From contig CM060734.1 of the NCBI GenBank assembly GCA_030704615.1, forward strand, positions 63,116,001 to 63,180,000: a stretch of 64,000 bases of DNA, in the 5' to 3' direction. Each line of letters opens with the position of its first letter. Positions within the stretch are counted from its first letter, which is position 1. Position numbers and translations under genes: made by a program. Positions 1 to 64,000 of this stretch are shown here, in pieces. The notes beneath the pieces were generated by a model that was given only the letters and a program-made list of their open reading frames with translations, did not search any database and was not told where the DNA came from. The stretch comes from Takakia lepidozioides. Its lineage: Eukaryota; Plantae; Bryophyta.

Positions 1-3000
1 ACCAAGTGGCAACATCACATGCATTGGCCAAATTGGATACTTTTTGGATTGTTGGATGAGGGATCTCAAGGGGATGGAACCCTGCTAATTTCGCCTCAAT
101 CCCATTTGATCCCGTCACTCAAATCTTTAAAAAATTACCAAAAATGGATATGTTTCTCAAAAGAGCCCCAATAATGGGGCCCACATTCAACGGTGGCATT
201 TGTGGATCTGGGGCTGATTGGCCTCAAATTCGGCAGGTGGCTGCAGGAGGAAGGTACGCGCCTAATGTGCGGTCAAGTTCTTTAAAAAGTTAATTTTCTG
301 AAAGTTACACCTTTTTTTCACTTAAGGGGTCATGTTTTCTGAAAAAGTCAAACTATGGCACTGGGCGTTTAAGGGATAATAAAGTTAACCAGGGCTGCGA
401 TCCCCCTGTTAACCAAAAAAGAAAAAAGAAATCCCTGATAAGCACAAGAGAGGGGATTGGGACATTTTCCCCCCACTCATCTTTTCCTCTTACAGTTTCC
501 CCCTTCAACTTTCCCTCCAGCTTTTCATAGCAAGGGATTATTAGTTGGAATGTTGCACTTTCCCTCCAAGTTTCCCTCTGATAAACGTGCCAAAGGGGTT
601 CTTTTAAGGGTTTTCTATTTTCCATTTGTCAGGGGCCTCTAAGGAGGGAAAAATTGGAACATATCCTCTTCCCAATAGAGGGGAAGTCCTAAAAGCTCCT
701 TGTGAAGATTTAACTGATCCACTGTTATAACCCGACAATGATCGTGGCATTCACAGGCTCTTTAATTTTGTGGCCTCAAGATTAGAGTTTGTTTTGAAAT
801 TCAGAAAAGCCTGGATGGTGCACGAGTTCTGCAGATCAGTCTCTGCTGATCACAGCATGTAAGTCTACAAACCGATGAGTTCTTACCTCAGGAATGATTC
901 ACGTAGTATTGAGTATTATGTGTTATGAGGAGAAATCAGTTCCTTTAAGAGATTGAATTGGAGAATGGAGAATGGATATTAATTTTAGGGGGTTTGGAAT
1001 TTTTTTTCAAAAGAGATGAGCCCTTTAATTTGTTTTACTGTTCAAGATGTACACACGGTTGGTATCCGCGTGCCTAACAACCAAGAATCTGCTATTGATC
1101 AGTGTGACGAATTAGAAAAGAACTTATGAATTGTCAACTGCAAAAAATTTCCACAGTAATGCAAAAATGGAGTCCTGCTTCCCCCCTTAGAAGTTGCAGA
1201 TTCATGCTCAGCTACATCCAGACAAGACTCCAACATAAATCGGTAAACAGATTTATAACTCAAAAATGGAGTGTCAAACTGATTTGTAACCAGAAATCAA
1301 GAATCAGCTCAATATGTACACTGTAACTTCTTAAGCCCTTGGAGCCTTAAGCTTCAGAATTCATGTGTAATTCACTAGAGCTACACTGGATCTCATCTTG
1401 CTCAAGCATGACTGTCTTCACTATCTCAACATAGCTCGACTAATCGTGATGTTTCCCCTCTTGGCAAAATGAATCAGAGCCTCACAGTATGAATTCCCTA
1501 GTGAATTTCAAGTAGTGCAAACCGATTACTCAGCAACGATGTACTCCATGAAGCTTGCGTTGTCGAAATCGGCGTGCTTGTACACGCTTCTGGAGCTCCT
1601 GTCTGTAACATTCGTAGAGCACCCAACTCCGTCCCTCCAATCGTAGAAGATCATTTCTGGATCGTGAATAGTCTTAGGACGCTCCTCAACCTTGGTCTTG
1701 CCCTTCCCGTTCCCAAGCTTCTGCTTTTTGCACGACATCCCTGCCGCTTCACCTATATTCCTTTTGACATGTATCGATCCCTCCTTGATTGCGATTTCTA
1801 GTTGCAGTTCTGAATTTTCCCAAGGGCACGGTCCGCTTCCTTGCAGGTGGCACCCGCTTCTTCGGAGCTGGCTCCTTGGATATGATCGTAGGCGTTTTCA
1901 CTCTCGGAATCTCACAAGGACGCTCTATACGCCTCTCCTTCTTTGCGTTCCAGCTAGCCTTTGCCACGGATTTCAGCCCTCGGGTCTTCTTTACTTCTGT
2001 CTTCTCCTCCAGAGTCCGCCATCTTCCGTCTGATTCGACCATCCCGTGTGACAGGGCCTGGAGGTCCAGCCATTGCGGCCGTGTGATCCTTGGAGGCGGT
2101 CGAGCCAGGATCAGGTGGAGGAGCCATAGCAACTCCGAGACGAGGTGGAAGGGAGTGTGAAACTGATTGCCTTGGGATCTTCCAAGACACGTACCTGAAA
2201 ACTATGACCAAGTGTCTGATTGTGCATCTTATATACCAGCGCAAGAGCATTCCTGGATAGCAAAAGTCTCGGCCATCTGAAAAGTGAGTAAGTATTCCTC
2301 GATTAGCAAGACCTCGCGCTGAAATTAAAGTCTCGGGCTCCAAAGTGAGTAAGCGTTCCTCAATTAGCAATGGAGGGCATCCGAAAGGCAATCCTTCGTC
2401 GGAACCTGTCGAGTAGAGAAGTGATACATCCTCAAACGTGTGATCACACGTACAAATTACATTGACGCGGATACTTTTGGTTTGGGTTGGCGGATTTACG
2501 AGTATCGGTCTGCGAGGCTGGCGTGTACATCAAGTAATTGTCCGCGTGCAAAGTCTAGTAACTGACACATTCAGCGTAAGCATCTGGATAATCTGGAATG
2601 GGGTGGTAGAGAGCAGCCGCCAGCGCGGATGTGAAGGTTGCTCTCTTGCGGATGCAACATCTGACTCTTCTTTTTGGTTTTGTGTGTGTTCCTTTGCATT
2701 TGTGAGGTTAGTACGTTAGTACAGCCCACTACTACTCCAGCTGATCACCTCCTTTCCAATACTGGAACCGGGTGATAAGTTTGTTCAACTCTATGAGTAC
2801 AGAGGTTGTCAGCTCTTCATGCAAACACGGAAGTGGGAATGCTGATTTCCTGCCGAATCAAAACTGAGTTGGCAGGTATGGCGAAACTGGAAGGATGGGT
2901 GTGGGAGTGCAGTTTCCATTTGGATGCCAAGGGCTCCAGTACACTATGTACTAGGACTGATGTGTTGGTGTCCCTGCCTATGCCGAGCCCTCATTGAATT

Positions 3001-4026
3001 CAGTTTGGTGTGCACGCTCTGACCTCACTGAGCAAGTCCCACACATCTGGCGTGCCCCCAGTGACTTCGCACTGTTTCCACTCAGTTAGTGATGCTCTCA
3101 CATTTGTTGCTATGAGGGAACAGAAGCATGAAGTAGTGTGAAACGTGTCTGGAAATTTGGCTTAAGCATTGTGAAGTGCAGGAACTTTGGCAAAGATCCC
3201 CAAGTTAGGTCAACCATCATAGAACCATCACAATTTTTGTGTTGTAAACAGAGAGACACACAGTTGGTTTCCTCTCATATCTGCGCGCAGAGCTAAGGAA
3301 CTTTGATGAATAAAAGCTGTGCAGTTCAGAACTGTAAATATTCCTAACTTTGCAACATTCAATCTTCTGGTCACACCACTGTCTCTCAGTTCTGCTGTTC
3401 CACATTGGTATGATGCCCTTTATCAGTTTTCTAACTCTTATACTTCACAACTCAGAGGAGGTCTGGAAAGATTTATATCAGAATCACCCCGACCTGCGGC
3501 CATCGGTGGGGCAATAATGTAATGAAAATAATTCGTGCCCAAGTATGCCTCCACAGGGTGTAGTGGCATGGCACAATCTAGCATGCTCGGCTGTGTCCAA
3601 ATAGCCAGCTGTACATCTGCATCTGTGGTGCAACATTTACCACTAAGATGTAAGGCTAGACTCCATATTGTGCAGACCATGTTTCGTAAGGAACAACCAG
3701 GAAACAGCTCTCTTGAGATGGAAGAACGTCCTCCAAAGTGAAAGAGAAATGTCCACGGCTGTGCTTGAACTAAGAGGGTAAGTTAGAAACAAGGGGACTG
3801 CATCCAGTTAACCTTACCAGTACTACAAAAGCAATCCATGTAAAACAGCTGCAGTGGTGCAATTCTCCACTACATCAATATGTTGGCAAGAGTTGTTCAT
3901 TGAGATATACAATGCAGCTGACTTCTACTTTCAAGTCAAGCAGAGGACCATGTCTTGGGTACATAGTACATACCTCATGTCTTCGAATATCAGCATTCAG
4001 CCCATCGACATGCAAAACCTACTTAC

Positions 4027-5845
4027 CCACCAAAAGTAAATCTTCTACTGCCCTCTTCCCCAGGAGTTTCTTTATCACATCTCCCTCCGCTTCATGATTG
4101 CTTGCACCATTTGAAGGGCCCGGCTGGGCACCTTCCAATGTGTTGTGCCCTATCTCCTCATCTTCATCTGTATCCTGTCAACTCAAATAGGTGCTATTGA
4201 AATTAGAAACCTTCTTTAGAACCACCGACACCCCCCCCCCACCCGACTCAGGTTAAGTTCAAGTCATAATGGTTCAGCTTCTAATTTTCTCACCAAATCA
4301 GGCTGCATCCTCTTAGACATTCAAGATTCAAATGAGAACATATTTTGTTCACTTTTAGCCACATTGGAATCAATTTTATAAGATGGGACTAGACAGTGGG
4401 GTCTCAGTCATGTCTTCCCACATCTCAGGGTCGGGTGAGAATCTCACACAATATGTCTATGATGGCCTATTGCAAAATAGGTCAACGGCCAGCAGGCTAC
4501 AACAGATCAGTCTAGTAATTCATCATCTCCTGCACAACACACATACAAAAGTAAGACAAGTCATTACCCGTTCTTCCTGGAACTCTTCAATTTCAACATA
4601 CTCCGCATCATCACAACTGGTATACCTGCTTCCACTCTCTCCTCCCTCAGACGGTGCTGAAACCAGGCCTCCTCCGCCTGCCTTATCAACAAGTCTGAAA
4701 ATCGCTCCCCAGGCCTGGCAGCAACACCCCTGCTAGCTGGGTCCTACAGCAAATTGCTATTGTTAGAGGGTTGACTAAAGAGTGAAAGAATAAGGTGTCC
4801 GCAATGAAAGGACAAACTCCAAACCTAAAAAATTATCTTCCATTATCTACTCACAAAAATTGTCTAAGGAAACACAAATAGACCTGAAACTGCCCAACAT
4901 ATCCATGGTGCGAACGCATGAGCATCGCATCCTCAGAGAAGTATTGGCCATCTTCTATCAAACGATTCATGTAAGCCATTCGGCGGTTTTCACTGTAGCT
5001 GCCTGAGATCGCTGCTTTGCAACTCTTGGACTGATTGCACTTCTTAAGGATTTTAAATGCCAGCCCACCTGATAATCTCCCTCTAGCACTTCACATTGTT
5101 GCAGCTCCCCGCTGTTCAAATTAGGGCCATAACGTTCTGCCAAATCAGCCCACATCACAATCACATAATATAGGGGACCAACGTGAATTCAGAAATAGCC
5201 TTGACCAAAGAGTGGAAAAGGTACGGAATTCAACATCTTTACATGCCTGGTGGCCTGCCTATTCACAGCTTCATGCATCATACAGCATTGTGGGCATAGT
5301 CCCCTTGAAATAAAACCCTTCCCAGTACGGTATTCACGAACCGATTCACACAACCCTTTGACCTACTCTTGTGGGCATACTTGTGCTAGACCGGCTCTGG
5401 AGTTTAAACCCACTTGGATACACGACTTACCCCAAAAACTTCCTTGACTCGCACAGTCGGTTGCAGAATTCAACTGTTGTTTGGGATGCAATAACTTGCT
5501 ACCACAAAACATGAAGATTATTCGATCTGCTGCTGTAGCAGTCCGACTGAGCGAGTCACGCTGTCGGGAGAGATGAAAAGTAGCTGCACTCGTCATGAAT
5601 CCAGTTTCTACGTGCTGGGCAGCATGGAGGACACAGTTCGCACATCAGAAATGGGGAGAGAGATTACCCAGAAACACAGCCAAAGAAGAGACACAAGATG
5701 CAATCGTTTCTCGTCCTGCGTCACAGGCTCCGACCGAGAGGCCAACGAGTGCGGCAAATGAAGGTCTGGCAACGAAGATAACCGTCTCCACCATGCTATC
5801 CACCCCTTGTTCCTCCATCTCCGCCTTCTTCACCTCTAACCCCAT
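4027..5845 (-). pseudogene. CCDC97: CCDC97 (DUF2052) coiled-coil protein pseudogene; recognisable exons ~5845/5818-5668, 5136-4884, 4743-4568, 4174-4027
   Basis: Spliced translation gives AVFL|ERYG..GDYQVGWHLKSLRS..VK(N)RRMAYMNRLIEDGQYFSEDAM..HHGYVGQFQ|DPASR..ARPGERFSDLLIRQAEEA, matching plant CCDC97 motifs. GT/AG sites are in phase. Several frameshifts (exon 1 twice, ~4985, ~4612) and small deletions. C-terminal exon not found. Confidence 0.8.
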
Positions 5846-6665
5846 AACCTAAACCCCTACCTCTTTATCCTCCTAAACTTCACAACCTGGTACCCTCTAA
5901 TGTTTCGCAGAATATTGACCAACTTCACTGGATTTCTGGTTTGATAGCAGGTCGCTATCTTTCTACAACCCGCCTGATTTCAACTGACATCTGCTGCTCT
6001 GCATATCACACACACTCTGCGTCGAAATCGCCCCTTTTGCTGGGCATCGAATCTGCAGACTGGGTACTTCTTCCTGGCAGAGCAACATGCGGAGAATGAT
6101 CGGGGTTCAAACTTCAAAAAGACAGACCCACTCTCAGCATGCCATCTCCATGCCAGTCTCTCCGTTGCTGAATAGGTATTAACAATACGTATTACGCAAT
6201 TACCAAGAATTGTGCATGTTGCTGGGACAGGTGAAGGCTGATTCCTATACGTGGCTGAGTACCACGCCTTACAGTGCTGCGAGACGAAGTGTTCCAGAGG
6301 ATTGCAAAGGGTTTATATTCCAAGGGGACTGTGCCCACAAGGTGATGTCAAGGCTGTTTGAAACGGCCGCTTGGTAGACCTGCAGACATGTAAACCCAGA
6401 ACAACACATGACGTCCCACTTGCGACCAAATTCGAGGTCCTACAGTGAGAATAGGAGGTGGGCTGCCACTGCAGATGCTTAAGAAACGCAATCAATCCCA
6501 TTTGCAGTGCAGCATCGTCCCAGGCAGATAGCTGCTGGCAACACAGCCTCACGGGGTCTGAACTTTGACAAGTCTGTCAACAAACCAAAATGGCAAAAGC
6601 ACTCCGACTGTGAGCAGAAAATCAAAGAGGAGAAAAGTTGTAGTGCTGTGTAGATTCTCGGGAGC

Positions 6666-6738
6666 TTCCGTTGCCGGGACTCGAACCCGGGTCGCTCGGG
6701 TGAGAGCCGAGTATCCTAACCATCTAGACTACAACGGA
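6666..6738 (-). tRNA. tRNA-Glu (anticodon CTC)
   Basis: Reverse complement TCCGTTGTAGTCTAGATGGTTAGGATACTCGGCTCTCACCCGAGCGACCCGGGTTCGAGTCCCGGCAACGGAA: 7-bp acceptor stem, CTC anticodon, GTTCGAGTCC B-box. T-run about 30 nt downstream. Confidence 0.97.
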
Positions 6739-7795
6739 GAGACACACATCGTAGAACAGAAAAAATTTATCTACAGTAGAGAAGTACGCATTATGATTGG
6801 CATCTATGTAGGAAAATCGTGCTCGATTGGAATGCTTCCACGTCTCCAAGTCTGCTGATCACCTACGGAAACGGCTCCACATTCCACAAGAGTGACAAAG
6901 CGTACACGAAGATGGAATCCTTGCCTGATTTATATGTATCGCTAGCAGTTCATTTGCAGGCAAACGATCTGTTGGCAGTGGTATAGCATTGTCCTGCACA
7001 ACAAAGCGAAGATGGAGTTGATCAGTGTAGATCAGGAACTCAAGAGGTCTTCCACACAACGGCCACAAACGGCAAAGAGAGTGAAACAGATGCTCACCAA
7101 ATCCGCACCGAATCTGGCAGCAGAGGAATTAGAAAGGAGTGGGGGAATACGACATTGAGGTTCTGGAAACTAGGATACTAGGACTTCCTCTTCCCTTGTC
7201 TTCTTCCCCTTTTTGAAAATGAGCGCAGTTGAAACGTTTTCTTGCTTGAATCACGTTTCTTCTTCGTTTGTTATGGGGTTTCTATCTTGTCATTCTTGCT
7301 TTCTCTCTTTCTTTGTTGACTTGGAAGGAGAGTTTCTGGGCTGCTCTTATGTGAATTTGACTTAGAGCAAGGTCAGATTTGCAGGTGTTGTATTTTGGGG
7401 ATCATCTCTATACTGATTTAAGAGGGCCTGCCGAAGTTGGGTAGATTCTTACAACGATTGTCCGAGAGCCCCGTGAGGATTGACCTAGAATATAAATAGA
7501 CCAGAAATATTATATTCGTATTATTTTAAAGTTGTCTATTATCACCTAGATTCAGTAGTATTCAAGTTCGAGTGGACATCTTTTGATTCTAACCTGCCAA
7601 TTGTCATAACATCTATTGTATGGGCTGAGTCCTCCTAAGGAAAGAACAGGCATGGATTGTTATCTCCTGATGTACCTTCCCCAGTTAATACCTATCCTAT
7701 CAAGATAATACCTTCCCCAATAAATAGTCATTTTCAGTATACTCTAGATTCTCATCCGCCTATTTTTACCCATTCATTCATAACTTGGTGAGTGG

Positions 7796-8081
7796 CAGTG
7801 TTTTTATTTCTGGCAAAATTTCGCAAAATTTCGACCTCAAAAAGTAAAATGGAATATTCTGTCGCAAATTCACTCTTTTTTTATGGATGAAATCGCCAAA
7901 CTTTTCCAAATAAAATATAAATTATGGATGAATTTGCCAAAAATGGATGATATACATGGATGAAAGTGTCGAGGAGGATGATTCTATCCAAATTTCAGTG
8001 GATGAACAGAAGATATGGCTATTTCCTCCAAAACTCAGTAGCCACTCCTGTGATTTTCCAAATTTAAGAAAAAAAACACTG
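7796..8081. mobile_element. hAT-like MITE, copy 1 (~286 bp)
   Basis: Terminal inverted repeats CAGTGTTTTT...AAAAACACTG; flanks GTGAGTGG/GTGAGTGC (7/8 match, 8-bp TSD); highly similar to copy 2. Confidence 0.75.
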
Positions 8082-8217
8082 GTGAGTGCTGTAATTTCAT
8101 TATATTTAGTTCTCATCAAATTTAATATTTATCCCTTCAGTTATATTATATTCCTTCAAAAACTATGTATATATTATATTATATTATATTATATATTCAG
8201 GGTGAAAGGGGTGGAAG

Positions 8218-8489
8218 CAGTGTTTTTATTTCTGGCGAAATTTCGCACTTTTTCGACCTCAAAAATCAAAATCGAATATTCTGTCATAAATTCCCTATTT
8301 TCTCATGGATGAAATCGCCAAAACTCTCAAAAAATAAAAAAATCTTGGATGAATTCGCCTAATATGGATGAAAGTACAGAGGAGGATGATTCTGTCCAAA
8401 TTTCAGTGGATGAACAGGAAATATGGCTATTTCCTGCAAAACTCAGTAGCCACTCCTGTTCTTTTCCAAATTTGAAAAAAAAAACACTG
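8218..8489. mobile_element. hAT-like MITE, copy 2 (~272 bp)
   Basis: Same TIRs; flanks GGTGGAAG/GATGGAAA (6/8 match); direct-orientation sibling of 7796-8081. Confidence 0.72.
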
Positions 8490-9716
8490 GATGGAAACCC
8501 TTTGTTAGTTTTATTGATAATTATTGGAGGGAAAAAAATTAAAACCCTTATATGCTCGAAGGCTGCCATAAGGCCTAGCACACAAGGAACGTGTTGGAGA
8601 TACCAGGAACCGTGTATATTCAGTTCCTTCCAGATTTATCCCGTCAGCTCTATTATGTGGAGTTCCTGGGAACGCAGGGAACTGTTGACCGTGACCGTGG
8701 GAAGCCGTGGGTTGGCACAGTGACCAGATCGTGGGGATGGTGGGCCGTGAAGGCTCGTGGGCGTGGTACCACGGGGTATCACGGGGCAGCCCATGGCCAA
8801 CGAGCGCCTAGGGCGGGCCGTGAGAAGTTGTGGCGGTTGGAGCCACGGAAGGCCGCGAACAGCCAGAGTGGAAAAAAAAAAAAAAAAAAAAAAAAACTTT
8901 TTTTTCACTCGTTTCGTGGGACTTTGATGGGGAGGCTAGGCTCTGAAGAACAACGGTTTTGAGCTAGCTGATCCGGCAAAAAGTCAGAATTGCCTCCCTG
9001 TTGCATTTTAACAAAGGGGATTACTTCCCTACAGGTAATCTTTTCAGGTTTTCAGCCCAATTCTTAACTATGGGGGAGACCAGCCTGCAGGTAATTCTTT
9101 TGGAAAGAATGTTGTTGGGGCTTATATGTACCTCTATTTGCTTCATTTTTGAACCTTCAGTGAATGGCGTGGTTTCCTGAGGTGGTTCCATTTTGAGGAA
9201 TGGCTGGTGGACGTAAGGAGGCACTGGCGGACCCTGTGGAGGCTTGCATGGGGTCTTGGAGGCCAAGTTTCATGAGCTCATGGAGGACGGTTTGAGGAGT
9301 GTCTACAGGATGCTCTCATGGTCATGCAAATGAGAGAAAAGAGGAAAACAGAGGGTGTTGGGATGAGAGCGTGCTGGGGTTAGGCATTGCTTTAGCTTCT
9401 CTTCCTCGTAGTTTTCCACCTTCTCTGTAGGCCGAGACCTTTCCGTAGGTGGAGGCAAGAGTCAGTCCGGGTTTGGGCTGGGTTGCAGGAACGACACTGT
9501 GGAGTTGTTTTTGGTGTGGGGAGTTATTGTTTTCATTCTTGTGTTTGGATCCACTAGTGAGGGGTGCCACTACCACTACCACTAGTGCAAGTGGAGTCAG
9601 CTGCGGCAGTGACTCGATGAGCAACACGAGTTCCTGAGCCACGGGGTGCGGAGGTGGACTTGGATCCACAGCGTGGGGAGGCAAGCCGTCAAGCCAGGCT
9701 TCCTTAGTCATTCACA

Positions 9717-10800
9717 TTGGCGGAGACAGTGTCGACGCTGTCCATGACACCTAGTTCTCGCCCGACTGTTATCGAGGTGGAGGTTACTATGCAATTGGGG
9801 AAAGCTACACGGGCAGCAACACTACCTAGTGTTGCCAAGGCTACGGCAGCTAGTGTACTGCTAGGGGCGGCCACATCTGTGTGCCAGACTCCATTGTTCT
9901 CGACTACCATGATTGCGACGCCGGGGGTAAGACCAGCTGAGGTGTTCAGGCTGGCAGCTACACTCTGTGAGAGTGAGGAGGTTACTTCATCTTCTGTGGA
10001 GATAGTGGGAGGTGTAGTGCCGGAGGGATCCTCGGATGTGAGGGTCAAAACTGCCACGGCGGCGCCATGACAAGCTGCAGCTGCCAGCTAGGCCAGCCAT
10101 TGAGCGCGTCATGGTGACACCTGGAGTTGTCATGTTAGACAACCACGATGACATTTTCTGTTTGGACCGGTAGGCAAGAGATACCGGCCACTGTGGGTCT
10201 TGTTAGACTCGGGAGCTCAGCCATTGATGCTGGGCAAAACTGCTATTGCAGGCTTGGGCCTCACGGAGGCGAATATGGAGCCATGCCCTTTCCAGATACA
10301 AACATTTTTGGGAGGATCAGAGCAAGCTCGGGGCATGACACGGCGTGAGTTGGCTATCAGACTACAGCCGGATCATCCTATAGATGGCTCAGTGATGAGA
10401 GCCAAGGCCATTGTGACAGACGCGGTCTCATACGATGTCCTTGTTGGTGGGGCAGTGTTGTACCCTATGGGCTTTACCCTGAATTTTTGGGAGGAGTTAG
10501 ATTCCTATAGGCCTGGATGGCAGTTAGGGGAGGGCCGACGTGTGCAGCTCCCTGTGACATTCATAGGAGGAGTTGCGGTTGCCCAGCGAGGCAAAATGCC
10601 GACACTGGCAGCATTCACAGCTGCAGTGAGTTGGCCTGGAGAGATGGCAACGCTCATTCAGATGATGTGTCATCTCTGGGAGAGCAGGATGACATGTATG
10701 GTATGGCGGAGTTGTCTGTCATGGTTGCTCACACTCCATTGTGGGGCTCGAGCAAGGATTTGCAGCGGGTTGCTGATCGACGGGTGCAACAAGCCTGGAT
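9717..10800 (+). mobile_element. Retroelement gag-linker and retropepsin aspartic protease remnant (degenerate, frameshifted)
   Basis: LLDSGAQPLMLG catalytic D-S-G motif at ~10200, flap-like IQTFLGG and YDVLVGG C-terminal motif; stops and frameshifts upstream. Confidence 0.7.
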
Positions 10801-10879
10801 AGAGGGTTTTGTACCGTCAGGAGAGGAGGACAATATGGGGATTGCACCAGGACCACCTCAGTTGTCACCATTGGATACC

Positions 10880-11410
10880 ACACCGATTGTGTGGCAGTAT
10901 CCGGATGAAGACATTTGTCTTAGAACTGGACTTGTTTGGCGGGATCAACACCGGATTGGCTGCTGTGCTACAGACAGGTATTCGGGTACGACGTTAATTG
11001 TATGTAGAGATGGATGAGACTGCACGACGCGTCTCACTCCGTCATGTTGCTCAGTTGGTGCAGCAGTACCCTAAGTTGTTGCCGGTGTCTGCAGTTCGTG
11101 GATATCAGCAAGCCTTGCTAGCAGACATCTTTTTGCTGGGGCCGCAAGATTTGGAGTGGGTTGGCTCCATTGATTTGGTAGTGACAGGTTGGTCTTGCCA
11201 AGGGCACTCATCAGCCGAGCATGACAATGGATTGCGAGACTCGAGGTCGGGTCTGTTTGGGGAGATGGTGCGGGTTTTGCGCCACTTACAGCTTCATCAA
11301 GCTGTATCCCTAGCATAAATCTTGGAGAATGTGTCACTGATGGGCGATTCTTGGGCCAAGGTGATGGCCAGTGTGCATCAAGTCCGGTCGTGGCTTGGGT
11401 CAGCAGTGTT
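10880..11410 (+). pseudogene. C5-cytosine DNA methyltransferase domain within the retroelement polyprotein (truncated, degenerate)
   Basis: Motif I LDLFGGI (~10926), motif II YVEMD, motif IV IDLVVTGW(S)CQG (~11170-11204), RSGLFGEMVRVL, motif VI (*)ILENV (~11316-11333). In-frame stops at 10995 and 11316. Ends abruptly at ~11410. Confidence 0.85.
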
Positions 11411-11429
11411 AACACATACAGATTGCCCA

Positions 11430-12900
11430 ACTTTGAAAGATTTAGAATACACTACCTTACGATTGTAATGCTTAGCCTGGGAGGCTCGAGCAAAACGAAT
11501 GTTAGACGTAGCAGTTTCACGTAAGTGTCGCATCTTGGCATCCATGGAGAATAAGAATTTCTCTCAGTTTTCAAGCTCAGTGGCAAAAACTTGAAGTCAG
11601 GAAATATATTTGCATATATGCAAAGGGCTACGACATTTTTGACCATACAATAATTCAAATGGAGAGATCTTGGTACTAGCATGAATGGAAGTACGATATG
11701 CAAACAACAAAATATGAAGAATAATGTCTCACTCATCAATCAGGGTCCCATTTTTTTCCAGCATCATACACATGGTTTGATTAAAGCGCGCGGTCAAGCC
11801 ATTGCATTGGGGGTTGTATGGAGCAGTCACAACATGCTTAGTATTCAGATTGAACAAAACAATCTCCATGAACAGAATTCAGTACCTTGATCCGTGAGGA
11901 TCTTGAGAGGGCACCCATGGCGGAGAATCACTTTATCAAAGAAGAATTGTACTTCATCACTGTTCTTAGCAACCAATGGTCGGAGCTCAACCCATTTCGT
12001 TAGGTAATCCGTAGCAACAACAATGTGTACATGGCTCTTGGATGTGGGTTTAAGGGATCCAACTAGATCTAGGCCAACCCTCGCAAAAGGCTCTGTGACA
12101 GGGATTGGCTATAAAAGCAGTGGAGCTTCGGTTCTAGGCAGTATGGTTTTGGCATGACAGGGAATGCATCTTGCAATAAAAGCTGAGACATCCTTGACTA
12201 AACCTTTCCAATGGTATTGTTCTTGAAGACGCTTGACTGTCTTAGTAACCCCCAAATGACCAGCATAAGTAGATGCATGATACAGCTCAAGCAATGCGGG
12301 AACAGCGGACCTAGGAGGGACTTCCACAACAGATCGGCCTTCCAAAACATCAACTTTGAACAAACGCCCTTCATTTTCCCGCCTCTAGCCCTTTAACAGA
12401 TTGCAGTTTAAATCCCAACACATGAACAACACTAAGTGGGATGGCAGACATAGTGCAGCCTGTGTCAATAATGCAGGAATGACGGATGACCTGCATGACG
12501 TTGCGTCATCAAAGGGTGAACACGGAGCTTGTTGGGCCTGTAAAGCGATTCGCAATGTAATAGCTTAAAGTCTTGAGAAAGTACTGCACTTACCACAGAT
12601 TTAGGGCTGGGGAGACGATCGCATGGCACCCTCACAGACGACCTCCGTCGTTTAAACCCTTTTTCTCTTTAAGCTGATCAATCTCGGACTGATGTGGGCA
12701 CTAGTCAGCGAGTATAGTGTTCAGTAGATTTGCAAATCATGCTGGCAGGTAAGGAAACCTTATTCACATACCTTGAGCCAGTTTGCGGTCTTCCCCGGAA
12801 GCCTATCTTTAGTGTCACGCAAAATTTCCTTGCAGTACAACTTAATCTGGAGGAGCATCCCAGCGGACCCAATGCGTCAAATTCTCTCCGTGCAGAATGG
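11430..12900 (-). mobile_element. Internally deleted Ty3/gypsy fragment (integrase + gag zinc-knuckle remnant), same family as 28282-33909
   Basis: HASTYAGHLGVTKT..CIPC zinc finger, VGLDLVG and ILTDQG integrase motifs nearly identical to 28.3-29.3 kb; MICKSTEHYTR knuckle remnant at ~12.71-12.74 kb matches gag at ~32.8 kb. Confidence 0.85.
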
Positions 12901-14069
12901 CAGGGTTTTCGGTGACCAGTGTGACAAGTCCTCGAGGTCGGTGGGGTACGTGGGTTGGGTCATCACACATGGCGTTTGTGGATTATACTCGGGACTGTTT
13001 TTGTTGACGTCGAAGTGCATGGAACAGTGATATCAGAGAATCCTTCCTCTCTCCTGCACATAAATAATACCCGATAACTTATATGCAAATCCACGCGAGA
13101 CTGTGGGACCACATGGCAGGGATCGAGAAAAGGAAGTCCACACTTGTCATCGTCCAAAGAATAAGGAAAGCAAGCGGTCCCAGATGGCGAGGGCGTGCAG
13201 ATCCAAGCTCATCACTTATCTCTTCAAATACTTACTTGCCAGGCCCACTTTGGTGCATTAAATTCAGTGACACAAGGAAGGCTTGAGCAGGGGCCTCTTT
13301 CCCACAGGGATGACCACACAAGCTCTCTTTCATCTACTTCGTGCCAGGGTGGTAGCACGTTGAATTTGGAACACTTTGTACAAGTCGAATGCGGGAGAAT
13401 TGAACAAGAGCATCTTGGAAGTGGGTTTGAAAAGCTGAAGCTGTATTTTGGACTTTGTGTTTGGTGAATGATGAGCGATAACGCGGCAAAACTGTAAGCA
13501 GCCCCTCTTTGTGAGATAATATAGATAGACAGGTTTGACTTGACGGATGCGTATCAGCTGCCACTGAGGCCAATTGATATCGGAGTCTAGAAACTTTGAA
13601 TTCGTCTGGCATATTAAAGGTATAAGATCTTACTCGGTGAAACCGAGGCGATTTTGGTGAACTTCAGTCTTGATGAAGACGACATTTGCTTGCATTTATA
13701 ATTTTTTCACGTTGTTGTGGAGGAAAACAGAAAAGAGGTGAAGCCCTAGTGTGTGTAAGAGTAACATTGAAGGTGATGGTTGAATTCCAGCAAGTTTTAA
13801 GGCAATGATCAAACTGGGAGCATGAGGAGTCTCAAGATCAGGCACCGATTCCGCGGGCATGGTACATCGAGTTGTGGCATTCTCTGCAGCTATCAACAGG
13901 TTGAGTTAGAGATGAATGTGCGCTAGTGAAAGATTGACATCCCGTTCCCAATCGTTCTTCTCATTTTGTAATCTGGTACCTAGTTAGCCCTTTGTTCCAT
14001 CGTCGACAGAGTTGTGCCATAAGAAGCCAAGAAATGCGGCCCCGCTTGCCTTGGTAGGCCATTGAGAAC

Positions 14070-17000
14070 ATGGCGGAAAATGTCTTTACTTTATGCAAAG
14101 AGACTATAGATTTAGCCCAGTACCTCGTGGCAACTGAGAAAGATTTGCAGATCAACAAGCAGCAGTGTAAGCTTCTGGCAAAGAAGCTCTCAGGAACCCA
14201 CGAAACATTAGACACGATCCGAGAAATCTTATTTGAAGAAGCGTGCCGCGGGCAATTTCGTGGTGCAAAACACTGGGAGCTGGTCATCAAGGAGCTCTAT
14301 CGTGTACTGAAGGCTGCCGAGGCACTGATCAAGGATTGTTGCTGTAATAATCGGTGGCTGAAGGTAGCGATCAGGCAAGGCGACAAGAAGCAAGATTTTG
14401 CGGAATTGCTCTATGACATAGATTGGTGCACTTCTGTTCTGTGTAGCAGTTTTCTCCAGCCAACCAGTCAAGAGACAGGCTACTTTGACGCAGGAGCATG
14501 CGAGGGTAACCTCGGTATCACAGAGTATTATGCTCTGGAGGCAGCAGCAAAGGATGACCAAGACTGCCTCAAGGCCTCTCTAAAGCACTTGAAGGGCGAT
14601 CATGTTTGCATGGAGGGCTGCAAGCACCTCAACCAAACTGAGCAGTGCCTTGCAGCGCAGCTGTTGGGGAGATTGCAAGCCCCGGTCTTGCCAATTAATA
14701 GCAGCGAAGTTGGTACCTCGCCGCTCATTTTGTGGGCGAATCCTGGAGAGCTCACTGATGGAATTAAGTTAGGAGAAGGTTCGACGGTGAAGGTGTATGA
14801 AACTATGTGGGGAGGAGAAAAGTACGCAAAGAAAAAAAGCTCGGATAGCTCTTTGTTCAAGCAAGAGGTGGCTACTCTGGCAGGGATTGATCATCCCCAC
14901 ATTATGCGGCTAGTTTGCTGCTCTCAAAGCAAGCGAGACATCCTCCTGATGGAATTGATGGCCACGGACCTCCATGCCCTCTTGCACGCCAGACCCCGCC
15001 CGTTTCCGAATCTTGAAGCCGTTGACCTCATGCTGCAAATCGCCGAGGGGATAAAATATTTGCACGCCAGAAGCACCGCCCACCGTAATATAAAATCTTT
15101 GAACATTCTTGTCAGATGTGCAAATCTTCCAGCTTGTCTAGGAGAAGACGCCCGCGTGTACGCGAAGATAGGTGGATTTGGCTTGTCGAGAGTCACACAT
15201 TCGAAAACTAGATACTCAGCGCAAACACACTATATAGGTACCAGACAGTGGATGGCACCGGAGGTTTTCAGTATGGAGGATAACGAAGATCTTCCTACCA
15301 GGTTGCAACCTCTGAAAGCAGATGTTTACAGTTTTGCGATTGTCTGTGCCGAGATATTGACAGGAGAGGAGCCATTTGGGGGGAATACATATGGGCTTGG
15401 GAGGAGGGTGAGGAGGGGGGAGAGGCCAAAGTTGTCGGAGAGTTGCCCAAACAGGTTGGCTTACTTGATTAAAAAATGTTGGGATGGTGACCACCTCCGG
15501 AGACCAGATTTCTCAGAGATTTGCAGAGAGCTAAGATATATCAAAGGCCTCCTTCTGAAAGGTTAGTGACGCCCATGTTGTGAACATTGCTTTCAGCACC
15601 AGAAATGATACTACGCAAGCTTTCTTGATGGACAGTTCCGTCACAATGGAGTCCCGAGATGCTAACATCAGTGAAAATAGTAAGGGAATCTGTGAAACAC
15701 AAAACAATCCTCTCGACCTCATCTTCTTCAACATACGATTTTACATTAGTTGTGACTCACAGAAATGCAATTCGAGGAAGAGATTATTGTGGAATTTGAA
15801 GGCTTTGATAACTGTTCATGAGAACCTTATCACTTCTAGGTCAAAATCTTTGCACGAGGTAACCTCTTCCTTCCGATGGAATGATCAACCTTAAAGGAGT
15901 GACAATCGAGACCTTGATTGTCTATCGTGAACATAGGGCTATTGATTAAATTGCTAAAGTGAGTCGCCCCTCTGATACAAATTCTGGATTCTACAGATGA
16001 TGAAGTGCAGCTGGAGAAACTGGATGCAGATGCTTTTCAAAACAAAGCAATTCAAGTAGGTGAAGACTATGTACATTCATTTTCTTTTTCGGACTCCCCA
16101 CATAGAAGCATAGACAGCAGACGGGAGTTATATTCATGGAACTTTGTCTTGAGTATATTTGCATTGTGCACTTAAGATAAATGGCCAGATAAAATGGCCA
16201 GGTTAGAAGATATGTCTGGAATTTTTCTGATGCATTTCAATTGCATTTTCAGTTTTCCCACTTTCTGCACCTTCTCAACTTCATCATTGTTCCCGCTTTT
16301 GTTGTGCATATGTATCATCATATCACTGAGTTCTGTATATGTGTTTATTAACCTCCCTCCTTGCGTATAGTGCCTCTGCACCCAAGGAAAATCTGGATAT
16401 TTTCAATCTAGATCAAATTTGAAGAAAAGTTATGGATTGGTACAACTGTGTTGTATGCACTTTACCTCTGCTTTTTACAATTCGATAGAATCATTATCAC
16501 AATGGAAATGTTTCGAGAAATGTTTCAAACAGAAATTTCTATGCACCAAACCCCCCCAAAAGAAAAACACACAAGCTTTGAAGTATAACATTGATATCTG
16601 GGTTCTGGCGTTGTGTGTTGTATATCATCAGGTACAAGGACCTTGGGGAGGTATAGGTGGAAGTCCTTTCTTTGATGGTATCACTACATCCATCAGAGGG
16701 TTTCAGCTCAAATTTGACAAGCCCCCACAGGCTCCCTGCATATGGTATCTTGAGGTGCAGTATGAGGTCAATGGAGTATCGTTCCAGTCATATCATGGTC
16801 TATCCAACTATGGGGCAAAATCTACTGAGGTTTGACTTTAACTCCTCCCTTCAATTTTCTAACAAGGTGTCTAACAAGCATGCTAAGCTACCATTCACCT
16901 TCCTCATTGACAAAAACCAACTGCCTTATGTGACATTGTTCAGTTCCATCTCATTTTTCAACTCTCATCTGGTTTTGGAAGTTATTGCTTATTACTGTGT

Positions 17001-17561
17001 TTATTAATTCATTCTCTTTTCTTTATTATACAAGTAGGTGAGTTACATCAGAGTTTCCACATGTTTTCAGTGTGTCTGTTTGCAAATTTTAGCAACATTT
17101 TGTTCTAGCCTATGCAGGTAAGGCATGAACAAAACCTGTAATTGTATGTGTAAAGGGTGTTATTTGTCTACATGTGCATATAGTGATTCAATCATCAGAT
17201 AGATTCTTTGTCTGCACCATTTAATTGTGGAAAGAGCACTTGTCAAGCCTGATATCTTCGTGCTTGAGTCTAGCTGACAGACTGCGTTTCATTGATTTCT
17301 GTCCAGATTTCATTCTCCTCCGAGGAATTCCTCGAGCAAATTGAAGGTTCATTTGGCTTTCAACCTGTTTATGTGGGATCCGACAAAGTTACAGGCATCA
17401 CTTCTCTGACATTTCGCACCAATCTAAACACCTATGGACCATTTGGTGGTGAAGGGGATACCCAATTCAAGACAAATCCAGGAAGGGTAGTGGGTTTGTT
17501 TGGGAGATGTGGCCTGAGTCTTGATCAACTTGGAGCATTTATCGTCCAAGATGAGACTTGA
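14070..17561 (+). CDS. N-terminal helical bundle (MLKL/MCAfunc/DUF1221-like) + Raf/TKL-type pseudokinase + C-terminal jacalin lectin; exons 14070-15561, 15997-16055, 16632-16829, 17307-17561 (667 aa)
   Basis: All introns GT-AG with consistent phases (1,0,0); 2004 nt open. N-terminus INKQQCKLLAKKL..ELYRVLKAAEALIKDCC..WLKVAI. Kinase GEGSTVKVY, YAKK, HRNIKSLN, KIGGFGLS, WMAPE, KADVYSF. Jacalin GPWGGIGGSPFFD..ITSLTFRTNLNTYGPFG..VVGLFGRCGLSLDQLG. Confidence 0.88.
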
Positions 17562-20216
17562 GCAAAATATATATTATATGATAATGTAACATTTGAAGAA
17601 CGCTCACAAAAGTTGAGCTGCTAAATGAACTCCTTTCCGTTGGGAATGTAAGGGAGTCAGTTGCCAACTCTGCAGTTTTGGTAATCATTTGGAGCTCACA
17701 ACTATGAGTGAGAATTGTTGAGTTTGCAAACTCTAGGATTGTACATGCCACAAATTAGAAGCAAGAGCTTATTACTATAAAAGTTTGGTAAGGTGTTTAT
17801 AACAAAATGGAAGAGGCTGTCTTTGATACAAAATGTTCTTTTAGAGGTCCTTTTTTTTTTTTCCAGAACAGGGGACGAGGTCTTCAAATCCTGCGAGAGA
17901 ATCTGGCGCCTGCACTCCAGGACCTCCAGCTTTTTCAACCGATGGTGCTAGGATTCCCCTGATGATCTTTGTTTCCATGGAAGTTAGGCCTCATAGCTCA
18001 AGAGCTAAATCTGGTGCGAAACAACAGACACTAACAGCGCTTGTAGCTGATTCACTGTGAGTCACAAAAGTAAGAATCAAGGAAACATCACTAGTCAAGA
18101 CGAGCGGATATTGAAGAGATGTAGTGGCAAGTCCGTCGGTAGAGAAGAGGAGATAGTGCTCACACACACACTTATCTCTCTCCTTTCCCATGCCCTTCCT
18201 GCCCAGACATCAGTAAGATACCGACAAATCAGTTCGATAATTAATTATAGTTAATAGGTTCACTGCTACCTAATATAGTAGAGCTAGTTTGCAGGCAGTT
18301 TAAGAGTAGGCTCTTCCCAAGATGGTGCCACAGCATAGGACCTCTCCCATGCTGCCAAACCATGCAATGCCCAGTTTTGCCAGAGTCATTTCTTCTCATG
18401 TTACTGCCCATCACGCACAATTTCTTCTCTCGTATGGCAGTGGTGGAGCTGTACGCTGCTGTTGAAAGTCTGCTTGAAAGCAAAGGGATCCCAGTTGAGG
18501 TCTTCGGCCACGAAGTCTTCAGCCATAGTGTGCACCACTCTAGCCCTCCTTGAAGACTATAAACACATGAATGCAAACAAATATGATCTGTGTAAATCCT
18601 GTCATTAGAGCCTCTTCAGATGTACTTTTTTGTTCTCTCTGCAGACTTGTGATGGTCCTGCACTTGTTTATCCGGTACTCCTCGGACACTCTCAAGTGTG
18701 TGGAAGTACACTGTCCTTGCACCAATGAAGATCAACAATCAAGACAAATGAAAACCTCCTTATTGTTTGCGTGTGCAACCAGTGCTCACTATAGTAAACT
18801 ACAAGTAACTCATCTTTCAGTGTCCAATAGAACGAGCTGTAGGCTATAGCTCACATGTTGCCATGCAAAACTCCAACTGCTCCGGTTCTCCATTCGAACA
18901 TCTTAGAACATCCTGTGCAAATTGCCGTCATTGTAGTTGAGGTACCATACTGGAAATGCAATCCTGATAACAATTCCTCTTTCCTTACAAAGTAGGCCAC
19001 CATTTCTATGACATCCTCAACGTAGCAGCTCCCCAGTCAAGAATCTCTATTACAACCCCAAGTGTAAGATGAAACCATCGGGCAGAGAGACAGGCACTGA
19101 GAAATGATAAGACAACCCCAATGTGTGCCGGTCACCCATCTTCTGATGCATAAGGGATTACACAAGTTTGAAAGATAGTTCACCCAGTTGTTTCAACATT
19201 GTGTCTTCCTTTAATGGCAGTGCTTTTGAGCCAGACTACATTGTAATCAGAAGAGTAGTTCCTAAATTTTACTTGCACTACTAACCACCTACCTGGAGAT
19301 CCAAGAATTTGGTTTCCATGTAGAGAAAACTGGCTTTACGTACATTAGTCAATAGTTATTCAGTACATCAGAATACTGGCACGGTAACACTAGTCTTACA
19401 AGCCAGACTGACATGCCCACTAAACCTCCTCTTACCACCAAATGCTCCTCGACACTAAGAACCAAATTGTGTCCATACTCTCAAGACTTCCACTTCACCA
19501 TAGAGTCGACAGACACATCCCCGCAGCCTGCGCAGGCTGGGTTAGTGAGGCCTGCAAACAAGTTCGATTGTCTGATCGAGCAGTAGGTGAGACAACCAAA
19601 TCGAGCTATGTGCCCTTAGGTGGTAGAGAACTCAACTGGAAGAACTCCCAAGGACGATGGCGTGCCTACAATCAAAACCCATCCAGAAGTGAAAAACTTT
19701 GCATCAAGCGGATGCCTTACTTCATAACATCAACATGACAACTACTCTAGTGAGGAAAACTGCCACTAGAGCCAGTTACAAAAGAAGTGGAGTAGAGTAA
19801 CTCACAGGTTTAAATCCTTCCGGGGAGCTTTTACTTTCAAGTAATTTTTTTTTATGGTGATACTTTCATGATCTGCTATCTCATCACCATCAAAATTTGT
19901 AATAGGATCTGAATGCAAATATAAAAAATACTGGATGTATGTGTCATGTCTGCTTCTGCGGACAGAAAAGTGTGGGTCACTCAAAGGCAGCAGCACCTGT
20001 GTGACGCACAAGATACTGTCGGTAATGAGCCCGATGATGTCACCTGAAGCATTATGCTTTTTACTTGCTGGTTTTACTTTGTTAGCTCTGGCTCTGGTAA
20101 AATAGTACGGTTGACCGTACCGGGTCGCTGCATTTTTATTTTATTTTTTTTCATTCTTCAAAAATCGCCGGAGGGGGTGTGGAGCTGGGATTCCTTCTCA
20201 TGAATGGAGGAGGAAA

Positions 20217-20655
20217 GTCAATCAAAATTGATTGAAAGGGTGAACCCATCGTTCGATGTTGAAATGATTTTTGATTGCTTTCAAACATTGCGAGTGTGTT
20301 GGACAGACCTTGTCAGAGGTACGTGTGGACTATCAGGTCAATCAAAATTGATTGAAAAGGTGAACCCATCGTTGGATGTTCAAATGAATTTTTGATTGCT
20401 TTCAATCTTTGCGAGTGTGTTGGACATACCTTGACACATGCTCCTCTCAAGTATGAAGTCAATCAAAAGTGATTGAAAGGGTGAACCCATCGTTCGATGT
20501 TCATATGAATTTTTGATTGCTTTCAATCTTTGCGAGTGTGTTGGACATCCCTTGTCACATGCTCCTCTCAAGTATGAAGTCAATCAAAATTGATTGAAAG
20601 GGTGAACCCATCGTTCGATATTCAAATGATCTTTGATTGCTTTCAACCATTGCGA
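20217..20655. repeat. Tandem array of ~120-121-bp units (~3.6 copies)
   Basis: Unit GTCAATCAAAA(T/G)TGATTGAAA(G/A)GGTGAACCCATCGTT.. recurs at ~20217, 20337, 20458, 20579. Confidence 0.9.
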
Positions 20656-21132
20656 GCTCCGGATGATTTAAGGGATGGACGGAGCCAGGATGAAGTCTGG
20701 ATGAACTTACACCTTGCGCATGAGGATGAGCTGGCAACAGTTGATGGCTTTATTAGGGGCTGTCTTATTCTAACAGCTAGTTTAGGATTAAATTAGGATG
20801 GGACTGGGCTTCTTTCTATGGCTGTGCTAGAAGGGCATTTGGTGGACCTATATGTAAGTGCCACACGACACTAGGATTAGATTATGACCTAGTACTATTT
20901 AAACCTCACTGTCGTGGCAGTGAGGGTGGTGGTGGCTTTTGGGGTCTTACGCGAGCGTACGCTGGGTGTAACGGTGTGCTTGAGTAGGTGGATGAAAGTG
21001 TTTTGGAGGTATGTGTCTATGATGTCCTCTTGGTGAGATTCCGTTTTCTTTGCCAAGCCCATCTATCGACTACATTCCCCGGATAGGATTAAGTCCGGTA
21101 GAGGAAGGGGAACAAACCCATAGTGCCGGAAT
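20656..21132 (+). repeat. Left arm of a large inverted repeat (partner 27405-27806)
   Basis: GGATGATTTAAGGGATGGACGGAGCC...GAACAAACCCATAGTGCCGGAAT is the reverse complement of 27405-27806, apart from a ~70-bp indel and point changes. Confidence 0.9.
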
Positions 21133-21989
21133 CATGGTGGAGATGTGGGGTAACTAAAATCGTTGACAGTTGATTTAGTTCGTACGAAGCACCTGAGAAC
21201 AGTAGATTGTGTACGGGGGATCCTGCATGATTGAAGGGTGAGGGAGTGGTAAAATGACGGCTTGTGTCTCGCGCGCAGAGAGAAAGGGAGAAAATTTGTC
21301 TGCTCGAGCTTTTCTATGTTTTGAGAGTTTAGCAAGTAAGCACTATAGCTTCCAGTTCTGAGCGTGGTTGGTTTGAACTTGATCAATTCGAAGAGATGAT
21401 GGGGCAGGATGAGGAATTGTCACTGACAGAGCAAGTAGTGGTCACTGCTCAAGAGGTTGCAGCATAGCAACCACGGGACGCGTCTTCTACCTTTAAGCAT
21501 GTTGCACTCAAGGTTGCAGTCACGGATGACAACTGGGATCCTGATGTTGGACCCATAGTCAGCGGAGGAGAGAGACAACGTATACGGCAGTTCTTGAGGG
21601 CTTACAAGAACTGCTTTCACTAGAAGAGAAACCGGATTTTTCCACTGCTTTGTCCACACTTTTTGCTGTGGAATCAGCCGCAATCCACACCTGTCGTGGG
21701 TGTAAGAAATGACTAGTGCTTTCGGACACCCCGTGGACGGCCTGGCTCTTAGGTGGCCCTGTGGAAAAGTCCACAGGTGGCTAAATCCACAGGTGGCTTT
21801 TTTCACGGGCGACGTGTGCTTTGGCGAACACTGCCACGTGGATCCTAGACGTACAAAGGGTGTGGACTTGTCCACACCTACGGGAAAATTATGCGACAGC
21901 CTATCACCATGGCTTGACGACATCTGGGCAACGGTATGGACACCACGTGTATTTTTGTCAGGGCAACACGTGGCGTATTTGGTTCCCAA

Positions 21990-22846
21990 TTTCTTAAACA
22001 AGTCAATCCAAAAATGACTTGTGAACTTTGAGTACGGCCTTTCACCCAGAAACAGATGCCCAAACAGAAAGGACCAACCATACAATTGAAGATATGTTGA
22101 GAATGTACTTTGGTGAAAGACAGTCCTCTTGGGAACAATATTTGTATATGGTGGAATTTGCTTATAACAAGCATTTCCACAGTGCCATTGGCATGAGCCC
22201 ATTTGAAGCTTTATATTGACGAGATTGCTTAGCTCCTGCTTCGCTTATCACACCACCATCAAATGTGCAAAGCGTGAATGACAGAATCAAAGAGATCCAC
22301 TCTGTCCTAGATCTGGTGAAGCGTAGTATGCAGGCTGCACAAGAACGGGCCAAGTTCTTTGCTGATAAGCGTAGGACTTTTCGTGAATTTGCCATTGGTG
22401 ATATGGTGTTTTTGAAAGTTACACCTAAAAGAAGCAACCTAACACTAGGCAAGTGTTATAAATTGTCACCAAGATTTTGTGGTCCGTTTAAAATCCTGGA
22501 ACGTCATGGCACAGTGGCCTATGAGTTGGATCTGCCTCCAACATGGAAGATCCATAAAACTTTCCATGTCAGTCTTCTTCGGAGGTATATGTCGGACTCA
22601 TCACACATCTTGCCGACGTTGCCTCAAGCCATGAATGATGGTCAGCTGATGGCTGAACCCGAAAAGATTCTAGAAACGCGGGTAAAGCACCTGTGCAACC
22701 GTTCTTGGAAAGAACATTTGATTAAGTGGTTGCATTACCCAGAGACAGAAGCTACTTGGGAGAAGGAAAATGAATTGACATTGAGTTACCCCTCATTTTC
22801 TGTCATTGAGGACAATGACCTGTCTTTGGGAGGGGGAGTTTGTTAG
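21990..22846 (+). mobile_element. Chromovirus-type Ty3/gypsy integrase C-terminus + chromodomain (5'-truncated)
   Basis: STAFHPETDAQTERTN, EFAYN..HSAIGMSPFEALY, KLSPRFCGPF (GPF/Y motif), chromodomain PEKIL..EHLIKW..PETEATWE; in-frame stop at 22217; polypurine tract GGGAGGGGGAG at ~22828-22838. Confidence 0.92.
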
Positions 22847-23482
22847 GTGCCTTGAACAAAGATCGAGACCTGTTGACCAGTTTGGCGAAGCAAGTGACTG
22901 CTAGAAGACCGCCGAACTGACAGTTGCAGGTCGAATGGAGCAGGCTCGCGTTCACGAACAGATCCACGATTAGGGATTTAAGAAAGTGGGCTTGGAGATG
23001 GCAAGAGTGGAGAAGAGAAAAGAATGATGGTGTACAGGCATCTAGAGCAGATCTGTATTGACAGGAAACTAGTGTAGCATGGCGTGGTGGCTGGGTGGAT
23101 CGGACGTAGCCGGTGCTGTGCTTTTTGGTGAGCAGAAAAAGAGGTCGTGAGAAGAAGAAAAAGGATCGATCTGCACTGGTCTATGGTGATAGAATGGCAT
23201 GAGATGAGTACATAAGTTGACAGGGAGATCTTTTGAACAAGGAATCAGGCCAGAGTAGGAGTGACGATCACTTGATTGATCTGTGAATTTGTAAAGAGGG
23301 AAGTGGAATAAGAATAGGGCCTTGGCTGGAGTTCAGATATAGATGAGAGTCCGGTTGAAACAAAATCCCGAGCAATCAGTTTTCCTTGGAGTTTTGGTAA
23401 ATTCCCTGTGAACAGCAAACCAAGCAAAGCGCCTGAAATTTTGTAATAGTTGGACAAAGAAAAGAGAGTCAGATCCTTTACA
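22841..23482 (+). mobile_element. LTR (~642 bp, TG...CA), preceded by a PPT and followed by a tRNA-Met PBS remnant
   Basis: Starts TGTTAG right after the PPT; ends CCTTTACA, followed by AG-TGGTATCAG (23485-23493). Confidence 0.7.
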
Positions 23483-24017
23483 AGTGGTATCAGTTATGTG
23501 GAATGACCTACAGTATAGGCAGTAAAATACTCCACACCCACACCAAGAGTTGCTCATTAGTGTACTCATTTCAAATCTAGATAATAGTGAAAACTTTGTG
23601 CAAGCTCATGACTGGACTATTTTCTACGGACAAGGCCAACCCCCGGAAGTGGGCAGTAACTGAAAGGCTAAGTGGCACTTAGTTACACTGGCCATGGCCA
23701 ACGTCTTCTCTATGTGGGGACAATGTTCAACCATAACTGACTGCAACACAAGAAGAGGAACCAAAACCTCAGGATTTTGTGGCCATTAACCTCCTCTTCA
23801 TTACATCTCTGTCCATCCCTCTTTAAGATTGTATGAAGAAGAGCACTGTTGAGAGGACAATCTCATACATATATGATGCCCTCGTCATTTTCACTGATGT
23901 TAATATCATGGGACTCTAGGTTAAACTGAACTATTTGTTATGCAAGCTTGTATAGTGCTAGTACTTATCTAGTTCTGAAAGCAATGCTCACAGGAACTGA
24001 AGATGGCAGTCACTAAC

Positions 24018-25526
24018 CTCTCAGAAGGAGTTCTTTGATGTATCTCAGCTTTCTGCAAATCTGTAAGAAATCAGGTCTCCGGAGAGGGTTGCCATCCCAA
24101 CAGTTTTTAATCAAGAAAGCTAACCTGGCTGGACAACTCTCCGGCAGCTTTGGCCTCTCACCCCCCTTCACCCTCTTCTGAATTCTATATAAGTCGTTCG
24201 CAAATGGCTCCTCTCCTGTCAGTATCTCAGCACATACAATCCCAAAACTATAAACATCTGTTTTCAGAGGGTAAAACCTGGTAGGATGATTTTCTAAGTC
24301 ATCCTCCACACTGAAAACCTCCGGCGCCTTCCATTGTCTGGTACCTACATCCGGTGTTTGATTTGAGTACCTGGTACTCTCATTCTTGATCTTTGACAAT
24401 CCGAAATCACCTACCTTTGCGTACAGGTGCCTGTCTTCTCCTAGACAAGCTGGAAGTTCTACGGATCTGACCAGAATGTTCAGAGACTTGAGATCACGGT
24501 GAGCAATGCTTCTAGCGTGCAAATATTTCATCCCCTCGGCAATTTGCAGCATGAGGTCAACTGCTCGAAGGTTCGAAAATGGCGTAGATTTTTCATGCAA
24601 GAGGGCATGGAGGTCCTTGTCCATCAATTCCATCAGGAGGGTGTCACGCTTGCCTTGAGAGCAGCAAACTAGCCGCATAATGTGGGGATGGTCGAGTCCT
24701 GCTAGAGCAGCCACCTCGTCCTTGAACATTGAGCTCTTTGTGCCTATGAATTTCTTCTTCGCGTACTTTTCTCCTCGCCACACAGTTTCATACACCTTCC
24801 CCATCGAACCTTCTCCTAAGTAAATTCCTTTATCAAGCTCTTCAGCGTTCGCCCACAAAATGAGTGGAGATGTATCCACGTCCCTTCAGTTGAGTGGCAA
24901 GGCTTGGGCTAATTGCAATCTCCCCAACAACTGCATTGCAAGACATTGCTCAGTTTGGTTGAGTTGCTTGCAGCTCCCCATGCAAACATGATCGGCCCTC
25001 AGGCTCTTCAAGGAGGCCTTGAGGCTGTCTTGGTCGTACTTTGCCGCTGCCTCCAGAGTGAAGGAATCAGTGATGCTGAGTTGCCCTTCGCACCCTCGTG
25101 CATCAATGTAGGAGCGCGTCTCTTTAGAGGTCCGCTTGAAAAAAATGCCGCACAGAATTGAAGTACACCAGTCTACATCGTGTAGCAACTCCGCAAAATC
25201 TTGCTTCTTGTCACCACACCTAATCGCTGCATCCAGCCACCGACCATTGCAGCAGCAATCCTTGATCAGTGCCTCGGCAGCCTTTAGTATGCGACAAAGC
25301 TCTTTCATGGCCTGCTCCCAGTCATTTGCATCATGAGAACTATTTGCACTTGCTTCTTCATCAGATAAGAGTTCCCGGATCTGTCTAATGTTGCTTGGAT
25401 TCCCGATAGTCTCTTTGCCAGAAACTTACACTGTTGCTTGTTGATCTGCAAATCTTTCTCGGTTGACGTGAGGTACTGGGCTGAATCTATAGTCTCTTTG
25501 CATAAAGTCAGAACATTTTCCGCCAT
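24018..25526 (-). pseudogene. Paralog of the 14070 gene, exon 1 only (helical bundle + catalytically intact kinase motifs), disrupted
   Basis: MAENVLTLCKETID.. start; 1-nt frameshift at ~25381; in-frame TGA at 24886-24888; GEGSMGKVY, HRDLKSLN, DFG, APE intact; same G|GTTAGT donor; intron homology continues to ~23880. Confidence 0.88.
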
Positions 25527-25710
25527 GGATTCTGTTCTCAAGTGCATTGAGCCGATAACTACCTAGAAGGCATGCTGCGATAGAACAAATGGCTACGAGA
25601 TAATTACAATCTGAGAAGAAGAGTTGGGAACGGCCAATTCACGGTGCTGATAGCTGCGAATGCCACAACTCAAAGAGACGGATTCTTCCCACTCCATCAC
25701 GGGCACCCTC

Positions 25711-26098
25711 CAGTTTGACTGTTCCCCGACAAACTGAAACTCAACCATCGACAGCAAGTCACCAGGGCTTCACCTCTTGCGAACCCTATCAGAATTTCTG
25801 TGCAGCAACGTGATCAAGGGATGCCAACAAGCAAACGTCTCATTCACGAATTTCATCAGAATGGAATCACCGGAGAATCCACTTCCCCCTCTATCACGGG
25901 CCTGATCTCGAAACTCTCAGATCTGCCTGTAGTTTGACAGTTCCCCGACAAACTGAAACTCAACCATCGACCGTCACCAGGGCTTCACCTCTTGCGAACT
26001 CTATCAGAATTTCTGTGCAGCAACGCGATCAAGAGATGCCAGCAAGCAAACGTCTCATTCATGAATTTCATAAGAATGGCAGCACCGGAGAATCCACT
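25711..26098. repeat. ~170-bp direct duplication in the 5' region of the kinase paralog
   Basis: AGTTTGAC(T/A)GTTCCCCGACAAACTGAAACTCAACCATCGAC...CCGGAGAATCCACT occurs at ~25711-25884 and ~25930-26098; a single homologous tract lies upstream of the 14070 gene. Confidence 0.85.
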
Positions 26099-27404
26099 CG
26101 AAGCCACCGACTGGCACGAGGGCTCTGTAGCAGCGCATCGATCTGGTCGCCTGCTTCGCTGTGGCAGAGCCGGGCCCCGTTGGTAGAGTATAATATAAGA
26201 TCGAGGGCCGTGCGTTGAATCTCAACATTTCCATGATTCTGCTTCTAAGTCTAATAATCATGTCCAAATGTGTGGGGCAGCATCAATGCTCTCGAACCTT
26301 CCCACTGCAATAGACGTACGAGGAAGAAATTACGTCAGGTCTTCACCGGAAAGTAATGGATGAAACGCGACCATGGAAGTCCCTGAAAGCTTAGAAGGAG
26401 GCTTCTGTATAGGTACCAGAAAGTTCCCGCTCGAGGACTTTCCGCGGTTTAACCCTAAATGACGAGGCGACCCGGATCATCGGTACTAGGTAGGTGTTTA
26501 GGTATGCACAATTTATGGGGTGGCCCACCAAAATAGGTAGCGGTCTTTCAGGGTCAAGGGTGGGCCGGAGGGCACACCCGGCAAGTTGGAGGGCAGCGAC
26601 TTTCCAGTGCATAGAAATCTGCTCATGTGCTTCCACCCTCTGATTATCTGGGTGCACATCAACCCTAGATAACATCTCATCCCAGGGACAATATTGTTCC
26701 ACGAATCTCAAGGGCCACGTGGTTCGAGAAGCGCGGTTGACCAGGGGTTCCATGCCACGTACTCCCGTTCCATGGGGCGGGGACTGGGGACGGGGGCAGG
26801 TGCGAGGCCCTTCCGTGAAGGAGGGCGAATACAGTGGAAGGGCCGAGTCAGCTGCTGTGTGTGAGCGTAGAATACCAACGAGTCCTTTCGTGGTCCCAGA
26901 ATAGGCATGGGTCACGGGTGTGTCGGGTCCTGGGAGCGGTGTTAAGTTAGGTACGTCCTCCTGTCGGAACTTCCCGTGTGAGACGATTTCAACTCCTCAA
27001 CGCGGCGGGGTCCGTTGACATTTTCGAAAAAAATTACCCTCGCTTAGTAAAACCCCTGTAACTGGGGAAAAACTTGTCATTTTGATAATTCAATCGCACA
27101 ATACCCGGCCACCTAGTATCCCTGCACGCCCTGTCCAATTTTGTGGCCAATCAGCGAAGACGTGCGAAACCCTGCAGTTGAATGGAAGGACCTATTTTTG
27201 CCAGTTTTTAAAAATGAAGAAAAACCGACAGGATTTTAAAGGTTTTTGGAAATAATTTGAATTGATTCAAACTATTGAAATCCCAAATTCAATATAAAGG
27301 AAAATCTAGAGCATGTCAATTTTATTTATTTATTTTTTGGGTCAACTTATTTTCGCCATATGGGCCGAAGAAAGTAGAAATCACAGGTGGCCCTGCAAAG
27401 CCAA

Positions 27405-27806
27405 ATTCCGGCGCTATGGGTTTGTTCCCCTTCCTCTACCGGACTTAATCCTATATGGGGAATGTAGTCGATAGATGGGCCTGGCAAAGAAGACGGAATC
27501 TCACCAAGAGGACACCACAGACACAGACCTCCAAAACACTTTCATCCACCCACTCAAGCACACCGTTACACCCAGCGTACGCTCGCGTAAGACCCCAAAA
27601 GCCACCACCCTCACTGCCAGGGCAGTGAGGTTTAAATAGTATTAGGTCATAATCTAATCCGAGTGCCGCGTGGCACCTAAACTAGCTGTTAGAATAAGAC
27701 AGCCCCTAATAAAGCCATCAGCTGTTGCCAGCTCATCCTCATGCGCAAGGTATAAGTTCATCCAGACTTCATCATGGCTCCGTCCATCCCTTAAATCATC
27801 TGGAGC
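27405..27806 (-). repeat. Right arm of the large inverted repeat (partner 20656-21132)
   Basis: Reverse-complement identity with 20656-21132. Confidence 0.9.
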
Positions 27807-30547
27807 GCATCCCTCCTCCATTCATCCATGTCGAAAAGTAAGGTGAGAATGAATCCCAGCTCCACATATGTGAAGCATGTTGGGGCCACAAGAAATTGCG
27901 AGCTCCTGCGAGTGATGAGCTCAGGAAGAACAAAAATGAAGCCTAGCCAAATCAAACTACACACCCGACACACAACGGATGAAAAAACCTAGGGAAGAAA
28001 ACCTCACCCTGCAAGCTGGGTGGAGGACAAAATGTTCCATAGGAAAAACCCCAAGTGCTACAATTGGTGCAGAAAACTAGCACGAAATTCAAACACTAGT
28101 CTAAAGAAGAGGATGCCATGTTTTGAGGGCGAGCTCTCCGAGCTGTGGGGGTGAAAATCACCTGATGGTTCTCAACATTCACAAAGGTTAGATCAAAAGT
28201 AAGAGTGCATGGAATAAACAATGATACATGAATGGAGCTAGCTAAGTGAGGAGTAGAGGCATGTTGGGGGAGCAAGACATACTATCTGCCATGAAGAATA
28301 TCAAAGATAAGATAAGGGCCATCAATTCTTCGTTTGGTCTTGGAAATCTGCTTACCAGGCTGGAGCCTCACACAAACAGACTGGCCTACCTTGAATGACT
28401 CAGAATACACAACACGACGGTTGTAATTCTTGGCCTGAGCAGCTTGGGCAAACACAATGTTAGATTTTGCAGTTTCACGCAAACTACGTCGTCTAGCATC
28501 CATGGAAAGCAAAAATACTTCCCAATTTTTAGGCTCAGTAGCCGAGACCTGTAGCCAGGAGATATGCAAAGGAGTTCTACATTTCCTACCATACAAAAGT
28601 TCAAAAGGTGAGATCTTGGTACTGGCACGGATAGAAGTCCTGTAGGCAAAGAGCAGAATAGACACAGCAATATCCCATTCATCAATGAGTGCCCCATTCT
28701 TCTCGAGCATCTGACATATAGTTTTGTTAAATCGTTCTGTCAAACCATTGTATTGGGGATTGTAAGGAGCAGTAACGGCATGCTTAGTGTTGAGATTAAA
28801 CAAGACAATCTCCATAAGTTGGTTGCAGAACTGTGTACCTTGATCCGTGAGGATTTCCAGAGGGCAACCATGACGAAGAATCACCTTATCAAAGAAGAAC
28901 TGCTCCACCTCATCCCTATCCTTAGCAACCAGAGGTCGGAGCTCAACCCATTTCGTCAGGTAGTCCGTTGCAACCGTAAGGTGTGTATGGCTCTTGGACG
29001 TGGATTTAAGGGGTCCGACTAGATCTAAGCCAACCCTGGCAAATGGTTCAGTCACCAGGATTGGCTGTAGAGGTAAGGGAGCTTCGGTTCTAGGTATGAG
29101 GTTTTAGCTTGACATGGAAGCTGAGACATCTTTAACTAAGCATTTCCAGTGATATTGCTCATGTAATCTCTTGACAGTTTTAGCAACCCCCAAATGGCCA
29201 GCATAAGTAGAAGCATGATACAATTCGAGCAAAGCAGGGACAACGGACCTAGAAGGGACTTCCACAACAGATGTACCTTCCAAAGCAATGACTCTGCACA
29301 ATCTCCCTTCATTTTCCCGGTGGCTGGGTAAGTGATAGATGACTTGCCTCATGAGCAGCTTGGATATGCCACTAAGGTGGGTGCCGATTTTGCACCTATG
29401 GAGAAAAACATCGTATAATGGATCATCCATGCCTACATCACTCATGGCCACACAATAACAGGTTAGTGCATGCGAGAAGAAAGTGGCAGCCCTCGTTCTC
29501 TTCTTTTCGTAATCTTGACTTCATTTTCAGTTGGCTGCCTATGAGGAGGCAAGCAGGCTGTAAGGCTCAGCTCAGTCCCTTGGTCAGGAAACAAACCAAG
29601 GCAGACGCAAGACAAGATGAGCAGTTCTGAGGTAAGGGAAAGTACCAGACTCGTCTGCATGATACCAGACCAGAATTTATGCCAGTACCAGGGGAAAGTC
29701 AACCAACATCAAATTGAAGAAGATCCCAAGTGTCAAGCAAATCTGGAGGCACATAAGGATAGTCCATCAAATGACATAAGACATAGGGATCTGAAACAGG
29801 CTCAGCAGGTGATGGAGATCGTGCAGCAGGGGAGACTAGATCATTTAAGGTAGTGTAAGGTGCAGGGATTTTGGATTCGTCTCGAGTCAAAGCATCTGCA
29901 TTAACGTTATCCTTCCCACGCTTGTAGGAGATGGTAAAGTCATAGCCTTGCAGAATGAGAGCCCACCGAGCTAATCTGCCAGTGAGTTCATGAGGGGTTA
30001 GCAAGGCTTTTAAAGATAGATGATCAGTTTCAATGGTAAAATGACAGCCATGTAAATACTGCCGAAAATATTTGACTCCAAAGATAACTGCAATGCCTTC
30101 CTTGTCAGTGATAGAGTAATTGCACTCATGTTTATCAAGGCGGCGAGAGGCGTATGCGATGGCATGCTCCTGACCATCTTGAATCTGGCTCAACACAACA
30201 GAGATAGCTTGCAGGCATCAGTTTGCAAGATAAATGACAAGGTAAAATCAGGATAAGCAAGCACATGAGCAGAGGTTAAGTGCAATTTTGAGCTTCTCAA
30301 ATGCGGACGTTTCAGCAGTACCCCATACAAAACGAGTATCCTTGGATAACAAGTGAGCGAGTGGAGCAGCTAGTTTGGCAAACTGAAAGATGAAGCGACG
30401 ATAGTAAGAACCCAAGCCTAAGAAGGCTTTAACGCATGTTTTATCCTGAGGGGCTGGATAGTTCCACACAGCTTGGATCTTAGCAGGGTCAGGACTGATG
30501 CCAGCAGCAGAAAACAGATGGCCCAAGAAAATGAGTTGTTGGGCAGT

Positions 30548-31233
30548 TACAAGGTTGAGTGGACAAAAAACGGCAGATCCTACTCCATGAAAGTCCATGA
30601 CCAAAAAAGAAAGTTGAGGATACTATCCCAAATTATTATTTTTGGTGATAGATAATGGTATACTGAACATATTTAGTAAAGAGTCCTACCCCAAATATTA
30701 AAGATATAATTCATTAAATATTTTAGTATATTATTTAGAGAAATTATGAAAAACTAAAAATTAGAGTTTACAAAAAAATTCAATATGACACCTAGCCATT
30801 GAAGATTATAGGTTTTTATACTTCTAGAGAAAAAATGATACCCAAAATCCAAAATTCAAGATCAGCTATGGACTTTTCAAAAAACGCATATTGTTTTTAC
30901 ATATATTAGTCCATATGAGTCAAATGACAAATGATTTTGCCACTTCAAATCCATACCTATGATGTGGACCAAAATGGCCACCTTATGTCCAAATTTCAAT
31001 GGAATTCAACAATGGCACATAGGAGAACTTGAGTCCATTGTAATTCCATTCATTGCGGTAACAATCCACAATGACGGTGTTCAAAAGTCCACTGCGGAGT
31101 CATTTCTTATCGGATTCGTGATTGGAGAGTTGCTATGGGTGCGTATTGAAGCTAGAAATCCAATGACATATATATATGCTGGTTTTAATGAATTAATTCA
31201 ATTTCAATTGATGACACCATCAATTGCAGTCAT
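30548..31233. mobile_element. AT-rich non-coding insertion that replaces the RT catalytic core (YxDD) of the gypsy element
   Basis: RT stops at LASGF (31234) and resumes at QQLIFLGH (~30545); the intervening DNA is AT-rich and unrelated; no TIR seen. Confidence 0.6.
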
Positions 31234-31799
31234 CTAAAAGCCAGAGGCTAAATCTAAGGAAGAGAAGATAGTGGCCCCATTAAGTTGATCTAGCGTTTCA
31301 TTGATGCGTGACAAAGGGTAAACATCCCTCTTTGTAATGGCATTTAAACGCCGAAAATCAACGCAAAAACGGGTTGAGCAATCCTTCTTACCCACCAAGA
31401 CAATGGGACTGGCCCAAGGGGATATGGAGGGGGTGATTACACCAGCATCAAGCATTTTGGTAATCTCATCCTGAATGACCTTGCGCTCATGAACACTCTC
31501 CCTGTAAGCATGTTGTTTGATAGGCTTACCATCCGTGATGATGTCATGATCCAAAAGGGTGGTGCGGCCCAAGTCATGAAGCCCTTGACTAAAGATGTCG
31601 AGATTGTCACGCAGAAACTGGTGCAGGCGATCAATCTGCTGGGGAACAAGGTGATCACCCACCTTGATATCCTTTAAGACCTACTGGAAATGTTGCTATG
31701 CTTCAGGAGTAAGCGGGCCCTTGTCAGTGGAACCAGAATGAGAGGCAAACGCCTGGAGTTGGTCCACAGGGGAATCCACTAGCCCAATATCATGAAGAC

Positions 31800-32120
31800 T
31801 GAGACCTTTCTGAACAGAGGCCAATTCAGACATAGGAGAAGCAATGAGCCTAGCAAGGACCTGACCCCTGCGGACACTGATGCTGATACGTTCAGGATTA
31901 GCAATCAGTAACCTGACCTCACCCTTGAATCCCCTGTCTAAAATCCCAGAAGCAACCAGACAGTGTTTTTGGAGGGTAAGTTTTTTCCAGCCCTCAACCT
32001 CAAGGAAATGACCTGCAGGGCAAGCAAAAGCTAAGCCTGTAGGTACTATGCGCTGAGAAAAAACAGGGATGCTGAAATCAACTGGAGAACGTAGCAACAT
32101 GGTGTTCTTTGCCATAGGCA
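31800..32120 (-). other. dUTPase-like domain inside the gypsy pol, between protease and RT
   Basis: LRSPVDFSIP..RIVPTGLAFACPAGHFLEV..LVASGILDRGFKGEVRLLIAN..SVRRGQVLARLI follows the trimeric dUTPase pattern (v.TGl...iP.G, GvID.dyrGEi, G.riAQli). Confidence 0.75.
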
Positions 32121-34969
32121 GGGGATGTCCAAACTTCTTACCTGGTGGAGGGAAGAGCCATTGGTACAAAGTATCACCAAGTGGTTGAAACTGGCTGAAT
32201 CTGGCCCAATTATAATGCAAACTGCTCTGTCATCTGCTCAGCTTGAAGCTTGAGACGAGAATAGTTGGCCATAGAGGTCCCAACAGCAATAGTAACATGG
32301 CTTTAGACTCACCTTGTAAGGTTGCCCTTCACCATTGTAAAGGCACATAAGATTGTTCATGATGTCAATGCTGGCCTCTGCACCCTTCATCCAATCCAGA
32401 CCTAGCAAAATTTGTTCACCCATGGTGACAATGCAAGTCTGCAAGACAATTTTCCCACTAATGGGGATAGGTAAGGTGACTAACCCAATGGGTTCATATG
32501 CCGTGCCATCAGCTATGGTAGCCACAACGCCACAAGCAGAGCTAATCTTTAATCCAAGAATGCAAACTGCACTCCCACATGACATTGTGTCATCAATGGG
32601 TGGATCCGGTCCCTACTGATGTGCTTATAGGCCTCACAGTGCATGAGTTTGAAATCACGAGAAAGAACAGCACTTACCAGCGTGTTGGGGTTCTTACCAT
32701 GGTCATCTGGCATCCTCACAGACGACCGGGTTTGTTTAAAGTACCCTTCTGTTTTTTGTCTCTTTGTAACTGTTCAATCAGGGCAGGCAAGTCAGATTGG
32801 TAAGACCACCACCTAGTGTAATGCTTGATGGACTTACAGATCATCCATGCCACCAGTGAGGTCCTGGTGTCATGACGAATGCCAGCATGGGTTTTACCTT
32901 GAGGCCCAGATCTGGCAGGGACTGTAGGGTTCCAGCCTACCTTAGCTTTGAAGGCTTGTAGTTCTCCCTGGATTTCATTACGAAAAGATGACAACTCATG
33001 GACAATGGAAGGGACCAGATCTTTTGCAATACCTTTCACCCCAGGGTCCCCATTAATAGGCTCTACACAATGACTCTCACTAGGCAGATGAGTGTATTTC
33101 GTGTTGGTTACTTTAGACAGGCCTGCCTTGAGACGTAACCTTTTTTCAATCAATTCCACCATCTCATCTTCAGTGGTGTAAGTCTGTTTTTGCATAAACA
33201 TTTTTTCAGCAGGGGGCAAGCCCTTTACAAAACAATGTTTCAAAATAGCAGGTTTCTCTGATGCAATCAAAACCAACTTACAGATTGCAGTTCGCAAGTC
33301 AGTGTAGTATTTCCACACACTGTCGTCATGATGAAATTTTAAGTCTGGTGTGGTGTAAGCTATGGGTTTTTCTTCACGAAAGAGCTTGCGAGCCAATTCT
33401 CTGGCTTCTACCCACGTAAGTTCATTTTTGTCCTTAATGTTGGACTCAAACAGTTGCCTGGCCTCTCCCTTGAGACAGATCTGAAATGACTTGACTTGGA
33501 ATCGTGGGGGAACTCCATTCATTTCAGTGCTGATTTCAAAAAATTCCAAGAAGGACTCAAAATCTTCCCCGAAGTTGTAGTCAGGGTATTGCTGCTTATG
33601 CATTCGCTCTCCATGATCAGTTTTCCGTGGAGTAGTATCCGGAACTTCAGTTTGTTTTAGCAACATCTTCAAAAGGGGGGAGGCAATTTGAAATCACCCC
33701 CATGGCTTCACACAGCTCGTCCAAATCAAATGTGGCTGAGGCACAGTCGCCGGATCCTTGTGATCTCCGGACGACTCTCCCCTTTCCATATTATTCTTTT
33801 CATTAATTGTTGTCTTTTCCCTCTCCTCCGCTGCACGTTTTTCCAATTCACTTAGTCCCATCGTTTCTTCTGCTTCCCTTTCTAGCATAGATCTTGTAAA
33901 TACAGACATGAGAAGAGGAGTACACGGCTACCTGTCCGAAGGGGCACTGAGCTGTGAATCCCACCCGGACACACAGTGGGATGTGATGAAGTGATGCTTG
34001 TGCAGCAGATACACTCCTTCTCCCAAGAATGCCCACAGTTCCTCTTCACCCTTGAGCGAAAAAGCCACGCATACGATACTGCGTACTACCTTTTTCTTCA
34101 CCAACAACGTGTGGGTATGATATGTCTGAACTTCTTTGGCCTTGTAGAGACCTACTGTTTCACGCCGAAAACACACCCCCGGAAAGATCAACACATCACT
34201 GGGACAAAAAAGAAATTCAGAGTCGGGGATACCCATTAGCTCTTCCCAAGTGGGATCCCGGGTAGGGGCTGGCAGAACTCGAGGCCTTAAATTAGCAAGT
34301 AGGATAGATGTTCCTTCTTTAACTAGTTCCCTTAATCATAGAGGGCTCGGCTTGTCAGGAGGCAGAAAGCTCTCAGGCTCTACACCCAATTCTCGACTCA
34401 CAGAGAATTGTGGAATACCCAAGACAACCCAGCTAAGCTTCTCACCACTCTCCAACTGCTCCTTGGCACTAGCAAGGAGGATTTGTAGAGTGACTTCCCT
34501 CGAATGAAGTTTGAGGAGAAGGCGTGCAGCATAGGCTCCCTGAAGAGATTTGCGAATGCGCCGGCTCTGCTCCCTTTGCTCCGCTTTGGTGCGTATAGGT
34601 TTGCAAGCTTCTTTGCGCGCAGTTTCCTCAAAGGTTTTGGCCCAAAACTCCGGCGTGTCCAGCGGCAGCTCGGGCCGCGGAATAGGTTCTTCCTCCGGGT
34701 AATCAATCCTTGAAGACCTCCTCAACCGGAGAAAAATCCCCAACCTCATCCATCACCGCCTTGGCAGCCAACTCCCTCTAAACCTCAAGCATCTCCCACG
34801 TGTGCCATGGATGCGGCCTGCACCTCATGGTCTTCATCTGTTCGCCCCCACTCGTTGCCTGTACCATCTCGCTAGGTAGAGAGACCATCAAGGGAAGTAT
34901 ACTCCATACTCTACGCTGCTCAGCCATAGCCAAGCTGATAATCCAAGTCAAGGTACCAGTAAAACCCAT

Positions 34970-36480
34970 CGCTTGTTTTATGTGGATCACCAGGCTCTGA
35001 TATATCTGGTGAACAAACCTTTGATAAGTGGAAGGATAGCAAGGTGGTTGATAATCTTGCATGAGTTTGAGTTCGAGGTTGTTTACAAGTCTGGTCGGTT
35101 GCATCTTGTGGCAGATCATTTGTCACGCCTATCAACAGGAGAGCCAGCCACAGGAGTAGACGACCAATTACCTGATGCAAGTTTGTTTGTAGTGGAGGTG
35201 CAGGGAAGTGCAGAAGAATGGTTAGATTGGCAGTGGCCAATCAGATACTACCTTACTCATGGTCAGTGCCCACCTAGTTATGGGAAGGAGCAGAAGAAGA
35301 GAATCGTTATCAAGGCTCTACCTTATACTACGGTAGGGGGCAGAATGTATAAGCTAGGACCTGATGGAGTACTGAAACGATGCTTGTACCACCATGAAGT
35401 AAATAAAGTTTTGGAGAAAGTTCATAAAGGAGCGGCTGGAGGTCATTTTGGAGAAGAGACTACCAGTAGAAAGATACTACTTGCAGGTTACTGGTGGCCT
35501 ACTTTGTTCAAGGATGTACACAAGTATTGTAAAACTTGTGATGAATGTCAGAGGCTAGGACCATTGCAGAGATCTGGGAAGATGGCTTTGCATCCTACAA
35601 TGCCTACTGAACTATTTCAGAAATGGGGCTAGACTTTGTTGGACCAATTAACCCACCAGCCAAGAATACACAGAACAAGTATATAATCACAGCCACTGAT
35701 TATACTACAAAGTGGGTGGAAGCTAAAGCTCTGAGGGACAACACAGCTAAGTCCACAGCAAGGTTCCTGTATGAGAACATACTTACACGATTTGGCTGTC
35801 CCCTAGAATTTATCAGTGACCAGGGAAGTCACTTCATTAATGAAACCATAGATCTCTTGACTAAGGAGTTCATGATTGTGCATAGAAAGAGTACAACTTA
35901 TTACCCACAGGGTAATGGGCATGCAGAGGCTACTAACAAAATACTATATACTATCTTGGCGAAGATAGTCAATGCGAACAGAAGAGATTGGGATACAAAG
36001 CTGCTGACAACTTTGTGATCATACAGGACTTCATATGAAGTCACCACGAAGTATACACCATTCCAATTAGTTTATGGTATGGAAGCTTTACTACCAGTGG
36101 AATTCTCGTTACCCACCATGAGAACTGAATGTGGAAGAAGAATGGAATTGGAAGATTCAATTAAGGTGAGGAAACATGAATTATACCATGTGGAAGAAGT
36201 ACGTGCTGATGCAGCTGATAACATGACCAGAATTCAGATAAGGAGGAAGGATCAGTTTGATGAAGGCAAATTAAAGACTTTTAAGACGGGAGATTTGGTT
36301 CTGTGGTTGCAAAAGAAGGGGGAGATTAAGACTTCTAAGCTTAAATCACCATGGAAAGGACCTTATGTCATACAGAAGATGTATGATAACAACACCGCCA
36401 TGTTACAAACCATTAACAAAGAGATGATGGGAAGAGTTAATGCCAATAAGTTGAAGGGATACAGTGGTATCCATGACAAA
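34970..36480 (+). mobile_element. Non-chromovirus Ty3/gypsy RNase H - integrase fragment (5'-truncated)
   Basis: YVDHQAL..GRIARWL..EFEFEVVYKSG..VADHLSRL; H..GGHFG..YWWPTLFKD..CDECQR; WGLDFVGP..SDQGSHF..YYPQGNGHAE; WKGPY; frameshift at ~35625 and stop at 36016. Confidence 0.92.
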
Positions 36481-36713
36481 CCAACACAGAAACAGTCACG
36501 GGCTGCACCGGTAATACCAACGGAGCATGAAGCACTTGTCGTAAACCCGATGGTGTATGGCCTGAGCGGAGCACACGGGTGTTCCCACACAGCCTATCAC
36601 AGCCTATCACAGCCCAACACAACATCACATAGTTTATCACCGCCCCACCACAGTTTGACACAGCCTGTCACAGCCCAACACAGCCCACACAGGTTGCACA
36701 GTCCATAGGGTCA

Positions 36714-37691
36714 GTGACAAGTGGTCGCGGGTTAATGTCAAAAGAATGGCCGGTGAGTGTAAAGACAATTTGGAAGTCAAACTCAGAGAATGTGCCACGC
36801 GGACAGAGGGAGACGGGAGAATGTTTGAATTCAAACACGTGGCCTAAGGGGCGAAGCACTCCGCATTGCATGTACTGCAATAGCAGGTGTCAACATGCAA
36901 GAAAACAAATAGAGCCGTCAAAGTACCTACCCAATATCTCAGCCGAAAATAATTATGGACCCATTAATGCATTCAGGGCAAGGGTAACGGAACCCTGTAC
37001 GAATACAGAAAAGGGTTATCTTTGCCACATGTGCTATCCTAGTGGACATTCCAGGGGGGAAAGTTCACTAAAGGAAATTAAATTAAAAAGTTACTCAAAG
37101 AGGCAACAGCCAATCACGAGCCACAATTACCTGCAGAGGGTATCCTCCAAGAAACAAGATCAAGAATTAAAAAAAAAATTGAGCGGAAGAGTAGGGGTCG
37201 TTCCGAATAACGGGCGTCTCGACATGAGAGACAATCAAAGCTATAGCTTTGAAGCTATGGCGGAAATAACAGACTACACGCTCGCCTTATTACTTACGCA
37301 GTGGCACGAGAACGGACGAACTGAGAGTACATTTTTTCTCAATCGATACTTGCAAGCCCCGCAGGCTTACAAGCATTTACGCATTTCATTCTGTGCCAAC
37401 CACACTTTTATGCTCTGTGCCCTGCAGGCGTTTCTTCAGTTGTTGCAAACAAAACCTTTCTGTTTGTCTAGAATGAAGAGAGTGAGAGGAATGGAAGATA
37501 TCAGGGTGAAGAGTACCACAATACTACAGAAGCAAACGATTGCTACACCACAGGCAGTTCAGCTACTGAGGGAGCTGCGATTGGAGGGGCTGCTACGCAA
37601 GGATTGGTCATTGCATCATCGGCAATACATGCTGCAATTTCTGCAAAACTTTGAGCCTAAGACGGGAGTAACCCAGGTGAAACCGTTCTAA
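36714..37691 (+). CDS. Extra ORF downstream of gypsy pol (retrotransposon accessory ORF, probably truncated)
   Basis: 325-codon ORF in sense orientation just after the integrase and a CACAGCC-rich spacer; only the C-terminal part looks clearly coding. Confidence 0.4.
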   Translation: MTSGRGLMSKEWPVSVKTIWKSNSENVPRGQRETGECLNSNTWPKGRSTPHCMYCNSRCQHARKQIEPSKYLPNISAENNYGPINAFRARVTEPCTNTEKGYLCHMCYPSGHSRGESSLKEIKLKSYSKRQQPITSHNYLQRVSSKKQDQELKKKLSGRVGVVPNNGRLDMRDNQSYSFEAMAEITDYTLALLLTQWHENGRTESTFFLNRYLQAPQAYKHLRISFCANHTFMLCALQAFLQLLQTKPFCLSRMKRVRGMEDIRVKSTTILQKQTIATPQAVQLLRELRLEGLLRKDWSLHHRQYMLQFLQNFEPKTGVTQVKPF

Positions 37692-37867
37692 ATATGTAAG
37701 TGTTCTAGGTCAACATCTTGCACCAGAGGCTTTTTCCTACGCCATGCTGTAGGAATGAATGATCAAATGGCAAGAGAGACCTTGATCTTCCATATTTGGA
37801 CAAACGGTTATTGATGAAACTGACTTCCTCATGTCCTTCTAATGTCTATGAATTCTTGAATATGCAT

Positions 37868-37926
37868 ATGATAAAGTGCAGCTGGAGAAATTGGACAACC
37901 ATGCTTTTCAAAACAAAGCAGTTCAG
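37868..37926 (+). pseudogene. Orphan exon 2 of the kinase-jacalin paralog
   Basis: 59-nt exon DKVQLEKLDNHAFQNKAVQ versus DEVQLEKLDADAFQNKAIQ (15997-16055); acceptor mutated CAG>CAT; flanking intron sequence is homologous to ~15900-16170. Confidence 0.85.
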
Positions 37927-38129
37927 GTTCATAATGACTACAAACATTCTTTGAGTATATTTGCATTGTGTAGTAGTTTGATAAAATCCTTACTTATTGT
38001 TTTTGCGATTTCAAGAGAGTACGTCAGGACCATATTCTGTTGGGGCAAGTCACTTGATTGCCCATTCTTTCCACTTGCATTTTATTGTCATTCCTGCTTT
38101 TGACGAGGTGCATGCCTATATTGGTCAAT

Positions 38130-38640
38130 CGTATCCTGGATGATGGTGTGTTCCTGCAGCAAGGCATGGCCTCTCTGCCAAAGCCTGTCAGAAGCTACAC
38201 CAAGGTATGCATTTTTCTTCTGGGCTAGGCTGGTCATGACAACATTTTATATTTCCCATCTTGAAGTTACGGAAGAAAATAAAAACTGGAGCGCTACAGC
38301 ACCAACTTCCAGATAGGCAAAGGGCTGCTGGGTCTTGATTTATTATGGCTGTGCTGGGTGGGGAGCTGCTAGGTGTACAAGCTGGGGTCGATAACACGGA
38401 ACCTGGATGGACGCGGTTTAGTAACTATACAGATCTCCGGTGTGAGCTTGCATGCATGTTTGGGCTGGAGGGCCAACTGGACCAGAAGCTGGGGTGGCAA
38501 CTAGTGTTCTGCAATGAGAATGATCTCCTCGCTGTGGGGGATGATCCTTGGGAGTACGTTTCTTTCCAACACTCCGCACCTTTCCTTACATGAGAAAAAG
38601 ATTCTGTGGATTGTGTGAGTCCTCAGAGGATGGCCGCCAG
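38130..38640 (+). pseudogene. ARF: Auxin response factor (ARF) C-terminal PB1-domain gene fragment
   Basis: PKPVRSYTK|GT..AG|[57 protein letters not shown]|GT; intron retained; frameshift present; no B3 domain nearby. Confidence 0.85.
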
Positions 38641-40857
38641 CAGTTGTATTACTGCGGATCCCTAAGAAATACTTGTAGGGTCCCTGCAGCAATATTGCTG
38701 TAGTGGCGAGCGCAGCTTGCTATGAATGGTCAAAGGCTTGAAGCTCTTTCTATTTAAAGTTTCAAGTCATTGTGTGGCTAGGAGTTGATTCACAGATCCT
38801 TGTCTCAGGAGCACAAGCTGTGCTGGACATGTCCACATTCACTCCAAGTGAAGTGACTCCGGCCACCGGATATTGTCTAACTAGGGTACTCACGTTTGTA
38901 TGGAAAATCAGGAAGCTTGCAATTTTTCAGGAGGCAACAACACTGAGATGATATTGTGGGAGTGGATGTTAATTTATTTCTTGGCCCACAGCAGTGTTTG
39001 GTTTTAACTTTAGGTTATGGTCTTCGTATTGAATATGTCTGGTGTCTCTCCCCTGAGAATTGCACTCGTAGCAGAAAGCCAATATTGCTTCACATTGGTC
39101 TATTTTGTGAGCTTGTGGAACTCCCTGCAAGATTCCCATGAGCATAACGCATAAGCACAATATGAAATATACAACAACACATATGTACTAGCAGGATATA
39201 AGAGGGGATTCTAATGTCTCTTCTCTCTTCAATGGGTGGTTGATATCAGTGAGTTTGTGATCTCGGTCCGGGGAATTCGCATACTATCACCACTGGAAGT
39301 TTACTTCTACATGAATAAGGAGCGATTTGGTGTTGCCTGTGACATCGTAAATGCTGGTGTCCCACAAAGCTCTGACCCTGGTGCATATCTCTACATATGA
39401 GTTCTTGCTGGGTGACCACAGGTCAGGTTTGTCTTGGTACCTCAGGTGCTCCCATCGCACTTGTGAGGAATGCGACAATACAGGGAAAGCTGCGCATGGT
39501 GTAACCCTGTGCACTGACGGTCAGACAGCCCAGCAGCGCGCAAAGGTTTCCCTGGTGGTGGCCAGATACTAGGTAGGCTGTAAGGATGCCCAACTGCCTG
39601 ACAAAGGCATGAGACGACGTCCACAGTGAGGGACCAATAGAGTTGGGTGCTCTTTTCAGGTTGAAGGTGCCTGAAGATCTATCCTGGGCTATCAAGGGAT
39701 CTACAACTTTCATGTGTATTTACCACTCAATTGGATTGCTACATTCTTTGATGGGATTGCTCCAAATCTAGAATGATTGCATGTTGCACGTTATTGGTTC
39801 AGCTCTATAGACAATCTTAGGAGGCCTTATTGAGTTAGCAAGGTGCACAGAAGCCACGCCGCCAAGTGCAGGTCTCGGAGGTAGGGATCTTGTTGATTGG
39901 GTTCCATATTGCCTGTGTTTTGGGGCACTAATGGTGAGCATCCTCTAAGAATCAAGTCATGAATGAGGTGTGGTGGGTGTATTGAAAGTACATTCTTCTG
40001 AAGGCCTACCTCGTGGACAAAGAATCAAAGCAAAGAGAACCTCTGTCTACCTATGGAGGCACATTGTTGTAAACTAAAAGCTGGGGGGTGTTGGGCCAAC
40101 ATTAATTCATGTTCTTGTGCTCGATGGGCATTTCATGTACAACAGAATTGTGCCACACCAAGGGGAGGCATTGATCGGGACCAAATGAACCTAGAATGGT
40201 CAATGCAATCTGGCAGCCCACATGCTCTCTTGAGCACTTAAAATTAGGGATGATCCGAACTTGGATGGCACTTGTCTTCTACACATGCAAGTCTCCACCA
40301 ACCGCCCTGTCTGAATTCGACATAAAGACCTGAGCCTCATGGGAGGTTGTTTTAAACAAATCTATGGGAGCCCTTGAAGAAGCTCCAGACCAGGAGCCTT
40401 GCGATGCACCGTTCATTAGGCAACTAGGCCCCTCCATATGCGCCCCCTCTCTTCGAAGGAAAATAGTAAGATGTTCTTGTTGTTTACAACTATGGCTCAC
40501 ACGGTCAGGCTCTCAGAGCGCAGGGAACACAACAAGCTCTTTAACGGTGGTGTAAGAGGCACATGCAGCACTGCAGCAGCTATCTATAAGAGAGAGTCTT
40601 TCCACAAAGAGAAGGGCGCTAATGACGCATAGGTGTCATGTTCATAGAGGTCAAAGCATCTCTCTACGGGTGAAAGCTCATAAAGAGAAGATGGCCTTCA
40701 CACGCAGAGCAAGGGCCAGGGGATCGTGGGTGGCCGGTGGATCAATGCGCTAGTCCTTTAAAGCTGGGTTACGTTCATATCAGCTCCTTTACTTTACCAG
40801 TCTCGGGTGGAGCACCGAAAGCTCAGAGAATGCAGACACATGCACAGAAGAGTTTGA

Positions 40858-43127
40858 ATGCCTGCATTGTCCCCGGGCTCGAATGGTTCTAGAAGCCCAG
40901 CGAGCTCCGAAGGGGCTCAATCGCCTGTTGTCGGATCACGAAAGGCCTCTTCACCTGCCGAGTCTCCTACATTTCCGACGCCATCTTTGCACATTATGAA
41001 GAGCTCAGTGTATCGTGCAGCCCACGGGGTTCAAAGGATGGGCGCAAGGAATCAGCGGAGAAGAGCAGGGACGCAGATGCCTTCCCCTCCTCCAATGGCT
41101 CGGAAACCTTCTCTCACAATAAAGAGCACCGGCCTTCGTGCGGGAATTTCAGAAAGGGAGCTGGTCGGCTTGAAGGATGGGTGCAAAGAGACAGTCGAAA
41201 AGAAGGAGGCAGATCCCAGGAAAGATCCGGAGGCGCAAGAAGAGAAGAGGTTTGTTGAAAACGATGACGAGGATGAGGTGGGTATTAGGAGTGTGCTAGG
41301 TGAAGCTAGGGCAAAGTTTGCTATGGTCGAGAAAAGAACAATTGACCACTGGAAAGCTGCAGCTGCACAGGCTAAAGCTGCTTCTGCTGAAAAGAAGTTA
41401 GAGGAAAGAGCTCGGCATCTTGAGGAGAAGGTACTAAAGCTGGAAGATGAACTCAGGGACTCAGCAGCCATCGAGGTGGCTTTGTATTCTGTAGTAGCTG
41501 AGCATGGGAGCTCTTCCCATAAGGTTCACACGCCTGCCCGCCGCCTCGCAAGGCTTTACTTACATGCATTCCAGAACTGGAGCCCAGAGAGACGAGCAAG
41601 CTCGGCCTGGAACTCCGTATCCGGATTGATTTTGGTTATACGAGCATGTGGAAATGATATTCCAAGGTTGATGTACTGGTGGTCCAATGTGGTTGTTCTT
41701 AGAGAAACCATCGGTCAGGTGTGTGATGTTGAACTCGCAGCTGCCAGTGCGGAGGCAGAGGGCGGTACTTCCATTAACAGTCCAAATAGCAATGGCTTTG
41801 CTGCTCGAGCATTACGATCCCAACAGCTAAGAAAAAGTCTGTCCTCGAATGACAGCAGCCATTTGTTGATCCCAAACGGATTGAAGAAGGATTGGCGAGA
41901 ATGCAGCACCTTTGTCAGTGCACTTTTGAGCATTGAAGCATGGATTCACGCAAGGGTCTTGGAGTCTGTCTGGTGGCAGGCAATGACCCCCCAATGCAGA
42001 TTGGAGGAATCCTGCCTGTAGGCAACCCTCTCCATGGAGATGCGAAGGAAGAGTGGAACAAGTCTGCAAGTAAGGTCAAGAACGAGTTGGATGAGTGGCC
42101 TGCCGATGGACAAGAACTTTTCGCCAAGGAAAAAGTGGATTCCAACCTTCACAAGCTAGGAGATACCCGCCAGGGAAATATCTCTGTGGAGATATGGAAG
42201 AGGGCTTTCACGGATGCTTTGAAACGCCTTTGTCCTCCTCACGGAGAGGGTCACGAATGTGGCTGCCTCCCAGTGCTAAAGAGAATGATAATTGAAGAGT
42301 GTGTGGAGAGGCTGGACGTTGCTATGTTCAATGGGATTGTGCGCGATCCACAGGATGATTCTCCTACAGAACCCCTTGCAGATCCAATCACCAACATTTT
42401 GGTCCTTCCTATTCCCACTGGGGGCCTTACCTTCGGCGCTGGCTCTCAACTGAAGAATGTGGTAGTGAATTGGTCAACATGGATCTCGGCCCTCGTCAGT
42501 TTCAAAGACCCAAGCATTGCCGAATCCATCAATGGAGATGGCAATGCATCACAGCCTGAGAATGCAGTGGATGAAGAGCCAGTTCGTTTTAGTCTGCTCA
42601 AAGCCACAGGTGATCTTTTGATGCTGCCTAAGGAAATTCTCTTGGACAAAGATATGAGGAAAGAGGTTTGTCCAGGCCTGAGCTTACCCCTGATGCGTCG
42701 AGTCTTGTGTAATTTTGTGCCTGATGAGTTCTCTCCAGATTCTGTGTCACCTGCCCTTTTGGCCGGCATTGATACTGAGTTGTCAATGGAAACCAAAAAA
42801 CAAGGTGAGGCAGACACACACCATGTCATAGCATGTGTGCCTCCAGTGACCTACACCCGACCTTCCTCACATTTAGTCAGGCTGTGGATTGGGGATTCCC
42901 CTGGAGCTTCTCGGTCAGGCTTGAGTACCTCGTCACTTTTGCGGAAGGGATATACCAGTGACGACGAATTGGAGGAATATCAAAATCCCCTTGGGTTGTT
43001 GCAATATAGTCTGGGTAAACCCTATTACAGCAGTGAGTTGCCCATTAATGGGAAAAAAAAAAAGAGGGAAGAGTCCGGGGTTGCCAGGCGCTACCAGCTG
43101 CTTAAGGAGGTGTGGGCAACCCAATGA
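40858..43127 (+). CDS. Plant 'nucleolar protein gar2-related / NT-C2 (EEIG1/EHBP1) family' C-terminal-domain protein, frameshifted at ~41990 (pseudogene or assembly error)
   Basis: LRDSAAIEVALYSVVAEHGSSSHKVHTPARRLARLYLHA, RACGNDIPRLMYWWSN, ESVWWQAMTP, RLCP..HECGCLPVL, RLDVAMFNGI, FGAGSQLKN, DLLMLPKE, RKEVCP, NFVPDEF, LRKGYTSDDELEE, RYQLLKEVW. Two overlapping ORFs join at a C6 run. Confidence 0.8.
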
Positions 43128-43474
43128 TCTCCTTTATCAATTTTGACCTGTTGATAGTGTGTCCATGTCTGTCATGTGTTGGATCTCTGTAGGAATTTTT
43201 GGCCCAGGGGGAGAGGTAAGGTAGTTGAGAAAGGCTGCAGACTTTGGTATGAAATGTGGCTTGGGTATGTACCTTTGGGCATTGTATAGCTGACAATTTA
43301 TATGTACAATCCAGACAATGTTTGATAATCACAGCCTTTTCACTTAAAAAAGTGGTGTACCAAACTCTCATTTGCTTTATTACAGACATGAAGTAACGTA
43401 AATCTCAATTCCTTGCACTAGAGAATGGCAGAGGGCCAGGGGTTCTTGAAAAACAGTTGCACTTTTGTGCATGA

Positions 43475-46400
43475 TCAAGCTTGGAAATTTTCGACAGCAG
43501 AGGATCTTTGTAGCATGTCATGAACTTTCCATTGAAGGCGATTCATGGCCCCTGAAACCTTCCTTCCATTGTTATTGATTTGAACTTCCTTAGAAGTATC
43601 AACCAGCGCTGCCTTCCACTTGGAGATGAGGTGAAACAAATGGGATTGGGAGAACCCCACCAAAAGCTGCTCAAACACAGCAAGTATCGCCTGGTTTACA
43701 TCGACTTGGTACAAGGATTGCACTGGTGGTTCACCAGCTAGAGTTTGTTGGCATTTCCACGGACTGTTGTATGACCTGTCACACACACATCAAGTTGATG
43801 ACACAACATTTGAGAAAACGGATGATGCTAACTGACCTGAAGAGAGCTTAATTATTCAGGTCCGATTATACATGCTACAGCTACATGACATAGACATGAC
43901 CAGAACCACCCATACTACTTGTGTTAGGGCCAAGCACAAGAGACACTTTGACAAAGCACAATCCATGGCCATACAGGAATGTGACTGAACTTTGATTGAT
44001 TGCCATAGAAAGTGTCTTCAAATCAAGCTGGAGTAACAGCAATACTAGGCAGTGATTACAGGCAAACATGGACTCCCATTTCCACAAGATGTAAGGAAAT
44101 TCCTCACCAGCGCCAGGCTGGATCAGTTTCCTCAGGAGTAGGGACATCTGAGAGAAGAAGTTGCACCAGGTCTTCGACAAGCTGAATTAAGGCCTTGTCT
44201 CCTACACAGGTCATGCACATGCAGCCATGGGAATAAGTCAAAAGCAACATAGATCTCACATAATGGATTTTGCTTACTCACTAAGAAACAGAAACATTTT
44301 CCCTGCTTCCCTCTCCTTCCAGTGGTGCCATGGCATAATGGGCTGGTAGCCTTTTCTTTAGGCTATTTATGGTCTACAGCCACTCAGAAGCTGGCAAGCG
44401 CAATCCGTTATGTTTTGGAGCAGGTGTGAGGCCATGGTTCTCCGTGGCTAACTTTTCCTCTCTCAATATTTCAAACGCGTCTGTCCCCACTCCTAACACA
44501 TAACTGGAAAAACCAGAGAAAAAGCCAACAAAGATCCAACTGGCGGACATGCCCTTAACTTTCATTGAAATTTTGAGATTTGATCCATTGGTCAAATAGT
44601 CACAAATGAGTAGCACAATCTCAGCTTACCAACTCAACAAAGCTCTTCCATCTAAATACAGGAGCAGCTGTATGGTTCCAGCCTTTGAGCCTTTTTGGAG
44701 GCAATGAACTAACACAGTTTACCCTTGCGAGCACATTGTGAACCTCTACTACTAGTCATTATACTTCATGCTTACAATAGTGTAGATCAAAAGCGTGCTA
44801 CAAGCAGTACATGGGCTGGGGCCAAATGCTACAAGACTAACCTTCTTTTCCGCTGTTTATCGAGGACAAGCTTCCACGAAAGGGCCACAGTGCCTCCAAT
44901 GAAGTTACGATTGAAACCGATGAGCCACCAGAAGACTGGATTCCCACATGCCTGTGCAGCTGCACTAGAAGGCCTGCCAGCTTATCATTAACAGAACTTG
45001 CTGGCAGTGTCACAGTTGTGCTGCCTATGAGGACAGACCAACACGTGGCAGGACTTCGTGCACCAACTTTTGCCACCACTTTGCCCTTCACTGACTTTCC
45101 AAGGATGAGAGAAGCTCCTAGCCAGCGCAAAAGTTTCTCAGGAATGCTCTCAGGGAAGATCTGACCTCCTTCAGCATACCCTACCTTCTGCTGCTGACCA
45201 TGTCCTAGGTACGGACTACGATTGAACATAGTCGGCATATGCATTGCAACTGCTACTGCCCAGGTAGCCACACGGAATAGCAACATCTTGTCCTGAAATG
45301 GTACAAAATATCATAGTTATTAGTGAATGCAGAAAGAGTAAGAGGGTTTGGAGGGGGCCACACATTAGTGACACAAACCCTATTTTTGTTGATGGGGATG
45401 CCAAATCAGATGTACTAAATAGACGTAAGCATGATCAGCAGATGAGAGAAGACCACTCAACATATATATCCAACGAAGGAAAGACAGCCTTACATCTCCA
45501 GGATCAAACACGACACGACAGCAGTAAGGTAAAAGAAGTGTTCACAGACTGACATAGCAATAAATTTATCAACTGTTTCACAACCACATACAGGTGGACA
45601 AACCTCATGCGTTGCAGCTGCAGGCGGTGAACTCTGAAGAAGCAACTGCAGGGCGAGTGCTTGGGTCTCTTGGGTGGTTGACACGCCAAAGCCGATGTCT
45701 GGGCCTTCAGTCTCCACCCATTGGATCACCTCCCATATGCCATTTAAAGAGAGACTAAAATGTGTCTGATGCTTTTTCCTCCTCTGTGAGAGGTGGAGGA
45801 CAGTTGTCATGATGCGAAGGGTGGGCCTTCGAAAGACCGCACGCTGTTTGCAGTTTGCACAACCATGGGTCAGGAAGTGATGCAACCCAAGGGCAACTGT
45901 GGAAAGCTCTTCCATGCCCTCAGCAAGGCCGCGTTGCTCCACTACCTTCCACCTCAATACACGCTCAATCACCTGTTATTCATGGTAAGTTCTTGGCAAA
46001 AAGTCAATTCTTCCTTGCTTGCCAAAGAGATGAAATGAAATGAAATGGTGCTTTATAACGTCCGCGGAAAGCTCATAGAGCTTATGGGACAAAATCGAAG
46101 AAAACACGAGAGGGGAAACAAAACCAGAGCTAAAGATAAAAACTATTGCTCGAGTGATTGTCTAAGGGTGAGTGCCTCATGCAGGTAAGCTGCCAAGCAT
46201 TTCTGATCTTCATAGTGGAAGACTTCAGTGAGGGATTGGGTTCCACGGAATAGACAGTGGAATCTCCCACAGATCTCATAGTATAGAGGGCAATAGAAGA
46301 AGAAGTGTTCTTCAATTTCAATTTCCTGGTTGCGCCCTATGCAAGATGGACATAGGCGGTCCTCCCGCTGCAGGTTTTCCCATCTGCCAGTCTGTATCCG

Positions 46401-49400
46401 TAGGTTGTGGGAGCCCACCCTGAACCGCCCCAATGCCCTCAGGAGAGAAGGAGATCCGAAAGGTAATTGGGCCGCAAGATTCTATCATCTCGGAGAACCA
46501 AGAATGTTTCTCGATAGAAATGAGCGCAGCAGTAATGAGACCAGAACTGAGCCTCCCACCACCCGGGTTACAGCAACTCTCGTCATCACACAGAGACATT
46601 TACAAAATTCCTGCATTAAATTGCTGCAGTACTTATAATTACTCCAAGAATTGCATGGACCTTAACTTTGATGGGTTAGGACAGCTTAACTGTGGTAAAG
46701 TCTTGTGATGAATTCATAACCAACGGCCATGGGGGAAGTTTGCTATTCTCAAAAACAGCTAAATACCTCTAGCACCATAGCCGCCATGTCACAAGCTTCG
46801 CTTCCATCTTTCACCCCAGTATCAGCTTCTCCAGCATTAACAGCTGCAAAAGAAAGCCATGGCAGGAAGCCTGCACGCTCAACCAGAGCCTGAGCACACC
46901 ACCCTATCCTTGCCGCTTTCCTCAGGACCTGTCAGAAAAGAGTAAGAGATTTAGAAACAGCAGTTTTTGGAAGCCATAGTAATTTTACATTCTGTATAGC
47001 ATGAAGAACAGACATCCATGAACCCATGCAAGCCACTGCATTCTACTCAAGCAGTAGAGTTCTCCATGATGTTCATTGGCAATTCAGGACAAGCCATGAT
47101 GTTCGTAGTTTTTGCTTGCACCTCTACCTCCACGTACAGAAAGCTGGCACCTACGGCACTTTCTATTTGCTCTTTCAGCGTTATCCAGTCTCCAGCTTAG
47201 TATCAAAATCTGAGAAAGGACGCACCTGCAGCACCCATTTGCGTGTGATGGTATCAGCTAGAGGTGAGCCATAGAAGCTCATTAGGATCTCCAGCAAGAA
47301 CTGACGTCGGTAGACCTGAAAATCGTGAGATGATGCCAAACCAAAGGCAAGCAGGCGGAGCATCCACAGCCGCTCACTTCGGTAGCCAGGTGACCCACTC
47401 CCAAACATTGAGTGGAAAAGAGGAACATACTGGCAACCCAACACCCATCAAAAAGTCATTGAGCTTAACCAGGTGGTTGCATAGGAACTGTAAGGAAGGG
47501 AAGCAACCAGGCGTATATAGAGACAACTCAAGGACACTTGTGAACAGTAGTATACAGCGAATTCACACAGGAGCTTCAGTACACTCAAGCTCATGTGAAG
47601 TAGAAGCAAGCAAGAAATGAAATGGTACCGTCCGCAGGAAGCTCAAAGAGCTTATGGGAATAGAGGGCAGTGAGAGAAGAAATGTTCTTCACTTTCAATT
47701 TCCCACCGCAAGCAGATTTTTCCACCTGCCATTCTCTATCCACAGTGTGTGGGAGCCCACCCTGAACATTTCCGAATGCCCTTAGAAGAGAGGGAGATAG
47801 AGCTGCAGACATGTAATTAGGCTGCACAATCCTATCGTCACAGAGAACCAAGAATGGCTCCCGATCGAATTGCAGTTTTGTTGATAGAGTATTGAGAGAA
47901 AGAAAGAAGCTTCATAACATCCATAGAGGGCCACAAGGGCCCATGGACAAGATAGAATATACCAAGAACTAAAACATACATCAAGGAGAGAGAAGTTGGG
48001 GGAAACAGAGCATAGAGTAGGGTGGGAGACAGAGGGAGGCAACGAGAGAAAGGCACCTCAAGGTCCATGCCAGGCCCACGAAGAAGGTACCGAGTGATGG
48101 TCAGATAGAGTGCATTTTCAGGATGCATTAAAATGCATGATGCCTCTGCAGCAAACAGTGTCAGAACAAACGGAAGCCGCTGCCAGGCCTCTGTAATTGC
48201 ATTTTTAACATACGTCAACAGCAGTCGAATCTGCGGCCTTCCCTTGAAACTTGGGCCCTCCTGCAAGAGTACATCTATCAGGAAGCTAATCAGAATGTCA
48301 GCACACGAGCAACAGTCAGGCAAACTCTCCGATGGAAAATACTTGAAATGGTATTCAGAGCTTGGCCAATATTAAAGCAACCTGGGGTGTTTTGCCACTC
48401 AGAGGTCCTGCAAGCAAAGGGAGCAATAGCATGGCCCCACAGCCCTCCATATGATAGAGCCCCACTAACTGAATAGATCATGAGGCACCCTAAGCCAATT
48501 CAACAAAGCTATCAGCTATGCTTACCTCCAAGACAGTCAGGAACTTGGCCAAAATTTCATAGCCCAACTTCCGCATGATTTCGTTGGCAGAGCTGATGGA
48601 AGCCAGGGCTACAGCAAGCAACCCTTGGTGCACAAATACATCAGCATCAATGCACCCTATTGAGAGTCCATGCAGTGCAAATGGCAGGATGTAGGCTGGG
48701 TCATAGGCAGCTGCCATCAAACCTTGCTCATCAGCATCACCAGTTTTTTGATGAAAACCCTGTAGAGAGATGACAAAGTGTTATACTGGAGGAGGGAGAG
48801 CAAGGGATTTATCACAACCGGGACAGGGCCAAAGTGCCCAAGAGAGACAAGAATATAAAAAGACTGTAGAACCACAGACACCAAAGATCTACTCGAAACA
48901 GAAAGAACGAAGAACGAAACTTACAACAGTCAAGGGAGCGCTGCCAAGGAAAAGAAAAAACAGAATGGGGCTCCCAACAACCTAGCCACGACAATCATGT
49001 GGAGAGCCTCATGTAACAATGTCACACAACATCTTTGTAATGGAAAAATTCAGTCAAGGAGTAGCTGTCCCTAGAAGAGCAAAACAGAAACCACGGATTC
49101 CATAGAGGCAAGGACAGAAGATAAGGGAAGGAGAACGGATGACCAAATAGTCACAAACCTGGAATGCACCTTGGTGCTGGCAACCCTTTCACGAAGCCCC
49201 CATTAGAGTCTAGACTTTATACTCACGCGTCGGGTCTTTTTGTCTAGTTGAAGTATGAATGAAGATGAGTTCCTTGATGAGGAATTGAGATATTCAACGT
49301 TGTGTAAAGAAAAAGTATGAAGTATGCAAGTATATAAGTTTGGTGCTCAAGGACCAGAGCTCCATTGTCGACTCCTAACAGTTGAGCATTCATGAGCTGT

Positions 49401-52400
49401 GGCATAACCCAAAACTTCCCACCCTACAGCCACCAGTATGAAGCTCCATTACTGCGCTGCAAGACACTTAAAAAATAGCCCTGTACTACACTGCTGCTGC
49501 AGCCAAAAGGCTCACCCCTGAAGTGCTTCTGGTCTCTCGCATCCCATGTATGTTCACTCTGAAAACAATCATTTTGACTACAAACCAAGCTTACCTTCAT
49601 TAATGGCCTGTCAACCTCTTCAAGTCCTTCCCATGGCTGTCTATTTGCCGGAAAGTACAACACAGACAACCCACACCTCTGTGGGTCTATTGCTATGTCC
49701 TCCCTAAATGTTCGCCTTCGAGCCTCTGCCTTCATCTCATCTGCCACCATATCCTCATCACTTGTCAGCTTGATTTCTTCGGCTCTTGCTCTCCTCCTCT
49801 TAAGTGCAGCCTCCCCCCACAGATAATCCCTGCCCGCCAAACCAACACATCCTGCACAGGTATTCTTCATTAGAGCAACAAGTTCAGTCAACGCCACAGA
49901 CCAAAAGAGTTATTACGGCCAGCTTCTTGCAACTTAATATCCTTGAGAAAGTGACAGCTTCACTTGCTCCCATGACCTGAACTATGTCATTGCTCAAGGC
50001 TTAAAGCTACAAGTGACTAGCTGGTGAGAAGATGCCCCTTCCATCTACAGAAGCATGTTAGAATCACGAAAGCACTGCTGAATGCTTAGCAAGCTATGTA
50101 TTATTACACCAACTCACAGCAACAACATCCTATCTTCATCCCATGTTGGTTGAGTACATAGAACACTACCTGCCCCACTGTATGCCTCCAGTTCATGCAT
50201 CAGCTCAAAAATTTCAAGATCCACCTTGTTCATTGTGGCACCATATGCTGCCAATAGCAAGGAGATAAGCTCTTCCAATGTTGCTCTCTCTTCTGCTGTC
50301 ATTGCTATGCTACCCGGGCGCATCTTTAGCCAAAAGAGCAACCGCACAAGCTTTACAAGCTGCAACCGCCTCTGCTCAATTCGATCCTGTTCATCATCTC
50401 CAGCCTCTTCCACTGACTTGGTAACAACCTCATCTTCCATATCCTTTTTTGGAGATAATTGTCCATTGGCTCCATCCAGATGAGAGACAAGAGGAGACCC
50501 AACCAACGAGAGAAGAGAGGAAAGCGAAGTCAACATGGTATCCTTCCCAGCATGACCCCCGTGAAGTCTTTGAACTGATCCAGAAGAAAGTATAGAAGGC
50601 ACAAACTGTGAGTGAGCCATCACTAGGTCTAGCACACTTGTAGCAACCTCACTCACAGCAGCAATGGATGCCAGCCCATGGGCACCATGAAACAGACCCA
50701 CAGAGAGGGCTTGCAGTGCCAGCATTGTTGATGCATCCCCAAACCTGTATTTAAGGGCTGTCATTGCAAACATTCGGAGTAGAGAATAGCTTGGGAATCG
50801 AGGTCATCAACTTCAAGCACTGTCGCTATGTCAGTCAAACAAGCCAGCAGATACTCTTCCAGAAACTTTATAACATTTGGTCTCCAGTGATTACTGTGAA
50901 TCGTCGAGATATAACAGGAGTCAGATGCTTGGTATGCAATTGGGTCCCTTGGGTTTGTTTGAAGAGCACTCCCAAAGTAGCAACCAGACTAGCAGCAAAA
51001 CTCATGTTGGCCCCTGACTGTTTCTTCCCCCCTTTCATCTCCATTCCAGGAAACTCACTTGTCCCCTTGGATCCTTCTGTTTGCACCTCTACTAGCTTAT
51101 CATCCAACTGAGGAGAATGGCAGCTCATGAAGAGTTGCTTGATTATGGAAACCTGACTAAACAGCTTAAAAATTTGCAAGCGCAGGTCATGTTCAGAAAC
51201 ATGCTGGAAATGTGCATCTAGCGAGGCAAGGGCCGTGCCGTCCTTGGGCAGCAGATGGCGAATAAGCTTGTCCTGCTTCTTTAGACTGATAGCATGCCAC
51301 GAGAGACAATGGTGCAATAGTTTCATGATTCTCCCACTTGCTGAACGCAAGAAATCGCCCCAAAGGTCATTGCTGATGCCGCAATCTGACAGTCTCAAGA
51401 ACTCCAGTTTGGTTGAGTCAGTCGATCCAATTCCACTATAAGTGTCTATGAACGTGTTCCAATGCTTGAAGTGCTTTGACAGTCGACCCAAGTAAACAAG
51501 TGCCACATGTCTTGCCACATGATTGGTGAGTCTTAATGGAGTTTTGGACAAGTAAACTTCGGCAGGAGGTATTAGAAGCAATAGAACCTCATCTGAAAAA
51601 GGAGCCTCATTCATCTTGTATCTCAGGTGATTATCACTTGATAGCTTAACAGCCAATTCCACATGCGACCCACTCATACCATCAGCCACCCTATCTTTAG
51701 TTCCAGCCACGATCAAATTGCCAAACTCAGCCATGTGAACTGAACTTGCCTGCACTAGAAGCATTGCTATTTCTACTGTTACTTGGCTAGGTTTCACCAC
51801 ACAATATCTGAGAACTTCAACAGGAGTGATACTGACAAGCTGTGAATACTTGCCTACCATGTTGGGAGCTAGCAGGGCAGAGAGCAAGCACAGGTCTCCT
51901 GCTTCCGAAGGCTGTTGCAATGCTAATTCAATGACAGTTTTGAAGATGTCAACCAATGATTGCTGTTCCACTGCACCAAGATCACTGCCACTCCACTTTG
52001 ACCATGTCCAATGTCCTGTTTTTGCCTTCTGTCCTTCATAGAAGAGTTTTGCAAAATAAAGCCCAAACGATGGGTGAGCAAATACTGGTGGAGAGATTTG
52101 TCGCGAAACATGCTTGAGAGGAACAGCCTTTTTTGAAAACAAAGACTGCAAAAGCTCAATGAGGACTTCAGAGTCTGCATAAGGGACTAGCTCTGAGACA
52201 GCAAAGAGGGCAGATAATAAACTGTCACCCCTCGGATCCTGTCCATTTGCACTTCCAAGAAGCTCCATTCGAAATGCAGTGATTGCTCGCGCAATATAAG
52301 GTTGACAAGCAGTAGCAGTCGTTTCTTTGAGATTGTTCAACTGCTGTGCCACTGCAATGGATTTGACATCTCCATCCAAAGACGAAGAGATGTGTAGGAC

Positions 52401-55400
52401 TCTTCTTAGAGTGGTAACTAAGTGGTAATCCAATGGCTGCACAGTTACTTGAGCCACCTCCAGCATTGTTCCAATATCAGTGCCTTCATCAAATGCATTC
52501 CTTTCCCTCTTTCTTCCACTATCTTCCAAATGTCTCTCTTCTACACCAAGACCAAAGGAGGAGCGGGCCTGTGTTCTTTGACACATAAAAAAGTCACTGA
52601 AGACAGGATGGGCCAGCAACTCGCTTATCATCACATTGTACACCTTAAGTTTCTCAAGTGCCATGCCTTGTCTGTTATCTTCTCCACTGCCCACTTGCCA
52701 ACCTTCAGGAGGAAATGCAATCCGCTGCAAAAGTGCAAAACATGTTTCCAGCTGTCCAGTCACATCCAAACCCCTACGAGATAAAGGAGCTAGTCGATAA
52801 ATCCAAGTAAGAATGATACGCCCAGTGAATGACCAATGCGAAATCGGCACTTGAGTGCATGCAGCCTCAAGAACAGCAATCATAGGCTTGGAAGCTAACA
52901 GCTTCCATTCATTGCTGTGCGCAGCTGCTGGAAGCACCACTGAAAATGGAAGACCTCTCAGAAATGCGGCCAACGGAAACAAATCTCCCCCTGGGGATGG
53001 TGGAAAAGAGTTTTGAGACGACTCCCTTTGCTTCAGCAAAACAGAATCAGGTAAACACTCTGTTGTCAACCCTTTTCCTGCTAAATCCTCATTTCGAGGG
53101 CCCCATGCAGCCAACTCTACTGCCCTAGCAAACTCCTCTGGCACTGCATCCGCCACCATGGACAGCAGGCCACAGTGAACTGCACAGAGAACGTGCAGTA
53201 ATGAAAAGTTTCCCTTGAAAACCTTTAAGCACACCCGTGTAACCCTAGAAAAGTTCTGCGCAATTTCATGGGGCGTGCAACATACCAGGGCAGACGTAAA
53301 GGCCAACCTTTCTCCTGCCAGAGCATCACCTTCACTATTCTCACAAGCTTCAAGCACTGCAGCTATTTGCCCAGCATAGGCCCAATTTTGGGCATCTGAC
53401 TTACATATCTCCCAATATGACAAATCTTTGACGGGTTTCAGTATGCTGTGGGCGTGCAATAAGAGAACCTGAAGTGGACCCCACTCACAATGAAATGACT
53501 GAGAGTCTGCCAAACTGGTGGGCAAACCCGAATCAGCTGACAACAGGGCATCAATGATGACTGCCAGAGCTCGTGCATTGGCCTGCATATTGACACTCCC
53601 CAGTTAGCATCAGCTTGGGCTCTTACCAATTGCAAGGTGTGGGAAAGGACTGAACCTTACATAGAACACCCTGTGGTAAAAGTGGGATCAACAAATCTCT
53701 CTGACAAGGTCTTTGACACTGGATAGCAACTCTACGTACTGCACGAAATTCCTGAAAACAAACAAAGTTCTGCATGTGCATAATACCCACCTCATCGCCC
53801 ACCCACATAGAAAATATGAACCATATGCATCTATCAACATGTCTTTACCACTGTAACACTTTAATCCTCTCTAACTTTATTATAGCAGGCGACCACCTCA
53901 AGCTTTTGGCACAGCACTGGTACCTCAAATTCCTAGCTACCTTTGAACGGACACCTTACTTTGTACATTGGGAAAGCACTGTAATGATCTCCGTGTGGGC
54001 CTAATATCTACTGCTAGATCGGACAAGTACTTGCAGTCAAAGTTGTAGAAATACCTGTGTCTGCAGTAAAAGGTTGAGTACACCCGCAACATAAACTGAA
54101 ATCTCTGCTCTTTGAGACAGCTTCAGGCCCTTCGAATCTGCGTGTAGCGCTTGGAGGGTGTGCTCCAAAACACAGACTACAAAAGGCCCAAACTCTGGAG
54201 CCATAACACCTGGAAGAGAATGCTCCACAGGTTGAAAATATCATCTATGTGCACAACACAAAGGGAAGCAGCCACATCTCTATGACCAACTTGAGGTGGC
54301 AGACCTCAATTCCAGCGTTATGGCCTGCAGTTTGGGCAATTTGCAATTGGCCTTCATTTCACATGTGAATAGCTAACTTACAAACTACGTTGCATCTCAA
54401 AGAAGAAGCCTGCAGGCCTGTCCACAAGATAGCAGACAGATGGAAATAAAAAGAACCCCGGATCAGCTTGACTGAAAGAACAAAAAAAGCTGAAAGCTTT
54501 CCTCTCCCTTGAAGTTTGAATGGGAAGTGCCTTAGAAGAAGCAATTTGGCTGATGGAGTATGATTCCATAACCACAACTCCCTGGTGCATGCATGCGTGG
54601 GGATGCTCACCACCCCTGAAAGAATGATGCCCCTTCTTGACTAATGATTCTACCCCTTCAATTTTGCAATGGCAAAGATAAACATGCGCCATGAGCTTAT
54701 CACACCTACTGATTAACTCACCCTGCCCAGAGGAGCCCTCCTCCAGAGTGTCCGCAGCAAGAAGGGAGTGCAATTGGTCCAAGTACTTGTACAGATTCCT
54801 CCCCACAGCCACTACTGCCTCAGAAATAAATTCCACAATCCATTTTAGGGACCCGTAAGGGTGCCGTTCACAGGGCTGTCATTGTTATCAGTTACACCCA
54901 CCCACCAGCGGATGAGATCCAGCCAGACCATGACTTCACGAAAGTTACTTTCAAAGGCCCCTGTGCTGACCATTATTCGAGATGTAAGCAAGTTGGCCTG
55001 GTCTCTCACTTCCCCAAAATTGGAACCGACCATCATCTTTAGAAGGGGAGTCACATGCTTGTATATTTGGCCGGACCCTGCTATGTCTGCATAGCCAAAA
55101 GCAGAGTGTGCTGACGTGGGGCCACAGTCAGGAGCCCCTGTGGACGCTAACAGCAGAGACAAGAAGGCCTTTTGCTGTGCAAAAGACAGTTGTGTTGAAT
55201 TGGGTGGTAGCATTCTGAAAGGGTCGAAGCCTTTGTCAGCAAAAGCCAACGGCAGCACCCTCTACAACAAACACAAAAACAGCATAAAGATTCAGCATCA
55301 GAACATTGCCAACCAAGATCCAAGAAACTGGGACTCGCTATTGCAGGAAGGCAGCAGACAGTGTGGCTAAAGGTGGCATTTTGTGCTGTATGGTGCTGTG

Positions 55401-58400
55401 GGGTAATTGTCGGGCAGCAGGCACAGGAAAGACTAACATGAAAAGCTTGGGAGGTGCGGGTTATCATCTGCTGACTACCATCAAACGTATAAAGCTGCAT
55501 AGTCCATTTCATCTCCCTCTCATTCTATGCCTAGGAAGAGCTTCTACACTTCTGTATCTATGTCTGGCTATTTCAGGGTCCTGATGTGATCTTCAGGCAT
55601 CTGAGAAAATCTGCATGTATGTGTGTAACCATCCCTCTATCTGTGCTTCGAGTGTTCCGGACCTGATATGCAGCAAGCACTTCAAGAAGTTTTGCATGCA
55701 GGAAACACCCAGTGTCTCCTCCCCACTGATTGTTCTGACTTAAAACCATTTCTGCTCCCCACACTTGTGCAAGTATCTGTCCTTCTTCCCTATTATCCAG
55801 ATCATCCTCCTCTTCAGATTCACCCCCATCCCTACCACTATTGCCTTTCACTTTCCTCCTCCTTTTGCCAGCCCTGTACCCCTTGGCACTGCAAGTTCTT
55901 TTCTGACTATCAAAAGAGTCTTTGTTTCCCCTCGAGGTGTCCGTAAAGACGAGTGAATGATCAATAAGGTATTTCGATCGGGTAAAGAGGCTCGCATTAC
56001 ATCCTGGATATTCTCAGCCAGTTGCAACCAGTCCTGCCTATACAATTCCGTCTCTTCTTTACTATGAACTTTATTCATGCAGCTGTTTCCCCCTTGCACG
56101 CCTGTCAGATTTCCTCTCCAAGAGTCCTGCCCACTCTGCACAGATTTAGAACTTCTCACTGTTTTACCCTGTGCAAGTCCAAACTCACAGCCATGCATGC
56201 AGATCCCTTCCACTTCTAAGCCACCCACAGGGTTCTGCATAGAAAGAGCCTCTGCTGCATAAATAGCAGCATCAAGAAATCGCTCTACCGACAACAGTGC
56301 CTCAAGTAACACTCGCAAGGAAGCATGCTTGACCAGCAAATTTGCATGCTGTAGGCCCCTGTTGAGGGCCACCCTGGGGAGAGCACGGGGCAGTAGACGC
56401 CGCAAACTGCTTCGAACCAGGGGTCCGTCAAGCGTGGGGGTAGGGAGACCCTGTAAGGCCATGGAAGAGAATGAAGGTGGCGTGCTCGCAATACATATCA
56501 AGTCAGCAATGAGAGACATGGCGGAAAACCTGCACAGAAATGTTGGCGCCATCAATAATTGCGCAAGCCAGTCTGCAACTGTGCAAAGTTATGGTTGGAT
56601 GCTTCTGTGGTGAAAATGACAGGCAGAGTTTTTGCTTCCTGTTATATGCAGAAAAATGTCTACATGGCCCTGCTGAGACAAACACACACAATGTGGTGTA
56701 TGTTCAACCAACATACATCATTAGCTTATCATCTATAGCATCAGCATTGGCTCCTTCTATCTGTAAGCCAGAGTAACAATCTAGGGAAAAGAAAAACTTG
56801 GCTCTGACTTCAAAAAAAGTCCTCACCACGAAGGAGAAGATCGAGGCTCCAACGAAAATGGGACAGAATCCAAGTATGCAGCAGCCAGCTTTGGTCTTGC
56901 TTTCGCAATGGCCAACAGAAGCTCTCTATGTCGGCCCACTTCAGTTGCCCGCAGTCGCAGCATTAATCGGAGCAACCGACCCTGCCCTCCACCAAAGGCC
57001 CCAGATTTTGCCCCAGGTAGCCCCCAAGCCACAGTGCTTTCAGGACACAAGCCATGGGAGGGATCTGTACAAAGGGACAACAGCATTTGGTAAGCTAGGT
57101 CCGCTGAATCACCAAATAGATCATTGCCAGCAATTCGCGCCAGCTGTTCCAGAGCCACATCGCCAAAGACAGCACTCTGGAGCCCTGCTGGCACAAGGGC
57201 AGCCTTCCCCATCACCTTCTCCCGTATGACTTGAAGCACATGGATGATTGTGGTTTCGTCATCTTTGGCCAAACCATGCAATACGCCCGCATAGAGGGGA
57301 CGCTTCTGAAGTATCCATCGTAGCAACCCCGGATCACCAACAACCAGAAATGACAGTGCAAACTCGATGAAGAAAAACCTAATAGAAGTAAAATGTTAAC
57401 AAACCTTTAAGACATTTCTGAAGCTTCAGGGGAGGCTCAACAGCTATAAGTCGAAGTCCAGCTGGAATAGTCCCATCCATAGAGATAGAACTGTCACATT
57501 CCTAGACACTCCTCTCATGTGGCTGGATCTAGCTACAAGAAAAGGGAATGCCTTTACTGACAACACTAACAAATATTGCTTATAAGGAACAGTGGAGGGA
57601 CCCAAGGCCACATAGCAAGTGACACCAGCTGAAAGTTGCCTTCTTAATATCCATTACCAGCCAGTAGGAATGATCATGCCGTGCCTTCCACCCCGAACAC
57701 ATGAAGACAGATTTAAGAGACCATACCTAGAAGGCCGAGCTAGGAGCCCTTGTCGACCTTCAGCTCCATCTCTCTGAACTGGGGCTCGCCAAGGGTGCTC
57801 AGCAAGCTTTTTCAAAGCTTTAAGAGTGAAATCGAAGGACGTAGCAACCTCAATAGCTATAAGTCTTCCCCGCAACACTATGCATGACATGAGTAGTAGT
57901 GCAGCCTTTTGCCTACTACTCTTGGATGAAGAGAGATGAGAGTAAATATCCTTCATCTTCGTCCGTGTGATAGCCCGCGCAAGCTTGTCCAGCCTCCCCT
58001 AAAACCCTCAACACCAATTTAGGAACATACTTTAGAAACTGCTGTGAAACACACCATCGTAACTTATTCATATGAACGATACTACCTTTTACGACTAGAA
58101 ATTCCAATGAATGAAGTGGTTGCCTGATGTGGACTTTATAAAGCTCCTTTCCAGACGACATGTCAAATCACTACTCCTTGATACCCAATCTTCTCCGGCA
58201 TCTACCCACCTAGCCCTTAAGTACTACAAGTCTCTCATCAGATGTAAGAAACCAGCATACACTCAAACTTCAGTCAAACCTTCATTGCAAAGATCAAGCC
58301 CTCTCCCTGTGCCTCTTGGTCCCTTCTTACAAAACCTCATACCCTGATCTCCATCACAGACATCCACATTTGGCATGAATGTGCTTCTTCACCTCGTCCA

Positions 58401-61400
58401 ATGCCAGTAAAGCAGTCAAGAAATTGCAAAATGGCAGTGCAGTGGACCTGTAGGGGGTACAGCGTGAATTTATCAAGCATGAAACAGCAGCTTTGGCTCC
58501 ATTTATTGCACATCTCTTCAACGAACCAGTGCAGCGTGCTTTCCAACAGAGTGGACAAAAAGCGTCATTTCAAGAATGACGACAAGCTCGAACCAATTAT
58601 TGCACAATTATGATTTCTTCATTGCCGGCTAAACTGTTTGGGGCAGTTGTAGCCATGGAACTTGATTGGGCTGAAAACTCAGCTTCAAGCTACTGGGCCG
58701 GCAGGCCCCCGGCGCAAGCGATCCCCGCTTGACGCAATTTCACTCTTCAAACTATGTTAGAACGAGCAACCTACGATATATGCATGCTTTGTGGACTTCC
58801 ATAAGACCTTAGATTCAGTCCCTCGAGCCCTTCATCTGGACAGATTACACAGATAGGGGTCCCTCGACATCATCTGGGCCACTTTATCTATGTATGAGAC
58901 TGTTGTTGGCATTGTCAAGGTTGCAGGGGAGTTCTAAGCAGAGGTGCACAGCAATTTTGGGGTCAAACACGGCTGCCCTCTACCATATTTGGAATCTAAA
59001 GAGACACTTTGGAAGGATACATTGCGGAGAATAACGGAGTGGAGGTGCCTTTGGATGGGGGACCAACACAATCAGTACTTCTCTACACCAATGATGTTGT
59101 ATATTGGCACAATCTCCTATCTTCCTACAATGACACCTTTGCATCCTAGAGACTTCTCCAAAGACTACAGGTTGCAGGTCAACCTCAACAAAACCAAAAT
59201 CATGGTTTTAAATGGCCAAGCTGATCAGAGATCCACTTCAACCAGCAAGAGATTGAGGTCGTGAAATCATACCCATACCTGGGTCTGGTTATCAACTCAC
59301 CCAAATTTCTGTCTGCATCAACTGCTATGAACAGATTGAGGAAGGGAAAGGCTGCCTCCATACATCGTCAGCCTAAATACAGACAAATACACCTGCATCA
59401 CCCCCAACCAAAACATGGCTATTTAACTTGATCATCACCCTGGCCAGCCACTTAACGGCTATGACTTCTGGGCCCCTGCTGTCCCAGTTTCCTGATGAGA
59501 GAAAAACCTGGAACCTCCGCAACTGTCTTTCCTCCAAGGAATGATGGGGCTAGAATTACAGCACCATCACGGATTGTGTGTGTAGCATTTGCGTGTGTTC
59601 CACTTCAAACCAAAGGCCATCTTCCGGCTTACAATCTTCCTCCCAAATGGCTGACAGCCGGGACCCTCACAACCTCTATCAGACTTAAACACACTGATTT
59701 CAAGACCCAGTATGATCAGCCCTCCAACTTTTTTGAGCGCCACAGCCTTCATTGCTTTCAAAATCCAGAGAGGGTGGAAATTTTGTTCAAGCAGGACCCC
59801 AATAGAAGCATCAGACATGAACTTATGGAACCTCACATCAGGCGAACATGGAAACCAGCCAGTTAAGACAAAACTGCAGTTCTATCGGGAGACATTATTG
59901 CTCATCCGTGATGATAGAATCTTTGAGGCCCAATGGCTAACCACACTCTGCAGATAGAATGTACTCATTAGACGTTGTTTGCCGTTGCCTTGTGGCCATT
60001 GACCCCGCGCCCAATTTGAGCGGAAGGAACAGAAACTACCTTTGTCAGGGGCTGACGCCAGTAGTATGACTTACCTCGGAACAGATGATCCGAGTTTTCC
60101 AGATATCCTCTAGAAATCCCCTTACACAAAGCATCAATCTGCTGTGTGTGATTTGCCCAATAACTAGGCCCCAAAAGGGCCTGGGCTTTTGGCTCAGCCT
60201 CGAGATTTTCAAAGTTGGTAAACAGAGGTACAGGATCAAATCCCTTGATGGTTTTGAAGAGGGCGTCTCTCTGGTGAAAGTACCCACGACAATGAATCTG
60301 AAAGTGACTATTGTCTTCAGGTTCAAAGGTAGGCTTCCCGCCCTGAGTTTAAATTCAGTCTATTTACTTTATCAGGAGGAAGAAACCTTGGTGGATTTGA
60401 ACTATTTCGAGAGAAATGGTACCCCATGTCATTTCATTTCATTTCTTTCACATCTGTTATGGCTTTCATCCGACCTTCTTACCAGCTTTCTGCCTAACTT
60501 CATTACTCTGCGGATAGAGACTATTCACTGTCCTCTCTACTGTGAGATCCGTTGGAGATTCTATTGTCTATTCCAAGATACCCAATCTCTCACAGACGTC
60601 TTCCATCAGGAGGATCAGAAATGCTTAGCTGTATATCTGCACGAGACGTTGACCCTTAGGACAAACCATTGAGCAATAGTTGTTGTTGAGCTGCTTGTGG
60701 GGGGCCCTTCTCTCTATCTTGTTTCATGCTTTCTCGTCCCTTAAGCTCTTTAAGATTTGCATTATAAAGTATCAATATTTATTTCTTGCTACCTACACTC
60801 TTAATGAGAAATCTGTGGCTGCGATGGCGCTTGAAAGAAGAGCATCCATGCGCAGTTCATCCGATCTCACCTGGACAACAACCATGGCCTTGCGCTTCTT
60901 GTGTGCTGACGCATCCAACACAGCTTTCCCTTTTTCTCCTAGTGGTGTCCCACGTCCTCTTCCCACCTGATGCCGGAAAATTTCAGAGAGCAAAAGCATC
61001 AAAGGGACTGCTGTGGAAGCCACTGCCCCTGCCTCCCACACCGATACTAGTTCTGCACACCGTGGTGACGCCAGCACATACTGGAGCAGAACCTTTCCCC
61101 CCCGGGAACCTGTCAAAACCTTGGTCATTTCTCGAAGTGCTTGCATCAATTGAACACTGTCTTTCGAAGCTAACCCTGCTGCCAGTCTGCGTGTCTCATC
61201 ATCCACCTGCTCACTGGCTATGAATCCGTCCATTCCTTCCTCCACCTCAACGTCCTCTTGCTCTGCCGCAACAGAAGAATCGTTTTCGGTATGCAGAGTC
61301 ATTCCTTCCAATTGCTATCCAACTTAAATGTATGTGAAGATACACTAATCCAACGATGCAACAAATCATAAAACATAACCCACCCAGTGGCCAGGCTTAT

Positions 61401-62067
61401 GCTAGTCGGCTCATTAGAATCAAGAAGCCACAAATGAGGCACATACAATGGCCACACTTTCGTGTGTGAAAGCTTCACAGCAGGGTCCAAGCAATGGGTT
61501 TGCAACCGTCAGTGGTGTATCGCCCCAATGGTACTTATCTCGGCCAAGATACCTTGGTATACTGTGTAAGGATGATTTCAATGCCTCAGATAAGTGGGTA
61601 CGTGTACGTTTCTGTGGTTGCGTTGCAACCCTATATTTACTCAGCATCCTCTGGGTCTGCATTGCTAACTTTGAGGATCGACCCCAACCCCCCTCAGGGT
61701 ATAACCTCTTGCCCCATCTTGGATCATTCCACCAATAAAGAAAACGAAAGGCATTAAGTCTCAAGATAGGAAATACTGCAGACCTGTGCATCGGGTCGGA
61801 CCGCTGAGGGAGGACTGCAACTCTGTTGGATGATTCATTACATGTTTGAAGAGAGATGTTCCTTCCGAGGAAAGAACGGGTGATTGCAATTAACAATTCA
61901 TAAATACCTTCAGCTTCTTCTTGTAAAGACTCTTTCCAATTATTCATCTCCACCTCGCCGTCTTCTTCATCGAGCATAGAATCATCTTGAAGCTCCACCT
62001 CCTCATCAGTTCCAAAGGCAAGTTCGGCCTCGTCCCTGTCACCCTCATCGTACTGATGTGCACCCAT
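43475..62067 (-). CDS. URB1: Nucleolar pre-ribosomal-associated protein 1 (URB1/Npa1), multi-exon, with >=4 apparent frameshifts (possible pseudogene)
   Basis: Npa1-type N-terminal exons (SFDFTLKAL, LRWILQKRPLYAGVLHGLAKDD..FGDVALEQL); NopRA1-type C-terminal exons (YDPAYILPF..GLLAVALASISS..RKLGY, LLLTYVKNAI..RLP..FAAEAS, VPLFHSMF..ERLWMLRLLAFGL); last exons PEETDPAWRW|SYNSPWK..stop at 43475. Probable first exon 62067-~61908 spliced to 61262. Confidence 0.88.
46030..46610 (-). mobile_element. LINE 3'-end fragment in a URB1 intron
   Basis: RFRVGSHNLRIQTGRW..RLCPSC..EEHFFFYCPLY zinc-knuckle C-terminus; (CATTT)n tail at ~46031-46046. Confidence 0.8.
47615..47880 (-). mobile_element. Second, more decayed LINE 3'-end fragment in a URB1 intron
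   Basis: Homologous to 46300-46600 (GGGTGGGCTCCCAC, GAAGAACATTTCTTC..CTGCCCTCTA); CATTT tail at ~47616-47625. Confidence 0.65.
58380..60690 (+). mobile_element. Degraded LINE reverse transcriptase and 3' end, antisense within a large URB1 intron
   Basis: Remnants EFIKHE..LAPFIAHLFN, CFVDFHKTLDSVPR, GVKHGCPL, LYTNDVV, LQVNLNKTKIMV, YPYLGL; 3' HCPLYCEIR..LAVYLHETLTLR matches the 46.1-kb copy. Confidence 0.78.
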
Positions 62068-62177
62068 CAGATCCCACTATGGAGTATGCTCCCAATTTAG
62101 CCCATCCAAGAATGACCACCCTATACGAGAAATCCGCAGCCAGCTGCAATTTGCTTCATGGTACTCCTACTCCTAGG

Positions 62178-62247
62178 AGAGAGAGAGAGCGAGAGAGAGA
62201 GGGGGTTCAGGGTTTAAGGTTTAGAGTTTAGAGGTTCAGGGTTTAGC
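62178..62247 (-). promoter_or_regulatory. (CT)n tract plus degenerate telo-box (AAACCCT-like) cluster upstream of URB1
   Basis: Minus strand CTAAACCCTGAACCTCTAAACTCTAAACCTTAAACCCTGAACCCCC followed by a CT repeat, 110-180 nt 5' of the probable ATG. Confidence 0.45.
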
Positions 62248-63559
62248 AGTTGTTGGGCAGTGGAAGACCAAAATGGTCACTACATGCAATGAACACTTTA
62301 TATTAGTTACCTCTATAGTAATTAGTTTTATTATTATTATTACAGAGTTTTTATAATATTATTACAGAGTCTCTACACAAGACCACGTGAAAACCTTGAA
62401 AATCAAATCGAATTTTAACTATTGTAAATTTTTATATTTTGAATTTTTTATTAGGCAACAATATGATTAGGTCACAAAGATGACATGGCACATGATGTTA
62501 TGTCAATGCATCCTTAATAAAGGGTTTGACTTCTATCAAAACGAACGTAACGCCCTTTGGTGTTTCACCCTTTGTATTTTGACGACACCTCTCGGGGGAG
62601 CTGGCAGGATGTGGCCTTCCACCACGTGCATGTAGCTCAAGAACACATTCCGTTTCAGGGAACGTTAGGGGTTTTTGGGGGCATATTACATCATTTTTTG
62701 GACTAATAATATTCATTAAATTCCGCTTATTTTCCTATGTCCACGTCAGACTGCACATAATGGTCCATAATGCGCCGGTGAGTGCCGATTATGCTTCGTA
62801 ATGCACTGTTCTTTAAACTAAGAGTCAGCAAAGAATATGTCATAGAAATTGAAGTTTTCAAGAGTATTCCTAGGAATGTACTCATGAGACTCTGCTTTCC
62901 ATAGCCTGGCAGCCATGACCGCCTCAATCATTCCTGAAGTCAAGGGCTTACGCACGTTGAAGAAGGGGCACACTAGAGCTCAGAGAAAGAATGAAGAGTA
63001 AATGACTGATCTTAAGTGCAGAAACCATGGCCAGAGGTCACTGTTGATGTCATGTAGATAAAATGCCTCTGTATGGACAATCAGCATCTCCAACTGCGAG
63101 GCTTTGCATTCCCCTGGACTGATTGTGTACAATGAAGAGATCAGTGTCATGAATAATCTGGTGACATATGCAGATACCATAGAGCTCAAGATATAAAAAG
63201 ATCAAATTGCTTCATAATAGCAAAACTTGAAGTAAATTGTTGTGCAATATACAAAATTTCAATCAAAAGAATGCTGATCAGTATCTCTCCCAACAAAGTT
63301 CAAGGGTCTCAAAGAATGTCACTTGTACCTACTTATCATGTTTGTTCTTCCAAAACTCAGCTACACTATCTTTGTCAGATAATATGATAGTGCAATTAGT
63401 AAACTGATGGCCATGGATACTAGTAGTATCCATGGTTTTTCTCTTCATATACTCGGCTATGTTGTCATCGCAGTGCTTAACAAGCTCGGCGTTATCCTCT
63501 GCATCTGAATCAAGCTCCTTCACTTTCAAAGAAGAACTATCTGAACATTGATATTAGGA

Positions 63560-63770
63560 GATGGAGAAACATGTACGATCGAATCAGGTCCAACAACAGA
63601 ACTTGAAGTTTCAGGAACTAGACTGATAGAAGAAACTTGTTCACCTCAATTTGTTCTCTCAAGATTAGACGGAGAAACATATACGATCGAATCAGGTCCA
63701 ACAATAGAACTTGAAGTTCTAGGAACTACACTCACAGAAGAAACCTGTTCAGCTCGACTTGTTCTCTCAG
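63560..63770. repeat. 108-bp tandem duplication within a degraded ORF
   Basis: GA(T/C)GGAGAAACAT(G/A)TACGATCGAATCAGGTCCAACAA.. at ~63560 and ~63668. Confidence 0.8.
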
Positions 63771-64000
63771 TCCCATACTACAAAGCAGCTTGCCAAGATA
63801 TATCTCCTCCGGTACCTGGTATGCAGGATACAATATTTTGTAATGCACCATCATAAATGCTTGTCATTCGTAGTATCATCGCCAACCTCACCATCATCAC
63901 CAAAACCCAAGATCATCGTGATCAACAACTGCTCTATCACTGAATATTGCAGGATTGAAGTCTGGAAACTCTTGATAATCTGGAATGTTGAAACTATCCT

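Follow-up and report, generated by a model that had tools for sequence, protein, structure and literature searches.

The plant MLKL family, represented by AtMLKL1-3 and the cluster of proteins joining DUF1221 to a kinase, has been described as a seed-plant family (10.1101/681015). The AtMLKLs (PDB 6lba, 6ka4) consist of a HeLo bundle, a brace and a kinase fold and end in a serine-rich region without known domain; they form tetramers, and in AtMLKL, as in Pm13 and R3AK, it is the bundle that carries out cell death or immunity (10.1101/681015; PMC10951266; 10.64898/2026.08.07.743466). Animal MLKL, the executioner of necroptosis (PDB 4btf, 6zvo, 2msv), is likewise composed of a four-helix bundle (4HB), a brace and a pseudokinase. 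In wheat, Pm13 and R3AK (PMC10951266; 10.64898/2026.08.07.743466) join a 4HB to a kinase that keeps its catalytic residues, but their bundles belong to an MLKL_NTD/Cbl-N-type cluster and not to DUF1221; R3AK works with a linked NLR (10.64898/2026.08.07.743466). In mosses, "Pkn-NLRs" carry NB-ARC-LRR after an N-terminus described simply as a protein kinase (PMC11218826, PMC10952240). Finally, the chimeric jacalins of angiosperms (OsJAC1 dirigent-JRL, PKc-JRL, NLR-JRL) link a mannose-type jacalin to a domain of another kind, with an effector or signalling role, and kinase-JRL chimeras have been tabulated only for eudicots and monocots, none of them with an MLKL bundle (PMC5536079). No paper linking MLKL and jacalin was found in the literature searched.

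Here, we describe a gene in a stretch of 64,000 nt of the Takakia lepidozioides genome (the window: contig CM060734.1, positions 63,116,001 to 63,180,000) that shares features with these systems and differs from each of them. With the AtMLKLs it shares a homologous bundle, brace and kinase fold, and they are the best match for each part as well as for the whole chain; however, it ends in a jacalin lectin instead of the serine-rich region, and a lectin is also what distinguishes it from animal MLKL and, at the C-terminus, from Pm13 and R3AK. It resembles the angiosperm chimeras in coupling a mannose-type jacalin to a different domain, but partners and domain order are not the same. We consider it rather probable that the locus is a real, intact gene for a soluble protein of the plant MLKL type with a C-terminal mannose-type jacalin and a derived pseudokinase, and its sequence places it in a branch of that family which unites mosses and clubmosses, is old and had not been described.

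Gene model and MLKL-type fold

The gene lies at positions 14070-17561 (+) of the window and was read from the sequence as four exons with an intact frame of 667 codons. Exon 1 (14070-15561, +), comprising 497 codons plus 1 nt (phase 1), is defined by its ORF, by the donor AAAG/GTTAGT and by a tblastn match to residues 6-506 of P0001, a 680-aa protein of Diphasiastrum, and holds the helical bundle, the brace and the kinase domain. Without splicing, its frame would be a 498-codon ORF (14070-15566) running into intron 1 (15562-15996, +) as far as the stop TAG at 15564-15566. Exon 2 (15997-16055, +) is a 59-nt linker exon whose translation matches the P0001 linker. Exon 3 (16632-16829, +), located by tblastn, a weak Pfam match, PDB matches and the family alignment, encodes the first half of the jacalin, and exon 4 (17307-17561, +), located by Pfam and PDB matches, its second half and the stop codon, a 20-aa linker and the jacalin domain thereby following the kinase. 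In tblastn P0001 matches exons 1, 3 and 4 at their borders; the introns are canonical GT-AG, and the splice-site contexts are identical base for base to those of the Diphasiastrum gene. Start codon, exons and all six splice dinucleotides are intact, and the 667-aa four-exon ORF proposed in the sequence-only reading is therefore upheld by the ORF, the GT-AG splice sites and the homology of all exons to P0001. The protein appears soluble, as that reading had also maintained: neither a signal peptide nor a transmembrane segment was found, the maximum 19-residue Kyte-Doolittle mean being 1.27. Searches and folds were run exon by exon rather than on the spliced 667-aa product, with the codon split between exons 1 and 2 left out, and the protein search returned no near-identical protein, the best match having 66-68% identity.

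The N-terminal bundle (aa 1-128; 14070-14453, +) is formed by helices 2-22, 30-60, 68-89 and 107-128 and is assigned to the HeLo/DUF1221 type by Pfam, profile search, AF2 and Foldseek/VIA. Pfam DUF1221 reaches 31.3-34.3 bits (cut-off 25) on it, whereas sequence similarity to animal MLKL is marginal, with MLKL_N at 16.5-19 bits against a cut-off of 27. In the search of the N-terminal profile against the PDB, AtMLKL2 was the sole significant match (residues 24-109, E=1.2e-5). The sequence-only reading had suggested an AlphaFold and Foldseek comparison of this domain, and the result is a four-helix bundle of the MLKL type that it had proposed: the nine best structural matches of the AF2 model of aa 1-222 (pLDDT 84) are all MLKLs, and the bundle model (VIA) matches AtMLKL2 6lba with Z 15.4 and the human MLKL 4HB with Z 13.7 (rmsd 3.0 over 141 residues), the animal MLKLs giving Z 12.5-13.7 over about 141/144 residues. 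The brace helices follow (aa 141-216; 14490-14717, +; AF2 helices 150-175 and 191-203) and are covered by the full-chain alignment to AtMLKL3 6ka4, which is also the best Foldseek match of the exon-1 AF2 model (pTM 0.92, pLDDT 90), with TM 0.72 and E=6.4e-18 over 540 columns.

The kinase-fold domain (aa 225-497; 14742-15560, +) is recognized by Pfam PK_Tyr_Ser-Thr (E=4e-41). Among PDB sequences AtMLKL2/3 are again the best matches, at E=5.6e-41, with the next family at 5.6e-30; after the AtMLKLs, the closest PDB kinases are Roco4, B-Raf and RAF1. Taken from sequences and models together, the likeness of the protein to MLKL is strongly supported as homology rather than mere resemblance.

Loss of catalytic residues and selection on the gene

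The catalytic motifs read as GEGSTV (14772-14789), HRN (15081-15089) and GFG (15174-15182), exactly as the sequence-only reading had claimed. In codon comparisons with a neighbouring paralog (copy 2) and two Diphasiastrum genes, the third Gly of the G-loop (aa 240; 14787-14789, +) has become Val through GGG>GTG; codon and family comparison shows, furthermore, the HRD Asp (aa 340; 15087-15089, +) replaced by Asn through GAT>AAT and the DFG Asp (aa 369; 15174-15176, +) by Gly through GAT>GGA, which takes two substitutions. GFG in place of DFG is shared with the AtMLKLs, and in both cases catalysis would not be expected; the HRN of the focal protein, however, differs from the HGD/HGE-type loops of the AtMLKLs. 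The activation-loop Ser/Thr stretch (TRYS-QT) is kept, and the activation-loop Lys residues have changed along with the catalytic site.

The designation as a pseudokinase holds for this copy but not for its family, in which the motifs are mostly canonical. Since GxGxxG/K/E/HRD/DFG is retained in almost every relative from mosses and lycophytes, copy 2 among them, the pseudokinase state is, on the comparison of relatives, a copy-specific, derived event. Most family members are predicted to be active kinases, so that this moss and lycophyte clade, mostly keeping its catalytic residues, differs from the seed-plant AtMLKLs and resembles Pm13 and R3AK. The only other member to have lost the catalytic Asps is the full-length Sphagnum protein P0057, which has acquired an HLN/GFG pair independently.

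The loss of the catalytic Asp, the Mg-binding Asp and the G-loop Gly, all three kept by nearly all relatives, could also mark the early decay of an active kinase. The locus would then be a young pseudogene, a paralog that recently lost its function, silent and with a frame still open only because little time has passed. Copy 2 (23887-25527, -), which adjoins the gene at 6 kb on the opposite strand, is demonstrably dead: of the gene it retains exon 1 and the first part of intron 1 only (79% in blastn over 1643 nt), with HRD/DFG/GxGxxG preserved but one nucleotide deleted and a TGA in frame at 24886-24888, and jacalin exons are lacking. The TE-rich surroundings and the absence of a near-identical protein from the public collection fit this explanation too, as does a dN/dS of the jacalin exons against Diphasiastrum of 0.68, not significantly below 1 (p=0.09). 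We nevertheless regard it as unlikely. Under neutral evolution, an open frame with intact start and splice sites would last for only about 0.012-0.017 substitutions per site, whereas dS on the branch is about 0.13 (the dS between the gene and Diphasiastrum being about 0.45-0.5). In so short a neutral phase, rough arithmetic gives about 0.3 changes expected in some nine key catalytic residues, whereas three are observed, one of them in a DFG codon with two substitutions; and the independent HLN/GFG of P0057 stands in a full-length protein.

The substitution pattern points the same way. The sequence-only reading had set a dN/dS near 1 against itself; instead, pairwise values for exon 1 are 0.30-0.38, and the terminal branch of the focal copy, with 55.5 nonsynonymous and 42.5 synonymous changes, gives about 0.37 (p=3e-6, binomial test against neutrality). 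At 87 of the 92 columns conserved at >=90% the focal copy keeps the conserved residue, and four of the five deviating columns lie in the catalytic and activation loops. Its jacalin is no more degraded than that of P0001: of the 41 columns conserved in mosses, it keeps 33 and P0001 keeps 30. Given the retained columns and the dN/dS of the terminal branch, the copy appears to be a pseudokinase that is being maintained rather than a gene in decay, with purifying selection acting on the remainder of the protein. It is presumably expressed. An accelerated evolution of this copy, indicated by 67 unique residues compared with 37 and 47, was considered and rejected, because the gene is the outgroup of its quartet and its dN/dS is similar to that of the others.

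The jacalin domain and the moss and lycophyte family

Pfam Jacalin PF01419 (cut-off 22) scores 61.6 bits on exon 4 (E=1.4e-16) and 14.3 bits on exon 3 alone; between them, the two exons span as much of the domain as is present in P0001, where it scores 76 bits. Against the PDB, exon 4 matches the Parkia mannose/glucose lectin best (E=4e-26), in an alignment that takes in the sugar loop, and exon 3 matches the mannose-specific lectins KM+ and artocarpin. GPWGGIGG (16638-16661) and GRCGLSLDQLG, with GLSLD at 17511-17525, correspond in the alignment to GPWGGSGG and GRAGDYLDAIG in the KM+ and Parkia lectins, which are mannose-specific; this confirms the two mannose-type loops noted earlier, and the GG loop and the G-x3-D sugar loop are conserved across the jacalins of the family. 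The domain is of the mannose type; it may bind glycans. The solved jacalins nearest to it are mannose/glucose-specific; the OsJAC1 lectin domain (7ywg) ranks among the closest, and the "salt stress-induced protein" 5xfh is matched as well.

HeLo-kinase-jacalin proteins form an unnamed family (P0001, P0012-14, P0075, P0100, P0136 and others), which is large and variable, as immune gene families are. In the tree, the focal gene falls within a fully supported lycopod clade as the outgroup of the lycopod quartet. The genes of Diphasiastrum, Ceratodon and Sphagnum have the same exon plan (exon 2 of 59 nt, phases 1/0/0), and intronless transcript contigs from relatives (L005 and L006) contain all three domains in one ORF. 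The shared exon plan indicates that the fusion predates the split between mosses and vascular plants. The sequence-only reading had seen the jacalin as an integrated domain, and a fusion it is; instead of a one-off integration, however, it is an ancient architecture that mosses share, with identical introns. Multiple independent gains of the jacalin, suggested by the 11 changes that the tree needs, were rejected on account of these identical introns. Many family entries apparently devoid of a jacalin are short isoforms, of which Sphagnum has annotated examples, or incomplete calls of jacalin-bearing genes. With the jacalin region of P0001 as query, a word search returned only six proteins, mainly angiosperm multi-jacalin lectins, and lacked the sensitivity to trace how the architecture is distributed.

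In mosses the bundle-kinase module is fused to other domains as well: NB-ARC-LRR (P0240, P0233), an IIGP-type GTPase (P0255) and a DUF676 hydrolase (P0044). In P0240, on evidence that includes hhalign, family profile positions 24-520 are matched, and NB-ARC, WH and LRR follow. The N-terminal region of the moss Pkn-NLRs is, accordingly, the same kind of bundle and kinase module found here, with NB-ARC-LRR where the Takakia protein carries a jacalin, which recasts the moss "kinase-type" NLR N-terminus; neither NB-ARC nor LRR was found in the focal gene or nearby. These fusions support a sensor/executor immune reading of the module, and an immune function may be supposed from them.

The kinase could instead belong to a Raf/TKL-like scaffold in developmental or abiotic-stress signalling, its lectin acting on endogenous glycoproteins. 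Roco4, B-Raf and RAF1 are the nearest kinases after the AtMLKLs, and many nucleocytoplasmic jacalins are stress-induced, 5xfh being an example. The N-terminal domain is, however, specifically of the MLKL type, the moss module takes the place of the executor domain in NLRs and is found combined with an IIGP-type GTPase and with hydrolase domains typical of immune proteins, and the family has the size and variability of immune genes; we thus judge such a non-immune role to be quite improbable.

Possible mechanism and genomic surroundings

In the immune reading, the bundle would be held inactive against the brace and the kinase fold, as in AtMLKL3, with the kinase fold acting as a conformational switch that might be trans-phosphorylated on the TRYS-QT activation loop by an active paralog. 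The lectin would provide ligand sensing or targeting, for example towards mannose-bearing microbial glycans or glycoproteins, or glycans on damaged membranes, and release of the bundle would lead to oligomerisation and to a membrane-directed immune or cell-death output. Animal MLKL is activated through phosphorylation by RIPK3; no RIPK3/RHIM pathway is known from plants. The role of a glycan-sensing receptor and executioner, put forward in the sequence-only reading, remains an inference, to which the moss fusions with NB-ARC-LRR and other immune-type domains lend indirect support.

The protein might, on the other hand, be a regulator or decoy rather than an executioner, a dead kinase fold that acts as bait for effectors or works together with active paralogs or NLRs, in the manner of pseudokinase decoys and tandem-kinase sensors, and whose jacalin serves oligomerisation, localisation or protein recognition instead of glycan sensing. 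Copy 2 keeps active-kinase motifs, the activation-loop Lys residues were altered together with the catalytic site, cereal kinase-fusion proteins are sensors paired with NLRs (10.64898/2026.08.07.743466), and the lectin domain of OsJAC1 moves the protein to infection sites (PMC5536079). Against this, the bundle and brace are as well conserved as in active family members, the predicted match to the autoinhibited AtMLKL3 fold suggests that the executor module has been kept, and the residues of the sugar loops are retained. A regulator or decoy is accordingly possible, though less probable than an executioner.

Plant MLKLs were introduced as seed-plant pseudokinases with an uncharacterised serine-rich tail. 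The family described here is a much older moss and clubmoss branch, in which the bundle-brace-kinase unit is usually predicted to be catalytically competent and carries a C-terminal domain of ligand-binding type or a whole NB-ARC-LRR. This offers a testable hypothesis for the gating of an MLKL-type executor in plants, and the active and dead paralogs form a natural pair for studying the conversion of a kinase into a pseudokinase. More tentatively, and with doubts that outweigh our confidence, the ancestral land-plant MLKL could have been an active kinase with a C-terminal lectin, and the bundle-kinase unit a general immune executor cassette, joined in mosses to jacalin, hydrolase, IIGP-GTPase and NB-ARC-LRR sensors; Pkn-NLRs would be MLKL-NLR fusions, and seed-plant MLKLs would descend from the ancestral form with neither lectin nor catalytic residues left. 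The Takakia gene would have gone through the change from kinase to pseudokinase recently and on its own, as a cytosolic lectin-gated cell-death switch trans-activated by active paralogs, and under this scenario DFG would have changed to GFG at least three times.

The gene stands amid retroelement debris. When the 60 kb Diphasiastrum flanks were compared with the window (blastn), only the gene itself matched and no repeats were shared. The earlier statement that no other protein gene of this decaying region is undisrupted is not quite right: other long open frames occur in the window, for example one of 906 aa at 50868-53588, none of them with a Pfam match. For the 906-aa frame, a protein-atlas comparison gave weak leads only. 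At 37851-37952 (+), detached from any copy, there is a stray fragment with 77% nt identity to exon 2 together with the last part of intron 1.

Gene structure, domains and predicted fold

The first exon of the focal gene, a bundle-kinase-jacalin fusion, lies in a 498-codon ORF (14070-15566, forward strand) and ends at a donor read from the DNA after 15561 (AAAG/GTTAGT). It is followed on the same strand by exon 2 (15997-16055, 59 nt; acceptor TACAG/, donor CAA/GTAGGT), exon 3 (16632-16829, 198 nt; CATCAG/ and GAG/GTTTGA) and the last exon, exon 4 (17307-17561; acceptor TCCAG/, stop codon at 17559-17561), for a total of 667 codons. The nearest protein in the database is P0001 (Diphasiastrum complanatum O6H91_23G051300, 680 aa): by tblastn it matches exons 1, 3 and 4 at the same borders, and the translation of exon 2 agrees with its linker; splice sites and borders bear out the 667-aa, four-exon ORF of the sequence-only reading. 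The exons were searched and folded one by one, skipping the codon split at the junction of exons 1 and 2.

In Pfam, DUF1221 exceeds its cut-off (31-34 bits against 25) and MLKL_N stays below threshold; the kinase match is of TKL type (E=4e-41), and the jacalin match is divided between exons 3 and 4. Among solved structures, the kinase is best matched by Arabidopsis AtMLKL2 (6lba) and AtMLKL3 (6ka4) (E=5.6e-41), followed at lower rank by Roco4 (E=5.6e-30) and B-Raf (~1e-25), and a profile built from 71 N-terminal regions has the HeLo region of AtMLKL2 as its sole significant PDB match (E=1.2e-5). The AlphaFold2 model of residues 1-222, computed from the N-terminal alignment, is confident (pLDDT 84, pTM 0.81) and has long helices at 2-22, 30-60, 68-89 and 107-128, plus two brace helices. 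AtMLKL2, AtMLKL3 and the human MLKL executioner domain occupy the top Foldseek ranks, and nine MLKL entries head the VIA-align results (AtMLKL2, Z 15.4; human MLKL 4HB, Z 13.7, rmsd 3.0, 141/144 residues), against Z <=10 for unrelated bundles; the MLKL-like bundle, for which an AlphaFold/Foldseek check had been proposed, is thus recovered by both comparisons. Modelled as a single unit, the complete exon-1 product (pLDDT 90, pTM 0.92) best matches the full AtMLKL3 chain (E=6e-18, TM 0.72, 540 columns), all other matches being bare kinase domains. No hydrophobic segment fitting a signal peptide or a TM helix was found in the protein, as had been read from the sequence.

Among solved structures, exon 4 is closest to mannose/glucose-specific jacalins (Parkia lectin, E=4e-26), to the lectin domain of the rice chimera OsJAC1 and to Heltuba; exon 3 is closest to KM+ and to artocarpin. 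Both the GG loop and the G-x3-D loop can be aligned with the loops of these lectins, the Asp being kept, which supports the assignment of both as putative mannose-type loops.

Age and distribution of the architecture

A word-based homolog search returned 292 relatives, the named ones all from Diphasiastrum, Sphagnum species and Ceratodon; jacalin is present in 16 among the best 120. Annotated gene models were rebuilt exactly on genomic loci of Diphasiastrum (L001), Ceratodon (L003) and Sphagnum (L004), and all three have four exons, a 59-nt exon 2 and intron phases 1/0/0, as in the window, with the jacalin split at the identical point. This common exon plan indicates that the fusion is older than the split of mosses from vascular plants. 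In an exhaustive profile search down to ~325 bits, end-to-end three-domain matches among the best 150 occur only in lycophyte and moss representatives.

In each of two contigs taken from public transcript-type assemblies (L005, Logan ERR6564774, 2430 nt; L006, JGI 3300010091, 2350 nt), one ORF runs through all three domains without interruption, indicating that relatives produce a single mRNA for the complete protein. The jacalin distribution looks patchy on the family tree, which overstates its loss, since the clusters of several 'short' representatives also contain jacalin-bearing proteins and since isoforms exist in Sphagnum magellanicum. In particular, one gene of this species (CY35_10G074000; P0132/P0281) has two annotated isoforms, of 561 and 714 aa, which do not differ before the end of exon 2 and of which only the longer has the jacalin; this suggests that lectin-less isoforms are produced in a regulated manner in the family. 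A further Diphasiastrum locus (L002, CM055103.1), which encodes P0002, has an annotated model 16.5 kb long, in which the upstream exons are odd and the jacalin is truncated; dN/dS between P0002 and P0001 is ~0.85 (1.4 in the kinase part) at a dS of 0.047, and L002 may be a recent duplicate in decay or else wrongly annotated.

In the literature searched, no paper was found that joins MLKL, jacalin and plant. Plant MLKLs with a serine-rich tail have been described from seed plants at large (Mahdi et al., 10.1101/681015), 'MLKL' figures, without description, among the NLRtracker classes for every lineage (Chia et al.), and lectin surveys tabulate kinase-jacalin chimeras for angiosperms only (PMC5536079). 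Proteins of the present family are public as 'hypothetical protein', and the focal gene therefore adds a member to a plant MLKL subfamily that is unnamed and uncharacterised.

Loss of catalytic residues: maintenance or decay

In a motif table of 122 sequences, GxGxxG, the beta-3 Lys, the alpha-C Glu, HRD, DFG and APE are kept in nearly all members, and those with canonical motifs include both Diphasiastrum genes and copy 2, a disrupted paralog in the window. The focal gene instead has GEGSTV, HRN and GFG, owing to the codon changes GGG>GTG, GAT>AAT and GAT>GGA, and the loss of catalytic residues noted previously is confirmed by motifs and codons alike; the TRYS-QT stretch of the activation loop, which is conserved, is kept. 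The full-length, jacalin-bearing P0057 (Sphagnum fallax BDL97_10G049300) has HLN and GFG and has lost the same two Asp residues independently. AtMLKL2 likewise carries GFG, so the change from DFG seems to be recurrent, having occurred at least three times.

The substitution pattern makes it probable that the focal gene is a maintained pseudokinase. That it is a very young pseudogene, which we consider unlikely, would agree with the dN/dS of 0.68 in the jacalin exons, which is not significantly below 1; pairwise values of 0.30-0.38 in exon 1 argue against it, so that the dN/dS check proposed in the sequence-only reading speaks for constraint on exon 1. The lycopod comparison comprised four sequences, which calls for caution. 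Under neutrality 3.6 nonsynonymous changes would be expected for each synonymous one; the terminal branch of the focal gene has 55.5 and 42.5, respectively (p=3e-6). The protein deviates at 5 of the 92 columns that are >=90% conserved in the family (median 2; P0001, 4), four of the five being in catalytic or activation loops, and of 41 moss-conserved columns in the jacalin it keeps 33, compared with 30 for P0001. Furthermore, the open frame, start codon and six splice dinucleotides would outlast (P>=0.05) only ~0.012-0.017 neutral substitutions/site, whereas the branch carries ~0.13 synonymous changes/site; in so short a neutral phase, by rough arithmetic, the key catalytic residues would be struck ~0.3 times, and three hits are seen.

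C-terminal partners and genomic surroundings

In mosses the C-terminal slot of the bundle-kinase family varies widely (P0255, P0044, P0241, P0245, P0254, P0126/P0127/P0129/P0133/P0150). The cassette is joined to an IIGP-type GTPase in P0255 and to a DUF676 alpha/beta-hydrolase in P0044, and further partners are Sel1 repeats, DUF7792, GIL1_IRKI_C and tandem or extra kinase domains. In the group of Ceratodon purpureus KC19_12G109800 and relatives, P0233 has the cassette with NB-ARC, and in P0240 the cassette (family profile positions 24-520; hhalign against the N-terminal profile, prob 92%, E=6e-7) precedes NB-ARC-WH-LRR. In reviews the N-terminus of such moss NLRs is called a protein kinase only (PMC11218826, PMC10952240); an MLKL-like helical bundle in fact precedes this 'protein kinase' domain, as in the focal family.

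The bundles of AtMLKL and of the wheat fusion proteins Pm13 and R3AK lead to cell death or immunity (10.1101/681015; PMC10951266; 10.64898/2026.08.07.743466). From this and the variety of moss partners we infer a modular design, and with it every functional step for the focal protein: the bundle would be the executor, the kinase fold the switch and the C-terminal domain, here a lectin, an interchangeable sensor. Without phosphorylating ability, the focal protein might be activated by a ligand-induced conformational change or through phosphorylation by an active paralog.

Copy 2 (23887-25527, reverse strand) is a paralog of the bundle-kinase exon 1, tail-to-tail with the focal gene; the DNA of the two is 79-81% identical across exon 1 and 110 nt at the start of intron 1. 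Copy 2 is disrupted by an in-frame TGA (24886-24888) and a deletion of 1 nt, is devoid of jacalin exons and retains all catalytic motifs (GxGxxG/HRD/DFG). On the family tree it is sister to the Diphasiastrum genes, nearer to them than the focal copy is, which makes the focal lineage the older paralog. A Ty3-type integrase/chromodomain fragment lies just past the end of copy 2, and retroelement debris (SH3_Tf2-1 and chromodomain; 22265-22846, forward strand) between the 3' ends of the focal gene and copy 2 may mark the site where copy 2 lost its downstream exons; an integrase core is found at 28282-29055 (reverse strand). A detached fragment at 37688-37952 (forward strand; also delimited as 37851-37952) resembles the end of intron 1 and exon 2, with a nucleotide identity of 77% to the focal copy and of 71-74% to the loci of Diphasiastrum. 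It is on the strand opposite to copy 2 and would thus be left over from a rearrangement or from a third copy; immediately upstream is a 325-aa ORF (36714-37691) with no Pfam match. An overlapping pair of ORFs (387 and 395 aa; 40858-43127, forward strand) is likewise unmatched, as is an uninterrupted 906-aa ORF (50868-53588, reverse strand), for which the protein atlas gave weak leads only (helical-repeat scaffolds, scores <0.9).
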